The notes beneath the pieces are model-generated. The model saw only the letters and a list, made by a program, of their open reading frames with translations, was not told where the DNA came from and ran no database searches. From a bacterium (lineage in GTDB: Bacteria > Patescibacteriota > Saccharimonadia > Saccharimonadales > JAUPVS01), in contig JAKOXV010000024.1 of the NCBI GenBank assembly GCA_029780855.1, positions 43,275 to 107,274 of the forward strand: a stretch of 64,000 bases of DNA. Direction: 5' to 3'. Positions 1 through 64,000 of the stretch are shown piece after piece. Positions within the stretch are counted from its first letter, which is position 1, and the number at the start of each line of letters is the position of its first letter. The translations under genes and the position numbers were made by a program.

Positions 1-58
1 ATTGACGAACTCAGTCCTAAAACATCAGGAAAGAGTGGGTGGGGAAGGCGGGAAGCCC

Positions 59-826
59 TCAGGAGTTGAGGATGTCTTCGATCTCGACGATCAACGACTT
101 CAGCCGATCCTGTCCGAAAACGAACCGGATGTGCCGTCGAACGACCGAGGCCGAGACAGTCTCGTCCAGAGCAGCCAGGAGCAACTGTGTCGCTTCCAAC
201 TGGTAGACGAGAGTCCTGCCGATCACCGTGGCTTCTCCGTCCTCCGGATCCATCGGTCGACTCCTCACCGGGCTGACAGGAGGCATCTCCTCGCTTGCCG
301 GCTCAACCCTGCGCTGCTCATGAAGGGCGGGCACGGTATCCTCGGCAGCGACGTCGAATGCCCGATTGCCAGGAAGGAGGTTCGACACCATGACCTCGCG
401 GTACTCGGCGACGATCTCATCCAGCGTGTCCTTGTGGGACTCGACGTAGCGGATGAGTCGGTGCTGCTTGTCGGGATACAGCCCGCTGCCACGCAGGATG
501 AGGTCGTAGATGCCGTTGGTATTGGCGTATCCGATCTCCTCCGTAGCTCCCTCGACCGTGATGAGGTCAAAGGCGATCAACGTGGCGAAGGACTGCGTCA
601 CCGCAGGCAGCGCCTTGAACTCCTCGACCTGGTAGCCGAGCAGCCCCAGGAAGACGCGCAGCCGAAGCTGCTCAGACCCCTTGGGAATCGTGCCCGACTG
701 CCAGGTACGAACCGTGTCCTCCGTGACCTTGGCAAACTGCGCCAGGGCTGGAAGGAGGTGGTTCGACTCGAAGCGCTCGAAGAGGTCCTTCTGGCACTCA
801 GCGGAGGTTCCGCTCATCAGTGCCAT
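59..826 (-). CDS. hypothetical protein with N-terminal HTH-like segment (GC-rich island 1)
   Basis: 255-codon ORF with strong GC3 bias. ATG 826-824 shares one nt with the TGA (828-826) of the upstream gene, which suggests translational coupling. LAQFAKVTEDTVRTWQSG looks like a helix-turn-helix. No family recognised. Confidence 0.6.
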   Translation of the reverse strand: MALMSGTSAECQKDLFERFESNHLLPALAQFAKVTEDTVRTWQSGTIPKGSEQLRLRVFLGLLGYQVEEFKALPAVTQSFATLIAFDLITVEGATEEIGYANTNGIYDLILRGSGLYPDKQHRLIRYVESHKDTLDEIVAEYREVMVSNLLPGNRAFDVAAEDTVPALHEQRRVEPASEEMPPVSPVRSRPMDPEDGEATVIGRTLVYQLEATQLLLAALDETVSASVVRRHIRFVFGQDRLKSLIVEIEDILNS

Positions 827-1890
827 CAGTCCTCCTCCCCGAACTCCTCGATGTCGCTGTCGTACATCCCCCGGCGCAGCTGGAGCCTGCGGGTCCGCCG
901 GCCGGAGTTGATGTGCTTGACGAAGTGCCAGTAGAGCGTGTCCGCCGCCATGCCGCTCGAGGACGCCAGTCGCATCAGCTCCGGGTCGTCGACCGGGAAC
1001 TGGGCGAGCTTGTTGACGACGCTCTTGTCGACGACGAGCTTGTCGCCGTCCCAGAAGTTGACGTGGTCGCTGAGCACCTTGGCGAGGGTGATCAGGAACG
1101 TTGCCTTCAGGAACGGAGCTCCCTGGCGGTAGGCCACCCGGCGGATGCCCCAGGCCTGGTCGACGACGTCGAAGAAGAGCCGGATGTTCTGGATGAACGT
1201 GGCCCGACCGACGTTGTCCATGATCTTCTGCAGGCCGTTGGCCAGCTCGATCACGTTGGAGCCCGAACCGGGGCCGGCGTGACCGTGGAGCCGCCCGACC
1301 ACCTTGACGAGGGTCGTCGCGGTGAGCAGGTCGTTGCCACGGCGCATCTGCTGCTGCCAGCAGATCTTGTCCGTGAGGACGAAGGCCTCGCTGCCGGAGA
1401 GCTTGTAGAGCGCGTCCATCGCCGGCACGGTCACCCGCTTGTTGCGCAGGGTCACGTTGCCGGAGAGGCCGGTCTGACCGACGTTGAGGTCCTCGAAGCG
1501 CTCGCGCTCCCACTCCTCGTTCGTCCCGAAGTGGATGACCGCTCCCAAGTGGGGGATCACCTCGCAGGACTCGTCGAGCAGCATCTCCTGTGCGGCCGAG
1601 ACCCGCTGCAGGCCGTCCACGATGTAGACGGGGTCCTGCAGGTAGAAGCTGCCGCTGACCTCACGGCACCGCTGGCCTCGCATGCCGAGGTCGATGTCCG
1701 GCACTCGGCTGCGCATCAGCGCCTTCTTGAGCTTGCGGATCTTCTCCTTGGAGAGGATCTCGCGCTGGTAGTCGTCGACCTGGAGGAAGCCAAGGCTGTC
1801 CGGATCGATGACACCGCGCAGGACGATCTCCCCCTGAGGGGTCTCGTCGAGGGCGGCGTTGATCACCTTCACGCTTTCGCGATCGGCCAT
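826..1890 (-). CDS. DGQHR/DndB-like (ParB/Srx-fold) domain protein
   Basis: Motifs VDDYQRE and YIVDGLQRV resemble the QR and DGQ(H)R signatures of DndB-like proteins. Start set at ATG 1890 behind GAAAGGAAA; the track start at 1944 is a TTG lying in low-GC DNA. Confidence 0.55.
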   Translation of the reverse strand: MADRESVKVINAALDETPQGEIVLRGVIDPDSLGFLQVDDYQREILSKEKIRKLKKALMRSRVPDIDLGMRGQRCREVSGSFYLQDPVYIVDGLQRVSAAQEMLLDESCEVIPHLGAVIHFGTNEEWERERFEDLNVGQTGLSGNVTLRNKRVTVPAMDALYKLSGSEAFVLTDKICWQQQMRRGNDLLTATTLVKVVGRLHGHAGPGSGSNVIELANGLQKIMDNVGRATFIQNIRLFFDVVDQAWGIRRVAYRQGAPFLKATFLITLAKVLSDHVNFWDGDKLVVDKSVVNKLAQFPVDDPELMRLASSSGMAADTLYWHFVKHINSGRRTRRLQLRRGMYDSDIEEFGEED

Positions 1891-2064
1891 GATGGATGGG
1901 TTTCCTTTCGGTGAGGGGTTAAGCTCCCATGCTTGGGATAGCAACCCACTACGCTGTCAATGTACGTGCCGGTGTTTTTAGTGTTGGCGCACTGATGTTC
2001 TTTTGGCGCAATGCCTTAAGAACCACCTAGTTTCCTAGGAATATCCCTCTGGGATTCACGCAGT

Positions 2065-2093
2065 ATTTTATCATAAATATGCAGTTTTGTAAA
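2065..2093 (-). promoter_or_regulatory. candidate sigma70-type promoter for the GC-rich operon
   Basis: Read on the - strand: TTTACA (2093-2088), 17-nt spacer, TAAAAT (2070-2065). It lies in the low-GC spacer just after the T4CP stop codon. Confidence 0.4.
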
Positions 2094-2097
2094 CTAT

Positions 2098-4665
2098 TTA
2101 CCTGAGATGAATGGTGGTACCGTCGTCAGAACTGGGGGATGGTACTATCTGGCTAGTTTCCTGCTTGTTGAAGGGGGAGTCAGTTGTTTTCTTTTTGCGG
2201 CGCCGAGTTCGTTTGCGCTTGGGCTTTTCCGGTACCGGGTCAATCATTACCTCAGTAGCTACCGGGGTAAGGTGCGTTTCAGGTTTTGGATCGGGCTGTT
2301 GAGATTTATCGGCTTGTGGTGGCGTTGGCTTGGGCGATTTCTTTTGATTGTTTTGAGTATTTTTTTGCACGGTATTCGCTAGCTGCTGGGGCGTAATGTA
2401 GCGGTCTTGCACATAGACCTCTACATCGGCACGTGTAATCGCGAATTGCTCACGGCTATGGGCGATTATCTCATCGCTAAAATCATCGGTCTGCTGTGGC
2501 AGATTAAGGCTGAAAGCAGAAAAAGCTGGTACTTTTTCACCATCAATCGTCATACTGATTATAAAATTGCGGTTGTGCATGTGCACTAGATCATACTCCG
2601 TAAACTTGGGCTCAAAGTAGCGAGCCATGGTGCGGGCATCGTCCGCACTGGAACGGAAGGAAATAATTGACCCGACGTTCCCAAACACCGCGTCTTTTAC
2701 CGTATCCATCATCTGTGCAATGTACTGGTTTGCAACCGTCAAGTTCAGGGCATACTTACGGGCTTCTGACAAAATCGTCGCAAATGAATCAGTCGCAAAG
2801 TTCTGGAACTCGTCCACATACAGATAGAACGGAACACGATCTTTTTCATCAATATCTGCACGGGACATTGCACCCATCTGGATTTTGGTTACCATCAATG
2901 CACCAAGCAGCGAAGCGTTATCTTCGCCAATCAGACCTCGGGACAGATTTACAATCAATATTTTCCGATCATCCATAATCTGCCGAATATTAAAGCTACT
3001 CTTGGGCTGGCCGATGATATTCCGCACAATCGGGTTAGCAGTAAAGGCGCCCACCTTGTTCAAAACTGGCGCAACAGCTTCGGTGGCGAACTTATCATTC
3101 CAGCTCGCAAACTCAACGTTCCAAAAATTTATCACTACCGGGTCAGTTACGTGCGAAACAACATCTTTACGGAAACTTTTATCGGTGAGCATTCTGGTAA
3201 TATCCAGCATGGTAGCATCGGGGTACTCAATGAGCGCCAGCAGAGTGTAGCGCAAAATGTACTCCAGCCGTGGGCCCCATGATTCAAACATGCGCTTCAA
3301 GACCCCAATAAGTTCAGATACCGTTGTGGTGCGAAGTTTAGGATCGCCAACTTCCAGAGGGTTAAACGCAATTGGGAAGTCGGTATCAGCAGGATTAAAG
3401 TAAATAACGTCTTTGGCACGTTCACGGGGTATGCGCTTTAGAATGTTGATGGCATAATCGCCGTGCGGATCGATGACCGCAAACCCGTGGGGGCTGTAGA
3501 TATCGGAGATAGTAAGTAGTTCCAGCATACCGGACTTACCGGTACCGGTCTGACCAATGATATAAAGGTGGCGTGAACGGTCCTGCCGCAACAGCCCAAA
3601 CATAGTGTTGTGCCCCCGAAAGTTAGTGACCGCAATAGGGGAGAGGTCGGCATGATATTCATTTCCTTCAACAATCGGCAATGTTGCTGGCGGCTCGGCG
3701 GTAGCGGTCGATGACCACAAGATATTTGGTGTTTCCACGCTGGTATGAGGTAGGTGATACAAACTAGCTACCTCTTCAATATTCATGGTAAAGCCCGGGC
3801 CTTTATAGCGTCGTTCGGCAAATAGCTGGATTCCATGTGGTTCAGCGGTAATGTACTTTTCAGTAAATCCGTTCAGGTAAGTAGAATTAAACTGCTTAAA
3901 ACTGGATATAATCGCCTGCACCCGCATGCGAGCTTGAGAAGGAGAAGTAACCCCCCGGTAGACCAGCCGAATTGCTGCTTCATAGGCTATTTTTTGGCTC
4001 TTTTGTTCAGCGCCACTGATCTGAGCGTTTTGATACTCACTGAGCTGTGCTGGCTTTCCATCAGATTGCTCTGGTGGCGCCCATAGAGCCCCGGCTATGC
4101 CTTTCATGCCGCTACCTTTGGCTGCTTTCATATTAGCAATGTATTTTTCTGTCTTCTTGTACCAGTTTTCTGTTGCTGGCTGAACAAGAACTTGAATCCA
4201 CGCCTCTTCGTTCATCTCAAACTTGGCTAACGTAGCGGTGATCGCAGCCAACGGGTCAACCTCAAAACTGGGAAACGTTTTGATAGGCAACACATCGTTT
4301 TTGGTAAATTTGAGTTCAGCAGTAAGTTGGGTTACGTGATCTTGCTCTGGAGGAACTACGGCGTAATCATCTATTCGTGTTATATGAACAGTAGGGTACT
4401 GGGCGTAAATCTGTTCCTCTACGAAGCTTTCCAGCTCGCGCGGAACCCAAATATAAAAACCGATCCGCTTTTGTTTAACGGCAATTTCCATACTTATTCG
4501 TTCGCGCGCCTGTTTAGAAGATCCGTAGGAAGACAGCAACAACCCATGCACGCTGGCAAACATCTGCTCGGCGGCAAGCTCTTTTTTGTCGTTCGTGCGG
4601 GGAACCTGCAAGAGAAGGGTAACACCGTCGGCGGTATGAGTTGGTGCTTTTTTAAATAGTCGCAT
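2098..4665 (-). CDS. type IV secretion coupling-protein-like ATPase (VirD4/TraG/TraD family) with K/P-rich C-terminal tail
   Basis: 855 aa. Walker A GQTGTGKSG and Walker B-like YLYVDEFQNF. Overall resemblance to T4SS DNA-binding/coupling ATPases. C-terminal ~100 aa are low-complexity (KKSPKPTPPQADK...KRKRTRRRKKK). Confidence 0.75.
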   Translation of the reverse strand: MRLFKKAPTHTADGVTLLLQVPRTNDKKELAAEQMFASVHGLLLSSYGSSKQARERISMEIAVKQKRIGFYIWVPRELESFVEEQIYAQYPTVHITRIDDYAVVPPEQDHVTQLTAELKFTKNDVLPIKTFPSFEVDPLAAITATLAKFEMNEEAWIQVLVQPATENWYKKTEKYIANMKAAKGSGMKGIAGALWAPPEQSDGKPAQLSEYQNAQISGAEQKSQKIAYEAAIRLVYRGVTSPSQARMRVQAIISSFKQFNSTYLNGFTEKYITAEPHGIQLFAERRYKGPGFTMNIEEVASLYHLPHTSVETPNILWSSTATAEPPATLPIVEGNEYHADLSPIAVTNFRGHNTMFGLLRQDRSRHLYIIGQTGTGKSGMLELLTISDIYSPHGFAVIDPHGDYAINILKRIPRERAKDVIYFNPADTDFPIAFNPLEVGDPKLRTTTVSELIGVLKRMFESWGPRLEYILRYTLLALIEYPDATMLDITRMLTDKSFRKDVVSHVTDPVVINFWNVEFASWNDKFATEAVAPVLNKVGAFTANPIVRNIIGQPKSSFNIRQIMDDRKILIVNLSRGLIGEDNASLLGALMVTKIQMGAMSRADIDEKDRVPFYLYVDEFQNFATDSFATILSEARKYALNLTVANQYIAQMMDTVKDAVFGNVGSIISFRSSADDARTMARYFEPKFTEYDLVHMHNRNFIISMTIDGEKVPAFSAFSLNLPQQTDDFSDEIIAHSREQFAITRADVEVYVQDRYITPQQLANTVQKNTQNNQKKSPKPTPPQADKSQQPDPKPETHLTPVATEVMIDPVPEKPKRKRTRRRKKKTTDSPFNKQETSQIVPSPSSDDGTTIHLR

Positions 4666-4807
4666 ACGTTTACACTACAATATCATTAAACTGTTATATT
4701 TGCAAGGTTAAGCTGTTTGTACTCATACTATTGTAGTCGCTTTGGGCTCGGAATGAAACGGCTATTAACATTGGCAAGCAAAAGGGTAAGTTGCTACAAT
4801 ACTGCTT

Positions 4808-6046
4808 ATGATTGATGATATTGTGCCGCCGGGTCCGCCCGAGCAGCCAAATAAAAATGCGCCGCGAAGCGAAAAACCCCCAAAAACGACTGAACTACCA
4901 AAGAAAGAAGCATCGGAAAATACCGATTCTCATCCTGCAGAGTTTGCAATTTCGGGTCATAAGTACGTCAAAGATCGCCGATCGTTCCGGATTTGGCCGA
5001 GTCATCTGGCCAAGAAATGGCAGATACTTATCGGGGCGGGTATTTTTTTAGTTACCGCTGGAGTTATTGGCGGTATCCTCTGGTATCAGCACACCCACAA
5101 ACCAAAGGTCACTAAACCGGTGGTAGTAACCAAAAAAGCTCCACCGCCGGCGCCCACAACCGTAGCATCACCCCTGACAGGAGTGCAAGTTACACCAGAA
5201 TTGGCTAAACACATCGTAACCGGTGTAATGATAGAGAACAGTCCCGATGCCAGACCTCAGTCAGGCCTCAAGGATGCCGGCGTGGTTTACGAAGCTATCG
5301 CTGAGGGCGGTATAACCCGCTTTTTGGCTCTATTCCAGGAAGCAACGCCCGATTACATCGGCCCAGCTAGAAGTGCCCGGCCATACTACCTTGACTGGGT
5401 ACTGCCCTATGATGCCGGCTATGCTCATGTAGGTGGCAGCCCCGAGGCGCTCGCCCAGATCAAGCAGCTCGGAATTAAAGACATGGATCAGTTCTATAAC
5501 AGCGCCTACTACTGGCGAGTAAGTAATCGTTACGCGCCCCACAATATGTACACCAGCATAGCCAAGCTTAATGAGGGTGAAGCCAAAAAAGGCTGGACAA
5601 CAAGCAACTTTACCGGCTTCGCCCGTAAAGCAAAAGAAGAGCCGGCCGCTACTCCGACCGCCAAGAGTATTGATTTTGCCATCTCTAGTTACCTATACAA
5701 TGTGCACTATGATTATGATGCCGCCACCAATTCTTACCTTAGGAGCGAGGGCGGTAAACCACATATGGACGAAAAGTCCAACTCACAGCTTGCGCCAAAA
5801 GTGGTTATTGCGCTGGGCATGCACCACTCTATAGAGGCTGATGGTTACCACAGCGCCTACGCCACCGTAGGTTCTGGTCCGATGTTCGTGTTTCAGGATG
5901 GCGTACAGACTCAAGGCACCTGGACTAAGGCAGACAGAGGCTCTCAGTTCACCTTTACTGATGCAAACGGCAAGCCGCTAAAACTGAACCCCGGACAAAC
6001 GTGGATAACTATGGTTGAGGGCGCCAGTAGCATTACGGCGCAATAA
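4808..6046 (+). CDS. DUF3048-like secreted/membrane-anchored protein
   Basis: N-terminal TM helix followed by PLTG...ENSPDARPQSGL...VVYEAIAEGGITRFLALF, typical of the DUF3048 family. Confidence 0.75.
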   Translation: MIDDIVPPGPPEQPNKNAPRSEKPPKTTELPKKEASENTDSHPAEFAISGHKYVKDRRSFRIWPSHLAKKWQILIGAGIFLVTAGVIGGILWYQHTHKPKVTKPVVVTKKAPPPAPTTVASPLTGVQVTPELAKHIVTGVMIENSPDARPQSGLKDAGVVYEAIAEGGITRFLALFQEATPDYIGPARSARPYYLDWVLPYDAGYAHVGGSPEALAQIKQLGIKDMDQFYNSAYYWRVSNRYAPHNMYTSIAKLNEGEAKKGWTTSNFTGFARKAKEEPAATPTAKSIDFAISSYLYNVHYDYDAATNSYLRSEGGKPHMDEKSNSQLAPKVVIALGMHHSIEADGYHSAYATVGSGPMFVFQDGVQTQGTWTKADRGSQFTFTDANGKPLKLNPGQTWITMVEGASSITAQ

Positions 6047-6050
6047 CATT

Positions 6051-7586
6051 ATGGATCATTTCACCCGCCTGAAGCGCCAAATACAGAGTTACGCATTCAT
6101 ACTTGGCGCCATCGAGGTCACATTACTTGTTTCTGCGGCTTGGGCGGCAGGCTTTTTCTTTAATATCAACCAGACAGTTATTGACTTAGTAGTTCTGGTG
6201 TTCGGCGTGGGAGCCGCGTGGTTGTATGCCACACTTGTCACCAACTACGCTACCGAACCAATAGAGTTTCTGTGGCGCGCAATCTTGCATGTATCGCCGA
6301 ATCACGTTGGGGTTGTAGCCCCCAACCTCAATGATAGCCATGTGGGCAGGGAATTAGTCACCAGTTTGTCGTTACAGGTCTACCAGCTCGCCAGTACCAG
6401 CGGGGCCATGCAGCAGGCTTCTCCAAACCACAGTTTGCTAGTTGCTGAATCAATGGCCAACAATTTACCGTTACCCCTGTTTGCAATGGACAAGAACCAA
6501 AACATCACCTTTGTGAACGAAGCGGGATTACACTATATTTCCCGTACCGCGAGCGACACCGTAGGGAAGCCATTCTATGACGTCTTGGATTTATCGTTTC
6601 AGGACAATCAAACGTTTGACGCCTGGCTGCAGGACTGTCGAGCAAATAAAGTGACTGACAGCCGCTCTTGGGAACGGGTCAGAATGAAGCTATCAGACCA
6701 GAAAACCTTGCGTCAGTTTGATATGGCAGCCTACTACAACAAAGAAAACTCTGCTGGGGTAGAAACGGCTATCGCGTTCTTTGATCAGAGCTCTCGGTAC
6801 TCTGCAGATGACAACGCACTGAGCTTCATCGCCCTTGCCGTTCACGAACTCCGGACCCCGCTAACCATGCTTCGCGGGTACATAGAAGTTTTTGAGGATG
6901 AGCTTGGCAGTCAGCTGGACCCCGACCACGCCCGCTTTATGCATCAGATGAATGCCTCTGCCCAGCAGTTGACTGCTTTCGTAAACAACATACTCAACGT
7001 TGCTCGCATAGAAGAAAACCAGCTCACCCTGCAGTTAACCGAAGAAGATTGGGGTACTGTGCTTAGTAATGCCGTCGCCGACCTTACGCTGCGTGCGCAG
7101 GTGCACGGTCTCACCATTGAATGCTCAGTTGACGGCAATGTACCGGCTGTGGGAGTCGATAAAGTTAGTATTTACGAAGTAATCAATAACCTGATTGACA
7201 ATGCCATCAAATACAGCGACAACGGGAAAAAAATCGTCATTCATTCATATGTTACAAAAGACGGCATGGTTGAAACGACCGTGCAGGATTTTGGCATCGG
7301 CATCCCCAGCAGTGTGATGCCACACCTGTTTGAAAAGTTTGAACGAAACCACCGCACCAGGTCACAAATTGGCGGGACCGGGCTGGGACTCTACCTCAGT
7401 AAAGCGATTATTAACGCACACGGCGGAAATATCTGGGTGAAATCTAAGGAAGAAGAAGGTAGTGTTTTTGGATTCACCATTCAGCCGTACGCTAAACTTG
7501 CCGATGAACAGAAAAATAGCAATAATAAAGACATTGTACGTGGAGCCCACGGCTGGATTAAGAACCATTCACTGTATAGGAGATAA
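6051..7586 (+). CDS. sensor histidine kinase (PAS-like + HisKA + HATPase_c)
   Basis: H-box AVHELRTPLTMLRGY, N-box NLIDNAIKYS, G-boxes DFGIGI and GGTGLGL. ATG 6051 chosen, 4 nt after the upstream stop. Confidence 0.9.
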   Translation: MDHFTRLKRQIQSYAFILGAIEVTLLVSAAWAAGFFFNINQTVIDLVVLVFGVGAAWLYATLVTNYATEPIEFLWRAILHVSPNHVGVVAPNLNDSHVGRELVTSLSLQVYQLASTSGAMQQASPNHSLLVAESMANNLPLPLFAMDKNQNITFVNEAGLHYISRTASDTVGKPFYDVLDLSFQDNQTFDAWLQDCRANKVTDSRSWERVRMKLSDQKTLRQFDMAAYYNKENSAGVETAIAFFDQSSRYSADDNALSFIALAVHELRTPLTMLRGYIEVFEDELGSQLDPDHARFMHQMNASAQQLTAFVNNILNVARIEENQLTLQLTEEDWGTVLSNAVADLTLRAQVHGLTIECSVDGNVPAVGVDKVSIYEVINNLIDNAIKYSDNGKKIVIHSYVTKDGMVETTVQDFGIGIPSSVMPHLFEKFERNHRTRSQIGGTGLGLYLSKAIINAHGGNIWVKSKEEEGSVFGFTIQPYAKLADEQKNSNNKDIVRGAHGWIKNHSLYRR

Positions 7587-7588
7587 CC

Positions 7589-7996
7589 ATGAACCCAGAC
7601 AACCCCATACCGCAGACCCCCCAAACTCCGCGAAACCGCCGAGTGCTTTGCATAGAGGACGAACATTTCATTGGCGAACTATATGCCCGGGCGCTCACTA
7701 AAGCTGGGTATGACATAAACGTAATTGTCGACGGGGTCAAGGGGCTAGAAGAAGCCAAGACCAACCAGTATGACATTATTCTGCTCGATCTCATGATCCC
7801 TAATATGACAGGCATAGACCTACTTAAGAAGCTTCGCACTGATGTACCTAACCTAAAGGCTAAGATCATTATTACAACCAATCTGGAGCAAAAAGAAGAA
7901 ACCCGTAAGGGCATTGAAAGCCAGGCTGATGGCTACATTATCAAGGCCGAAATTACTCCTCACCAGCTCGTACAGATTCTTGACGGCATCGCCTAG
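7589..7996 (+). CDS. single-domain response regulator (CheY-like receiver)
   Basis: Receiver motifs CIEDE, DIILLDLMIP, IIITT and KAEI. GGAG sits 7 nt upstream. The start is 2 nt after the kinase stop. Confidence 0.9.
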   Translation: MNPDNPIPQTPQTPRNRRVLCIEDEHFIGELYARALTKAGYDINVIVDGVKGLEEAKTNQYDIILLDLMIPNMTGIDLLKKLRTDVPNLKAKIIITTNLEQKEETRKGIESQADGYIIKAEITPHQLVQILDGIA

Positions 7997-9258
7997 GCTC
8001 GCTTCAAAAGCAGCTCGAAATAGCGCGTCCCCCCAAAAGGGATTTTTTGTTTAACCTTTTTCTGACCCTCTAGCGACTGGGCCGCTGCAATGACAAAGCT
8101 GCCGTACTGATCATTTATCTCATCAACGGCCGTAGTAAGCCACTCGGCCTTATTGACCTCATCAAACAAGCTTACCTGCGCTCGAGCCGACGCTGTTAGT
8201 TGGTAGCAGGTGATCCCCATAGCGCTCACCACCAAGTGTCGAGGCCGCTGATTAAACAGATACAGCGCCCGCTGGTAAATGTCACGATCAGTAAAAAAGG
8301 GAACCTTGAACATTTTGCGCTGATACCAGCCATCACCTGTCTGGAACTGTGCCCAAACCAGGATTCCGCGGGCGTCACAGGCGTTATACCGCAACTTTTT
8401 GCCAGTAGTTTCGCACAGGTACTGGAAGCGGGGGAGTAGCACGGCTTCGTCAGCGGTGCGTACGTCTAGCACAAACTGACGGCCCACGTTGCCTAATTTC
8501 GTTTTATAATCATCCACCTCATAGCCCCGTAGACGTTTATACCAATCTTCGCCCACGACGCTCTGAAACACCAACCGCTTGAGCGTGTCGTCAGAAGCAT
8601 CCAAAAATTCTAGCGGAGTCATGATGCCGGCAGCATTTAGCCGAGCCTTGTAGTGGCTGGCAATCCCCGTAAGATCGGTTAGCTCCAGCTCTTTGTATAC
8701 GGCGCGCAGATTACGGTAATCGATCCGATCCATTCCATCAGGCTTGTGCAAACCAGCAGCTGTCTTGGCTAAAAAGCGGTTGGGACCAATACCAATATTA
8801 ACCTTCATCCAACCGCCTAGCTCCCTCTGGAGTTCTCGCTTTATCTCGCGTCCAATATCCTCCAGGGGGCGTGTATTAATAACTTCTCGGGTACCATGAA
8901 AATCAATCACGCCCTCGTCAATACTCTTCATCACTACATCGGGTGAATAGCGCTTCATAATTGTCGCCAGCTTCTGGTAGACATAGTGATACTTGGGCGG
9001 ATCCGTCTCTAACATAATCAAATCAGGAACTAGCAGGCGAGCCTCATCGTAGCGCATGCCCACCTTCACACCGAGCGCCTTGGCTTCATAGGAGGCCGTA
9101 ATGACGCAGCAATGTGGCGTGATGCGGTTAGTAATGCCGATTGGCCGTCCGCGCAAAGAAGGATGCGCTTGCTGCTCGGTGGTAGCAAAAGCGCTGTTGA
9201 GATCGATATGCATGATGAGCACTTCTTCGGTGTTGATTGGTAGAGTAAAGCGTTTCAC
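7993..9258 (-). CDS. Y-family DNA polymerase (DinB/UmuC/ImuB-like)
   Basis: IMHIDLNSAFATTEQ matches the N-terminal catalytic motif of Y-family polymerases; SIDEG is also present. GTG 9258 overlaps the upstream TGA (GTGA). ATG 9291 or the internal ATG (MHID) are alternative starts. Confidence 0.85.
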   Translation of the reverse strand: MKRFTLPINTEEVLIMHIDLNSAFATTEQQAHPSLRGRPIGITNRITPHCCVITASYEAKALGVKVGMRYDEARLLVPDLIMLETDPPKYHYVYQKLATIMKRYSPDVVMKSIDEGVIDFHGTREVINTRPLEDIGREIKRELQRELGGWMKVNIGIGPNRFLAKTAAGLHKPDGMDRIDYRNLRAVYKELELTDLTGIASHYKARLNAAGIMTPLEFLDASDDTLKRLVFQSVVGEDWYKRLRGYEVDDYKTKLGNVGRQFVLDVRTADEAVLLPRFQYLCETTGKKLRYNACDARGILVWAQFQTGDGWYQRKMFKVPFFTDRDIYQRALYLFNQRPRHLVVSAMGITCYQLTASARAQVSLFDEVNKAEWLTTAVDEINDQYGSFVIAAAQSLEGQKKVKQKIPFGGTRYFELLLKRA

Positions 9259-9518
9259 GCATGCCCCTCCAACACGGCAACTAACGTCCACGTCAAACCC
9301 TCGGCGTCAAACTCTAGCCGGTAATCGTTTACGCCGTCGCTCATGTCAAACACATGCACCATCCGCTGGCCTTTGGCCGTAGGGTGTCGCAAACCCAGTT
9401 CCGTAAACACGATCTCTTGGTTCCGAAACTTCATTTTAGCGGGGTAGCACAACATGCCGACCGGTACATTCCTGCGGAACATTGCCAGTACTTCTACACG
9501 CTCATTAATAATGGTCAT
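9255..9518 (-). CDS. small hypothetical protein, paralog of 9529-9774
   Basis: 87 aa. AAGGAT lies 6 nt before ATG 9518. Shares KGQ..FDM(S/T)DG..YRL..WTLV with the upstream ORF. Confidence 0.7.
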   Translation of the reverse strand: MTIINERVEVLAMFRRNVPVGMLCYPAKMKFRNQEIVFTELGLRHPTAKGQRMVHVFDMSDGVNDYRLEFDAEGLTWTLVAVLEGHA

Positions 9519-9528
9519 TCTGGGATCC

Positions 9529-9774
9529 TTACGCCGGGCGGGTTCCAACGAGCGTCCAGCTGTCATTTTCTAGGCGTAGGCGGTAAATAGTACGGCCGTC
9601 CGTCATATCAAATAGCTTAATCACGTGCTGTCCTTTGCGCACCAGATACTGAAAGCCATCCTCAAACGTGCAGCGCGTATTGCCGAATTCAATTTGCTTA
9701 GGCAGCATCCTGAACTGGCGTCCCTTCAAAAAGTAAAAGGCGTTTACGTTAACGATTTCGTTGATTGAGTTCAT
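9529..9774 (-). CDS. small hypothetical protein, paralog of 9255-9518
   Basis: 81 aa. GAAGGAG lies 8 nt before ATG 9774. Start chosen by alignment with its paralog (MNSINEIVNV vs MTIINERVEV). Confidence 0.7.
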   Translation of the reverse strand: MNSINEIVNVNAFYFLKGRQFRMLPKQIEFGNTRCTFEDGFQYLVRKGQHVIKLFDMTDGRTIYRLRLENDSWTLVGTRPA

Positions 9775-10079
9775 ATCCAAAGCTCCTTCATTCATGAGGT
9801 TAAACGACAAAAAGCTAACAAAGATTACCGATGTTAGCGAACGGATTTTGGTTGTAGGAGCTGCCTGGTAGAAGGAACGAACCGTTCTTTCGCGCTTTCA
9901 TAACAGGAAGCTTTTTGCTTTGGATAGGCAGGGCAGGGACCGAAGTATGCGCGCCAATAATTCATAAAGTCTGTAGGCTATGGAAGGCCAGAGGCCCACT
10001 CATGCTCACATGACTACCTTTATTATACCAAGCTTGGCAATCCTATAAACGTAGTAATTTTTGATATACTGACCGGGAA

Positions 10080-10508
10080 ATGAAGCTACACATCATTACC
10101 ATTGGGCAACCCAAACTGGCATACGCAAAGCAAGGTTGGGAAGAATACCTAAAACGCCTCAAACTTTTTCATGACGTCCGCATTACCCATATTGCGGACA
10201 AGCATAATGAAGCCGCGCATATTCTTGCTGCAGCCAGCGGCTCGTACAAGATCGCCCTGGAAATAGCCGGAAAACAGCTTACCAGTCCACAGCTAGCAGA
10301 TTTTTTAGAAAAACGCGCCCAAGCCGGACAAGAGGTTTGTTTTATCATAGGTGGACCAGACGGTTTACCAGACGAAGTTACTGACAAAAGCGATTACCAA
10401 TGGAGCCTATCGCAACTAACGTTTCCGCACGATCTCGCCATGGTAGTACTAATGGAAACCCTGTACCGCGCGAGCAGTATCGCGAGCGGTTTACCGTACC
10501 ATAAATAG
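10080..10508 (+). CDS. rlmH: 23S rRNA (pseudouridine1915-N3)-methyltransferase RlmH
   Basis: 142 aa. MKLHIITIGQPK...FIIGGPDG...LSLSQLTFPH is characteristic of the SPOUT-family enzyme RlmH. Confidence 0.9.
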   Translation: MKLHIITIGQPKLAYAKQGWEEYLKRLKLFHDVRITHIADKHNEAAHILAAASGSYKIALEIAGKQLTSPQLADFLEKRAQAGQEVCFIIGGPDGLPDEVTDKSDYQWSLSQLTFPHDLAMVVLMETLYRASSIASGLPYHK

Positions 10509-10567
10509 GCTACGTATCTGCGAGATTCCTCACGTTATGGCCAAAAAATAAGCGGTATACTGGCACT

Positions 10568-11143
10568 ATGCGCAGACCAGATCAGCGTGACGCTTACAAA
10601 GGGAAGGAACCCTCGTGGCTTCTCAAGTTCCGTGAAATTGCCAATCCACGCGTGTTCTGGGCACTTGCCCCAGCTCTCGGATTAGCGGTTCTTGGTCTGG
10701 TTTTTGTCGGGGGCCGAATCGCCCACGTAGACCTAAAGCCGGCAGCTCCGACTCTGCAGACTGCTCAAGCAAACGCCGCACCTGAACCCAAGAATGAAGC
10801 AGCATCAACAGCCTCTGTACTAGGGGAGACTACCACGAATGCGTCGACACAAAAGAACCCAGGCACCAGGTCGTCCTCATCCTCCACAAAAGCGGTGCTG
10901 CCCACACCCAGTTCGGTTGTTCAAGAAGTTTGCAATCAAGCTGCCAAGCAATCGGCCACTACAACCTACAACGCCGCCATGTCCGCCGAAAACGCCTACC
11001 ACGATAGCGTACTGGCATCTTTGGTCGGCTATGTCCTTAATACGCTCAAACTAGCCGATGAAAACGCTCGTCATGATTCAGCTGTAAATAAAATCAACCA
11101 AGACTACCAGACCAATCTTACGACCGCTAACTGCAGCGGCTAG
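10568..11143 (+). CDS. hypothetical membrane-anchored Ser/Thr/Ala-rich protein
   Basis: ORF with one N-terminal TM helix followed by a low-complexity region. No family recognised. Confidence 0.6.
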   Translation: MRRPDQRDAYKGKEPSWLLKFREIANPRVFWALAPALGLAVLGLVFVGGRIAHVDLKPAAPTLQTAQANAAPEPKNEAASTASVLGETTTNASTQKNPGTRSSSSSTKAVLPTPSSVVQEVCNQAAKQSATTTYNAAMSAENAYHDSVLASLVGYVLNTLKLADENARHDSAVNKINQDYQTNLTTANCSG

Positions 11144-11805
11144 GCAGTCGGTTTAACGTACAGTGCCAATGCGCTAACCACCGCAACTATTGAAATGCTA
11201 CATATTGTTATGAAGTAGTCTTGCAAAGTGTTGCCCTGAGCGTGGGAGATGATTTCCAGTATTGAGCCCACAGCAAACAGCAACCACCCGAACAGTAGCA
11301 CTAAGACACTCGCACGTAGGGTTTGGGAAGCTGACACTTTTTTGAGCGAAAAGTGCACAGCAACCAAACTCACAAACAACAGCACAACAGAAACTATGCT
11401 CGCAAATCCATGTACGAGAACCGCCGAATTATCGATCAGTGGTCCGCAAGCTTTAGTTGCCGGATCACAGGAAAGGGGAGTTAGGGCAGCTAAAGCAACC
11501 AGTAACCCAAACCCGGCGAGTGTACCGACCGCTAGTTTTTGCCAACCGGATTTTGCCTGCCCAAATAGCCACACGCTTACTCCTAGCAGAAGAACCCCCG
11601 CTAATACATCAGTAACGATAAATAACCAGTTATACGGGTGATGCAAGGCTTGCAATTCACTAGCCAGTGAATACCGTTCTACCTGTGGATCAAATATGTA
11701 CCCTAAGGGCCATGAACAGTACAGCAACGCAGCTACAAGACCAGCCCAAACAGCCAATTTGTTGCCTCTCGACAACTGCTGGTAGGTAAGTTTAAGCGCT
11801 TTCAT
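11140..11805 (-). CDS. polytopic membrane protein (possibly DUF998-like)
   Basis: 221 aa with about 6 hydrophobic helices. The family assignment is from memory only. Confidence 0.6.
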   Translation of the reverse strand: MKALKLTYQQLSRGNKLAVWAGLVAALLYCSWPLGYIFDPQVERYSLASELQALHHPYNWLFIVTDVLAGVLLLGVSVWLFGQAKSGWQKLAVGTLAGFGLLVALAALTPLSCDPATKACGPLIDNSAVLVHGFASIVSVVLLFVSLVAVHFSLKKVSASQTLRASVLVLLFGWLLFAVGSILEIISHAQGNTLQDYFITICSISIVAVVSALALYVKPTA

Positions 11806-11834
11806 CCTACACTAAAGTATAGCAAGGCAATGTC

Positions 11835-13259
11835 TTACTCAGGATAGCAGTTACTAAAGTCCGTCTGAAGCGGATGGACCGTCACCGTGGTATCGTCTTT
11901 GTCCATTGCATACCAGGTGTAAACGTGTTCACCTCTTCCTTGTGCTATTTCGTTACCACGAATATACGCCCGGGTATTTTTGGGTGGGGTTTTCAGCCGT
12001 TTCCGCTGTTCGTGCACCGAATTTGTATGTGAAAATCCCTGCCAGCCGGCTACTTTCTTTTTTCTAATCCGCTCAGCTATACCACCACCTATCCAATCCC
12101 AGGCATAATCAAACTTACACATTGTTTCAGAATCGAGTGTCACACCGGCTTTTTCCATTTTCGCTTCCATGGCAACCAATCGTGCAACCGATTCTACGTA
12201 TGGAGCCGTAGCCCGCATATCTCTAGACATAAGGTCGGCCACATCAATTATTTCCCCCAGTACCTGCACACTCTCATCGTCGAGATACCCGACCTCTTCA
12301 TGTGCCTCAAATATCGTTTCTGTTATTCCTCGCAAAATATCAGCCGGGTACAAACTGACCGGCTTCACCTCATTGATATCTGCTTCTACCGTTTTTTCGT
12401 TACCAAAACGTCCAACCGTCTGGGCTGCCTGAATGGGTCGCACTAAATGCGGGATATCTGCTTGCTCCGGAGAAATTTCTAGCAGCTTCACAAAAGCGTT
12501 GGTCAAGACCAGGCTCGCCCGCATGGGCCAGGGAAAGTTTAAGGCATCGCTGGTAACCGTTTCTAACCTGCGCACCCCGATATCAGGCTTAAAGCTCGTA
12601 CGTACTAGCGGCCTGTCCGAATAGCTAGATGCTGAACGGTCAACTTGGTTCGTAACAGACAGACGGGGTGAATGGTGAAAGTGCGTTTCACCGGCAACAT
12701 TTAACAGCAACCCGCCCGAGCCAAACAACGCACCCTTAGCCACATTCAGCGCGGCCAGTTCTGCGATGTCCCAATGTGAAAAATCGGAATCTTCCAGTGA
12801 AGTCGCAGTGTTTATGTGTACACCCCGGGAGCTGCGATTATGATCAACATTGCGGCGGTTAATTTGAAAAGACTTAATTACGCCTTCTTGGAGCAGTAGG
12901 TTCATAGCACCAAACAAGATTTCATCACCATCAAAACTACGCAGAACACACTCCTCAGCGGTTGTTACCTCCGGGGTCGCATACTCTGGACCGCTGGGGT
13001 CAAAATAAAACCGTCCTCCGTTAGAGAGCATTCCAATACTGTTCTTTTTGAGGCCTAACTTCTCAACGCTTGTCGCAATCTGCTCGTAAGGCACCACATC
13101 CTTTTCGTTTTCACCCGGTGCCTGATACAGGCCTAGTTCGCTGTCCAGTGAGTGACATTCACCAATAATTTCCTGACTTTCACCCGTATTGGTGACGACC
13201 ATCATAGAATACTCAGTTTCTATCCCATATAGGGTGGGACTCGGTGTAATTCCTCGCAT
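11835..13259 (-). CDS. Pup-ligase/deamidase family protein (PafA/Dop homolog)
   Basis: YGIETEY, SNGGRFYFDPSGPEYATPE, RGVHINT and RRLETVTSD line up with PafA motifs [32 protein letters not shown] and RRLHVIVGD. ATG 13259 chosen. Confidence 0.8.
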   Translation of the reverse strand: MRGITPSPTLYGIETEYSMMVVTNTGESQEIIGECHSLDSELGLYQAPGENEKDVVPYEQIATSVEKLGLKKNSIGMLSNGGRFYFDPSGPEYATPEVTTAEECVLRSFDGDEILFGAMNLLLQEGVIKSFQINRRNVDHNRSSRGVHINTATSLEDSDFSHWDIAELAALNVAKGALFGSGGLLLNVAGETHFHHSPRLSVTNQVDRSASSYSDRPLVRTSFKPDIGVRRLETVTSDALNFPWPMRASLVLTNAFVKLLEISPEQADIPHLVRPIQAAQTVGRFGNEKTVEADINEVKPVSLYPADILRGITETIFEAHEEVGYLDDESVQVLGEIIDVADLMSRDMRATAPYVESVARLVAMEAKMEKAGVTLDSETMCKFDYAWDWIGGGIAERIRKKKVAGWQGFSHTNSVHEQRKRLKTPPKNTRAYIRGNEIAQGRGEHVYTWYAMDKDDTTVTVHPLQTDFSNCYPE

Positions 13260-13321
13260 AAAGCAATATTGCGATATGTTCGCAATATTTGCAAGTGCAC
13301 AAAAAAACAATTAGCCGTAAC

Positions 13322-13350
13322 AAAGAAAATACCCGAGCTTTCACTCGGGC
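13322..13350 (-). terminator. intrinsic terminator after tRNA-Glu (symmetrical, could act on both strands)
   Basis: CCCGAG/CTCGGG stem (13332-13337 / 13344-13349) flanked by A-rich and T-rich runs. On the - strand the hairpin is followed by UAUUUUCUUUG. Confidence 0.7.
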
Positions 13351-13358
13351 ATTTTCTT

Positions 13359-13433
13359 TGGTGACCTCACGGGGAATCGAACCCCGATTGCCAGGATGAG
13401 AACCTGGTGTCCTAACCGTTAGACGATGAGGCC
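13359..13433 (-). tRNA. tRNA-Glu (anticodon CUC), CCA encoded
   Basis: The reverse complement GGCCTCATCGTCTAACGGTTAGGACACCAGGTTCTCATCCTGGCAATCGGGGTTCGATTCCCCGTGAGGTCACCA folds as a cloverleaf. It has a 7-bp acceptor stem, anticodon loop UUCUCAU, T-loop GGTTCGATTCC, and is 75 nt long. Confidence 0.93.
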
Positions 13434-13576
13434 TTAAGCGTGGGAGCAATGATTTTGTGCTTTCAGAAAATCTTGCTTCTCGCGAAGGCGGCCATATTGT
13501 GCAGCAATATGAGGCCTAGTTTTATGTTCCGTGGACCATAAAATACTATCACAACAGGGGTAGGGAAGCAATAACA

Positions 13577-13608
13577 CAAAAAGCAGCTCGGTAAAGAGCT
13601 GCTTTTTA
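13577..13608. terminator. orphan bidirectional terminator-like hairpin
   Basis: A5-AGCAGCTC-ggtaaa-GAGCTGCT-T5 (stem 13582-13589 / 13596-13603). No annotated gene ends here. Confidence 0.5.
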
Positions 13609-13855
13609 TTATCTACCCATAACGGGCGACACCTAGATGCATACATTTCAAAACAACTAAGGGAGGGGTGCGTTGTTTTGGTTTCCCACCTAAGGTCTCC
13701 ACATACTTTAGCACAAGCGTCAATAGTCGTCTAGATTTCCGAATAGTCTTCTGTGGACAACTTTCTTAGGTTTGCTCTAGAGGTAGAACCCATGTCATAA
13801 TAGTTATGGTAAAGCCGGAAAACACCAACATGAATACAGCTCCTGAGGTAACAGG

Positions 13856-15181
13856 ATGAACATGCTACTACTTGTCGGCGCCGTTGGCATTATTGCAATC
13901 GGGGTGGTTTTTTTTATTGCCGTAAGACTCCGTTCTAAGCGCAAACATCACAGTGCGGTTGATGCTCTCAATTCTTCACTTAGCAAAGAAATGGCTAAAT
14001 CCGACATTATCCTCAGCGCCATAGAAGATGGGGTAATCCTGATCGATGCGAGCCGAACAATACATGTCTTTAATAACGGTGCTGCTAACATTACGGGTTG
14101 GCCGGTTAATGAAGCTATGGGGATCGATTACCGTTCGGTAATGAAGCTCGTTGATGCTAAGAACCAGGATTATCCAGAAGCAGACCACCCATTTGCTCGG
14201 GTTTTCACGGAAAAGAAAACCATCCGTGACAATACCGCAACGCTCGTTTCCCGATCCGATAAAAGGATTTCGGTTAACATTAGTGTTTCTCCGCTGCTAG
14301 ATAAAAACGAAAACGTTACCGGAGCAGTTGCGGTTTTTAGGGATGTCAGCACGGAGCGACAGGAAGAAAAGCAGCGAGCTGACTTTATTAGCACCGCAAG
14401 CCATGAAATGCGCACGCCGGTAGCTGCTATTGAAGGCTACTTAGCACTAGCTCTGAATGATCATGTTAGCAAGATTGACAGTAAAGCCCGAGGATATCTG
14501 GAGAAGGCCCATGAATCAACCCAGCATCTCGGCCAACTCTTTCAAGACCTGCTCACCAGTGCCCGAGCCGAAGATGGCCGTTTGAGTAACCACCCGATGG
14601 CGGTAGAAATGGGTGAATTCCTGGAAAAACTCAGCGAAGATCTCCGCTTTTCTGCCGAAAAGAAGGGACTCAAGATGGAATTTGTGGTGGGTACTACCGA
14701 TAGCGTTATCGATGCGAGCAAGGGCAACACTAAAGTGTTGAAACCACTGTACTACGTCTTTGTTGACCCAGAGCGTCTCCGCGAAGTCATCACTAATCTG
14801 TTCGACAATGCGGTCAAGTATACGGAAGCTGGAAACGTTTCAATCGGTTTAACCGGCAACAACGAAGTCGTTCAGCTCTATGTCCGCGACACCGGTCCCG
14901 GCATACCCTCAGAAGACATTCCGCATCTGTTCCAAAAGTTCTATCGAGTAGACAACTCCAGCACTCGCACAATCGGCGGTACGGGATTGGGGCTGTTTAT
15001 CGCCCGTAAGATCATCGAGCTATACAATGGCCGTATCTGGGTAGAGAGTGAGCTGGAAAAGGGCAGTACCTTCTTTATAAACCTACCACGCATAACTCCG
15101 GAAAAAGCGGCGCAACTACAAGCTGCTGAAGCCGCCAATACCAACCTGAACCCACCAATGCCAACAGGCAGTGGAACATGA
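13856..15181 (+). CDS. sensor histidine kinase (TM + PAS + HisKA + HATPase_c)
   Basis: H-box ASHEMRTPVAAIEGY, NLFDNAVKYT, DTGPGI and GGTGLGL. N-terminal TM helix. Confidence 0.9.
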   Translation: MNMLLLVGAVGIIAIGVVFFIAVRLRSKRKHHSAVDALNSSLSKEMAKSDIILSAIEDGVILIDASRTIHVFNNGAANITGWPVNEAMGIDYRSVMKLVDAKNQDYPEADHPFARVFTEKKTIRDNTATLVSRSDKRISVNISVSPLLDKNENVTGAVAVFRDVSTERQEEKQRADFISTASHEMRTPVAAIEGYLALALNDHVSKIDSKARGYLEKAHESTQHLGQLFQDLLTSARAEDGRLSNHPMAVEMGEFLEKLSEDLRFSAEKKGLKMEFVVGTTDSVIDASKGNTKVLKPLYYVFVDPERLREVITNLFDNAVKYTEAGNVSIGLTGNNEVVQLYVRDTGPGIPSEDIPHLFQKFYRVDNSSTRTIGGTGLGLFIARKIIELYNGRIWVESELEKGSTFFINLPRITPEKAAQLQAAEAANTNLNPPMPTGSGT

Positions 15182-15231
15182 TACAATGCTAGTAACCATA
15201 AGTTTTTTGCACTAATACAGGGGAAAAGTAC

Positions 15232-16566
15232 ATGTCAAAAGTAATGCTCGTCGAAGACGATAATAACCTGCGGGAGATATATGAAGCCCGTCTGGCCGCA
15301 GAAGGATACGAAATTGTATCCGCCCATGATGGCGAAGAAGCGCTGGCTCTTGCGGTCAAGGAACGGCCTGACCTTATCATATCCGATATCATGATGCCCA
15401 AGGTTAGTGGCTTTGACATGCTCGACATTCTCCGTACCACCCCTGAGACTAAAGACACCAAAGTGATTATGATGACTGCGCTCAGCCAGGCAGAAGACAG
15501 AGCACGAGCCGATAAACTAGGAGCCGATAAATACCTCGTAAAATCACAGGTAACCCTCGAGGATGTGGTGAAGACTGCTCGAGAGGTACTTGAAGGTAGC
15601 GCAGCCCCCACAGCCGGCTCCGCACCGGCCACAGCAAATCCTACTACCGCCGCAGCGGCAGTCACGGACTCTCCTGAACCTGCAGCACCTGCAACACCAG
15701 CGCCAGCACCAGAGCCAACTCCCATGCCTGTTACGTCGCCGCCAGCCACCCCCAACCCGGCTCCGACATCAAGCCCCGCGCCAGCGCCTAGTCCTGCTCC
15801 AGCTCCTACACCGCAGCCAACGGCAATTCCCGTTTCGGAACCACCTGCAGAACCAAGCAATACACCTGTAGCTTCAGCAGCCCCCAGCTCCGGTGAACCG
15901 GCCCAAGCTAGTTACTCTGTAGCATCGTACGCGCCGCCCGCTGAACCCGCCACCCCAGCGCCTAGTCCTGCTCCAACTACTGAACCTGAACCGGCCGCGG
16001 CAGCACCAGTAGTAGTTCCGGAACCAGCACCAGAAGCCGTTGCATCCCCTGAACCTACACCAGCTCCACAAGCCTCAGATGCAGAGCAAAAAATCCAAGA
16101 TTTTATCGCCAATAACGCTACTCCCGCACCGCCCGCTGAACCCGCCACCCCAGCGCCTAGTCCTGCTCCAACTACTGAACCAGTTCCACAACCAGAGCAG
16201 ATCACACCTGAACCACAACCCAGCACACCACCAACACCTATCCCGGTAACTGATCCGGATCCTACGCCGCAACCTCCAAGCAGCGAACCAGCTCCAGAAG
16301 CAGAGACTGAGGCAGACACCGAGAATCAAACTGAGCCGGACAAGCACAAAAAAGTAATAAAACCGCTCAATGATCTCAATGCTCCGCGCGTTGATTTAAG
16401 TGAACTACTCGCCAAAGAAGAGGCCAAGCAATCAGAAGCATCTCCTGAAACACCGAGTACGCCTCCCACAACCCTACCAGGCACGCTTCCAAATCCAGAG
16501 GATGCACCAGAACCAACTCCTCCTCAGCCCGGGCAAAGCATCGATCCCAACAGTATTTCACTTTAG
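15232..16566 (+). CDS. response-regulator receiver fused to a ~320-aa Pro/Ala/Thr/Glu-rich tail
   Basis: Residues 1-120 form a canonical receiver (LVEDD, DLIISDIMMP, MMTA, KYLVKS). The remainder is a low-complexity PAPxP-type sequence with no output domain. Confidence 0.85.
   Translation: MSKVMLVEDDNNLREIYEARLAAEGYEIVSAHDGEEALALAVKERPDLIISDIMMPKVSGFDMLDILRTTPETKDTKVIMMTALSQAEDRARADKLGADKYLVKSQVTLEDVVKTAREVLEGSAAPTAGSAPATANPTTAAAAVTDSPEPAAPATPAPAPEPTPMPVTSPPATPNPAPTSSPAPAPSPAPAPTPQPTAIPVSEPPAEPSNTPVASAAPSSGEPAQASYSVASYAPPAEPATPAPSPAPTTEPEPAAAAPVVVPEPAPEAVASPEPTPAPQASDAEQKIQDFIANNATPAPPAEPATPAPSPAPTTEPVPQPEQITPEPQPSTPPTPIPVTDPDPTPQPPSSEPAPEAETEADTENQTEPDKHKKVIKPLNDLNAPRVDLSELLAKEEAKQSEASPETPSTPPTTLPGTLPNPEDAPEPTPPQPGQSIDPNSISL
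15934..16181 (+). repeat. two perfect 53-nt direct repeats inside the receiver tail (15934-15986 and 16129-16181)
   Basis: ccgcccgctgaacccgccaccccagcgcctagtcctgctccaactactgaacc occurs twice, 195 nt (65 codons) apart. A partial third copy (ccagcgcctagtcctgctcca) lies near 15781. Confidence 0.9.
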
Positions 16567-16584
16567 CGTGGTAAGCTAGCGTAT

Positions 16585-17235
16585 ATGCGCATAAATAAAT
16601 ACATTGCTCTAGCCACCGGCATGTCCCGGCGGAGTGCCGATGCTGCTATTGCTGCGGGTAGAATACAGATAAACGGTGCCACGCCGAAACCCGGCCAACA
16701 GGTAGAAACGTCTGATGTGGTAACCCTTGACAATAGTGTTATTACATTGCCTGTCAATACCACCACACTACTCCTCAATAAGCCCGTCGGTTACGTCTGT
16801 TCTCGGGACGGCCAGGGGAGTAAAACGGTCTATGATTTACTGCCTGAAACACTCCACAAACTAAAGCCCGTGGGCCGCCTCGATAAAGACTCTTCAGGTT
16901 TGCTACTGATGACTAATGACGGTTCGCTCGCCAATACGCTTACACACCCACGGTATGCAAAAGAAAAGCGCTACGAAGTCACTCTAGATAAAGCCCTGGA
17001 TGAATCTGACCGCAAAAAAATTGAACAAGGCATAATGCTAGAAGATGGTACAAGCACACTAAAGCTTACCGGTGACAGTACGCACTGGACCGTAACGATG
17101 ACCGAGGGGAGGAACCGCCAGGTCCGCCGGACTTTTGCAGCACTTGGCTATAATGTACGTAACCTGCACCGTACAGCTTTCGGGGATTATCAGCTCGGCA
17201 CGCTTGGCATCGCAAAATACGAAATATTAAATTAG
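16585..17235 (+). CDS. pseudouridine synthase, RsuA/RluB family (S4 domain + catalytic domain)
   Basis: MRINKYIALATGMSRR (S4-like) and catalytic GRLDKDSSGLLLMTNDG. Confidence 0.88.
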   Translation: MRINKYIALATGMSRRSADAAIAAGRIQINGATPKPGQQVETSDVVTLDNSVITLPVNTTTLLLNKPVGYVCSRDGQGSKTVYDLLPETLHKLKPVGRLDKDSSGLLLMTNDGSLANTLTHPRYAKEKRYEVTLDKALDESDRKKIEQGIMLEDGTSTLKLTGDSTHWTVTMTEGRNRQVRRTFAALGYNVRNLHRTAFGDYQLGTLGIAKYEILN

Positions 17236-17273
17236 TTTTGTCAATACTTACTACCTCTGTTATAATATAGGGA

Positions 17274-18620
17274 ATGAGCAAAAAGCTTCCCATAGTTGCA
17301 ATTGTCGGACGTGCCAATGTTGGTAAGTCTAGTTTGTTTAATGCGATTTTACGTCGCCGCGAAGCGATTGTCGCCGATGAGCCAGGCACCACTAGGGACA
17401 GTATTCTAGCCAAAGCCTCGCATGAGGGCAGGGACTTTTGGATTGTTGACACAGCCGGTATTAAAGACCCGGAAGACGATTTTGAATTCACCATCCAGGA
17501 GCAGATATCTCAGGCAGCCGACAGTGCCGATGTTATTTGGGTGGTAATTGAGGCCGACGTTCCCATTACCGAAGAAGACCGCCGCGTTGCTAAGATGGCG
17601 CTCAAAACCAAAAAGCCGGTATTTCTAGTTGTGAATAAAGCCGACAAAGCCAAGGGTAAGAAAGCCGATGATTACCTGCGGCTTGGTATTAAACAAGTAT
17701 ATTTGACGTCAGCTACCCAGAATCGGGGCATAGAATCAGTTCTAGATAGCGTTGTTGAAATAATTCCTCAGGCCACCCACATTCAGGCTGATGATGTACT
17801 ACGGATTGCGCTACTTGGCCGACCGAATGTTGGCAAGTCATACCTGTTCAACACCCTCGCAAAGAAGCAGCAGGCGATCGTAGCCGATAGAGCCGGTACT
17901 ACCAGAGACATCAACCGTGCTACCGTACGCTTCAATAACCAGGAGATTGAACTCCTCGACACTGCCGGAATCCGCCGCAGCGGCAAAATAGGACAGGGAG
18001 TTGAGCGCTTCAGTGTTATCCGGTCACTGAGCGCTATCGAACAAGCCGATATCTGCCTGGTTCTCATGGATGTAAACGAACCGGGGACGGCGCTTGATCA
18101 AAAGATAGCCGGCATGGTCAAGGAAGCTGGGAAGGGTATGATCTTGGTCGTAAGCAAATGGGATAGTCTCGAGGAAAAAACGCCGTTCAGCCGTGATCAG
18201 ATGGCCAAGGTGATTGCCCAGGACTTTGTGTTCGTGCCGTGGGCGCCGCTCATATTCACCAGTTCCGTAACCGGTCAGAACGTAGCGAAGATTTTTGAAC
18301 TAGCCCAAGAAATCTACGAACGCCGCAAAACAATTATTAAAACCCGTGATCTCAACCGCTGGCTAAAGGAGGTGACGGAAAGCCACCCACCGGCAGGTCT
18401 CAAGAATCGTGCACCAAAACTGAACTACATCGTACAAGAGGATGATAATCCTATTCCGAGCTTCAAGGTGTTTGGCGCTCACACCAAGTTCCTACACTGG
18501 AGCTATAAGCGTTTCATGGAGCGAACCATGCGGGAAAAGTGGGATTATGCTGGCACCCCAATCCAATTTTGGTTCATAGAAAAACACGTCACCCACAAAC
18601 ACGGCACCAAACCGGAGTAA
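17274..18620 (+). CDS. der: ribosome-biogenesis GTPase Der (EngA), two GTPase domains + KH-like C-terminus
   Basis: Two G1 motifs (GRANVGKSS and GRPNVGKSY), two DTAG motifs and two NK.D motifs. Confidence 0.95.
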   Translation: MSKKLPIVAIVGRANVGKSSLFNAILRRREAIVADEPGTTRDSILAKASHEGRDFWIVDTAGIKDPEDDFEFTIQEQISQAADSADVIWVVIEADVPITEEDRRVAKMALKTKKPVFLVVNKADKAKGKKADDYLRLGIKQVYLTSATQNRGIESVLDSVVEIIPQATHIQADDVLRIALLGRPNVGKSYLFNTLAKKQQAIVADRAGTTRDINRATVRFNNQEIELLDTAGIRRSGKIGQGVERFSVIRSLSAIEQADICLVLMDVNEPGTALDQKIAGMVKEAGKGMILVVSKWDSLEEKTPFSRDQMAKVIAQDFVFVPWAPLIFTSSVTGQNVAKIFELAQEIYERRKTIIKTRDLNRWLKEVTESHPPAGLKNRAPKLNYIVQEDDNPIPSFKVFGAHTKFLHWSYKRFMERTMREKWDYAGTPIQFWFIEKHVTHKHGTKPE

Positions 18621-18669
18621 TCAGTCCGCTGCTGGACAGCAGGGTTCTGTAATGCGAAACTAGAAGGCA

Positions 18670-19305
18670 ATGGGACTTTTTGTAAAGAAAGAAACGAATG
18701 ACAATATGCCGCTCTACAACCTCGGTCTGGAAAAGACGGTGGTAATTGTAGGGCTCGGCAACATCGGCGCCGAATATAATCTGACTCGCCATAATATCGG
18801 ATTCTACTGTATTGACCAGTTTGCTGAATCCAACGACTTTCCCAAATGGACTCAAAAGAAGGATCTTAAGTGCGAACTGAGCGTGCAGAGTATCAACAAC
18901 AAACGCGTGGTGCTGGTAAAACCTCATACCTATATGAACCTGAGCGGTGAAGCAGTCCAGGCAGTGCAGCACTTCTACAAGGTGCTAGCAGAAGATACCG
19001 TTGTTATTCACGACGAGCTCGACGTACCGTTTGGGCAAATCCGTATGCGAACCGGCGGTGGGTCGGCCGGACATAACGGTATAAAGTCACTTATCCAGCA
19101 CGGCAATGAAAACGTGGACCGTATACGTGTCGGGATTCATAACGATTTTGCTGAAAAGGCAGATAGCGCAGATTTCGTGCTTGGGAAGTTCACGGCCACC
19201 GAACAGGAAAATCTCAAAAAGCTTTCCAAAGAAGTTACCGCTATACTGACCGAATATCTCTACGGCGGCACGTTGCCTCACGAAACCAGAACGGTGTTTG
19301 ATTAG
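18670..19305 (+). CDS. pth: peptidyl-tRNA hydrolase
   Basis: VIVGLGNIGAEYNLTRHNIGF...GHNG(I/L)KS motifs. An internal ATG at 18706 is an alternative start. Confidence 0.9.
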   Translation: MGLFVKKETNDNMPLYNLGLEKTVVIVGLGNIGAEYNLTRHNIGFYCIDQFAESNDFPKWTQKKDLKCELSVQSINNKRVVLVKPHTYMNLSGEAVQAVQHFYKVLAEDTVVIHDELDVPFGQIRMRTGGGSAGHNGIKSLIQHGNENVDRIRVGIHNDFAEKADSADFVLGKFTATEQENLKKLSKEVTAILTEYLYGGTLPHETRTVFD

Positions 19306-19368
19306 CCCTCCGCTAGCCAACTGCTTTACAAAGGGATTATAATATAGGCAGATAAAGAGGAGGTGCGT

Positions 19369-20532
19369 ATGAAAAAGCTACCAACTAGATTCATGGGGGC
19401 AGCTTTGCTCCTCGTGTTGCCTCTACTACTGCTTGTCGGTGTAGTGAGTGCTCAAACAATTAAAACAGGAAACAACGCTACCGTCCCCTCTGGGAAAGTA
19501 GTGAACAGCACACTTTTTAGCGCCGGGAATAACGTAGACATCGCCGGAACAGTAAACGGCGATGTTTTTTGTGCCGGCCAAACCGTGACTGTGAGCGGTA
19601 CGGTAAACGGAGATGTGATCTGTGCCGGTCAAACGGTAACCATCAGCGGTAAGGTGAATGGTAATGTACGGGTAGCTGGCCAGAGTGTCACTATTAGCGC
19701 TCAGGTTGCTCGTAATGCTACGGTGGGCGCGCAGTCATTTATTTTGAGTGATAGTGCATCAGTCAACGACCTCATGGGAGCAGCGACGTCCTGCACCATA
19801 AACGGTACCGTACAGCGTGATTACGGAATGGCTTCAGATACCGCCACTATAGCCGGTACGGTAGAGCGGGATGTGAACGGTGCGGTAACCAATCTAACCC
19901 TCACCAGCACCGCTAAAGTCGGTGGCAGTATTACGTACACCAGCGCCAACGATGCCGATGTAACGAAAGGTGCTGTTATCGGTGGTTCGATCACCAGAAA
20001 TGAACCAAAGACCCAAAATAACGCAAAGGTAAACTACACCGTCATTCCATACTTTGCAGCGTTCTTATGGCTGGCTTACATCTTTGTTGCGCTGCTCATA
20101 ATCGCCCTCGTGATGGTTCTCCTTTTCCCAACAATGTTCGAAGTAACCACGAGGCACGCTGTTAATCACCTAGGACGCACACTGCTGATTGGATTAGGGG
20201 CGGGAATTGTAGCCCCGGCGCTATTTATTGCCCTGATGCTCACCCTCATCGGCATTCCACTCGCACTACTGTTTGGCCTGGTATGGTTCCTCATTAATCT
20301 GGTTGCCCCAATATTTTCAGCGTATTTACTGGGTAAGAGTATCGGTCGCAATATCAAGCATGCAGTAGTGGTAATGTTGATTGGCGCATGTATTCTACTG
20401 GTTACGTACTTCATTCCGTTTGTCGGGTTCGTCACCCTCATTGTAGCTGAGTGGATAGGTATCGGCATGATCCTCACAGAATTAGGGCGACGCGTTTCAC
20501 GCCCCGAGTACAGCACTGACGTCAAGCGCTAG
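19369..20532 (+). CDS. bactofilin-like repeat protein with C-terminal multi-pass membrane domain
   Basis: Signal/TM helix, then repeats of GTVNGDV.CAGQTVT.SGKVNGNV type, then ~5 TM helices. ATG 19369 follows GAGGAGG; the track start at 19363 is a GTG. Confidence 0.7.
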   Translation: MKKLPTRFMGAALLLVLPLLLLVGVVSAQTIKTGNNATVPSGKVVNSTLFSAGNNVDIAGTVNGDVFCAGQTVTVSGTVNGDVICAGQTVTISGKVNGNVRVAGQSVTISAQVARNATVGAQSFILSDSASVNDLMGAATSCTINGTVQRDYGMASDTATIAGTVERDVNGAVTNLTLTSTAKVGGSITYTSANDADVTKGAVIGGSITRNEPKTQNNAKVNYTVIPYFAAFLWLAYIFVALLIIALVMVLLFPTMFEVTTRHAVNHLGRTLLIGLGAGIVAPALFIALMLTLIGIPLALLFGLVWFLINLVAPIFSAYLLGKSIGRNIKHAVVVMLIGACILLVTYFIPFVGFVTLIVAEWIGIGMILTELGRRVSRPEYSTDVKR

Positions 20533-20593
20533 TTTTGGAAGCAGTATCCGCTAATGGTATAGTGGTACCTAAGCAACAATAGTCGGGCACCGC

Positions 20594-21844
20594 ATGCATA
20601 TAAAAAAACTGAACCAGAACGGCTTCCATCTCATATACTTACTCTTGGTTTTGGCAGTTCTTGGAGTCATTGGTTTTGCGGGTTGGCGGGTTTACACTGT
20701 ACAGCAGCAAAACAAGGCGGCCCTTGCGAATGCCGATAAAATAAACCGTGATGATCCGTTCGTGAAACAGTACGGAAGTACGTGCAGCAACGTAGCGATT
20801 AGTTCATTTCCCAAATCCCCGATCGCTGTGGATCAGATCCGCTACATAGAGCCCATGGGCAAAATGTATGACGGGCATGTGACCCCGGTAGACCACGTAT
20901 ACATCTCACCCCTAGACCCAAACGCAGCCGACAACAGTTACTCGGTTGTTATGCCTGCAGATGGGAAAGTGGTAGAAATTAGTCGGATGCCTGATAGCTA
21001 CATCGGCGATCAGACAAACAGAACCGTCGCACCTGAAGACCATCGGATTGTCGTTTCGTTCAATTGTCGCTATTACGCGATTTTTATTCACGTTCATCAG
21101 CTATCCGACAAACTGGCTGCGGCTGTAACCGGTCTGCAGGCAGGGCAGAACAAGTCAACTGACATATCACTAAAGGCCGGAGACACCATTGGTAAGATTG
21201 GGGGTAATCCAGTTGATTGGACACTCGTAGATGTCAAAACTACCCTGGCCGGATTTATACACCCAGACAGTTACGAGAGAGAACCATGGAAGGTTCACTC
21301 CATAGATCCGTTCAGCGCCTATACGGATAGTTTAAAATCCCAGCTCCAGGCCAAGAGCTTACGCTCCGCGGTGCCAATAGGGGGTAAAATTGATTATGAC
21401 AAAGCGGGGACTCTGGCCGGGAACTGGTTCCGGCAAGGTACCAATGGGTACGCCGGAACAGACCCTAGCCGCTACTGGGACGGGCATCTTTCGATCGTTC
21501 CTGACTATATCGACCCCAATACCACAGTGGTTTCAATCGGTAACTGGCAAGGCACCGCAAAACAATTTGCTGTAAAGGGAGACGCCGATCCTTCGCAAGT
21601 TACCGTCAAAAACAGTCCCGTAAAGTATGAACTTATAGAACTTGGCTACGAAACGCCAACAGCTGCACCGTGGGATGGGAAAAGCCTTATAAAGGGGCTT
21701 AAAGTGTCACAGCGCGCAACACAAGTAGGCACCATCATGTTTGAAGTCCAGTCCGATGGCACGCTGAAAGTAGAGAAGTTTCCCGGCCTGAGCGCCGACC
21801 TAGTAAGTGCCTTTGGGGCCAATGCGCAAATATACGTTCGCTAA
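20594..21844 (+). CDS. hypothetical membrane-anchored protein (possible degenerate M23/LytM-like fold)
   Basis: N-terminal TM helix. HVTPVDH ... IFIHVH ... GDTIGKIGG faintly resembles M23 HxxxD/HxH motifs. The assignment is weak. Confidence 0.6.
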   Translation: MHIKKLNQNGFHLIYLLLVLAVLGVIGFAGWRVYTVQQQNKAALANADKINRDDPFVKQYGSTCSNVAISSFPKSPIAVDQIRYIEPMGKMYDGHVTPVDHVYISPLDPNAADNSYSVVMPADGKVVEISRMPDSYIGDQTNRTVAPEDHRIVVSFNCRYYAIFIHVHQLSDKLAAAVTGLQAGQNKSTDISLKAGDTIGKIGGNPVDWTLVDVKTTLAGFIHPDSYEREPWKVHSIDPFSAYTDSLKSQLQAKSLRSAVPIGGKIDYDKAGTLAGNWFRQGTNGYAGTDPSRYWDGHLSIVPDYIDPNTTVVSIGNWQGTAKQFAVKGDADPSQVTVKNSPVKYELIELGYETPTAAPWDGKSLIKGLKVSQRATQVGTIMFEVQSDGTLKVEKFPGLSADLVSAFGANAQIYVR

Positions 21845-22050
21845 AACAGTGGCTCGGCGCTGTCAGCAGAAAAGTCTAGTGCCTTCGCTGCATCCTGAGC
21901 TTGTGTAAGTAACTGCTTTCGCATTTCTGCAGCAGCATGGTCAGTACCTTCTACGGCTACTAATTGGGAGATTATGTTTCCATAGGAAACAGCCGCCGGT
22001 TGATCCAGCACAATACTGGTATAGAAGGGATCGTATTCAATATGTCTCAT
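21841..22050 (-). CDS. small hypothetical protein (69 aa)
   Basis: ATG 22050 follows AAAGAAAGG. Only this C-terminal part of the 166-aa track ORF looks coding; the rest overlaps two terminator hairpins. Confidence 0.5.
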   Translation of the reverse strand: MRHIEYDPFYTSIVLDQPAAVSYGNIISQLVAVEGTDHAAAEMRKQLLTQAQDAAKALDFSADSAEPLF

Positions 22051-22175
22051 AGTATGTAACCTTTCTTTAGAATACTGTGTACGGGTAGTAGGTCTCAAAA
22101 AAAGGACCTCCAGAGAGCAAAAGAGTCCGGTGGACTCTTTTGTAGGCAAGAGCGAAGCGTCACTCGTTTTAGTTT

Positions 22176-22516
22176 CAAAAAAAGGACCTCCAGAGGGGGT
22201 GGGCACCGCTGGAGGTCCTATTATTGGGCTCGATAAATCGAGCCCACCACACCCTTCAACCCACCCCAGTGAAGCGTCGATGTCCAAAACTCTTAAAGAC
22301 TCGCGCATCCACCCATGAAGGGCAGAGTACTGGATACTCACTTTGATATCGGGAAGTTAAAGGGGTTAGTATGCTTTAGAGCGCTTACAGTCATAGAATG
22401 ACCAAAACGCTAGAATAAGTGGAGGGTAACAACTTATACAGCACGCTCTAAAACACTCTAACAAATTGTTAGAATTTGGGGGTATAAGGTACGTAAACGT
22501 AATATTACGCTTACGG
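22176..22516 (-). ncRNA. candidate ~340-nt structured RNA of unknown class
   Basis: - strand promoter TTGACA (22550-22545), 16-nt spacer, TAAAAT (22528-22523). Terminator AGGACCTCCAG/CTGGAGGTCCT (22183-22193 / 22209-22219) plus U7. Internal helices include UUUAGAGCG/CGCUCUAAA. No credible ORF. Confidence 0.45.
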
Positions 22517-22643
22517 ATTGCTATTTTAGCAATATTATGACTTTTGTCAATACTTTTTTGTGTTTTTAGCAACTATATTACACAAAACCATAAGCTTATT
22601 CTGGTATACTGACAGGGATAGCTGATAGGCAACTGAATACCAC

Positions 22644-23501
22644 ATGAAAGTTCGCACCCTAACCGCCAAATCTGGCACCATGCCGGCTCGCTTGTTACAG
22701 GTGAGCCCTCCTCCCAGCAAACTGTTTGTCCTGGGCGACACACTAGAATCGTTACTCAAAAAGCCGTGTTTGGCTGTTGTTGGTAGCAGAGCTGTCAGCC
22801 CTTATGGTCGACTGGTAACAACCGAGCTTGTGGAAGCAGCGGCCCGAGCGGGCGTTACCATCATAAGCGGTCTAGCACTTGGGGTGGACGGCCTAGCACA
22901 CTATGCCGCCTTGAACGCTCACGGGGGCACTATAGCAGTACTGCCGTCGCATGTGACAGAAGTGTATCCCGCCTCACACCGGCAGTTGGCTCAGCAGATA
23001 CTCCAAAATGGTGGGGTATTGGTGTCGGAATATCCTCCCGGGACGAATGCCCGCCGAGAGAATTTCATCGAGCGGAACAGATTAGTATCAGGTTTAGCAG
23101 ATGCCGTACTTATTACAGAAGCAGCCGAAAAGAGCGGCACGCTCCATACCGCCCGCTTTGCATTAGAGCAGGGAAGAGATGTCTTGGTAGTACCCGGGAA
23201 TATCAACAGCCCAAATAGCAAGGGGACGAATACCCTCCTAAAGGCAGGTGCCGAACCCATAACGTGTCCAGAGGACATACTCGGGCACTTTAACATCCAC
23301 GAAACAACAGAACAGATGGAGCTCATTGGTAATAATGCTGAGGAGCAGGTTATTTTGGATCTACTACGGCAAGGTGTAACCGATGCTAGTGAACTCCATG
23401 CCCTCAGCAAGCTCGCTACCCATACGTTTAATCAGACCCTTACCATGCTAGAAATCTCTGGCAGGATTAAACCATCTGCTGGTAACTGGTATCTGTTATA
23501 G
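22644..23501 (+). CDS. dprA: DNA-processing protein DprA
   Basis: LAVVGSRAVSPYG...IISGLALGVDG.AH...GGTIAVL matches the DprA Rossmann-like domain. A C-terminal winged-helix-like tail is present. Confidence 0.9.
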   Translation: MKVRTLTAKSGTMPARLLQVSPPPSKLFVLGDTLESLLKKPCLAVVGSRAVSPYGRLVTTELVEAAARAGVTIISGLALGVDGLAHYAALNAHGGTIAVLPSHVTEVYPASHRQLAQQILQNGGVLVSEYPPGTNARRENFIERNRLVSGLADAVLITEAAEKSGTLHTARFALEQGRDVLVVPGNINSPNSKGTNTLLKAGAEPITCPEDILGHFNIHETTEQMELIGNNAEEQVILDLLRQGVTDASELHALSKLATHTFNQTLTMLEISGRIKPSAGNWYLL

Positions 23502-23503
23502 TC

Positions 23504-23532
23504 TTGTATAATTATCGATAATATGCTATAAT
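23504..23532 (+). promoter_or_regulatory. candidate promoter of GC-rich cassette A
   Basis: TTGTAT (23504-23509), 17-nt spacer, TATAAT (23527-23532). Followed by the palindrome AGCAAATTGCT. Confidence 0.5.
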
Positions 23533-23580
23533 TAGCTAGTTTTAGCAAATTGCTGGAACGCACCTGAACAAGGAGTAGAT

Positions 23581-24006
23581 ATGTACAAGCGGTATGTGAT
23601 CGCCGCCCTGGTGTTCTTTGCGCTCATCATGGTTGGGGCCGGCTTCGTCGCCAACAACGACCCGTTTGACACGGGAAGCCCGTGGATGAACTGGCTGACC
23701 CTGAGCGTTGGTGGTTTCATCGGCGTGTTCATCGCCCTGATGACCTTCATCGGCTCTTGGGAGTCGAAGGGAATCTCCGATGAAGGCGAACGTTGGGTGG
23801 TCTTCTGTGTCAGCGTGGTTGGAACGGCGTTCTTCGGAGCCATGATCGTGGGGATCATCCTGGATGGCGCCTCAGATACGTCAGCCCATCTCGGATGGAC
23901 GACCTACGGTGTCTCCCTGATCCTCATGAACGTGGCCTACCTGGTCATGTACCTGATGCCGGAGCCCAAGTCCGCCGATGCCCTCAGCCTGCACCGAGCC
24001 GCGTAG
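23581..24006 (+). CDS. small 4-TM membrane protein (GC-rich cassette A)
   Basis: 141 aa. AAGGAG lies 5 nt before the ATG. Strong GC3 bias (a 60-nt line scored 37/60 GC vs 24/60 in topA). Four hydrophobic helices. No family recognised. Confidence 0.75.
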   Translation: MYKRYVIAALVFFALIMVGAGFVANNDPFDTGSPWMNWLTLSVGGFIGVFIALMTFIGSWESKGISDEGERWVVFCVSVVGTAFFGAMIVGIILDGASDTSAHLGWTTYGVSLILMNVAYLVMYLMPEPKSADALSLHRAA

Positions 24007-24018
24007 GACCATGTCGCC

Positions 24019-24069
24019 GGAGCCGGGGAAATCTTTCTAACGTCGATGACGTTATGAAACCCCGGCTCC
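24019..24069 (+). other. compound GC-rich hairpin after cassette A ORF
   Basis: Outer stem GGAGCCGGGG/CCCCGGCTCC (10 bp) encloses an inner hairpin AACGTC-gat-GACGTT. No U-run follows. Confidence 0.7.
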
Positions 24070-24092
24070 CACCTTTCTCCTTGTTCAATTTT

Positions 24093-24143
24093 CGCTTCCA
24101 TAACTGTGTAGTTATGCTGATGAGTCCAAAAGGACGAAAAGCG
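24093..24143 (+). ncRNA. hammerhead ribozyme, type III topology (copy 1)
   Basis: CGCUU-C17 | CAUAACU-GUGU-AGUUAUG | CUGAUGA | GUCC-AAAA-GGAC | GAA | A-AGCG. All invariant core positions are present. Stem III is 5 bp, stem I 7 bp, stem II 4 bp. Predicted cleavage falls between 24098 and 24099. Confidence 0.9.
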
Positions 24144-24151
24144 TAAGAATA

Positions 24152-24180
24152 TTGACTTATTTACAATTTTAGTATAAAAT
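24152..24180 (+). promoter_or_regulatory. near-consensus sigma70-type promoter inside the hammerhead-bounded unit
   Basis: TTGACT (24152-24157), 17-nt spacer, TAAAAT (24175-24180). It begins 9 nt after ribozyme copy 1. Confidence 0.6.
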
Positions 24181-24444
24181 ACTGTAGTCACAACCAGTGA
24201 CACATCAAGAAGCAGAACCTTTACACCACATACCCAACCAGAAAGGAGCCTTTGGCTCTCTAGTAGTACCAAGGTAAAACCGCACAAATTATACTCTCGG
24301 ATAATTTGCACGGACCACTTGCTTTCCATAGGTGCCGTAGCGGCGCACATGGAAGAAGCAGATGTGAAGAGGAGTGGATACGAATCTTCACCTGCTACAT
24401 GCTACACCTGGCAATACCCCATTGGCCGAGAGGAGAAGATCCCG

Positions 24445-24642
24445 ATGGGTAAGCGGTACACTCTACGTTGCGGATCCCCGCGACCCCAGTTCCGTAACTG
24501 GGAGATCGTGTGGGAGATGCACGGCACCGTCCACTTCTGCACCGTGCAGCTCTCCGTCCGCATTACCGAACCGGAGCTGGTGCGCGCTGCTGCAGACGTG
24601 CCTGACGAGGCCGAGGCCTACATCGTGCCCTTGCTGGCATAG
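24445..24642 (+). CDS. small hypothetical protein, 65 aa (GC-rich cassette B)
   Basis: GAGAGGAGAAG lies upstream of ATG 24445. The frame gives a plausible sequence (MGKRYTLRCGSPRPQFRNWEIVWEMHGTVHFCTVQLSVRITEPELVRAAADVPDEAEAYIVPLLA). The alternative 141-aa frame is R/S/P/C-rich junk. Confidence 0.55.
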   Translation: MGKRYTLRCGSPRPQFRNWEIVWEMHGTVHFCTVQLSVRITEPELVRAAADVPDEAEAYIVPLLA

Positions 24643-24805
24643 ATCAAGCCTACGTGCGAGAGAGAAACGAGTACGGAAACTCGTAAAAAATCCTGTAATA
24701 CTTCGGGGAAGTTCCGGAGCGCCTCCGTTTCAGTGTGTTCGTGCACGATTCGGCCAAAGCGGTCAACTATACCTTTCTCTCTATTCTTCTGCTTCTTGAT
24801 ACACA

Positions 24806-24856
24806 CGCTTCCATAACTGTGTAGTTATGCTGATGAGTCCAAAAGGACGAAAAGCG
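24806..24856 (+). ncRNA. hammerhead ribozyme, type III topology (copy 2, identical to copy 1)
   Basis: Same 51 nt as 24093-24143. Predicted cleavage falls between 24811 and 24812. Confidence 0.9.
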
Positions 24857-24860
24857 TATA

Positions 24861-25046
24861 ATGAAAACTGAAATGGAAACAAAACATCTCATATATATAA
24901 TGGTGGCAATATTTTCTACTCTTGGTGGATGGCTCGGTGGCATCATGGACCACGGTAATTTCTTGGGGATGTGGAGTATATTGCTGGCTGGTATAGGCGG
25001 TTTTGTAGGCGTATACGTAGGCTACAAGATCGGTAACAATACCTAA
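24861..25046 (+). CDS. small Gly-rich membrane protein (GlsB/YeaQ/YmgE-like?)
   Basis: 61 aa, two TM helices with GGWLGG and GIGGFVG motifs. Native low GC. ATG 24873 is an alternative start. Confidence 0.6.
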   Translation: MKTEMETKHLIYIMVAIFSTLGGWLGGIMDHGNFLGMWSILLAGIGGFVGVYVGYKIGNNT

Positions 25047-25129
25047 ACTGCAGTTTGCTTTTATACACAACTTGCCGTAAGCTCTTAGTTTGTTACTAAA
25101 ATAAGTACGGTATACTACCCATTACGCAT

Positions 25130-27421
25130 ATGGCAAAAAATCTCGTTATTGTTGAAAGCCCCGCTAAAGCCAAGACTATAGAAAAGTACTTAGGCAAAGA
25201 CTACGTTGTTAAAAGCAGCTTTGGTCATATTCGTGATTTACCCAAAAAGGGAATTAGTATTGCTATCGATAAGGGGTTTGAACCGACCTATGAAGTTAGC
25301 AGTGATAAGAAAAAAGTTGTAGCCGAACTTAAGAAGCTTGCTAAAACAGCCGAAAACGTCTGGCTAGCAAGTGACGAAGACCGCGAAGGAGAGGCAATTG
25401 CCTGGCATTTATGCAAGGCGCTCGGATTAGATGATAAAACGACTAAGCGCATTGTCTTCCATGAGATAACCAAACCAGCCATTTTGAGCGCCATAGAGCA
25501 GCCTAGAACAGTAGATAAAGACCTCGTTGATGCCCAACAGGCTCGCCGTGTTCTAGACCGTTTAGTCGGCTATGAGCTTTCACCGGTACTTTGGAAAAAA
25601 GTACGGACTGGTTTGAGCGCTGGCCGCGTACAATCCGTCGCAGTACGATTGATTGTGGAACGTGAACGAGAAATAAAGGATTTTAACCCTGAAGTTAGTT
25701 ACAAGGTAACGGGGCTATTTGACGCCAAAGGCACCGAACTCCCCGCTGAACTACCGAATAAGCTCGCCGATGAAGTAGCCGCGACGGCATTCTTAGAAGA
25801 CTGCAAACATGCAACATTTAGCGTCTCAGCAATTGAAGCAAAGCCAGGCACCCGCAACCCTAGTGCTCCATTCACTACCAGCAGTCTCCAGCAAGAAGCC
25901 GCCCGCAAGCTTGGCTATTCCGTACGCCAAACTATGACCCTGGCACAGCGGCTGTATGAAAATGGACACATTACCTATATGCGTACCGACAGTACCAACC
26001 TAGCCGGTCAGGCGATTGCCGCCGCCGAAGCCTATATCCAGAAAAACTTCGGTAAGGAGTACCATCAGGTTCGCCAGTATAAAACCAAAGCTGCCGGTGC
26101 ACAGGAAGCGCACGAAGCGATTCGCCCAACCGACTTTGCAGTAACGAGCGCAGGATCAGATGCGCAGCAGAAAAAGCTCTATGAACTCATCTGGAAGCGA
26201 ACGCTTGCGAGCCAGATGGCTCCCGCTAAAATCGAACGGACAGAGGTGAGCATTTCACTATCAAACCGGACCGAAACATTGCTCGCAAAAGGGGAAGTTT
26301 TAACGTTCGACGGCTTCATTAAGGTGTACGGAGGCGGCAAAGACGACACTATCCTACCGCCAATGGGACAAGGCCAGGATCTGCCGCTTGTAAGCATGAA
26401 GGCTACCCAATCATTCAGTAAACCAGCAGCCCGGTATTCTGAGGCAAGCTTGGTGAAGAAGCTAGAAGACTTAGGTATCGGCCGCCCAAGTACCTACGCG
26501 CCGACCATCAGCACCATTCAAACCCGCGGGTACGTCGAGAAAAGTGATCTGGAGGGAACCGAGCGTACCGTTCGAGAACTTACACTTATGAAGGGAAGCA
26601 TCACCACCTCTGATAGAACAGAGGTGACCGGTGCCGACAAAAACAAACTGCTACCAACCCACATCGCTGAGATGACAACCGATTTCTTGGTTAAGCATTT
26701 TGCGTCGATTGTCGATTACGATTTCACCGCAAAGGCCGAAAAAGGGTTCGACGATATCGCCGATGGCAAAGAGAAGTGGAACACCATGATCGCCGATTTT
26801 TATAAAGATTTTCATCCCCTTATTGATAAAGCAGCAGATGTTTCCCGCGAGGAGACTTCACAGGCAAGGGAGCTCGGAAAAGACCCTAAAAGCGGTAAGC
26901 CGGTGATAGCCCGTTATGGCCGATACGGCGCCATGCTACAGATTGGTGAAGCAGAAGACGAGGAAAAGCCTCGATTTGCGCCATTGCCAGATGGAGCGAC
27001 CCTAGAAACGGTCACCTATGACCAAGCCATGGAAATGTTCAAACTACCCCGCACGGTAGGAAAAACCGAAGACGGAGAAGACATTAAGGCAAACGTGGGA
27101 CGGTTTGGTCCCTACATTCAGGTCGGTAAATTGTTTGTATCAATAAAAGGTCAGGATCCACTCACTATTACCGAAGCAGAGGCGCGCCAAGCTTACGGCG
27201 AAAAGCTCAAAAAAGACGCCGATAAGTACATAGCTGAATTTGATAGTGGCATAAAGATTGTAAATGGCCCCTATGGACCGTACATCACAAACGGCAAAAA
27301 GAATGCCCGTATCCCTAAAGAAACCGATCCAAAAAAACTTTCAGAGGCCGAGTGCAAGGAAATACTCGACAAAGCTCCGGATAAAAAAAGACGCTTTACT
27401 CGTCGCAAAAAAACCAGCTAG
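25130..27421 (+). CDS. topA: DNA topoisomerase I
   Basis: 763 aa. TOPRIM start LVIVESPAKAKTIEKYLG, active-site region ITYMRTDS, and a lysine-rich C-terminal tail. Confidence 0.96.
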   Translation: MAKNLVIVESPAKAKTIEKYLGKDYVVKSSFGHIRDLPKKGISIAIDKGFEPTYEVSSDKKKVVAELKKLAKTAENVWLASDEDREGEAIAWHLCKALGLDDKTTKRIVFHEITKPAILSAIEQPRTVDKDLVDAQQARRVLDRLVGYELSPVLWKKVRTGLSAGRVQSVAVRLIVEREREIKDFNPEVSYKVTGLFDAKGTELPAELPNKLADEVAATAFLEDCKHATFSVSAIEAKPGTRNPSAPFTTSSLQQEAARKLGYSVRQTMTLAQRLYENGHITYMRTDSTNLAGQAIAAAEAYIQKNFGKEYHQVRQYKTKAAGAQEAHEAIRPTDFAVTSAGSDAQQKKLYELIWKRTLASQMAPAKIERTEVSISLSNRTETLLAKGEVLTFDGFIKVYGGGKDDTILPPMGQGQDLPLVSMKATQSFSKPAARYSEASLVKKLEDLGIGRPSTYAPTISTIQTRGYVEKSDLEGTERTVRELTLMKGSITTSDRTEVTGADKNKLLPTHIAEMTTDFLVKHFASIVDYDFTAKAEKGFDDIADGKEKWNTMIADFYKDFHPLIDKAADVSREETSQARELGKDPKSGKPVIARYGRYGAMLQIGEAEDEEKPRFAPLPDGATLETVTYDQAMEMFKLPRTVGKTEDGEDIKANVGRFGPYIQVGKLFVSIKGQDPLTITEAEARQAYGEKLKKDADKYIAEFDSGIKIVNGPYGPYITNGKKNARIPKETDPKKLSEAECKEILDKAPDKKRRFTRRKKTS

Positions 27422-27525
27422 CTCTCAAGCTTGTAAAATCATTCTACTCATGGCATAGTACAGATCTAGAGGAAAACCCTCTAGTGTACGCCATTACGTA
27501 CACGTTCGTACCTTAAGGGGGCAAA

Positions 27526-27936
27526 ATGGCGGAGCTGCAACAGAGCACCGAGGCACGGTTGAGCGAACTGATGTACCATCCGGATTCCCGGATACATAAT
27601 TGGGAAGACGAGGTCATGATGCTCGTGTACCGCCTGCTTGGTGAACATCAGCAGGCTACCTGGCGCGAGGCCGAACGGCACTACATGAACTGGTGGGCCA
27701 GCGCTCGGCATATCGACAAGAAGGATCTACAGCGCAGCATCGATTCTCTTCCGGGACTGTCGGTGCACATCAAAGCCGCTCTCCGTCGTGCACACATCAC
27801 CACCATCGGGATGCTTCTGTATCTGACAGATGAAGAGCTGCTGCAGGTCAAGAACATCGGTGAAGCACGCCTCAAGATCATCAATGAGGCTCTCAAGAAG
27901 ACCCGGCTGGCTCGCTACAAGCGGTCCGCACGATGA
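27526..27936 (+). CDS. small protein with RNA-polymerase alpha-CTD-like helix-hairpin-helix domain (GC-rich cassette C)
   Basis: 136 aa with GC3-rich codons. LSVHIKAALRRAHITTIGMLLYLTDEELLQVKNIGEARLKIINEALKK resembles the alpha-CTD consensus (LSVRAxNCLKxAxIxTIGDLxxxTEEELLxIxNFGxKSLxEI). Confidence 0.65.
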   Translation: MAELQQSTEARLSELMYHPDSRIHNWEDEVMMLVYRLLGEHQQATWREAERHYMNWWASARHIDKKDLQRSIDSLPGLSVHIKAALRRAHITTIGMLLYLTDEELLQVKNIGEARLKIINEALKKTRLARYKRSAR

Positions 27937-27949
27937 ATCACCTACCCAT

Positions 27950-27999
27950 GGCCGGAGGGGCAAAACTACTCGAGGCGACACTGTCGCACCCCTCCGGCC
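27950..27999 (+). other. compound GC-rich hairpin after cassette C ORF
   Basis: Outer stem GGCCGGAGGGG/CCCCTCCGGCC (11 bp) encloses an inner hairpin GCGAC-act-GTCGC. This is the same two-level design as 24019-24069 but with unrelated sequence. Confidence 0.7.
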
Positions 28000-28067
28000 C
28001 ACCCCTTAAGGTACACGTTTCAACCTCTCTATTGACTTTTATTATAGATTTCTGGATAATATGTTGC

Positions 28068-28550
28068 ACGTCAAGCAATTGAAGTACCTACTTATTCGTA
28101 ATGATCTAGCAGAGGCACGATGAGGCTATCAACGCCACGTTGGTGTAAACCAGCACAATCGTCGCGTCTCGCATTCCGTGGGAAAAGGAGTGATCCCCAT
28201 TCGGGTAGATCGCCGCTTTCAGCTCAGGCTGTCAGTCCAAGTAGCGAAGCCCTTCAAAAGGCTGCCGCCACCACGGAATGTTCTCCTGCTCGAGTAGGTT
28301 AATGGAGTTGCCCGCTCCAAGCCGACTCGCAGGAACGCGTAGACGACCCATGCTGTCGTCCGCGCTTAGGATGTCCTGGCTCGCGCCAAGTACGCTACCC
28401 GCCAGCCGAAAGGCCGAGCCAGGGCATCCACCACACACTTCAAATTACGACGCGCGAGTTCAGTGCAAGAGAAACTGGTAGTAGCACCAAGGCTTACCCC
28501 TATGGTAGCTCCCAACACTCTTCCACATCTACGAACTCGCTTTTTTCTTT
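28068..28550 (+). ncRNA. candidate ~480-nt GC-rich structured RNA of unknown class
   Basis: Promoter TTGACT (28032-28037) plus TGgATAATA (28053-28061). Helices are 28172-28181/28271-28280 (10 bp), 28369-28383/28415-28429 (15 bp with one U-G that would be A-C on the other strand) and 28342-28347/28355-28360. Closing stem 28454-28461/28533-28540 is followed by T6. No credible ORF on either strand. Confidence 0.5.
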
Positions 28551-28678
28551 ATAGAGGGTATCCTTTGGTTTATCCCCAACTTGCTATCTGTTAAGAGATA
28601 TTTTGTTGTAATGTTGTTATGCTTTATGTGAGCACATAAGTCTATTTCGTGATAAAATAAGTTCATAAAACACTAAGT

Positions 28679-28707
28679 TTGACTTTTAAAAATTAAAGTT
28701 ATATAAT
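28679..28707 (+). promoter_or_regulatory. consensus sigma70-type promoter of the sigma-like gene
   Basis: TTGACT (28679-28684), 17-nt spacer, TATAAT (28702-28707). The 5' UTR contains hairpin AGGGGTA-gggcgt-TACCCCT. Confidence 0.65.
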
Positions 28708-28782
28708 TATACTATTACAGCAGGGAGGGGTAGGGCGTTACCCCTGTTATTACAGAGTATAAGAAAAGGAATAATCATAAAG

Positions 28783-29814
28783 ATGGCAGAGCAGTCCACC
28801 AAAAAAATCGATATTGAAGCCGTTGTTCAAGACGTCCTTGGCGTTATCGAACGGGAACGAGAGCGAGAAATTGTTTCGCGCCGTTTTGGATTGTTTGACC
28901 GCAAAGAAACGTTAGAGCAAATAGGGGAGCTGCTTGGTATAACCCGTGAACGTGTTCGTCAGCTCGAAAAGGCCGTAGTCACTCGTCTCAAGTCTGCTTC
29001 AAAAGATCTGCCACACATGACTGAAATCGAAAATGCCTTTGTAGCCGAACTTGAAGGCATGGGCAATGCCGCTCGGATTAGTGATCTCAGCGCTAAACTT
29101 ACTGAAAAAAACGAACGTACCGACCAAGCCCGCGTTTCATTCTTAGCCGAACTATCCCCTAAACTGGCGGTAATTGATGAGAACGATCATTTCTACCACG
29201 CAGTTGGAATAGCAAAACTACACAACGAAAAACAGATGAAGGATCGCGTTGCTAAAATAATTGACGCCATAAAGACTATTGGAGAACCTACTGGCATTGA
29301 TGCAGTTGCCACGGCCGTTAAAGATAGCGATAAAAGTCATGTAGAAGCACTTGCTAGCACCAGCAAGGCACTCGCAAGTCTGCACGGTCGCTGGGGACTA
29401 GTGAAGTGGCCTATGGTCAACCCTAAAAATATTCGGGACAAAATTTATGTTATTTTGTTTGAAAAGGGCAAACCGATGCACTTCAACGAAATCGCTGGAG
29501 AAATCAAGAAATCAAGCTTTAAGCGCAAGGATGTGACCACCCAGGCAATCCATAACGAACTCATCAAAGATAGCCGTTTCGTACTCATCGGCCGCGGTAT
29601 TTATGCGTTGAAAGAGTGGGGATACAGCAAGGGAACCGTAGCCGATATCATCACCGATGTACTTAAGAAGGCCGGTGAACCCCTGCACCGAGACGAAATC
29701 GTCAAACGCGTCCTCAAAAGTCGCCAGGTAAAAGAAACCACCATTCTGCTTAATCTACAGGGTAAGAGCCAGTTCAAGCGCGTTGCCAAAGCTACCTACA
29801 CGCTCGCAAACTAA
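28783..29814 (+). CDS. sigma-70 region-4-like HTH protein with C-terminal HARE-HTH-like domain
   Basis: N-terminal REREIVSRRFGL...TLEQIGELLGITRERVRQLEKAV is a region-4 signature. The C-terminal PMHFNEIAGEI...FVLIGRGIYALKEWGY resembles a delta-subunit/HARE-type winged helix. Confidence 0.75.
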   Translation: MAEQSTKKIDIEAVVQDVLGVIEREREREIVSRRFGLFDRKETLEQIGELLGITRERVRQLEKAVVTRLKSASKDLPHMTEIENAFVAELEGMGNAARISDLSAKLTEKNERTDQARVSFLAELSPKLAVIDENDHFYHAVGIAKLHNEKQMKDRVAKIIDAIKTIGEPTGIDAVATAVKDSDKSHVEALASTSKALASLHGRWGLVKWPMVNPKNIRDKIYVILFEKGKPMHFNEIAGEIKKSSFKRKDVTTQAIHNELIKDSRFVLIGRGIYALKEWGYSKGTVADIITDVLKKAGEPLHRDEIVKRVLKSRQVKETTILLNLQGKSQFKRVAKATYTLAN

Positions 29815-29825
29815 AAAGCATCACC

Positions 29826-30449
29826 ATGACTACAGTGACCTCCACAGAAGTGCCAGAGCTTTCTCTGGAGAACTTTGTAAATACCTTTCCGCCTTCAGAT
29901 GTTCCAGAGCGGTTGGCTAAAACTACCGCCCAGACGTTTACGCGGCTTGTACGGCCGTATTTCATTAATCAAGAAAGAATGCAGGTCAACCATCCGTTCA
30001 CGTGTCTTGACGACATGTTTGAGCGAACTAATAGGGAGCTTGAGATTGCTGCATCGTTTCTCGGCACCCTCGTCATACCCCATTGTTTTGGAATCGTTAG
30101 AGCTGCAGATGCTTTGGAAGCAGCAGAAAATGTTGGTCACCGTGAAGATATCAAAACCCAGGTAAGACTAAACCGATACTTTGCCGATATTATTCCTCGT
30201 GGCTATGTCGTGGCCGCCGAGGTTCCGGTTATTGATCGATTGCGACCGTTTGATGACCTCACTGATGTGTGCGACGAGCTCGGAGCATTTCAGGTATACC
30301 GTGATCACCAAGAAAAAGAGCAGGGATACTACCTATATGATGTTTGGAATGAAACACAGTTCGTAACTGGCTCAATACGGGGACAAGCGTCTGAGGGGCC
30401 TGAAGAATTCCTTGTTGATATTGAACCTATGTACATGACCGCAAATTGA
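29826..30449 (+). CDS. hypothetical protein
   Basis: 207-aa ORF with native composition, starting 9 nt after the upstream stop. No family recognised. Confidence 0.6.
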   Translation: MTTVTSTEVPELSLENFVNTFPPSDVPERLAKTTAQTFTRLVRPYFINQERMQVNHPFTCLDDMFERTNRELEIAASFLGTLVIPHCFGIVRAADALEAAENVGHREDIKTQVRLNRYFADIIPRGYVVAAEVPVIDRLRPFDDLTDVCDELGAFQVYRDHQEKEQGYYLYDVWNETQFVTGSIRGQASEGPEEFLVDIEPMYMTAN

Positions 30450-31093
30450 ACATTTTGCGAACATTCGCTATAGAGACGTAGCAGTACAGAATACTGGTTG
30501 TTGTGTAGTCATCGCAAAACATAGCAACGAGAGCGGGGAGTAACAAAAATTTAAAATTCAAAAACTACAAAGTAGCATCCAAAACAAAAATAACACATAC
30601 AAAGGCATAAATAGAGCACTCACCCGAGCCTTAGACATAACGTCGCACAATGTATATTTTGCGACTTACATATATGGTTTTAGGATGATTAACTATACCT
30701 CTCCTAACAGGGGAGTTTTTAGCTTTACGCACATAAAACCGTAGTTTCACTATCGTGACTGTTATTCCGTGTGTAACTACGGATACTATAAATGGTTGCC
30801 CCTATAGTCTCCGTTGTGACATATGTCGCTTTATACAACACTCCAGACTTTTCCACATGTGCGTATTTGCAATATTTGCATTTTACTGTTTTCGATATTT
30901 TTATATATGTTTTTCCCCACCATGGCGGTTTTTGTATATATTTGACTTTCTCCCCTTTTGGTATGTTCGTATAGATTTTTGTGTTTTTCAGCAACATTAC
31001 GTAAACTGAACAAAATGCGAACTAATGGGGAGTAGAAGTAGGGGGAGTTCTCCATATCATCGACAAACCGTCTATCATTTCTCTAGGCATTAT

Positions 31094-31747
31094 TCACCAC
31101 CTTGTAGGCTCTACACTGCTTACTTCATTACGCTCGGTGCCAGCCAAAAGCCTCCCTACTACCCTACGTACCACCCGAATTTTTTCTGAAATATTACTAC
31201 CCTCAACTATTGTCCTGCTAGGATGGCCCGACCAGGCATCACGTACCGCCTCTTCTAAGATAGCTGCTTGTGCAAGTTCCTCGTAGCGATATGGATTGTT
31301 CTCTTTACCATACCTGTCGGGATCAGCAGTGGCGAGCGATTCTAAATGGATGACATGAGCATAGCGGGCATATTCATTACATAGATCAATGCCGTAACGT
31401 AGATGAAACTCATCGGCTCCTCCAGGTGTGTACGCAAGTGAGTCTGGTCGGCCGCGATCGGTCACCACAGCTAGTGCACCAATTCTCCTGGCATAGGAAG
31501 CACTCAGTTCCTCGTAATGAAGCTGTAGTTCCAGAACGGATGATTGAAAATGATAGTGCCATTCATCAGAATATTCCATATCTTTTCCTGGCTGCGGGAA
31601 ACCGCCTTCGAACAGTATGGTTGCCGCCTCCTTTGCAAAGGTGATAGCTGTTCCGTACTCTGATGCAATCGCCTGTAGTACGGTCGTCTTACCGGCACAG
31701 GGTCCGCCCGTGATAGCTATGATTGGGACTGATTCTTTACGTTCCAT
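31094..31747 (-). CDS. P-loop NTPase (AAA_28/NadR-kinase-like)
   Basis: Walker A ITGGPCAGKTT close to the N-terminus. ATG 31747 chosen; the track start at 31774 is a GTG. Confidence 0.7.
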   Translation of the reverse strand: MERKESVPIIAITGGPCAGKTTVLQAIASEYGTAITFAKEAATILFEGGFPQPGKDMEYSDEWHYHFQSSVLELQLHYEELSASYARRIGALAVVTDRGRPDSLAYTPGGADEFHLRYGIDLCNEYARYAHVIHLESLATADPDRYGKENNPYRYEELAQAAILEEAVRDAWSGHPSRTIVEGSNISEKIRVVRRVVGRLLAGTERNEVSSVEPTRW

Positions 31748-31851
31748 ACGTAAGAAAGGATACACACTACACACCTGAGCAGCTAGTACAGAGGTGTTTA
31801 GTAAAATTGTTTTGACTAAAGACTTCTAATCATTGCCGCTATACTATAGCT

Positions 31852-32523
31852 ATGCACCGAATACAGAAGTTTATCCTGACCATGCTGATCACACACCCAC
31901 AGAGCAAGTACTCAGAACTTAAACCACGGCATATGGAAGGTAGTAAGTTCACCTACCATCTACAGAAAATGATCAACCAGCAGCTCGTACAAAAGAACCA
32001 GGACGGAACATACTCTTTAACTTCCAAGGGCAAGCTCTTCGCAGACCGTTTTGAGCTTGATACGCTTACCGTGCTGGAACAGCCCCGCATTGTTTGTTTA
32101 GTAGCCTGCTATGAACCAAGCAAGGGTTGGCTGCTATTCACCAGGAACCAACAGCCCACAATTCATATGGCAGGCTTTGCAAAAGTGGATGTAGAGTTTG
32201 GTAGCATGCTCCATGACCAGGTCAGCAGAGCTTTTACAGACCTGAGCGGCCTGGAAGTTGCACTGAACTATCGTGCCCATGGTTATGTAACGCAGAAAAC
32301 CCCTGATGGCGAGTTGGAAAGCCGCGTCATGATACACCTATACTATGGCGAGAATCCTTCTGGAGAACTCCGATTACAGACAGATAGCGGAACGTTCGGG
32401 TGGTATTTGGATGATGAACTTACAAACATGCCAAACCTAATACCGAGCACCGTTCCACTTATGACAAAATTACAACAATCCCCCTCCCCCTTCTTTTTTG
32501 AAGAAACGTATCAGCTCGCCTAA
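31852..32523 (+). CDS. hypothetical protein with N-terminal winged-helix-like domain
   Basis: 223 aa. FTYHLQKMINQQLVQKNQDGTYSLTSKG looks like a wHTH. The remainder is unassigned. Confidence 0.6.
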   Translation: MHRIQKFILTMLITHPQSKYSELKPRHMEGSKFTYHLQKMINQQLVQKNQDGTYSLTSKGKLFADRFELDTLTVLEQPRIVCLVACYEPSKGWLLFTRNQQPTIHMAGFAKVDVEFGSMLHDQVSRAFTDLSGLEVALNYRAHGYVTQKTPDGELESRVMIHLYYGENPSGELRLQTDSGTFGWYLDDELTNMPNLIPSTVPLMTKLQQSPSPFFFEETYQLA

Positions 32524-33465
32524 CTATTTGTAATAGACCCGCCCCTCTATCCGTACGTCAATGTACTGAGAAGGCGTTATGTTTTGTTTCTGTAAGGTCT
32601 CATTAACCGCTAGATAGTCCCCTGCCGCAATCCGGGGATCAGTATCCACATTAAATTTTATAACGTAGGGTTTATTGCTTACCCTGACTTCCATTTCTTT
32701 TGCAGCCACCGGTAACCGGATGGATTGCACACTAATATCTTTAGATTTTAATTGAGCGATAACTTGGGTAATAAAGTCCATTTCACTAGCAGGCAAAACA
32801 CCCTGCCCTACCTTTGCCTGCAACCCGCTTTCGTCATTTACTACCAGCAAACTCATCCGGGTAGACTTGGCGAGGTCGGCAGCATTCATTATTGCTTTCC
32901 CGCGCGAATCAATTACATAATTTCTGTTACCAACCGATAAAATTATCTGTGGCTGAGCGGTATCTATGGAGATGACTGGGCGACGGCTTACGAGCGGAAG
33001 ATTGAGTGACGCATCAGCAACTTCGGGAAATTTTTCTAGAAACTGTGCATAAAATGCATCTGTATTTATGGTAAGTTTTGAGCGGTTAAAGATGGAGGAA
33101 TTAAGAATCTCTTCAGCTCCCTTTTGGTAGGCTTCTCGACTTCTCATGGGCGTAGCTTTGGCGTCTGGTGCGGATAGTAGAATCTTAGGATTCGTGTTTA
33201 ACCCCAAGCAATACAAGACACTTACCACCACTACCGTCAACGCAATCAATGACGGTAGATTTTTAAACCACTGGCGCTGCAGGATCGGAAGTTTCTCCCG
33301 CTGTGTTTTTCGTGATAACTGACCAGGATCACCTGATCGTTTTGCATAGTAAGAAAATGCCGGACTATTGCCAAGATCCCTGCCCGGCTGTCTTCTGGAA
33401 GAGTCTTTTTTACTTTTACTGCGCAAACTCACCGTCTTATTTTTCTCCTTGTTCGGCAACATCAA
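32524..33465 (-). CDS. ftsQ: FtsQ/DivIB-like cell-division protein
   Basis: Basic N-terminus, one TM helix and a POTRA-like region. Sits immediately after murG in the dcw cluster. Confidence 0.7.
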   Translation of the reverse strand: MMLPNKEKNKTVSLRSKSKKDSSRRQPGRDLGNSPAFSYYAKRSGDPGQLSRKTQREKLPILQRQWFKNLPSLIALTVVVVSVLYCLGLNTNPKILLSAPDAKATPMRSREAYQKGAEEILNSSIFNRSKLTINTDAFYAQFLEKFPEVADASLNLPLVSRRPVISIDTAQPQIILSVGNRNYVIDSRGKAIMNAADLAKSTRMSLLVVNDESGLQAKVGQGVLPASEMDFITQVIAQLKSKDISVQSIRLPVAAKEMEVRVSNKPYVIKFNVDTDPRIAAGDYLAVNETLQKQNITPSQYIDVRIEGRVYYK

Positions 33466-34594
33466 CGAGCAAATCGGCTAACTTATCCGCCGCATCAGAA
33501 ATGGTAATTTGGTGCATTTTGGTGCCCAGTTCGCTTTGCAATTCAGTATTGTCGAGTAGTTCCCGTAGCGTCTCCAACAGAGCCACTGCGCCGTTTTGAT
33601 TCAGCTGCTCTTCGGTGACCACTTTAACGGCACCGGCTTTATCCAACACCTCAGCGTTTTTTAATTGGTGGCCACCGGTCAGTAACGGGTTTGGAACCAC
33701 GATGCAAGCCTTTTGCTGCACGCCCAGTTCAGCAAGCGTATTTGCACCTGCCCGCGTTACTACTACATCTGCCGCCCCTGTATAGAGGTACAGGCCTTCA
33801 AGAAATTCTTTTACCTGTAAATTACGGTGCTGATATCCTTCATACACCCCCAGATTTCCCCGACCAACCTGGTGTATGATGTGCAGTTTTGGATACTGCT
33901 CAAAAAGCGCAGGTACGATTTCGCGCATTGCAGTATTAAGCCTTTGGGCACCCAAACTGCCTCCTGTGACGGTGATAAGTTTACTGTCTTGCGGAATAGC
34001 TAGTTCATCACGGTACTGGGCTTTTAGCTCATTTGTGACCATGTGGTATTGATCCCCCACTAAGACGCCGACGTAGGTGGTTTTTTCGCTCGGATAGGCA
34101 TAAAACTCTGCCGGCATACCGGTGGCATGACGAACTGCCCACCTACTCACCATGCGGTTAGCCAAACCCGGTAACGCATCTGAATCGTGTGTAACAAAGG
34201 GCATGCGCCGCAGTGCAGCGGCTAATCCAACTGGCATGCCGACATACCCGCCCTTTAATAGAATTACATCTGGCTTAATCTTGCCAAGCAACCGGTAGCT
34301 CTCCCAGAACCCCAGCTTGATGCGAACGATATCCGCCAGGTTCAAAAAGATGGTCTTAAAATCGAAAATCCGCCGGATAAACGATTCGCCGTGATACCGA
34401 CGAAACTTGCCTGCATGTATAAAATACTGCTCATCAAACAGTTTAGTGTCTTTGGTGAGATCAGCAAACTGAGAGTTTTTCTCTCCGATATAGACAATCT
34501 GTATGTTTGCATGTGAACGCTTAAGCGCCTGGGCGACGGCTAACAGCGGTGTAATGTGGCCGCCCGTCCCGCCCCCGGTGAGCAGTACTTTCAT
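33437..34594 (-). CDS. murG: UDP-N-acetylglucosamine--N-acetylmuramyl-(pentapeptide) pyrophosphoryl-undecaprenol GlcNAc transferase MurG
   Basis: MKVLLTGGGTGGHITPLLAV start, C-terminal GANTLAE..G motif, and dcw context. Confidence 0.93.
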   Translation of the reverse strand: MKVLLTGGGTGGHITPLLAVAQALKRSHANIQIVYIGEKNSQFADLTKDTKLFDEQYFIHAGKFRRYHGESFIRRIFDFKTIFLNLADIVRIKLGFWESYRLLGKIKPDVILLKGGYVGMPVGLAAALRRMPFVTHDSDALPGLANRMVSRWAVRHATGMPAEFYAYPSEKTTYVGVLVGDQYHMVTNELKAQYRDELAIPQDSKLITVTGGSLGAQRLNTAMREIVPALFEQYPKLHIIHQVGRGNLGVYEGYQHRNLQVKEFLEGLYLYTGAADVVVTRAGANTLAELGVQQKACIVVPNPLLTGGHQLKNAEVLDKAGAVKVVTEEQLNQNGAVALLETLRELLDNTELQSELGTKMHQITISDAADKLADLLVDVAEQGEK

Positions 34595-35792
34595 ACCTGT
34601 TTCCTTCTGATTCTAGGTTTGATGGACTAAAGCTAGTATACCGTGAAATCTGGAAGATCATACCCAATGCCCCAGTCACAAACAGCAGACTGGTACCTCC
34701 ATAACTGATGAATGGCAATGTTATCCCCTTCAGCGGCAGTAATCCCACCATAGCTCCAATGTTGATTATAGCCTGGGTACTAAGCCAGGCTAAAATCCCT
34801 ACAACCAGCAATTGACTGTAGACATCTGGCGCCCTTTCGGCAATCTTAAATAACCGGGCAAAGAAGGCAGCAAATAAGCCGATCAATACCGTTACGCCGA
34901 TGAAACCAAACTTCTCAGCTAAGATAGCAAATATTGAGTCATTCTGCGCCTCAGGCAGATAGCCGTAGGCCTGTACGCTATTTCCAACTCCGAGTCCAAA
35001 CATTCCTCCCGATCCTACTGCTATCAGCGCCTGACACACCTGATAGCCGCTGTTTTGACAATCTTTTTCAGGGTGCAAGAATGTTGCCAAACGGTCACGC
35101 CGATAACTAGACCCGGCCACCAGTAGTACCGCTCCTATAGCCACTACTCCACCTACCATCACTACTCGTTTTAGTGGAACTCCGGCTACAAATGCCATAG
35201 CAGTCATAACGGCCACGATGACGCCAATCGAACCAAGGTCACTCTGTATCTTTCCTACGATAATACCGAGTACTACCAGCACTATTAGTAGTGGTTTGAT
35301 CGTTTCCGTTGTGTTGCCAAGTCCGCCCTGGGCCTTTCTTTCGGCAAAAAACTTAGCCAGCCATACGATAAGAGCAAACTTTAGAAGTTCAACCGACTGA
35401 AATGAAAAACTACCCAACCTCACCCACCGGTGGGCAGGATACTGCGGTATAACCGGCATAATTATAGCTACTACGGTGGCGATACCTGCTACCACGAGCA
35501 GTGGTTTGCTCCAATGCCGCCAGTATTTGTAGGGAATGTTGGCCATGACAATAAACCCTACAATTCCCAACACAATTGCTATCAATTGCTTATTTACATA
35601 GTAGTTATCACTAACATTCTTTTGGGCAGCCAAGCCCGGGCTGATCGAGTATATAACAATTAATCCGACGACAAGCAGCAGTATACTCAAAATTGGCAAC
35701 CAGTAATCCGGGCGATGTCGCCTACCCGTCCCGCCCTGTTCTAATACCGAAGCGCGTCTGCCCACGCTAGCGCTTCGGCCAATCATAGCCAC
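34521..35792 (-). CDS. ftsW: FtsW/RodA/SpoVE-family peptidoglycan polymerase
   Basis: About 10 TM helices, with motifs QPSE-like LPEAQNDSIFA and GGTSLL. dcw context. Overlaps both neighbouring genes. Confidence 0.88.
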   Translation of the reverse strand: MAMIGRSASVGRRASVLEQGGTGRRHRPDYWLPILSILLLVVGLIVIYSISPGLAAQKNVSDNYYVNKQLIAIVLGIVGFIVMANIPYKYWRHWSKPLLVVAGIATVVAIIMPVIPQYPAHRWVRLGSFSFQSVELLKFALIVWLAKFFAERKAQGGLGNTTETIKPLLIVLVVLGIIVGKIQSDLGSIGVIVAVMTAMAFVAGVPLKRVVMVGGVVAIGAVLLVAGSSYRRDRLATFLHPEKDCQNSGYQVCQALIAVGSGGMFGLGVGNSVQAYGYLPEAQNDSIFAILAEKFGFIGVTVLIGLFAAFFARLFKIAERAPDVYSQLLVVGILAWLSTQAIINIGAMVGLLPLKGITLPFISYGGTSLLFVTGALGMIFQISRYTSFSPSNLESEGNRYESTAHRGRDGRPHYTAVSRRPGA

Positions 35793-36823
35793 CTACCTAC
35801 CAAGAATACGATTAAACCGAGCACTCCCACCACTTGTCCAATGACCCAAAAACGCATGGTTATTTTGGTCTCAGGCCAGCCACTAGCTTCAAAATGATGG
35901 TGGATTGGCGAGCTCTTAAAAATCTTCTTACCGTTCCGTAGCTTCTTTGAGGTAACCTGTAAAATAACCGAACCGGTTTCTGACAAAAATACGAATCCTA
36001 TCAATGGCAGAAGGACCACCGTGTCAGTTAGCATCGCTACTACTCCGAGCGCCGTACCAAGTGCAAATGAACCCACATCTCCCATGAAAAACCTCGCTGG
36101 AAAAATATTGAACCACGTATAACTCAGCAAGGCGCCAACGATACTCATACAGAAGCCGGCTACACCGTAACGGCCCTCAAGAAACGCAATAATGGCATAC
36201 ATCGCGAACGCTATGGAACACAGACCGCCAGCCAGGCCATCCAGACCATCAGTAATATTGACGGCGTTGGCAGTTGCGACTACTACCAATACAAACAGTG
36301 GCACAATCAACCATCCCAGGTGGAACGATCCGTATACGGGGATGTGAATACTGGCCACGTCTAGTTTGAAGTAAAAGAACAATCCGCCAACTAACGCTAC
36401 GATCGTGGTCAAGAGAAGTTTTAGTTTTGAAGGTAACCCGGCTACCCCCAGCCCAGAACCGCGAATGTTGATGATATCGTCTATCAAACCAACCAGCCCT
36501 GCTCCGGCAAAAGCCGCGATTGGCAGCCAAGTTTCGGTACGTTCCAGATTAAATAGAAGTGTCACAATCCCCACCGCTGCTACAAAAATCAGACCAGCCA
36601 TCGTGGGAATGTGACGTTTGTGTTTTTCAGCATGTAGCTTTTGAAATACTTTTGCCACTTCACCCGTCACAGAAGTACTTCGCTGTTTTTTCCACCACTG
36701 CCCCCGGTAAGCCAGGGTGGTATAGAGTGGCGTCAACACCATACTGACCATAAAGGCCAAGAATCCTAGCCCAAGTATTCTAACGACGGTTGCGGTTTGT
36801 ACGGTTACATTTAGTGTCGACAT
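35783..36823 (-). CDS. mraY: phospho-N-acetylmuramoyl-pentapeptide transferase MraY
   Basis: NAVNITDGLDGLA and MGDVGS motifs. Polytopic membrane protein. Confidence 0.93.
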   Translation of the reverse strand: MSTLNVTVQTATVVRILGLGFLAFMVSMVLTPLYTTLAYRGQWWKKQRSTSVTGEVAKVFQKLHAEKHKRHIPTMAGLIFVAAVGIVTLLFNLERTETWLPIAAFAGAGLVGLIDDIINIRGSGLGVAGLPSKLKLLLTTIVALVGGLFFYFKLDVASIHIPVYGSFHLGWLIVPLFVLVVVATANAVNITDGLDGLAGGLCSIAFAMYAIIAFLEGRYGVAGFCMSIVGALLSYTWFNIFPARFFMGDVGSFALGTALGVVAMLTDTVVLLPLIGFVFLSETGSVILQVTSKKLRNGKKIFKSSPIHHHFEASGWPETKITMRFWVIGQVVGVLGLIVFLVGRWL

Positions 36824-36847
36824 AAAATATTCCTTTTATTATACCTG

Positions 36848-38680
36848 TTACTGCCCTTTGGGCGTAATGTTAAAGTTGTTTATTAGCATACTGGCAAGAT
36901 CAGAAAATATTGGCGCTGCAGCCCGAGACCCTGCATATCCGCCTATTCCCGGCTCATCTACCCTAGTAACTATTACATACTGAGGAGCATTGCCTCCTAC
37001 AAAACCCATAAAGGTACCGTTAAACTTATCTTCAAAATACCCTCCGGAAGGATTAGCGATCTGTGCGGTACCGGTCTTGCCGCCAATCGTGTAATTGCCT
37101 TGAAAGTTAGGAAAACCATACAGAACATGGTTCTTAGAAAACGTGTATTCCATAAATTCCTGAATATCCTGTCCGACATCGCGTTTAACTACGTTACTGC
37201 GCACAATAGTCGGCTTAGCATCCTGTAGGCTTCCCTTAGAATCGGCGTAGCCGTCAACTAAATGCGGCTTGTAGTATGTACCGCCGTTTATCACACTTGA
37301 TAAAGCCGCGCCCATTTGTAACGGCGTAGCAGTCATACCCTGCCCAAAGGAGGTGTTGGCATACTGGAGATTGAGCCCATAGCCCTCGTTTGGGTCGGGT
37401 ATAGTTCCAGCGGCTTCATAACCCTGTTCAATGCCCGTTTTCTTACCAAACTGATAGTGGTTCGTCATGTAGTCAAACCAGCGGTCCCTAGCTTGTTTAT
37501 TAATCTCTCCGCCGCCCATCTGCATTAACAGCCACGTTGCCCCCGTGTTAAGTGACAGCTGTAAAATATCAGCGATCGTCCGCGTGCCAGCGCCGCCATC
37601 TTCTTCAATGTTAGTGATTTCAAAACCGTCTACCTTGAAGTGACTCGGATCATAGTAGCTTTGATTCTTACTAACTACCCCCAAATCTAGCGCCGCAGCA
37701 GCGGTTAGCGGCTTCATGGTTGAGCCAACCTCGAGTGGTGCACTGACCGTGCCGTTCGTAAATACGCTGGGATCATCAACTTTATAAAATTCACCCGGAT
37801 TAAAGGTTGGATAGTTGGCCATAGCCAGAATTGCACCCGTATTGGGATCCATAATAAACGCTCCACCAGATTTTGATTTTGCACTATCGAGACCTTTTTT
37901 AAGTATCTCTTCCAGCTGTTGCTGCATCGCAATGTTAATAGTTAGCACGATCCGCTTGCCTGCCACCGGTTCTTTAACGACATTATCTTTATTTGCAGCG
38001 AGTGGCACTCCGGCGGCATCTGTAATTGCCTTTAATTGTCCTGGCGTACCTTTTAGTTGGTCATTAAGCGCCTGCTCAATGCCATACTTTCCAATACCTT
38101 CATCATTTACAAAACCGAGGACTTGAGCCGCCAGATCACCCTGCGGATACGTCCTTACGCTCGTTTCCTGAGTGCCGATGCCTTTCCACGCAAACACCGC
38201 CCCTCGTTTAGACGCTAGTTTTTCATTTTCAGCTTTGCGAGCGGCATCAATCTTGTCCTTTTGCTGTTTCGTAAGTTTTTTGGCCAAAATCACGTACCGT
38301 GTGTCCGGTGTTTTGATGGCTTTTATATAGTCACCACTACTCCCACCAATCACACTTGCAATCGCAACAGCAGACTTTTCAGCGTCAACAACATATTTAG
38401 GATCAGCATACAAGGTATACCGTTTTTCGTTTAGCACTATCGGCAATAATCCGTCGCCATTATGAGCCTCAATCACCCCCCGCTCTGGTTCTATCTGATA
38501 CTGTTTGAGCTGGCTAGCGAGCGCCGCTTTAGAGTAATAATCATGCTTAATAACCTGTAAATAAAATAACCGAACCACCAGTACGGAGCCAACCAAAAGC
38601 AATGCCACATACCAAAGACGCATGCGCTGCAAAGCGGTCAATCCGCGGCCAGAATATATAGGGTTCGAATTTGGTCGCAT
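36848..38680 (-). CDS. ftsI: class B penicillin-binding protein (FtsI-like transpeptidase)
   Basis: N-terminal TM helix, dimerisation domain, and motifs STMK (GSTMKP) and KTGTA. Confidence 0.9.
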   Translation of the reverse strand: MRPNSNPIYSGRGLTALQRMRLWYVALLLVGSVLVVRLFYLQVIKHDYYSKAALASQLKQYQIEPERGVIEAHNGDGLLPIVLNEKRYTLYADPKYVVDAEKSAVAIASVIGGSSGDYIKAIKTPDTRYVILAKKLTKQQKDKIDAARKAENEKLASKRGAVFAWKGIGTQETSVRTYPQGDLAAQVLGFVNDEGIGKYGIEQALNDQLKGTPGQLKAITDAAGVPLAANKDNVVKEPVAGKRIVLTINIAMQQQLEEILKKGLDSAKSKSGGAFIMDPNTGAILAMANYPTFNPGEFYKVDDPSVFTNGTVSAPLEVGSTMKPLTAAAALDLGVVSKNQSYYDPSHFKVDGFEITNIEEDGGAGTRTIADILQLSLNTGATWLLMQMGGGEINKQARDRWFDYMTNHYQFGKKTGIEQGYEAAGTIPDPNEGYGLNLQYANTSFGQGMTATPLQMGAALSSVINGGTYYKPHLVDGYADSKGSLQDAKPTIVRSNVVKRDVGQDIQEFMEYTFSKNHVLYGFPNFQGNYTIGGKTGTAQIANPSGGYFEDKFNGTFMGFVGGNAPQYVIVTRVDEPGIGGYAGSRAAAPIFSDLASMLINNFNITPKGQ

Positions 38681-38701
38681 AGCGAGCCTAGCTAGTATAG
38701 C

Positions 38702-39049
38702 TTAGTTTTGTACCGTTGCCGAAGGCGCGACAGATACAAGATTCTTTGCCACATCACTGTTCTGAATTCTATCAGCCGCCTGCAGCCGGGCTGACGAAAT
38801 TTCAAGATCATCGTGCTGTTGCTGAAGCTTTGTTGCCTGATCTTGCAATGAACTGATTTTGTATCCGTAGGCGTTTGTTTTAGTGACCTGCGTAAGATAC
38901 AGAAGACCCAAAACGCACGCTAGGACGATCAAAATAATTGTATTGCTGACCGGTCCTATTGTTCGGGCAGGTCCACGGAAACTCGTGCTATTTTGATTGC
39001 GTTGTCCAAAACGCTGGCGATTCATTGCCATAGAACTTGAATATGTCAT
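38702..39049 (-). CDS. ftsL: FtsL-like small bitopic division protein
   Basis: 115 aa with a basic N-terminus, a single TM helix and a coiled-coil-like C-terminus. Positioned between rsmH and ftsI. Confidence 0.65.
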   Translation of the reverse strand: MTYSSSMAMNRQRFGQRNQNSTSFRGPARTIGPVSNTIILIVLACVLGLLYLTQVTKTNAYGYKISSLQDQATKLQQQHDDLEISSARLQAADRIQNSDVAKNLVSVAPSATVQN

Positions 39050-39222
39050 CTTATTTTAATCTTTGTTTTTATGTTTGTTTTGGTGGTAGGTGCCACTGTT
39101 TTGGCAGCACCTACCGCTTTCGCTAAAAAGTTTCGTACAAGTTCTTAGAGAACTTTAACGCGTACTTTGTAGCTACGGGAGCTACTTTTTACCTGAATTG
39201 GCATGTAACTAGCCCCTTTCTT

Positions 39223-40116
39223 TTATGTGTTTATTTTCTCTGCGGCTCGAAGTTTAGCACTTCTCGCTCGCGGGTTAGAAACAATTTCTTTGTCGCTACC
39301 GGTGACTGGTTTTTTGGTAAGAACGGTAACTTTGGCTTCATACCCTTCCGAATATTCCGCAAAAATTCTTTTGACGATCCTATCCTCAAGGCTATGAAAA
39401 CTTATCACCCCTACCCTTCCACCAGGTTTTAGCAGATCTATCCATAGTGGTAACGCTTGCTCCAAAAGTCCTAGTTCGTTATTTACGACAATACGGACGG
39501 CTTGGAAGGTACGCGTGGCCGGATGAACCTTACTGTGCCCTGGCCAGGCTTTGGTAACGATTTTTGCGAGCTGTGTCGTGGTGGTAAAGGGACGATTGCG
39601 CACAATCATCCTGGCTATTTGTCTGGCTTTTGGTTCTTCTCCAAAACGCCACAGGATATCACTCAGCTCTTCTTCCGTGTAGCGATTCACTACATCTGCG
39701 GCAGTCAGAGCTTGACTGGTATCCATACGCATATCCAGCGGTGCATCAGTCGTAAAACTAAAACCACGGCTCGCTTTGTCAAGGTGCGGTGACGACACGC
39801 CAAGATCAGCCAGTATCATATCGTACTGCTTTCCAGCATTGCTCAGTTGCTGGCTCGCGGTCAAAAAATCTGCATGTATGATATGCGCCCCTTTTGATGC
39901 GAGTGGCTCAAGCGCTGCAATTGCTTGTTCGTCGCGATCAACCAAAGTCATTAACTCCGGTGCCGCTGTCTGTGCAAGTATTGCGCTGGCGTGGCCGCCG
40001 TATCCTGCCGTCATATCTACGTAACTTTCACCTTTTTCTGGTTTCAGTATCGTAAGTACGTCGTCGAGAAGTACGGGAATATGATTGTTCTGATCTGTTT
40101 GGTGCATGCTTTGCAT
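39223..40116 (-). CDS. rsmH: 16S rRNA (cytosine1402-N4)-methyltransferase RsmH
   Basis: HIPVLLDDVL...DMTAGYGGHA...DLGVSS.HLD...SFHSLEDR motifs. Confidence 0.95.
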   Translation of the reverse strand: MQSMHQTDQNNHIPVLLDDVLTILKPEKGESYVDMTAGYGGHASAILAQTAAPELMTLVDRDEQAIAALEPLASKGAHIIHADFLTASQQLSNAGKQYDMILADLGVSSPHLDKASRGFSFTTDAPLDMRMDTSQALTAADVVNRYTEEELSDILWRFGEEPKARQIARMIVRNRPFTTTTQLAKIVTKAWPGHSKVHPATRTFQAVRIVVNNELGLLEQALPLWIDLLKPGGRVGVISFHSLEDRIVKRIFAEYSEGYEAKVTVLTKKPVTGSDKEIVSNPRARSAKLRAAEKINT

Positions 40117-40548
40117 TCTCTATGTTTGTTTTTGTTTTTGCAAGGTCATTCAATGGTTCAATTCTCTCCTATTATGGAATTGAACGATAGATGCCTTGCC
40201 AAACTTTTTGTTTTTGCAAGGTCACCTATTCAGCAGTCAACTTTTTGTTTTTTGGTTGTTTTTGTTTTTGTTTAACTGCTTTAGGACGGCATGTAGATGT
40301 TTTTAGAGAAAGGTATTTCACTTTCGAAACGTCTGACCATCTTAGAGCAAAAGTTGAGAGACTTATGTGTGAGGTGGAGTTTTGGGAGGTGTTTTGATAG
40401 AAGGTGCTAAGGTTTTTATAAAGTGGTGCCTTCGGCCACTTGTTGACTGCCGAATAGCTAACCTCGAGCCCACGTGCAATCACGTGTTGTATTGGTTTCT
40501 ATTCGTGTATTCGACCCTGGTTGTTAATGAACTGCTAATAAACCCGGC

Positions 40549-40902
40549 TCAACCTGCCATGAGGCGCCAGTACCTACCTGCCCGGACCGCTACTACATCC
40601 CGCGAGATTCCTGCGTAGTCCAGCAAGTGCTGTTCAAGCGTGATTCTGCCCTGTTTTTGATCCAGGTCGTTATCACACTTTCCCATCCTAAACTGCACGT
40701 TCAAGTCGGCCGTTTTTTCGTCCAGGATATTACCCTGAAGTTGTGGCTCGACCTGTTGTTCCCAAACGGATTTGGGATACAGGTGCAGGTACTTTTGAAA
40801 GCCCCTAGTGATTACTACTCCTGATTCAAACTCGGCTCGAAGTTCGGCTGGTATTGTCAGCCTCCGCTTGTCGTCAAGTTTGCGTTGAAAGTAATCCACC
40901 AT
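40549..40902 (-). CDS. mraZ: transcriptional regulator MraZ (short form)
   Basis: LDDKRRLTIPAELR and QKQGRITL (DxxxR-type SpoVT/AbrB repeats). First gene of the dcw cluster. Confidence 0.85.
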   Translation of the reverse strand: MVDYFQRKLDDKRRLTIPAELRAEFESGVVITRGFQKYLHLYPKSVWEQQVEPQLQGNILDEKTADLNVQFRMGKCDNDLDQKQGRITLEQHLLDYAGISRDVVAVRAGRYWRLMAG

Positions 40903-40962
40903 GGTTGCCTACAGTTTTTAGCTGTAATTTTTGTTTTGTGGTGTGGTTGCCTTGTTTTTGGC

Positions 40963-41010
40963 TACCCACTTTTACCCACTGACTTGAATATACTACCCAC
41001 GCTTACCCAC
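40963..41010 (-). promoter_or_regulatory. mraZ promoter with four GTGGGTA direct repeats (candidate MraZ operator)
   Basis: TACCCAC occurs on the + strand at 40963, 40973, 40994 and 41004 (spacings 10, 21, 10 nt). On the - strand TTGCAA, 18-nt spacer, TATATT lies between and over the repeats. Confidence 0.6.
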
Positions 41011-41065
41011 TTGCAAGTCTTTTTAGGATAAAAGCTACATACTTATCCACAATTGTGTCCACATA

Positions 41066-41092
41066 TAAAAACACACCACATATGTGGTGTGT
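41066..41092 (-). terminator. intrinsic terminator of gene 41111-41611
   Basis: Palindrome ACACACCACA-TA-TGTGGTGTGT (41071-41092), followed on the - strand by UUUUUAU. Confidence 0.7.
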
Positions 41093-41110
41093 TTGGTAAA
41101 TTTTTCGTGT

Positions 41111-41611
41111 CTAACTGTTTCCGTCGCCTACAAAGTGTGTGCCTTCAGGCAACTCAACACCCTGGGATTGCTGCAGCCCTGCATTTTTATCAGCCTGAGA
41201 CGCTATGAGATTTTCAGCATGCTGGCGAGCGCCACCTTCTAGTGGCTTGCCTTCAGCGTCAACTAAATGGGCAGCAATATTCTGCGGATTTTCTTCTGGG
41301 CCGACTGTATGCATTTCTCCCACTTGCTCCTGCAGTTCTTTCGTGTAGTCTGGAACATCGTGTTCTGCACGATAGTGTAGTCCTGCGGTAACGCTAGCAG
41401 CTGCTAAGCCGAGTCCAAAACCGACCCTTCCGAGTTTACGCACTACACCGGCCTTACGGTGAGTACGGCGCTCAATCTCTTCTGGAGGTGTATCCATACC
41501 CTCATATAACCGGGCTATGCCAGCCGGGCTTGCTTCTTTATGTTGATTCCATGGGTGTTGGTTTTTATTCATAACGCTTTGCATTATAGCATAAGCTTTA
41601 TTATGTGTCAA
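41111..41611 (-). CDS. hypothetical protein with one central TM helix
   Basis: 166-aa ORF with native composition. No family recognised. Confidence 0.55.
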   Translation of the reverse strand: MTHNKAYAIMQSVMNKNQHPWNQHKEASPAGIARLYEGMDTPPEEIERRTHRKAGVVRKLGRVGFGLGLAAASVTAGLHYRAEHDVPDYTKELQEQVGEMHTVGPEENPQNIAAHLVDAEGKPLEGGARQHAENLIASQADKNAGLQQSQGVELPEGTHFVGDGNS

Positions 41612-41627
41612 TATTGTAGCGTTATTG

Positions 41628-42884
41628 CTACGTTTGTCGGAACTCGTGCAACAGCTTTGCGAGCCATTTTGCGCTCGGGCGGATCGTGCGCTTCATGCCA
41701 TGCTTTCGGTCTACCTCAACTAGTCCAAACTTTGGCCACCAACCATATTTCCACTCAAAGTTATCCAGTAGGCTCCAATGTAAATAGCCACGCAAGTCTA
41801 CCCCTTCGCTTAGCGCCCGCTCCATAGCAATGATCGTTTCTTCCAGCCACCACTGCCGATACTGATCATTTGCATCAGCTACGCCGTTTTCTGTGATGAA
41901 TATCGGTTTTTTATGGTGAGCCCAGATACGAAGTAATAGCGGATAAATGCCCTCCGGCTCCATGTACCAGCCTAAGTCATTGAGCGGTATGCTCGGATTA
42001 TCTTTGCGGGCATTCCGATAGTAATCAGTGAAGTAATAATTGAAGCCGATGAAATCTTGCTGATTGCGGATCCGCCGGTAGAACCACCAGTTCCAAAAGT
42101 AGCGCATCACCTTGGTAGATATCTCATCTCGAATATCGTGAGGACGCTTGGCCTGAATGTTTGCGAGCTGCTGGGCAATGCCGATCTGTAGATGTGGATG
42201 CGCTTTCTTGAGCAGTCTATAGGCACGCTTGTGTGCCACGACAAGATTGTAATAGACCAAAATGAAACTAATGGGACTTTTTTCTTGTGGCGGCCATTCA
42301 CCAGTTAAATATCCGAAAGTAGCGTATACGTTCGGCTCATTTAGGGTAATGATATGGCGCAAATCTTGTCCGAACTCCTCCGATATCTTAGCTACGAACC
42401 TAACGAAGTATTTAATGTTACTGCGCTTTTTAAAGCCGCCTTTTTCTACAAACCAAACCGGCATAGTCCAGTGCCATATATTAAGGAATGGTTCAATATT
42501 TCGTGCCCGTAGCTCTTTGAGGTAATCACGATAGTGTGCAATCGCTTCATCGTCCCAAACACCCTCCTCTGGTTCCAGCCGTGCCCACTCTATTCCAAAT
42601 CTGAAAGCATTCATGTTGAGCTTCTGAAGGATATCAAAGTCCTCTTTGTATCTTCCGTAATGATCAATGCCATTTCCAGAAACATAGTTGTTTGCATCCT
42701 GCGCTTCATCCTTAAAATCAGGCCATGTAGGAATGCTACTGAGCCGCTCTTTGGCGGTCTTAGCGAGTTCCGCGGCATGTGCCAGTTCCCATACCGTCCA
42801 ATCGTTGTGGTTGCCACCCTCTACCTGATGGCTCGCCGTACTAGCACCCCAGTAAAAATCTTTTGGAAATATTGATTTTTTCAT
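41628..42884 (-). CDS. glycoside hydrolase family 1 beta-glucosidase
   Basis: Catalytic motifs LNEPN (acid/base) and ITENG (nucleophile). Start FPKDFYWGASTASHQVEG. Confidence 0.92.
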   Translation of the reverse strand: MKKSIFPKDFYWGASTASHQVEGGNHNDWTVWELAHAAELAKTAKERLSSIPTWPDFKDEAQDANNYVSGNGIDHYGRYKEDFDILQKLNMNAFRFGIEWARLEPEEGVWDDEAIAHYRDYLKELRARNIEPFLNIWHWTMPVWFVEKGGFKKRSNIKYFVRFVAKISEEFGQDLRHIITLNEPNVYATFGYLTGEWPPQEKSPISFILVYYNLVVAHKRAYRLLKKAHPHLQIGIAQQLANIQAKRPHDIRDEISTKVMRYFWNWWFYRRIRNQQDFIGFNYYFTDYYRNARKDNPSIPLNDLGWYMEPEGIYPLLLRIWAHHKKPIFITENGVADANDQYRQWWLEETIIAMERALSEGVDLRGYLHWSLLDNFEWKYGWWPKFGLVEVDRKHGMKRTIRPSAKWLAKLLHEFRQT

Positions 42885-42893
42885 AACTTACTA

Positions 42894-43610
42894 CTACTTT
42901 ACCGTTTTTTTAGGTAAACGCATATATCGCTCCCGTAACTCGGGCTCAAGGCGCTCCAACGAGTAGCGCAGCATAGTCCTCGGCATATCGTTTGCGTGCC
43001 TATCCAAAAAATCCAAGAGAGCACCTTCGTCTTTTTTACCCGCTTCCCGTAGCATCCACCCTGCCGCCTTATGTATGAGGTCTTGAGTATCGTGCATGAG
43101 TAGTTCTGCCACCCGAAAGGTGTCATCAAGCTGACCGACACGAATAAAATGCCAGGTACTTACCATAGCTATACGGCGTTCCCATATACTATTGGACGCT
43201 GCTAGACGATAGAGCTCATCCCGCGGCTTATCCATCAAAAAACCACCTATAACGTCGCGACAACTAACATCTACAATATCCCAGTTATTAATCCTATCCG
43301 TGCGGTTGAGGTAAAGGTTGTAGAATTGTTGCTTCATTTCGGGCCCGGCGCGCTTGGACCCTTCGGCCATGATAATGACCGCCGCTAAACGGTGCTCATG
43401 GATGGGGCTCTCCAGTAGTTTTTCAATTTCATCAATCGGCAGCTGTTGGTACTTGGCGGCAATCTTTCTGATTACTGGTACGCGCAAACCCAAAAATACG
43501 TCCCCTTCACCGTACTGCCCCTTTCCGGTTTTAAAAAAGCGTTGCAAAAATTCTACATCTACAGGATTGGCCTTTGCATTCAGCTCTTGCTGTACTTCAA
43601 GTGCGGTCAT
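42894..43610 (-). CDS. DNA alkylation repair protein (AlkD-like HEAT-repeat)
   Basis: [32 protein letters not shown] and WDIVD motifs are typical of the family. Confidence 0.85.
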   Translation of the reverse strand: [238 protein letters not shown]

Positions 43611-43612
43611 GA

Positions 43613-44170
43613 TTAATCCTTGTACGCCGGCATATCAAGTAAATCCTGGATACTCGCCACATTTTGCATAATGCGGTTGGCCATGTAAATGTTGTTTTTG
43701 GAAAGCTTCTTAGCCGTATTGAAATCAACAACCTCAACCTCGATCTTCTCGCCGGGATCGGGCTTGAGTGGCCCTCGTTTTTTGAGCCCCGTGGCAATGT
43801 AGCGATAGCACCACCAGTCCACCTTATGACTGCCGATATCCTCAATCATTACGAGCTTAAGATTCTCAAACTCCATACCTGTCTCTTCAAGCAGTTCTCT
43901 TTTCGCCGCAACGAGCGGGTCTTCACCTCCCTCAATATGACCACCGGGAAAACCCGTATTTGCCGGTCGGCCAGGCTGCTCTTCATGAATGATCACCAAC
44001 TTATTGTCAACTATGGGAATAATACCCACTGCATTGGCCCGGGAGGCCATTTCAAAGGTAGCGTGGGTGCCATCGTACAGTTCTTGATCCCACTGATACA
44101 GATCAAAGATTACGCCTTCAAACACTTTCCGGGCGTGCTTTGGAACTTTGCTTATTGCTCGTTGTTTCAT
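43613..44170 (-). CDS. NUDIX hydrolase
   Basis: Nudix box GGHIEGGEDPLVAAKRELLEETG. Confidence 0.9.
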   Translation of the reverse strand: MKQRAISKVPKHARKVFEGVIFDLYQWDQELYDGTHATFEMASRANAVGIIPIVDNKLVIIHEEQPGRPANTGFPGGHIEGGEDPLVAAKRELLEETGMEFENLKLVMIEDIGSHKVDWWCYRYIATGLKKRGPLKPDPGEKIEVEVVDFNTAKKLSKNNIYMANRIMQNVASIQDLLDMPAYKD

Positions 44171-44217
44171 CGTTTTAATTCTACTATGAAAGTTGGTTTA
44201 GGCCTGCGTGGTTTATA

Positions 44218-44889
44218 ATGTGCCTAATGAAACTTGCAAAAATACATCACCGAGAAAAACTTGAACCTATGTGGCACGTCCAGCTCGCCCTGCTAGCTGC
44301 GATCGGTATTCAAGCTGCGTTAAGCGCTCGTTTTACCATCGGACCAAAGTATATTATTGCCGTTTTTGAAATCATTGCCCTGCTGGCTCTCAGTATTCCT
44401 GGGCGCAAAGCGGTCCCGTCCAATAGGTCTGCAATGGTGAGACGATTTTTGGCGTTCGGACTTCTGGGCGTTGTAACCGTCACCAACATCGGTTCTTTGA
44501 TTTTAGTTAGTCATGCGTTAATCACCGGCAACCACACCAGTGGTCATGCCCTCATTATTTCTGCATTGGTTATTTATGCCACCAATATCATTGTTTTTGG
44601 GTTACTGTATTGGGAACTAGACGGCAAAGCATCCGAAGGCCAGCCTATGGATCACCCCGACTTCCTATTTCCGCAAATGATGGTATCTGACCATATCACC
44701 AAACAGTCCAATTGGCATCCCAGCTTTTTTGACTACCTATACGTATCCATCTCAAACGCCACGGCATTTAGTTCAACCGACACCCTGCCACTTACCTATC
44801 GTGCGAAAGCCCTAATGGCCATTCAAGCCTTAACCGCCATAACCACCATCGCGCTCGTAGCTGCCCGAGCAGTCAACATCCTGGTCTAA
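44218..44889 (+). CDS. DUF1345-like membrane protein
   Basis: Five to six TM helices and FFDYLYVSISNATAFSSTD, characteristic of DUF1345 (from memory). Confidence 0.65.
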   Translation: MCLMKLAKIHHREKLEPMWHVQLALLAAIGIQAALSARFTIGPKYIIAVFEIIALLALSIPGRKAVPSNRSAMVRRFLAFGLLGVVTVTNIGSLILVSHALITGNHTSGHALIISALVIYATNIIVFGLLYWELDGKASEGQPMDHPDFLFPQMMVSDHITKQSNWHPSFFDYLYVSISNATAFSSTDTLPLTYRAKALMAIQALTAITTIALVAARAVNILV

Positions 44890-44893
44890 AAGA

Positions 44894-46117
44894 TTAGGGT
44901 TGAGCGATAAACTCAACAAGGAGCTCTAGCGCAGCGATGATCAGTGCCAACACCACTAAAGAAACTGGCGAAATCGGTACAAACAGCAAGACAACGAATC
45001 CCAACACCAGTATCGCGTATTCGATAGACTTTTTATGGGAACCAAACCATTTAGTCACGGCGTTTTCGTGATTTCCAAATATACTCTGATGTAACTTACC
45101 AGCAAATAGATCTTCTATACGCCCGCGTATCACTGCGGCGCGGCGTGTATTCCCCGTAATCCAAACTACCAGGGCTACCATTCCAAACACCACGACTAGC
45201 GTCCATGTCTGGACCAAAAATCCATGAGAAATAGTATCCCATATTTCACGGACGGCTTGCTGGTACTCTGAAGCAAAGCGGTCAACCGTGATAGCTCTCG
45301 CAATCCGTACCGCAAGTAGACTGGCAAGCAGCATAACTGCATACAGAACAGTCAGTCTGAGAACCATTCTTCGCCTTTGCTTTGATAGCCAAACCGCTAG
45401 AACCGAAAGCGCTAAGAATAGCAAAATCGTGAGTACGCGCACTACCATTAGGTTATTAACTACCCAGTGGGCCGTAGGTAGCCAGGCTGCGTCGGTAATA
45501 GTTACGTTCCCGATGTTTGCGGGTAATTGTTTGTTTGCCAAAAACGCTAACTTTGTACCCTGGAGCTGCTCGGTGACTTTTTGGTACAAATCATTCACTT
45601 CTATAGTGCCATCACCCTCGTAATCTTTTACGAAGGTATAGAGCCTTTCATGTAGTCGAGTGTTTGCCTCCACCCACACAGTAGCGAATTTTTCACTAGA
45701 GATTGCTTGCTGCAACGTCTTTTCTGTGTACGTTTGCAGTTGAGTAGTTAGCGGTTTAGCTAAGAAATCGGCTTTTGGCGGTAGAGCTTCTTGCGCTATT
45801 CGCTCAACATCAATGTTTTGGAAAATTGCTGAGGTCGTTTTCTTGGCGAGCGCCTCTTGTACGGCGGGTTGCGACACTACTGGACCTACGGCCTCTACGT
45901 ACGAATCAGTCTTTACTATGGTCCGCGCCGACCAGAACAATAGGTTCCCCACCACAAGCAGTGCCGCCGCCAATCCAATGAGGCTTACCATCAAAACAAC
46001 TTTCCAGCCGTGGTGGTCTGTGGGATCGCTACGCGGTTTGGACAGTTGAGCCTTCAGTCTACGATTTTCAGCCCGTAGTCTTTGCAGTTCGGCATCGGAA
46101 TTGGAACGTCCAGCCAT
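44894..46117 (-). CDS. hypothetical membrane protein
   Basis: 407 aa. N-terminal coiled-coil-like basic segment, TM helices at both ends, and a large middle domain. Confidence 0.6.
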   Translation of the reverse strand: MAGRSNSDAELQRLRAENRRLKAQLSKPRSDPTDHHGWKVVLMVSLIGLAAALLVVGNLLFWSARTIVKTDSYVEAVGPVVSQPAVQEALAKKTTSAIFQNIDVERIAQEALPPKADFLAKPLTTQLQTYTEKTLQQAISSEKFATVWVEANTRLHERLYTFVKDYEGDGTIEVNDLYQKVTEQLQGTKLAFLANKQLPANIGNVTITDAAWLPTAHWVVNNLMVVRVLTILLFLALSVLAVWLSKQRRRMVLRLTVLYAVMLLASLLAVRIARAITVDRFASEYQQAVREIWDTISHGFLVQTWTLVVVFGMVALVVWITGNTRRAAVIRGRIEDLFAGKLHQSIFGNHENAVTKWFGSHKKSIEYAILVLGFVVLLFVPISPVSLVVLALIIAALELLVEFIAQP

Positions 46118-46171
46118 ACACCTAACCTCTTATGAGTCCATAGTATACCCATTTTTGCAAAATGCAAACTA

Positions 46172-46495
46172 TCAGGATTTGGGGTTCTTTTTTGATAAGC
46201 GTTTTTGTACTCTATTGCGTAGTAGGTAGCTCACGCTACTGGCGATAATACCGACGCCTATGAGTATATAAAAAATCGTAAAAAGCTTTCCGATGTCGGT
46301 TTTTGGAGTTATGTCGCCGTACCCAACGGTGGTTAGCGTAACCACGCAGAAGTAAACGCTATCCAGCCATTTCAACTTTTCAAAGTGATGGTAAAAAACC
46401 GTCCCCGACGCTAGCACTACAACTATCGTAAAAAAGATGCGGCGTGGGTTTATGGCATCAAGCACCGGACTAGGGCTCTTCTCGCTATCAGACAT
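46172..46495 (-). CDS. two-TM potassium channel (Ion_trans_2)
   Basis: Selectivity filter TLTTVGYGDITP. Confidence 0.88.
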   Translation of the reverse strand: MSDSEKSPSPVLDAINPRRIFFTIVVVLASGTVFYHHFEKLKWLDSVYFCVVTLTTVGYGDITPKTDIGKLFTIFYILIGVGIIASSVSYLLRNRVQKRLSKKNPKS

Positions 46496-46702
46496 CTATG
46501 TGCTTCTCTTTTTTTGTTTGGAAAAGTAGAAAATATACACAATCGGTAGAATACCCAAGGTATTCAAAATCAAAAACAGCACGAACCATACTTTGTCGCC
46601 CTTTCGTGCAGCCTTCCAGAGAGCAATCGCCTTCCAAACCAACTCCCACAAAACTATAACTACCCAGACATACCAGTAATCTTTATAAGCGTTCAGATCC
46701 AT
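46496..46702 (-). CDS. DUF5652-like small membrane protein
   Basis: 68 aa. WELVWKAIALWKAARKGDKVWFV..L.LNTLGILPIVY pattern, as in DUF5652 (from memory). Confidence 0.65.
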   Translation of the reverse strand: MDLNAYKDYWYVWVVIVLWELVWKAIALWKAARKGDKVWFVLFLILNTLGILPIVYIFYFSKQKKRST

Positions 46703-46756
46703 AGCTCTTCCTCCACGTTATATAGCTGTACTATAGCACCGCGAACAGGACTTAGG

Positions 46757-48271
46757 CTAGGAGTACTGCTTGGTTATCGCAAGTATTTCGGGGGCATACT
46801 TGTCTGCTTTGTTTGGTCCAAAACCATGCACCCGAATAAGTGCTGTTTCATCGGTTGGTTTATAGCTTGCGATCGCCTCCAGTACAGTATTGTGGGCCAC
46901 AATATACGCCGGCACGTTATCTTTTTTTGCTCGAGCAAACCGCCAATTTTGCAGCGCAGTGAGCAGCGCTTCATCAACTTCCATAAGTTCTGGCACGGCA
47001 ATTTCCGGCAACTCGTCTGGAGTAACCCGCGCTATTTCTGCTGATGCCGATTGAAGCCATGCATCAAGCTCATGGATTTCTGGATGCAGTTGCATAGCCA
47101 TCCTATTTACTCCCACTAAAAATAATCCCTGCAAGTCTCGAACGCGTGATAGAGCCACGTACCCCATCCCTGGCGTAAATGACCGGCTAAGGTCGATCAT
47201 GGCAGCATCCAAACTCATTCCCTGGCTCTTATGAATGGTTATCGCCCATGCCAGCCTTAGTGGTAGCTGTGAGGCTTCAGCTCTTTTTTTACCGTCTTCT
47301 TCTAGCGCCCAGGTATGCATTTCTACGGTAATTTCTTTACCATTCCGTGCAAGTTTGACGATTGGGAGATCATTCTTAAAACCAACCACGGTGCCCCTAC
47401 TACCATTCACATACCCCGCACCAAAGTTGTTAGCCACAAACATCACTTCTGCACCAATTTTTAACTCTAGTTCTTGTGGAGCAAGCAGCCCCCGCATGAG
47501 CTGCTCAACCTTTGCGGCGGCTCCACGATGTTCCATGGTAAATACTTTGCTCTGGCTCGGTATTGCGCCTAACTGCTGTGAGTTAATGGCGTCAACATCA
47601 ATATTGTGGGAGTACAAGCGGGTTACAACCTGTGCTTCACTGGGTTGTTTCCCAATCCGCTCCTGCAACACATCATGGTGATAGTCCTGTATGTCATTCG
47701 TGCGCATAGCCTGCAACACATCCAGCAGTTCACCACCAGCTTGGCGATGCTGTTCATGAATGTAGCAGATTGTAGGGTTGAGTTCTTTCCAGGCATCAGA
47801 AGTATGAGCAAAATCAACCGCCGACGCGCCTCTACTGACCGGCGGTAGTTGAAACAGATCACCCACCATAATGACTTGCATACCACCAAACGGTGCATCG
47901 CTTTTGCGCAGCAGCTTGGCGGCCTCGTTTACCATATCGAGCCGTTTGCCGTGAAGCATCGAAACTTCATCGATAATCAAAATGTCAGTGCCGTTATAAC
48001 GCTTTTGCAAACGATCGTTTTCTGCCAACCACTTACGGTCGGCGGCAGTTAGCGTTTCTTTGATACCCAGCCCCGACCACGAGTGAATAGTTGTTCCGTT
48101 GATATGCGTCGCAGCTATTCCAGTACTAGCGGTAACGGCTAAAGTTTTGTGCTGTTTTTTTGCCAATTCAATAAATTGGTTCAAGACGTACGTCTTGCCA
48201 GCCCCCGGAGCGCCAGTAAGAAATACCGAATCGCCCAAAAGCATCACCCTCAATGCCTGCCGTTGTGTCAT
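46757..48271 (-). CDS. PIF1/RecD-like SF1 helicase with C-terminal HRDC-like domain
   Basis: Walker A GAPGAGKTY, Walker B LIIDEVSM, LVGDLFQLPPV and ITIHKSQG. The C-terminal ~70 aa resemble HRDC. Confidence 0.88.
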   Translation of the reverse strand: MTQRQALRVMLLGDSVFLTGAPGAGKTYVLNQFIELAKKQHKTLAVTASTGIAATHINGTTIHSWSGLGIKETLTAADRKWLAENDRLQKRYNGTDILIIDEVSMLHGKRLDMVNEAAKLLRKSDAPFGGMQVIMVGDLFQLPPVSRGASAVDFAHTSDAWKELNPTICYIHEQHRQAGGELLDVLQAMRTNDIQDYHHDVLQERIGKQPSEAQVVTRLYSHNIDVDAINSQQLGAIPSQSKVFTMEHRGAAAKVEQLMRGLLAPQELELKIGAEVMFVANNFGAGYVNGSRGTVVGFKNDLPIVKLARNGKEITVEMHTWALEEDGKKRAEASQLPLRLAWAITIHKSQGMSLDAAMIDLSRSFTPGMGYVALSRVRDLQGLFLVGVNRMAMQLHPEIHELDAWLQSASAEIARVTPDELPEIAVPELMEVDEALLTALQNWRFARAKKDNVPAYIVAHNTVLEAIASYKPTDETALIRVHGFGPNKADKYAPEILAITKQYS

Positions 48272-48307
48272 AGATTTCTAGTATATCAGTTTAGCTGCCT
48301 AGAGTGA

Positions 48308-48898
48308 CTATGCTTTACGTTTTGAAAGATTCAGCCTTTTTCTGCGGAAATCTTTATGTTCCAATTTTTGGCGGAGCTGATCAAGCCGAACAATGTACTC
48401 CTCAAATGGTTTGAGTAGCGTGGAGTACTTCCAGTTTGGAACCATAATGTGTAGCAGCCGCTTTTTCTCTGCAAGGTATTCGGCCAGGCAGTAAAAGTCC
48501 CCATCAGCAGAAACTATAATCGCTTTTTGGTAATTGGGCATCTCTTTCATGGCATAGAGTACAAGCTCTGCATCAATGTTTCCCTTAACAGTCACTTTGC
48601 GATCATCGTCGGCATCCTGCTTGCTTTCTTCAGGAGTCAGTTTGGCGACCGTTTCTATGGTTGGTTTAAGCACAATCAAATACCCAGTATCATGGAGTTG
48701 CTCATACATTGCTTCGTTTTCTGGAACATAGCCAATAAAAAGATAGGCTTTTTTAACGTTATACTCTTTTTCGAGATAGTTTAGAAACTTCTTCCAGTCT
48801 ATCTTCCAGCCTACTTTTTGGATGCCAAGATTCAGATTTTGACTATCTATAAAAGCGTAGGCTACTGGTTTATCTGCTTTTTTCATTACTCTAATCAT
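48308..48898 (-). CDS. NYN/LabA-like domain protein
   Basis: AFIDSQNLNLG...IDWKKF..YL...VSADGDF pattern of NYN ribonuclease-like domains. Confidence 0.75.
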   Translation of the reverse strand: MIRVMKKADKPVAYAFIDSQNLNLGIQKVGWKIDWKKFLNYLEKEYNVKKAYLFIGYVPENEAMYEQLHDTGYLIVLKPTIETVAKLTPEESKQDADDDRKVTVKGNIDAELVLYAMKEMPNYQKAIIVSADGDFYCLAEYLAEKKRLLHIMVPNWKYSTLLKPFEEYIVRLDQLRQKLEHKDFRRKRLNLSKRKA

Positions 48899-48931
48899 AC
48901 CGCACTCATAGGAGAATCGCGACCAGGGGGT

Positions 48932-49453
48932 TTATTGAGGCTTCGTCAGGGCACGTATGAATCGGGACATTTCATCGCAATCGCCTTTAGTTACGGCGCT
49001 ATTACTAAACAATTCCTGCCCAATCTTGTTGCCCTTGGCAGCCATCCGATTAAAGGGACTATGGTACGTTTGAATGTGTGGTCGAACGTTTAGGGTTTGG
49101 TTAGCCAGAACAAGATGGCCAGACTGCAGGAAAAGCTGTAGCGTTTTTGTGAGTTCGCTCGGTACAGAATCAGCAGTATGGGGCGGTATTTTTTCCGTAT
49201 AGGTTACCTGTAGCTGTTCAATGTCATCAAGCCAACTAAAGGAAGCGCTCAAAACTGCATGGACTGGTTCGTCACCATAGCCGGCCACCATACTTTGTTC
49301 GGCCACAATCCTATACGTCCGATGATCAGTCAGGAAATATGCTTCGCCCACTGATCGTTCGGATAAGCGAGCCAAATCAGCCGCCAGAGAATAGTAGTCC
49401 AGCGCATCCGCCGGCACGCAATCATCGTTACAGTATAATTCTGGACTCTTCAT
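48932..49453 (-). CDS. hypothetical protein
   Basis: 173-aa ORF. No family recognised. Confidence 0.55.
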   Translation of the reverse strand: MKSPELYCNDDCVPADALDYYSLAADLARLSERSVGEAYFLTDHRTYRIVAEQSMVAGYGDEPVHAVLSASFSWLDDIEQLQVTYTEKIPPHTADSVPSELTKTLQLFLQSGHLVLANQTLNVRPHIQTYHSPFNRMAAKGNKIGQELFSNSAVTKGDCDEMSRFIRALTKPQ

Positions 49454-49533
49454 GTTTACTCAACTCACTAAGTTTTACTACAGTACTCCCGCCAGCCAGT
49501 TTTCACAAGCGCTACGCGTTCTCTGCGGCAATA

Positions 49534-50526
49534 CTATTTGCCCGAAACCTTTACAATTTCACGAGCTAGTGTGTCCGAATTATGCCGGATTAAGCTTCTG
49601 CTGTGCCCTATCGCATCGTTCTTGTTTATTTTAATTGGTTCGGTATCAATGAGCGGTAAGCCGATAGCTTTATAGTGCCTATCATCCATTACTTCTAGAT
49701 CAAATTCAACCGGAAATTCACCATCATGGGTATATTTTTTCAGCATGGTCGGTGTCGGTTCATCCGTATTAAAGACGACATAGTCCAGCGCCTTGCCACC
49801 AATGAATCGCTCAATCTCATCGGCATAATCGTGTACTTTAAAGCCGTCAGTTTGTCTTGGCTTAGTAACGAGATTACACACATACAGTAGTTTAGCCTTT
49901 GAGTTTAAAATAGCCTCTCCTACCCCGTCCACCACCAGAGCAGGAGCTAAGCTACCATAGAGACTACCGGGTGCAATCACAATTACATCTGCTTCTTTGA
50001 TAGCTAGTTCTGCCTCCGGCAGTATCTTTGCATGTGGCTCCAGGTGCAATGCCGGTCGTTTTGTCCCCATAAAATCCATGGTGGCGATTTTGTGCTCACC
50101 TTTAGTTCTTCTGCCTTCTTTATCAATCATCACGAGATGAGATTTATCGAGTGTAATCGGCAGTACCCTGCCCTGAATCCTAAGCAATTCGCCAGCGAGC
50201 TCCACCGCTTCATAAAAGCTATCTGTCATCTTTTCTACGGCACTCAAGAACAAGTTGCCAAAACTATGACCTTTCAGAGATCCCTCTGCAAACCGATAAC
50301 TGAATACATCCCGGAGCTTAGAAGATTCACCTAAAGCCACAAGGCATTGCCGAACATCTCCGGGAGGAAGCACGCCGAGCTCATCTCTCAGAATACCCGT
50401 TGATCCGCCATCATCGGCAACATTAACTAACGCCGTGATATGCTCGGCATAATTTTTCAACCCACTAAGTAGTGTGAAGCTTCCGGTACCTCCGCCAATT
50501 ACTACAATGTTCTTTGTACTTCGCAT
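49534..50526 (-). CDS. YvcK/CofD-family (gluconeogenesis factor-like) protein
   Basis: VVIGGGTGSFTLLSGLK...VADDGGSTG...PPGDVRQC motifs. Confidence 0.9.
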   Translation of the reverse strand: MRSTKNIVVIGGGTGSFTLLSGLKNYAEHITALVNVADDGGSTGILRDELGVLPPGDVRQCLVALGESSKLRDVFSYRFAEGSLKGHSFGNLFLSAVEKMTDSFYEAVELAGELLRIQGRVLPITLDKSHLVMIDKEGRRTKGEHKIATMDFMGTKRPALHLEPHAKILPEAELAIKEADVIVIAPGSLYGSLAPALVVDGVGEAILNSKAKLLYVCNLVTKPRQTDGFKVHDYADEIERFIGGKALDYVVFNTDEPTPTMLKKYTHDGEFPVEFDLEVMDDRHYKAIGLPLIDTEPIKINKNDAIGHSRSLIRHNSDTLAREIVKVSGK

Positions 50527-50601
50527 TAGTAGTCTCCATAGTAATGCACTGTGCGCTTGCTATACAAAGACTAATTTACAACGTCGAAATCTATTTGTAT
50601 G

Positions 50602-51336
50602 TTAGATTTTTTCGTGCAGTCCTTTGGCAACTGATATGAATTGTTCCCTGACTTCTTTGGTCATAGGATTCCCTCTTTGAATCGTTAGAAACAGATCATA
50701 CGTGTGATGCTTCTCTAGCTGTACCAAAGCGAGTAGTTTTTTGAACGATGGCGTGCTCAGCTTTTGGTCGTGTAGTCCAAAATCTTTAAGAGCATGCGCA
50801 ATAAAAAAAGTTAGTCCATGAACAACGGCCATTTCTTTATCATGCTCTTGCGCGCTCATAAAGACGATTTCTATACCAAGGTTGCTCACAAAATCAGTAA
50901 GTTCTTTGATTGATGTTGAGTCAGAATCTTCTGGACACACCACCAAGGTATGTCCAGACAATGAAGCCTCGGCGGATTCAGGTCCAAACAATGGGTGCGT
51001 AGCTAAGAGAGGCTGCTTGGGCAGTATATTTTTAATCAACTGCACCGGCTCCATTTTTACAGAACAAACATCTACCACCACCGAAGTCGTGCTGAGTTCC
51101 GGCTTAAGTTTCCGAAGCATCTCCGGGTAAACGCTCAGCGGAATAGAAAGCACAACATAATCACACTTGGCCACCTCCTGTAATGAAGCGCTCCATTTTG
51201 CGTCCACCTCCCTCCGAGCATGCACCTTCACGCTACAGTAAGGATCAAGTTGGCGAGCCAGAAATGAACCAAAACTACCAAAGCCAATAATACCAACTGT
51301 TTTCACGTTCCGATTTCTTCCGGTAGGTTTTTGCAA
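50602..51336 (-). CDS. prephenate/arogenate dehydrogenase family protein
   Basis: Rossmann motif VGIIGFGSFGSFLARQL, with D.CSVK and HPLFGP motifs. Confidence 0.8.
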   Translation of the reverse strand: MQKPTGRNRNVKTVGIIGFGSFGSFLARQLDPYCSVKVHARREVDAKWSASLQEVAKCDYVVLSIPLSVYPEMLRKLKPELSTTSVVVDVCSVKMEPVQLIKNILPKQPLLATHPLFGPESAEASLSGHTLVVCPEDSDSTSIKELTDFVSNLGIEIVFMSAQEHDKEMAVVHGLTFFIAHALKDFGLHDQKLSTPSFKKLLALVQLEKHHTYDLFLTIQRGNPMTKEVREQFISVAKGLHEKI

Positions 51337-52037
51337 GAAAGGACATTTGCGGAGCGAGGAACTACATGTATCGCTTTAAATGCCGCAAGTATTAGTTGTA
51401 GATCATGTATGGTAATCTCACTGAGCCGCGATTCATACACTTGCGTGTCGAGGGCAATTTCACCGTACCGGTACAAACATTCCAAATCTTGCTGTGCTAC
51501 CGGTTGGGTAACAAAAACCTCCCGGCTATAACCCATCACTTCATCCTCCATATCACCGTCTTCGTCGAGAATTGAAAAGCTGAAATGCTTGGCATAGCGG
51601 TGTGGGTTACGCCAGTTTTCTGGAATCCAGAAAAAGTACTGATGCTCTGTGGCTAAATACCCTGGCGGCTCCCCACCATCACTAACCGGGTTCAATAATC
51701 CTCCTACAGGATGTTCAAATCCAGTATTCATGTGGTTTTGCGTCGCAAAGAACGACTCTACTGCACCTGGTGACCATTCGGAATCAATAGGGACGACATC
51801 CGCAAGGAACATATGGTAAATAGTTGCATCTGATTCAGCATCCCATTCAGCCCTGAACTGAATAGTTTGTTTATTGGGCTCTTCATCAACATGCTGTTCA
51901 AAACCGACCCGCACCCATGTATCAGTTGTGACAAATCGATTAGCGACAGGAACGAATATCCGTCGGGTAAAATCCCGAACTTGCCTATCGGTAACCGGAG
52001 TGCTCAGAACCTCTCTGTTCCACTCAGTCTCTTCCAT
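51303..52037 (-). CDS. hypothetical acidic protein
   Basis: 244-aa ORF. Its 3' end overlaps the next gene by 34 nt. Confidence 0.55.
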   Translation of the reverse strand: MEETEWNREVLSTPVTDRQVRDFTRRIFVPVANRFVTTDTWVRVGFEQHVDEEPNKQTIQFRAEWDAESDATIYHMFLADVVPIDSEWSPGAVESFFATQNHMNTGFEHPVGGLLNPVSDGGEPPGYLATEHQYFFWIPENWRNPHRYAKHFSFSILDEDGDMEDEVMGYSREVFVTQPVAQQDLECLYRYGEIALDTQVYESRLSEITIHDLQLILAAFKAIHVVPRSANVLSCKNLPEEIGT

Positions 52038-52107
52038 ACTTTCAATAATAGAAGGTTACATACATTTAAACAAACGAGCACGCAATAATCACAACGAAGC
52101 TATTGTT

Positions 52108-52623
52108 TCAGGACATAAGCGCAGGTACTTCAGCGGGTTGAGCCGGTGTTGTTTCAGGATTAGTTTCTGAAACAGTATGTAGAATAGTTGCATTTGGCTT
52201 TTCTCTTACTAGTGGCGGATCACCAAACGCCAGTTCAACTCCCCACTTACCAATATTAACGTAGTAGTCTTCCTTTATTCCCAGTTGCTCATTCAAATCG
52301 TTCAGAAGCTTTGCTGGTGTCTTTAAGGCAAACGCGTAGTCAGTTGACTCAGTACCAGCAATAAATACCGGCGAAACAACCTGCCGATATAGTCGCATAT
52401 CATCATTGGTAGCAGGTATTACCGAACGCAAAGCTAGTTCGCCAGCCACCACTGGTCCACGACGCCACACAGAACCCAATTCTTCAATAGTTCCTTCATG
52501 TACCATGCCAATCGGCCTGAGTCCGTGACCTGGAATGAACAAGGTTTTGCTACCTCGTTCAGTGGCTTCTGCAAGCCCCTCAGAAAGTGAGTTAATTCCT
52601 TTTGCCATATAGGTTGGACGCAT
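52108..52623 (-). CDS. hypothetical protein
   Basis: 171-aa ORF. No family recognised. Confidence 0.55.
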   Translation of the reverse strand: MRPTYMAKGINSLSEGLAEATERGSKTLFIPGHGLRPIGMVHEGTIEELGSVWRRGPVVAGELALRSVIPATNDDMRLYRQVVSPVFIAGTESTDYAFALKTPAKLLNDLNEQLGIKEDYYVNIGKWGVELAFGDPPLVREKPNATILHTVSETNPETTPAQPAEVPALMS

Positions 52624-52664
52624 GGTTTTCTCCCTCTTTTGCCGATTTCGGCATAGTTTATGTA

Positions 52665-52922
52665 CTACTCACTTTCGGCTTCTGCTTCCATTTTGTCAAG
52701 CCGCGTGTAGTAATCGGGAATCTCCTTCAGATGTGCCCACGCAATGCGTCCGGTAAGGTGCGGATCGTCCTTCGTTACATTCGTTTCTTCTCCCCATTCG
52801 CTTCCATGTTCTAACTCAACCTCAAGACCCCTACGAAATTCTTCAATTCGTACCTCATCCCAATTAATACCCAGTTCATCACCGATTTTCCTTGCTTCAT
52901 CCGGTGTAAATTGCTTGCCCAT
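52665..52922 (-). CDS. small conserved protein (ELEHG...NVT.DD...AHL.E.PDYY family, DUF5661-like?)
   Basis: AAGGAGG lies 5 nt before ATG 52922. The motif string is recalled from widely distributed phage/bacterial small proteins. The family name is uncertain. Confidence 0.6.
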   Translation of the reverse strand: MGKQFTPDEARKIGDELGINWDEVRIEEFRRGLEVELEHGSEWGEETNVTKDDPHLTGRIAWAHLKEIPDYYTRLDKMEAEAESE

Positions 52923-52987
52923 ACTTCCCTCCTTTACCAGTGATTTCAGTATACCGCTCACTGCAACAAAAAGGCCATTCTATCAAA

Positions 52988-53260
52988 CTAGAAACCGCAG
53001 TCGCCAGAAGTCAGTTCTAGCTGGTTGCCGGTATTTTGGCGGAGTATCCGTTTGCCTTGATCAGCCATTAGCATTTCTTGGTCAGAATCGCGTGGATCGA
53101 TGCGTTGCTCACGAATCTCAGTTGCTGCACGGAGACTATGCCCAAACTCAATAACCTCACCTTCGTGATCAATCTTTTTTTCAAAAGGCAAATCAATCAG
53201 CTCAAGCTGCATGTACTGTGCTACTTGAAAATCATCGGCTGGTACTTCGAAAACTTCCAT
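52988..53260 (-). CDS. hypothetical acidic protein
   Basis: ORF. The track start at 53341 is a TTG overlapping the upstream gene. First ATG (MEVFEVP) chosen. Confidence 0.45.
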   Translation of the reverse strand: MEVFEVPADDFQVAQYMQLELIDLPFEKKIDHEGEVIEFGHSLRAATEIREQRIDPRDSDQEMLMADQGKRILRQNTGNQLELTSGDCGF

Positions 53261-53291
53261 ATCAAACAATAACCCGTACTCTATGTATATA

Positions 53292-53981
53292 TTATTGAAT
53301 AACTGGTTCGTTTGGCAAACCTGTTTCTTCGAGAACTGCAAGCTCTGCTCGTGCGTTCCGTTCCGCCGGGTCGTTCATCCACATAAAGTCAGGATGGTAA
53401 AACGCACCAGTGTAGCTCCGCAGGAACTGCATTCTTGCTCGCACGTAACTTTCGTGTGTTTGGGCTCCACTCCCCACCTGCTCCTTATATATCGCTTCCG
53501 TATACCAACCGTAGGTGTCTGGATCTGCAGCTTGTATAGACTTGGTGATGTCACACAGTAGAGATTCACGTTCCAGACGAGGCCGCTGGTTTTCGGCTGC
53601 CTCAATCAAAACTGCGAGCGGTTCGAGCCGCACCTTACCGATAAGATTCATCTTTTTAATCTGCTCCTTGGCGTATGCGGCGCTCAAAAAGCCGTTCTGG
53701 GTGCTACCGGGAATACATGTGATCTTGTGCCAGAGCAGTGCAAGCCACATTTCGGTGTACTGTTCGCAGCCTTCGTAGGGCTTTAGTTGTGCTAGACAAT
53801 CTGCAACGTAGTCCAGATTATGAAACACACGCTCACTTCCGTTAAGCGCAGCAATTGTAGTGTCTAGCACGTCGGTCGCTCTGGACAAATCTACACTTGC
53901 TAGCTTTGGTGTTACTATTTCATCCCACCCAGACCGCACAAATGCTTCAGCATCCGGGAGCTGCTCTATTCCTTTTTCCAT
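53292..53981 (-). CDS. hypothetical protein
   Basis: ORF. The track start at 54020 is a TTG. ATG 53981 (MEKGIEQ) chosen. Confidence 0.55.
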   Translation of the reverse strand: MEKGIEQLPDAEAFVRSGWDEIVTPKLASVDLSRATDVLDTTIAALNGSERVFHNLDYVADCLAQLKPYEGCEQYTEMWLALLWHKITCIPGSTQNGFLSAAYAKEQIKKMNLIGKVRLEPLAVLIEAAENQRPRLERESLLCDITKSIQAADPDTYGWYTEAIYKEQVGSGAQTHESYVRARMQFLRSYTGAFYHPDFMWMNDPAERNARAELAVLEETGLPNEPVIQ

Positions 53982-54038
53982 ATAGTGCCCAATTATCAAC
54001 ACTATGCAGCGCTTTTGCAAGCATAAGCTTAGTTGCGT

Positions 54039-54809
54039 CTACTCTGTTTTTTCGCCGAGCGCCGCGTAAACTTGCTCAAGTATTTCTGACCATAGTGTTT
54101 CATGGGCCATAATGTTTGGATTGTCTGCTAATTCTTTGGGGTAGCTATATATCGGCTCAGCTCCATCGAATGCACTACCATATGCGATCCGAGCTTGCGC
54201 AAGTTTCCCGTACTCATCCCACATATCAGGTATTAGTATCGAAGCCATGATCGCCTCACCCGGATACCCCAGTAGCATCCCAAACGGTACGTCATTCGAC
54301 GCGGCTATGAGATCTACGGTATCTAGGGGTAATTTGGTGTCTCGTCGTTTTAGCATGGCCACTTGACGTTGCCAGACCAGCCACCAAAGGGCAAAATCTT
54401 CATACCGTTGCATTTTGCGCGGGCCATACTGCGTCCAGCCCGGTATGTAGCCGTACCGGTTTGGAATGTCTTTCAGAGCATCCTGATTTACTAATGAATA
54501 CTTTCCTTCTTCGTTCTTGTCTCCAAGTACTTCAGCAGTTTCGTCAAGGTACAGGATGCCATACTCAGCAAAAAACGCTTCGAGCTCTTTACGTAGCCCA
54601 GCCGACGCTTCGTTGCCAAGATCATAGTAGGTATCGAACGCACGAACTCCTGATATTGTCAGCACCTCGCTTGGACAGCGAAAGTTCTTTTTGTACAGCT
54701 TAGGAAAGCTTTTCCTCAGCGCCTGCAGTGTCGGAATTGCTCGACTTGCGTAGTCCTGGGAGGATTGAGGCGGTAGCTGGTAGTTAAAAGTTCCGTAGAC
54801 TGTTTTCAT
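54039..54809 (-). CDS. hypothetical protein
   Basis: 256-aa ORF starting at an ATG. No family recognised. Confidence 0.55.
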   Translation of the reverse strand: MKTVYGTFNYQLPPQSSQDYASRAIPTLQALRKSFPKLYKKNFRCPSEVLTISGVRAFDTYYDLGNEASAGLRKELEAFFAEYGILYLDETAEVLGDKNEEGKYSLVNQDALKDIPNRYGYIPGWTQYGPRKMQRYEDFALWWLVWQRQVAMLKRRDTKLPLDTVDLIAASNDVPFGMLLGYPGEAIMASILIPDMWDEYGKLAQARIAYGSAFDGAEPIYSYPKELADNPNIMAHETLWSEILEQVYAALGEKTE

Positions 54810-54829
54810 CCTGTGAATATTGTACCGTA

Positions 54830-55402
54830 CTATGCGGTTCGCACGATGTTATAGCGTTTACGTAATCCTGCTAATCTTTTGTGAAAGGCACCGGGCAGAT
54901 CGAACTCAAACTTTTCTTCTTGAAGTTGGGCGCTGTACACCAGTAGCCTTGCGGCTATAGTGAGCGTTTCCGGAATGTTATGTATTGCCTTCTCGCGAGA
55001 ACTCGCGTGGTCAGCATTATGGCGATTTCGCCCAATAACGCCCATAGCACTCACAACGGCAGCCAGCGACTGATCTTTTATTCCGGTACGGACACTCGTC
55101 GCAAACGTTTCATCTACCGTGCCGTTAGTCCTGCGAATAGTATCTAGATCTAAAATTCCCCACCGCACAAACCGCAGGGCATACTGCAACGAATCTGGAG
55201 CAATTTCATTCTCGGCAAGATCGGGCTGCCAAAATGCTTTCCGTTCTACCGAATCAACGAGCTGCAACAATACATGACCAACATTCCGTTCCACGGATTG
55301 AGGATTATGTCTAGCGGCCGGATCGCCTTCCCAACCTCCATCCAATACATCATACTGGTACAACTCTTGCGCGAGTGGCTCAAAATCAATACTTTCATCC
55401 AT
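54830..55402 (-). CDS. hypothetical protein
   Basis: ORF. GGGAGGA lies 7 nt before ATG 55402. The track start at 55420 is a GTG. Confidence 0.55.
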   Translation of the reverse strand: MDESIDFEPLAQELYQYDVLDGGWEGDPAARHNPQSVERNVGHVLLQLVDSVERKAFWQPDLAENEIAPDSLQYALRFVRWGILDLDTIRRTNGTVDETFATSVRTGIKDQSLAAVVSAMGVIGRNRHNADHASSREKAIHNIPETLTIAARLLVYSAQLQEEKFEFDLPGAFHKRLAGLRKRYNIVRTA

Positions 55403-55490
55403 AGTCATTCCTCCCGCCACCCATTACTCTTATTTGATTGTAGCAGGTTTAAAGATTTACTTACTGTTCAATAATTTACGTAAAAATGTA

Positions 55491-56078
55491 CTAGATTCCG
55501 ATAAAATGCTGCACAACAATAATTTCATGTCCTTCATTTAAAAAATTACCACTTTCACACACAGCAAAACCCTCATTCGTGTATGTGTCATCTAGTATAT
55601 TATCTCTATGGGTTGTACTTTTCATCCAACCATCAATTACTGACTTTGAGTCTTTAAAACCGTAAGCTAAGTTTTCGCCAGCTTTTTTATACTTAATCCC
55701 CGCTTTCTGAATAAACGTCCACGGCAGCATACCGTCAGGTGTATTGTGTGACCAATAGTTTCTGCTGACCATATCTCTACATTTTTCCAATGCCGAGTTA
55801 TTGAGTCGTACATCTAGTACTAAATCTTGTAAACCATCATCTTCCCTGGCCTTATTCGCATACTGCCAGAGTTCATATATATCAATATTTCCAAATTCAG
55901 CTTTGCTTGACGCTAGCTTTATCGTACTTTGACCTGAAGGACGATCGGTAACCACGGTCGAACCCGTTGCCTTAATAAACAACCAAATGGCAAGCCATCC
56001 CAAGACTACTAACAACGTGTAAGCTGAAACGATGACAAGCAAAACTTTGCCTATTTGTTTCGCTCTGTGTCTTTTCAT
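55491..56078 (-). CDS. CAP/SCP/PR1-like (YkwD-type) secreted protein
   Basis: N-terminal TM/signal, then NYWSHNTPDG...GENLAYG...W..S..H..N motifs of the CAP domain. Confidence 0.8.
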   Translation of the reverse strand: MKRHRAKQIGKVLLVIVSAYTLLVVLGWLAIWLFIKATGSTVVTDRPSGQSTIKLASSKAEFGNIDIYELWQYANKAREDDGLQDLVLDVRLNNSALEKCRDMVSRNYWSHNTPDGMLPWTFIQKAGIKYKKAGENLAYGFKDSKSVIDGWMKSTTHRDNILDDTYTNEGFAVCESGNFLNEGHEIIVVQHFIGI

Positions 56079-56297
56079 CTACACCAATTCTAGCACTAAG
56101 CTAGTGACTAAACCCACATGAATGATGGAGTGTACGAAAGCGTATGTCTATGACGCTAGGAGCATCCTGCCGCTTAGCAATGAACGCCCAATAACTGTAA
56201 GCCGGCTGCCATTTCTTTGCATACTTTCTTGTTGACACAAGAAAGTATGGCGGAAGCGAGCGTAGCGCGCGGAGAATTTAAAAGTTGTGCTTCTGTT

Positions 56298-57047
56298 TTA
56301 GTTTTTCGTTGTTGTTTTAGTCCTCTCAAGTTTTGTAAGAATCCATTCGATTACAGGTTCTTGATTTGTACTGTAAACGGAGATTAATTTTTCTAAAATC
56401 AAGTTCGTGTCCTCGCAGATCCTATCCCAGGCTTTGGTCTGCGTGGTGGATAGATGAATCTTGAGCCCTGAGTAAGCAGCGTCATTCGTAGCGTAGTTAT
56501 GCGCCATGCTATTCCTGAATACTCTAAGACTATTAAGCTTTTTCCTATCATTTGAATCAATAAGACCGTACTTCTTAAGTAGGTTTATTTTCTCAAGAAC
56601 TTCCATTCTACGGATTAGATCCAAGATTTTTTTGATATCTACTCCAATACTATACGTCCCACAATCTACAAGTAACAGATGGTTAGCAATGAATTCGAGT
56701 TGGAGGAAGGAATCAAGAAAAGAACCCCGTAAGTGCGTCGGTGTTATCCCTTTTTGTAAAGTCCTTACTTCACCAAAATTAGCGGCAGCATTACCTTCAC
56801 CGTCGTCCCAAAAAAGCAACTTTTTTGGACTAACAATTAAGAATGGCTGGTCGATATCCGTCTTTTTGCCGAAAGTTCCTGCACCTATCCAATAATGTAA
56901 TATTTTCTGTATCCTTTCGTCGTCAGTAAACTTTGACCACTCTGCCCATAATTTTTTTTCAATATTTGCTCGTTCTTCCGCATTAAGCTTATCAATATGC
57001 TTACCATCGCCCTCGCTGGGAACTAATGGCCTATCATCATTGCTCAT
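56298..57047 (-). CDS. HEPN-domain (Abi-like) protein
   Basis: LNSLRVFRNSMAHNY contains the HEPN Rx4-6H motif in an Abi_2-like context (R.RN..AH). The gene is markedly AT-rich compared with its neighbours. Confidence 0.6.
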   Translation of the reverse strand: MSNDDRPLVPSEGDGKHIDKLNAEERANIEKKLWAEWSKFTDDERIQKILHYWIGAGTFGKKTDIDQPFLIVSPKKLLFWDDGEGNAAANFGEVRTLQKGITPTHLRGSFLDSFLQLEFIANHLLLVDCGTYSIGVDIKKILDLIRRMEVLEKINLLKKYGLIDSNDRKKLNSLRVFRNSMAHNYATNDAAYSGLKIHLSTTQTKAWDRICEDTNLILEKLISVYSTNQEPVIEWILTKLERTKTTTKN

Positions 57048-57059
57048 AAGAATTTTGCG

Positions 57060-58367
57060 CTACCTATACTGTCCTGGAAGCTCGATAATATTAACCCGCT
57101 TCTGTTCAGTGGTATCCCTATCCCTCACCGTCACCGTGTCATCTTCTAGTGTTTGAAAGTCAATCACCACGCATTCGGGCGTACCGATCTCGTCCTGTCG
57201 ACGATAGCGTTTACCAATGTTTCCGTTGTCATCCCACATAACTGCCCCATGCTGTTTCTTAAGCATGTCATATACTTCACGAGCTTTTGTAACCAACTCC
57301 GGCTTGTTTTTTAGCAGCGGCGAAACGGCAATTTTAACTGGTGCTAGATGCGCAGGAAGCTTCAAGTACGTGCGCTTTTCGCCATTCACTTCATCTTCTG
57401 TGTAAGCACTTACCAGCACGGCCATGATGGCCCGCTCTACACCAAAACTAGGCTCTATCACATGCGGCACAAACTTAGTGCTTGTACCCTTAACGGTGTA
57501 CTCCATGCTCTTACCAGAGGCATTTTGTATATTCATGAGATCAAAGTCGGTACGGTACGCCAGGCCCAAAAGTTCATCGCGCTTGTGTGGAAAATCAAAC
57601 TCAAAATCTATGGTTCGCTTTGAATAGTGCGCGAGGTCATCTTTGGGGACTTCAAGCTTGTGGACCGAACTTTCTGGCAGACCGAGATCACTCAAGAACT
57701 TCTCAATATCTTTGACCCATGCATCAAACAGCTTTTCCCAATCTTTTGGATCAATGAAATATTCGATTTCCATCTGTTCAAACTCACGAGACCGGAACAC
57801 AAAATCTCGCGGGCTAATCTCGTTACGAAAAGCCTTACCTTGCTGGGCTATACCAAACGGCAGATCCGGGTAAAAACTATCCACGACGTTTTTGTAATTA
57901 GTAAAAATACCTTGGGCAGTTTCTGGGCGTAGGTAACTAATGCTATTTTCATCCGCAACTGACCCAACATTCGTCTGGAACATCATGTTGAATTGCTTCG
58001 CTTCACTGAACGTGCCGGTTTTACCACAGGTTGGGCACTTATCGCCTTCCAGATGATCAGCACGGAAGCGCGAATGACAGTTACTACACTCTACGAGTGG
58101 ATCAGTAAACGTGGCGGTATGACCACTGGCTTGCCACACCTTCTGGTCCATAAGGATAGCTGCATCCACACCGTACATATCTTCTCTATCTTCTACGAAT
58201 GTCTTCCACCACAGATCCATGATGTTGCGTTTTAGGGCAACACCCAATGGACCAAAATCCCACGTACCGGCTAGACCTCCGTATATTTCAGAACCCTGAA
58301 ATATAAAACCGCGCCGTTTACACAAGGAAACGATATCTTCCATACTAACTAGCTTTTTGTTGCTCAT
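57060..58367 (-). CDS. glyQS: glycine--tRNA ligase (class II, homodimeric GlyQS type)
   Basis: 435 aa. RRGFIFQGSEIYGGLAGTWDFGPLG, GLRPETAQG-like RPETAQGIF, and a C-terminal anticodon-binding domain. Confidence 0.95.
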   Translation of the reverse strand: MSNKKLVSMEDIVSLCKRRGFIFQGSEIYGGLAGTWDFGPLGVALKRNIMDLWWKTFVEDREDMYGVDAAILMDQKVWQASGHTATFTDPLVECSNCHSRFRADHLEGDKCPTCGKTGTFSEAKQFNMMFQTNVGSVADENSISYLRPETAQGIFTNYKNVVDSFYPDLPFGIAQQGKAFRNEISPRDFVFRSREFEQMEIEYFIDPKDWEKLFDAWVKDIEKFLSDLGLPESSVHKLEVPKDDLAHYSKRTIDFEFDFPHKRDELLGLAYRTDFDLMNIQNASGKSMEYTVKGTSTKFVPHVIEPSFGVERAIMAVLVSAYTEDEVNGEKRTYLKLPAHLAPVKIAVSPLLKNKPELVTKAREVYDMLKKQHGAVMWDDNGNIGKRYRRQDEIGTPECVVIDFQTLEDDTVTVRDRDTTEQKRVNIIELPGQYR

Positions 58368-58473
58368 TAATCCGTATTATAACAGATGTAGAAAAATCCA
58401 AAACCTGCGTATTTCCTGTAAAGCAGCGCAATACGCTCATGCTATAATGCTAAAAATTGGAAATGGAGATACA

Positions 58474-59077
58474 ATGTACGACGACACAACACCACCAACA
58501 CTATCTCAAATGCCCCAAGCACCTGTAAGTCCTCCGCCAACTGAATAACCATTACAAACGCCGCCAGCCCCATCACCACAAGCTCCCCAATAACCAACAG
58601 CACCCCAAGATCCAGGTAAAACACTAGCTATCGTAGGACTGGTATTTGCATGCTTTATGCCGCTTGTTGGTCTGATCCTCAGCATTATTGGTAAATCAAA
58701 GAGCAAAAAAGCCGGAATACAAAACGGATTGGCTACGATTGGAATCATACTAAACGCCGTATTTTGGTGATTGGCACCCTTATTTTCGTAACGTTAGTGC
58801 ATGCAACAATGACTGGGGTTCAAACAAAAGTAAAAGATCAGGAAGTCCAAGTTGATCTTAGCTACGTAAAATCTCAGTTGGCTCACAACTATGACAGCAA
58901 TGGTATTATGTATCCTCACTCGATCAATTAAGCGGCATTGATCCTCAGGCAGTCATTCCACCAAAAGGATACAACTATACGTACACCCCAGAACCAACTG
59001 GCTGTACACAATGGCAAACCTATACGCTTTCTAGTACGCTCTTTGAAGGTACTGGGTACATGAAACGCCCCGGCTAG
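58474..59077 (+). pseudogene. decayed DUF4190-like / type IV pilin-like gene
   Basis: The reading frame from ATG 58474 is interrupted by in-frame TAA at 58546 and about 58588. The DUF4190-like segment LAIVGLVFACFMPLVGLILSIIGKSKSKKAG continues after a frameshift near 58765 into a pilin-like segment (TLIFVTLV...DLSYVKSQLAHNYDSNG) and, after another shift, to ...GYNYTYTPEPTGC... Confidence 0.6.
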
Positions 59078-59087
59078 AATCTATAGA

Positions 59088-59639
59088 CTAATGTATCGGG
59101 TCCGCATGACGAACCGCTAAACGCACACCGACAATAAAGAGTTCTGCTTCTATTTGCCCTGCTTCTGCAACTGGCGTAATGGTGTTTCCGCGTAAACCAC
59201 ATAGATATTCAGGGGATTCAATGTCAGGATGAGGTAAATATGCGGTAAAACCGGTGTAGGATGGAGAAACGGTGTAGTTTGGATAATCCCGACTCCTTAT
59301 TAAACCGAACAGCGCGACTTCATCAGTACTAACCTGAAGGTTATCAACCGTAAAGGCAATTGCGTGATTTTCTGCTGCTATTTCAATACGCGCTGGTATA
59401 GTTTTGCAAAGCGACACCCGTGCCATATCTGAAAAGCCCAGGACGATCCCCCGTTCAACAACCGGAACAAATGTCCGCGCTTGAAACTGGCTGGTTTCTG
59501 GGTCATGATTTTTGACAAACTTAAGCAAACGATCGTAATCACGCTCTTCAGAGCTGCGCAAATGAATGCGCTTACGTAAGTAACCACCAAACGACTCACC
59601 ACTTGCCATAGTTTGCTCATAATACTCCTTGTTTGTCAA
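59088..59639 (-). CDS. hypothetical protein
   Basis: 183-aa ORF. No family recognised. Confidence 0.55.
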   Translation of the reverse strand: MTNKEYYEQTMASGESFGGYLRKRIHLRSSEERDYDRLLKFVKNHDPETSQFQARTFVPVVERGIVLGFSDMARVSLCKTIPARIEIAAENHAIAFTVDNLQVSTDEVALFGLIRSRDYPNYTVSPSYTGFTAYLPHPDIESPEYLCGLRGNTITPVAEAGQIEAELFIVGVRLAVRHADPIH

Positions 59640-59649
59640 AAATAGAAGA

Positions 59650-60858
59650 CTATGTAGTGAGCGCTCTAGGGTCCGTCACATTTTTAGAGGTGAAAAAGAT
59701 ACTGCCAAACATCATTATCAATGATGTAGTTATGATGACAAAGAAGATTATGCCGTCATTAAATTGAGTAAGCTGGAGACCTTGCGGAATCTTATAGAAC
59801 AGCAGGATCGTCACCAACCCGCGCGGAGCATAGAACAACTCGGGTACGACGTGCTTCTCAACAAACAAACGCAGATACGCATAACGAACCACATATAAGA
59901 TCAGTACAATTATGCATCCCACCACTAGGACATTACGATTCAACGCACCGCTAAGATCTATGGTGTATCCGAACAGTATAAAAAAGAACGTCCTAACCAT
60001 AAAAGACGATTCTCGGGTGAGCGATTTGAGCGGTTCTACAATTTCCCCTAGCCCCCTGTTAGGTGCCCAAGTCCGTGCATGCTCACCCGGTACTTTACGC
60101 CAATTATTTATCAGCAGACCAAATATTAGCAGAATAAGCAACGATGGTAGATGTAGCAGCTGGCCTGCCGAATACAGAATCAGCAGCGTGGCAAACATCA
60201 GAAAGAACTTTATGTTTACCCGACTATGCGTCAACACCCAAAGCAAGAGCAGCGACATGACAACCGAAAGAATAATGGCTACAAGTATACCGCCCGCCAA
60301 TAACCCCAGTGATTGAAGGGTAAAAATTCCCTTAGCAATAAAGTAGTCAAAGAGTAAGATGCCCAAGATATCGGAAAAGGACGATTCGTATGTCAAAAAC
60401 TCCCGCTTTTCTTCTTTTAGTATGCGGCTGCTTGGAATTACCACCGCACTGCTTACCACTGAAAGCGGAATGGCGTAGACAATACTTTTGAGCCAAGACT
60501 CGCCCAGGCGAGCATGCAGAACCAGCGCTATGCCCACACTGGACAGTAGCAACACAAACAACGAGGAAAGCAGCGCGCTGCGGATCAAACCAATTTTTTT
60601 ACGGGAAAATCGGAGGTCTAGCCCCGCTTCTAACACGATCATGATTAATCCAACAACACCTAGTAGCTCTATCACTACAGCAGGAATATCGATTGCCACG
60701 CCAAAGTATTTTAGGACACTGTGCAGCACCACGCCGGTCAGGATCAGTAGTAAGGCCGTAGGTACTTTAATGCGATGACTAAATGCTGAAAACACATATG
60801 AAATCAGGATGAGGCCGCAAAGTGCCATAATCGGCAAATACAGATTTGCTTCATGCAT
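59650..60858 (-). CDS. cation:proton antiporter (Na+/H+ exchanger family)
   Basis: 402 aa with about 11 TM helices. Sequence style matches CPA1/CPA2 transporters. Confidence 0.7.
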   Translation of the reverse strand: MHEANLYLPIMALCGLILISYVFSAFSHRIKVPTALLLILTGVVLHSVLKYFGVAIDIPAVVIELLGVVGLIMIVLEAGLDLRFSRKKIGLIRSALLSSLFVLLLSSVGIALVLHARLGESWLKSIVYAIPLSVVSSAVVIPSSRILKEEKREFLTYESSFSDILGILLFDYFIAKGIFTLQSLGLLAGGILVAIILSVVMSLLLLWVLTHSRVNIKFFLMFATLLILYSAGQLLHLPSLLILLIFGLLINNWRKVPGEHARTWAPNRGLGEIVEPLKSLTRESSFMVRTFFFILFGYTIDLSGALNRNVLVVGCIIVLILYVVRYAYLRLFVEKHVVPELFYAPRGLVTILLFYKIPQGLQLTQFNDGIIFFVIITTSLIMMFGSIFFTSKNVTDPRALTT

Positions 60859-60884
60859 ATTGCTACCATTTTACCATTAGCGAG

Positions 60885-61571
60885 TTAACGAATATATTGC
60901 TTACGTATGGTGGACACCAGTTGAAAGCAAGGACCTAGCACTTTTTGCGCATCCTTAACCTGCGAGAGATGCGTCGGTTCGTCCAGCCCAAACACCAAAC
61001 GCAAATATTTTATATGTGCGGGTGTTAGCAGTCCCTGTTCGGTTTGCGCGAAGGCCATGGCCTCAAAATCAAACGTATAGAGCTTGTCCTCGACCAGGCG
61101 CTGCTTGGTTGTGTCAGTTTTGAGGTTTGGTTGGTGACCCGCCAACTTCAGCAGCTGGGCGTCATACCAAAGTTCCAAGACTGTTTCATTGAGGCCAGTA
61201 TTGAGAGCTTCAAACGCACTGACCAAAAGAGTGTAGTACTCTTCTCCTGGTTCGTCCTCCGTGGCCCGATGGATTCGTTTAAGCAGTTCGTATCCCAGCA
61301 TGGTACGGGTAAGATCATCTATAATTTTTCCCCAATGGGTTTCCAAGCGGCTGGATATGAGCGTATCAATATCCCCACGCCCCGGTATATAGCTCAGTTG
61401 GGAAATACTGAAAAGTTCTATTCCCCCGGCTAGCTTACTTTTTATTTTACGAACACCTTTTGCCATCAACCGAAGCTTGCCTCGATCAGGAGTAAGTACG
61501 GTCAAAATACGGTCGGCTTCGCCGTAATCGGTCCGGGTTAGCACTATTCCAGTTGTCGTTATGGAATTCAT
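60885..61571 (-). CDS. recO: DNA repair protein RecO
   Basis: TGIVLTRTDYGEADRILTVLTPDRGKLRLMAKGVRK is typical of the RecO OB-fold N-terminus. ATG 61571 overlaps the upstream TGA (ATGA). Confidence 0.88.
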   Translation of the reverse strand: MNSITTTGIVLTRTDYGEADRILTVLTPDRGKLRLMAKGVRKIKSKLAGGIELFSISQLSYIPGRGDIDTLISSRLETHWGKIIDDLTRTMLGYELLKRIHRATEDEPGEEYYTLLVSAFEALNTGLNETVLELWYDAQLLKLAGHQPNLKTDTTKQRLVEDKLYTFDFEAMAFAQTEQGLLTPAHIKYLRLVFGLDEPTHLSQVKDAQKVLGPCFQLVSTIRKQYIR

Positions 61572-61948
61572 GCCGTGGTGAGTAGCGCTCTGTTTACGGT
61601 TTGGTTTAGGTACGCAAGCGTAGTTTGGGGTTTGTATAAATGACCAACGATACCAAAATGATGCCAAAATGTATCAATCCCCGATTGCTTTTTAGGAAGC
61701 ATTGAGTGTAGTAGCACGGGTATGTGATCCCATTCCGGGTATGATCTGAGTTCATGCAAAAACTCCACCCCATTGTGTTCGGCTAGTTGTAGTTCAACAA
61801 TAATCAGATCAATCGTATGTTCATCCATTGCATGTATGGCGGTTTCTGACTTTTGACACCAGTGCACGATATGCCCATCAGCTTCTAATCCACTTACATA
61901 GCTACGAGCTAGTATTTTGTCGGGTTCTATAAGTAAAACTTGCGCCAT
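61568..61948 (-). CDS. receiver-domain protein with Glu at the phospho-acceptor position
   Basis: Receiver fold markers are LLIEPD (beta1), IPVLLHS (beta4) and LYKP (beta5). Beta3 reads DLIIVELQL where DLxxxDxxM is expected. Confidence 0.8.
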   Translation of the reverse strand: MAQVLLIEPDKILARSYVSGLEADGHIVHWCQKSETAIHAMDEHTIDLIIVELQLAEHNGVEFLHELRSYPEWDHIPVLLHSMLPKKQSGIDTFWHHFGIVGHLYKPQTTLAYLNQTVNRALLTTA

Positions 61949-61949
61949 A

Positions 61950-62651
61950 CTACACCAGCGCTAGTTGGTAGCTGGGATGCAAAGTAGCCGCCAAGCCAGT
62001 TAATTTATGATGCCTCGCAACCCGTAAACGAGATTCCATGGAAGTAAACAGCGAATCAGCGATAAACACTCCCGCACCGGCATGTGCGGTTACGTTCCTG
62101 AGCGGTTGCCTGGCCTGACCATACAGAGCCTTTCCCTGCCGAAAAACTGATTGACTAAGGGTGTTATTGTGGCAAAACACGCCCGTTACCACTCCACCCC
62201 TGCTCTTGTGCGCTGCTAGTACATAACGCTTGCAATCTTCGCCCGAATCAGCAGTAATCAACGTCGTCGCCAGACCAACGATAGCAGTCCGTAGGGCTTC
62301 TTGGTGTGCCATGACCGGCCCGTATTTCCCACTGAGACGTACTTCGATTTCACTGTCGTACTGCTTGGCCAGTTTATCTAGCATATGAGCACTATCATTG
62401 AGTGCCGCTGACACGGTTACTGGCTCCAAGATAAGCGACTGCTGCTGGCTTAATTGGTGGCTTAACAAAAAACTGTCTACGAACCACATAGCCCGTGAAG
62501 CCGCCGTTTCAATACTACCTAGCAGTGCTTTGTCAGGGGTAGCTTGCAGCAATTCGGCTTGCCGGGCAATTTGCAGCAACGGTAGTTTTAGTTCTTCTGC
62601 CATTGCTTGCAGGAGTCGCGCGTTCTTATCTGCCTTCAGTTGTGCCGGCAT
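61950..62651 (-). CDS. soluble histidine-kinase-like protein lacking the phospho-accepting His
   Basis: DHp-like AMAEELKLPLLQI aligns with the xSHELRTPL H-box, with His replaced by Glu. The ATPase N/G1 boxes are degenerate and a G2-like GAGVFIADSL remains. No TM or sensor domain. Confidence 0.7.
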   Translation of the reverse strand: MPAQLKADKNARLLQAMAEELKLPLLQIARQAELLQATPDKALLGSIETAASRAMWFVDSFLLSHQLSQQQSLILEPVTVSAALNDSAHMLDKLAKQYDSEIEVRLSGKYGPVMAHQEALRTAIVGLATTLITADSGEDCKRYVLAAHKSRGGVVTGVFCHNNTLSQSVFRQGKALYGQARQPLRNVTAHAGAGVFIADSLFTSMESRLRVARHHKLTGLAATLHPSYQLALV

Positions 62652-62806
62652 ATACCCTCTACCTACCCCGTTAGTTTCTACGTGTAATTATACAATAATT
62701 TTGTTCAACAAATTTGCATTTTTGTCGTAATATTTATAAACAATAGCGTTACTGCATCAGTATGGGATATCCGCGTGGAAACGTTTTATCTTGATCGGCG
62801 AACTTT

Positions 62807-63469
62807 TTATGGCTCAAAGGTGAAGTTTGGCAGAATATTGTTATTGAAATCGTTCAAAAATTCGCTTGATTCGGTCCAGATTTTTAGGGTTTTATCACGC
62901 ATTGGCAGAATTACCATGTAACCCTGTTTCCGTGGAGCAACCTCGCCTTCCAAACGCATTCCGGTGACTGATTGTACCTTTGGAGGGACGTATGGAGCGG
63001 CCTTAATTTTACCTATCTTAATCTGTGATTCATAGCTTTTTAGAGCAGTCGTGTAGTCGCTCCCCAGCACTTGCACACGGAGCGCGAATGAAGTCTTAGA
63101 GGTAGTCCCCGGTACAAACACCGGATGGAAGTAGCCATCTATCGGCGTACTGCCACGATCTTGCTCGTTTACGTAGGCTCCCCAGGTCTTCGGATACTTA
63201 ATAACAACACTGCCAAAAGCGGCCGGTCCGTCATACTCTTTTAGCGGTAGTTTTTCTTTCTCGGCAAACTCGTTATCTTTGGCGGTGGAAGTTTGCTTTT
63301 TTGCCACTTCCACTGCAGCCGCCACCTTTTGATCGGTATTGTACTTATAATCTTGACGACTCATGTAAGCCCATACTGCAAAGCTCCCTGCAGCTACCAG
63401 CAAAATAGTTACCACAATCAGGGGAATCAGGAAAACGTCTAACGCTCCTGTGGCATTGAGCTTCTTCAT
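62807..63469 (-). CDS. hypothetical membrane-anchored protein
   Basis: 220 aa with one N-terminal TM helix. No family recognised. Confidence 0.6.
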   Translation of the reverse strand: MKKLNATGALDVFLIPLIVVTILLVAAGSFAVWAYMSRQDYKYNTDQKVAAAVEVAKKQTSTAKDNEFAEKEKLPLKEYDGPAAFGSVVIKYPKTWGAYVNEQDRGSTPIDGYFHPVFVPGTTSKTSFALRVQVLGSDYTTALKSYESQIKIGKIKAAPYVPPKVQSVTGMRLEGEVAPRKQGYMVILPMRDKTLKIWTESSEFLNDFNNNILPNFTFEP

Positions 63470-63511
63470 ACCGTTAATGGTAATGGAATTCGCCTATGCA
63501 AGCAATAGGCA

Positions 63512-64000
63512 TCAGTACTGGTACAGATACAGGCCTTTTTTAGTTTTGGTTGGCTTTTTATCTTTTATGGTAAATGCGAAGCTTACTAATTTGACCTTTT
63601 TACCTTTTTGTTCCTGGATAATCTTATTGTTCAATTTTTCCATATATTTATCAAGCAAAAACACAAAGATACCGTCCGCCGCCGGCCACTGTTTTTTCCA
63701 GAAGTCACCCCACACTACCGTGATCTGCTTGCGGTAGCGGATTGTTACAAACATCGAAACTATACACAGTAATGGATTTAGCTCGTAGCCCACTACATGT
63801 AGCCCTCGTTTGGCAGCTGCTAGCATGACACGCCCATCCCCACTACCTAGCTCTAGCAAGGTTTGACCAGGCTTTAGGTCAAGTAGATCAAGCGCATCAT
63901 CAGTTTGTTTCTTTAAGGTTGGCAGGTACGGTGCTCCGAATAAAATCACAAAGCCGAACATTAGCAGCACCACCACAAACACACCAAACAGCGCTTCGAT
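63512..64000 (-). CDS. class I SAM-dependent methyltransferase (5' end may lie beyond the window)
   Basis: Motif I LLELGSGDGRV. The frame stays open to the window edge, and an internal ATG at 63982 is a possible start. Confidence 0.65.
   Translation of the reverse strand: MEALFGVFVVVLLMFGFVILFGAPYLPTLKKQTDDALDLLDLKPGQTLLELGSGDGRVMLAAAKRGLHVVGYELNPLLCIVSMFVTIRYRKQITVVWGDFWKKQWPAADGIFVFLLDKYMEKLNNKIIQEQKGKKVKLVSFAFTIKDKKPTKTKKGLYLYQY

Follow-up and report, generated by a model that had tools for sequence, protein, structure and literature searches.

We observed a segment of about 480 nt between the topA and sig genes of a Saccharibacteria (TM7) genome (order Saccharimonadales) that, in a reading we hold with moderate confidence, would be transcribed on its own into a highly structured, orphan non-coding RNA (ncRNA) and is carried on a strain-specific insertion of ~1.15 kb. 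The segment lies in a 64-kb stretch of DNA that was analysed as a whole (the window), and its sequence is known from one metagenome sample and one genome of a lineage that has been sampled once. It has the layout of a stand-alone ncRNA gene: its own promoter (10/12 consensus positions), a terminator-like 3′ end (an 8-bp stem plus U6) and no credible ORF between them, as the initial annotation of this DNA had proposed. Coordinates of the features are collected in Table 1.

Table 1. Features of the candidate RNA and of its surroundings (positions in the window)
Feature	Position	Strand	Basis or remark
Candidate structured ncRNA, ~480 nt	28067..28546	+	fold statistics; no credible ORF; nothing matched in Rfam, Pfam or protein databases
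Sigma-70-type promoter, TTGACT-17-GATAAT	28032..28060	+	consensus scan, 10/12; predicted start ~28067
P1, 5′ arm (CGUC ... UUGAAGU)	28069..28085	+	pairs with 28437-28452; pair probabilities 0.73-0.98; closes the multi-helix domain
H2, branched hairpin with GUAA (GNRA-type) tetraloop at 28145-28148	28112..28170	+	MFE structure, pair probabilities
H3, 11-bp long-range stem around a multi-branched junction	28171..28281	+	MFE structure, pair probabilities
H4, extended hairpin with internal loops	28284..28334	+	MFE structure, pair probabilities
H5, 4+6-bp hairpin with 7-nt loop	28337..28365	+	MFE structure, pair probabilities
H6, 15-bp stem (one U-G) with 31-nt structured loop, then ACC	28369..28429	+	MFE structure, pair probabilities
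P1, 3′ arm	28437..28452	+	MFE fold, pair probabilities
Terminator-like element: 8-bp closing stem, structured 71-nt insert, U6	28454..28546	+	MFE fold; z −3.5
68-aa ORF	28232-28438	−	ORF list
Lineage-specific ~1.15-kb insertion (alpha-CTD-like ORF and candidate RNA)	27422..28569		gap and box comparison
Orphan 136-aa ORF, RNA polymerase alpha C-terminal domain (helix-hairpin-helix) fold	27526..27936	+	PF03118, E 4.3e-10
11-bp G+C-rich hairpin with 28-nt structured loop, then CACC	27950..27999	+	3′ end of the alpha-CTD cassette
DnaA-box-like 9-mer TTATCCCCA	28570..28578	+	right edge of the insertion
Promoter of sig	28679..28707	+	11/12 in scan; sequence conserved in relatives; downstream of the RNA terminator
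sig (sigma region 4 and HARE-HTH)	28783-29814	+	conserved gene
Hammerheads in the window	24093-24145 and 24806-24858	same orientation as the RNA	Hammerhead_3, 20.9 bits

The promoter scan matched TTGACT (28032-28037) and GATAAT (28055-28060), separated by 17 nt. Matches of at least 10/12 number only 17 on both strands of the 64-kb window, and many of them lie directly 5′ of ORF starts, as read from the ORF map. TTGACT had previously been combined with an extended −10 element; the promoter stands, but its extension does not, as the scan reports no TG (the TG directly adjoins the hexamer and is therefore not canonical). At the other end, the closing 8-bp stem that had been annotated (28454-28461/28533-28540) is present in the predicted structure and is followed by UUUUUUC. 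Canonical intrinsic terminators are short G+C-rich hairpins with loops of 3-8 nt and an adjoining U-run. Here U6 is directly 3′ of the stem arm but the loop has 71 nt, so the form is non-canonical, and since this 'loop' is a structured insert, a consensus terminator scan missed the stem. The predicted fold starts 2 nt past the predicted transcription start and extends as far as the U-tract.

We folded 28068-28548 on both strands and compared the minimum-free-energy (MFE) structures. All helices of the initial annotation are present in the sequence, and the main ones recur within 1 nt in the + strand MFE structure: the long-range helix (28171-28181/28271-28281) has 11 bp rather than 10, the 15-bp helix (28369-28383/28415-28429) contains one U-G pair (28374/28424), and the local hairpin (28342-28347/28355-28360) has an extension, GCGU/GCGC (28337-28340/28362-28365). 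The sequence of the GAAA hairpin (GCC-GAAA-GGC, 28405-28414) is there too, but it would form only an alternative 3-bp hairpin outside the MFE structure. A closing helix absent from that annotation, P1 (28069-28072/28449-28452 plus 28079-28085/28437-28443), ties the 5′ end of the predicted RNA to the base of the terminator hairpin. Neighbouring helices from H2 to H6 are separated by 0-3 unpaired nt, and few stretches are exposed in the predicted fold: the linker 28086-28111, CUUCAAAA (28252-28259) and ACCACAC (28430-28436). As a side observation, H6 is like two hairpins found at cassette ends (24019-24069 and 27950-27999, which share their design with each other), and (C)ACC follows in each case.

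The MFE of the + strand is −192.8 kcal/mol, and its shuffles average −143.5 (z −8.1; −7.9 in a repeat shuffle run). Coding controls taken from the window, one of them the alpha-CTD ORF with its equally high G+C content, have z-scores of +0.1 to −2.0. The three sub-domains of the RNA, folded separately, have z-scores of −4.9, −6.9 and −3.5. Most pairs of the main helices have predicted probabilities >0.9 (0.73-0.89 for a few pairs at helix ends), and 145 out of 149 pairs are retained when the segment is folded inside a 780-nt context (27940-28720). By these models the fold is well defined and self-contained.

The minus strand has an MFE of −193.0, equal to that of the + strand, and z-scores of −3.2 to −3.8, which are weaker because the minus strand is G-rich and its shuffles fold better. 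We therefore dropped the z-scores as decisive evidence for the strand. On the + strand the helices are nearly all Watson-Crick, with 10 G-U pairs among the 149; two A-C 1x1 mismatches in + strand helices would read G-U on the minus strand. A single U-G pair had earlier been taken to indicate the + strand, and the direction of that argument is kept (ten G-U against two A-C), but it is weaker than it seemed, given the equal MFE of the minus strand. Predicted folding thus favours the + strand only mildly; the main argument for this strand is the promoter, the U-tract and their match to the boundaries of the fold.

The initial annotation could not fit the segment to RNase P, tmRNA, SRP, 6S, a group II domain V or riboswitches, and indeed none of the 4227 models in Rfam 15 (which include RNase P, tmRNA, SRP, 6S, group I/II introns, riboswitches and ribozymes, as well as GOLLD, ROOL, OLE, HEARO and raiA) matches it. 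At gathering thresholds the sole match in the whole window is a tRNA (13362-13433), and a permissive scan of 27300-28900 (E ≤ 10) gave nothing inside 28027-28556. ARAGORN found 0 tRNA or tmRNA genes in 27000-29500. No hammerhead was matched by Rfam in 27300-28900, and the CUGAUGA...GAAA core occurs in the window only at 24117 and 24830. The six frames of the segment have no Pfam match even at E ≤ 10 and, when concatenated, no match at E ≤ 1 among 5.8 billion proteins; the view that the segment has no frameshifted coding homologue agrees with both searches. No gene was called in this stretch in the public assembly of the same sample. It is plausible that the RNA, which matches no described family, is in kind a stand-alone bacterial structured ncRNA.

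Related loci for the synteny comparison came from GTDB genomes (80, collected through topA) and JGI metagenomes (80, collected through sig). nhmmer searches with the RNA on 161 related loci, then on the loci L164 and L165, and then on all 165 gave no match; L164 and L165 hold the nearest relatives of sig (81% identity) and the RNA is absent from both. A single-sequence covariance model of H4-H6 has a best E of 0.89 against 100 loci, and blastn of the RNA against phages and plasmids found no match. Three 22-mers compared with IMG/VR gave one 22-nt match, which we judged to be chance because it has no extension and lies inside an ORF, read by us as capsid-like, of a phage contig with 67% GC. Neither the window nor the 165 loci contain a second copy of the RNA, and the other inserts at the same spot share no sequence similarity with it.

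Relatives of topA place the genome in the Saccharibacteria, order Saccharimonadales, and the gene order dprA, topA, sig is conserved. The gap between topA and sig is 150-380 nt in ~60 related loci and 550-4350 nt in ~30; it is 1362 nt here. Unrelated cassettes occupy the spot in ~30 out of 90 related loci: small orphan ORFs are found in most inserts, the G+C content of many inserts exceeds that of the flanks, several inserts are ORF-less and strongly structured (by predicted folds), and some end in hammerheads. In 39 out of 60 short gaps a DnaA-box-like sequence, TTATCCACA (≤1 mismatch), stands soon after the topA stop, at a distance of ~145-245 nt (160-210 nt in most cases) upstream of sig. 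Among the 33 expanded gaps, 23 have the copy nearest to sig ~160-300 nt upstream of this gene, and a 24th has its sole copy 2.9 kb from sig. As the box usually keeps its distance to sig in expanded gaps, the inserts are bounded by the topA stop on one side and the box on the other, and the box at 28570-28578 implies that the alpha-CTD ORF and the RNA form one insertion. Comparison with relatives shows that conservation on the 5′ side of sig begins again at this 9-mer. Judged from these sequences, Saccharibacteria have repeatedly received insertions at the topA-sig spot.

The alpha-CTD-like ORF has a clear period-3 and codon signal, and its only match among 5.8 billion proteins is itself. A phage origin of this ORF was considered and set aside (no PHROG match and no phage tblastn match). 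Short complementary matches between the RNA and the alpha-CTD mRNA were seen and not taken as meaningful, because the 1.4-kb region yields ~11 such pairs.

It is somewhat unlikely, in our estimate, that the segment is a non-functional remnant of acquired G+C-rich DNA (e.g. a decayed minus-strand gene), its signals being fortuitous or its transcript functionless. GC content by codon phase is 0.45/0.60/0.65 across the RNA segment (chi-square p ~0.004), and this periodicity is strongest in 28060-28300, where it equals that of the alpha-CTD ORF next to it. A minus-strand frame that is open for 110 codons apart from one TGA, and otherwise reads protein-like, agrees with the pattern (intermediate GC1, low GC2 and high GC3), so the sequence may in part have a coding ancestry. 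This frame has the best codon score of the six, yet the score is ~0: all six frames have ≤0.01 bit per codon, compared with 0.20-0.27 for topA, the alpha-CTD ORF and a 141-aa membrane ORF. On the minus strand neither a promoter nor a ribosome-binding site nor a start codon was found for it, and the segment has no homologue among 5.8 billion or 1.84 billion proteins. (A search with the 68-aa minus-strand ORF against the 1.84 billion representatives gave one match at E 1e-5, made up of 12 weak matches to FN3 repeats, which was discarded as an artefact.) That the segment is present in a single genome would suit a remnant, and absence of homologues is expected anyway since the neighbouring cassette genes are also orphans. 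Decay, however, leaves unexplained a z-score of about −8, helices with probabilities >0.9 and the match of the fold boundaries to the promoter and U-tract of the + strand. The minus-frame signal is possibly a trace of coding ancestry, and not a gene.

The near-pure Watson-Crick helices and the equal MFE of the two strands also mean that the structure could be one of the DNA itself or of the minus strand. The nested inverted repeats may be substrates of recombination or insertion, or scars of template switching, with the RNA irrelevant; possible analogues are attC-like cassette sites or the terminal hairpins seen in IS200/IS605-like non-autonomous elements. We consider this quite unlikely. The recurrent insertion point with its many unrelated cassettes is consistent with it, and so are the likeness of H6 to the terminal hairpins of two other cassettes and the perfect 13-nt inverted repeat that brackets the alpha-CTD ORF. 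But the architecture is a multi-branched junction closed end-to-end rather than a pair of terminal repeats, a second copy was found neither in the window nor among the 165 loci, no transposase or integrase was noticed beside the RNA (by inspection), and the + strand has its 10 G-U pairs.

It is very doubtful that the segment is instead a cis-acting leader or insulator for sig, in which its terminator or transcriptional interference would tune read-through into sig from topA and the alpha-CTD ORF. Its orientation matches that of topA, the alpha-CTD ORF and sig, its U-tract ends 24 nt upstream of the DnaA-box-like 9-mer and ~130 nt upstream of the sig promoter, and TTGACTTTTA in the −35 region is common to the two promoters. 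However, sig has its own promoter (11/12), which is conserved in relatives without the insert, 480 nt of structure far exceeds what an insulator needs, and no riboswitch or leader family matches. It is most improbable that the segment encodes small protein(s), i.e. a 60-aa ORF on the + strand (28120-28302; with a Shine-Dalgarno-like AGAGG at 28111-28115, 4 nt upstream of the ATG at 28120) and/or the 68-aa minus-strand ORF: both ORFs are present, but the + strand ORF has a GC3 of 0.38, a GC2 of 0.69, a negative codon score and an Arg/Ser/Pro-rich product (as is typical of out-of-frame translation), neither has homologues, and the gene caller predicted none there.

Under the ncRNA reading, RNA polymerase would initiate at ~28067 from TTGACT-17-GATAAT, and the transcript would fold into a closed domain in which P1 joins the 5′ end to 28437-28452 and a tight junction connects the five helices H2-H6. 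The long hairpin with U6 (28454-28546) would then stop transcription before the DnaA-box-like site and the sig promoter. As both of its ends would be buried in helices, the RNA should be stable, and the exposed stretches would be candidate contact sites. We infer that the RNA is transcribed, folds in this way in the cell and acts in trans. It may serve as a scaffold or decoy for protein binding, its partner being the co-inserted alpha-CTD-like protein or RNA polymerase; this is a guess from the gene neighbourhood, and we consider it distinctly unlikely to be correct.

The candidate RNA is like GOLLD, ROOL, OLE, HEARO (the IscB omega-RNA) and raiA in having hundreds of nt, many helices and multi-way junctions. 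These RNAs are often located on variable or mobile DNA, and were found by comparative genomics without a known function. However, the candidate matches no Rfam model of these families even at E ≤ 10, it is drawn from a single sequence whereas they are defined by many covarying homologues, and it has no adjacent IscB or TnpB (the only tRNA gene of the window is ~15 kb away).

A stand-alone promoter-to-terminator layout for a stable structured RNA, predicted in our case, is also seen in 6S and mycobacterial Ms1 RNAs. The candidate lies between an alpha-CTD-like gene and a gene for sigma region 4 and HARE-HTH, and it is conceivable, as a conjecture from this gene neighbourhood, that RNA polymerase is its partner. 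6S RNA is a rod of ~185 nt with a central bubble that resembles an open promoter; the candidate, in contrast, is predicted to be a 480-nt branched multi-helix junction, and it matches neither the 6S model (RF00013) nor Ms1 in Rfam.

Cassettes terminated by hammerheads, found in the window and in five related loci (L004, L107, L138, L160 and L049), are likewise G+C-rich, lineage-specific and in the same orientation, and are located in the intergenic regions of dprA-topA-sig. Several have their own TTGACT-type promoter, and some (e.g. in L004) are ORF-less and structured. They differ from the candidate RNA in that it has no CUGAUGA...GAAA core or ribozyme match and ends with a hairpin and U6, and they share no sequence similarity with it. 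An array-like accumulation of unrelated, mostly orphan cassettes at one site, with imperfect hairpins at their ends, also recalls integron cassettes and attC sites, but no integrase, attI or attC core was noticed here (by inspection of the hairpins only), and the cassettes carry their own promoters. Finally, a transcript of the + strand would run antisense over the whole of the one frame with any coding-like signal (on the minus strand), as in chromosomal antisense RNAs and type I toxin-antitoxin systems. However, the minus frame has no start signals, contains an in-frame stop and is not a short hydrophobic peptide, and 480 nt is far above the typical size of an antitoxin RNA.

If real, the candidate would add a large structured RNA without a family to the very small set of ncRNAs of Saccharibacteria and the candidate phyla radiation, and the accessory genome of these reduced epibionts would include RNA genes besides small orphan proteins. 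A single-copy orphan RNA with one sequence is, taken alone, a lead and not a discovery. The surrounding picture may outweigh it: a fixed site by dprA and topA gathers unrelated G+C-rich cassettes, several of which are ORF-less and as strongly structured, and several of which end in hammerheads. We found no paper in the literature that links hammerheads or structured RNAs to Saccharibacteria.

Saccharibacteria may harbour a class of 'RNA-only' accessory cassettes, so far undescribed, to which the candidate RNA would belong; this is a generalization that we regard as rather unlikely to hold. Members of such a class may be strain-specific, mutually unrelated in sequence and self-contained, each unit having a sigma-70 promoter, an ORF-less, highly structured RNA and a terminator or type III hammerhead; their location may be one precise site, from the topA stop to the DnaA-box-like 9-mer, with the dprA-topA intergenic region as a further one. 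The class could spread by natural transformation, and its members could act as RNAs in trans, e.g. against phage or on the host.

Three further inserts may belong to this class. The first, L165 3834-4412, is ORF-less and absent from the sister genome L164; its promoter is TTGACT-17-CACAAT (at 3938), its terminator is a hairpin plus U (at 4276), it shows no period-3 signal, and the slightly larger region 3823-4420 folds with a z-score of −9.1. The second, L004 12330-13240, is also ORF-less, with a 12/12 promoter, a z-score of −5.7 and a hammerhead at its end. The third, L084 5490-5685, is a hairpin of ~90 bp (z −10). Across the expanded gaps, 10.6% of 240-nt windows have a z-score below −4, compared with none of the 81 coding control windows.

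Insertions recur in the intergenic region between topA and sig (the gene encoding sigma region 4 plus HARE-HTH). The length of this region, compared across about 90 loci, is bimodal: 150-380 nt in about 60 loci and 550-4350 nt in about 30. The inserts are placed between the topA stop codon and a conserved DnaA-box-like 9-mer, TTATCCACA, which is found about 160-240 nt upstream of sig in most of the loci having it. Coordinates of the features described here are listed in the table below.

Coordinates of features in the window and in related Saccharibacteria loci (L numbers, each in its own coordinates; L162 is a phage contig)
Feature	Locus	Position
Long ORFs, minus strand	window	59-1513; 826-1944
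Long ORFs, plus strand	window	820-1914; 2-934
VirD4/TraG-like coupling protein gene	window	2098-4665
141-aa membrane-protein ORF	window	23581-24006
Common-design hairpins	window	24019-24069; 27950-27999; 28369-28429 (H6)
53-nt direct repeats (hammerhead candidates)	window	24093-24145; 24806-24858
Promoter-led G+C-rich unit	window	24152-24800
61-aa ORF	window	24861-25046
Insertion in the topA-to-sig gap, with the DnaA-box-like 9-mer	window	27422-28578
Arms of 13-nt inverted repeat	window	27508-27520; 28002-28014
22-nt exact match	window	28369-28390
22-nt exact match	L162	4840-4861
Insert without called gene	L165	3834-4412
Region folded	L165	3823-4420
Promoter-like site	L165	3938-3966
Terminator-like site	L165	4276-4305
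Copy of L165 5' hairpin	L143	4775-4800
Very strongly structured segments	L084	5490-5685
	L143	4809-4975
	L138	5444-5683
Hammerhead candidates	L004	~13170-13235
	L020	2969
	L049	736
	L107	2490
	L160	3428
	L138	864; 4218; 4963

Structured inserts are found at the same spot in relatives. For example, a 579-nt insert without a called gene directly follows topA in L165 and is absent from its sister genome L164 (the two are about 89% identical around the insert). The region has a folding-energy z-score (against shuffled sequence) of -9.1, no codon-phase GC (period-3) signal is seen in the insert, and a promoter-like and a terminator-like site are found within it. The hairpin at its 5' end (GTTACTTTTG...CAAAAGTAAC) is present also in L143. 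Very strongly structured segments occur in three further inserts: the one in L084 is an imperfect hairpin of roughly 90 bp (z -10.4), and the one in L138 (z to -7.9) may be coding, because it has a strong period-3 signal.

In the window, a perfect 13-nt inverted repeat (GTACCTTAAGGGG / CCCCTTAAGGTAC) flanks the alpha-CTD-like ORF (an orphan ORF of 136 aa), its left arm overlapping the Shine-Dalgarno region of this ORF. Within the 64-kb window, CCTTAAGG occurs just twice, both times in the arms, which are adjoined by ACGTTC / ACGTTTC. The arms could be terminal repeats that bound a small mobile unit; alternatively, they could pair as a long-range stem in the mRNA. In the Logan assembly of sample SRR15686344, the contigs are interrupted precisely where the alpha-CTD-like ORF ends: one finishes at 27935 and its successor begins at 27922. 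Low coverage could account for the break, as could a graph branch (e.g. where strains differ at the cassette junction).

Three G+C-rich hairpins, all within inserted cassettes, share a common design: a stem of 10-15 bp, a loop of 28-31 nt with an inner hairpin, and then (C)ACC. Within the 64-kb window, no G+C-rich long-loop hairpin other than the first two has a perfect stem of 10 bp or more; H6, a helix of the candidate RNA (the predicted structured non-coding RNA of ~480 nt), has the same design but a 15-bp stem with one U-G pair. A G+C-rich hairpin also lies about 50 nt before the hammerhead candidate in L049 (20-nt loop) and in L160 (19-nt loop). The 22-nt exact match between the candidate RNA and IMGVR_UViG_3300038675_000799 (L162; 67% G+C), inside an apparently capsid-like ORF, does not extend further, and was judged a chance match, though few such matches are expected.

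Two direct repeats of 53 nt are 100% identical and lie 713 nt apart. In each, the type III hammerhead core is complete (CUGAUGAG-UCC-AAAA-GGA-CGAAA), stems I and II are closed and cleavage is predicted after CGCUUC; Rfam Hammerhead_3 scores them at 20.9 bits (E 0.13), under the family threshold. The first copy comes after the 141-aa membrane-protein ORF and the second after the promoter-led G+C-rich unit (z -4.3), both within the expanded dprA-to-topA gap. The 61-aa ORF beginning 3 nt past the second copy has no Pfam match, and looks like a small membrane protein from its Gly-rich hydrophobic sequence. Our literature search found no paper connecting hammerheads with Saccharibacteria. The similar type III candidates of other loci are all on the strand of their flanking genes and mostly intergenic: those of L004 and L107 and two of L138 (4218 and 4963) are at or near cassette 3' ends, and that of L049 is just upstream of topA.

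Positions 1-2097 of the window (58-64% G+C) contain long overlapping ORFs on both strands and have a strong period-3 signal; this stretch, which has no Pfam match, adjoins the coupling protein gene.
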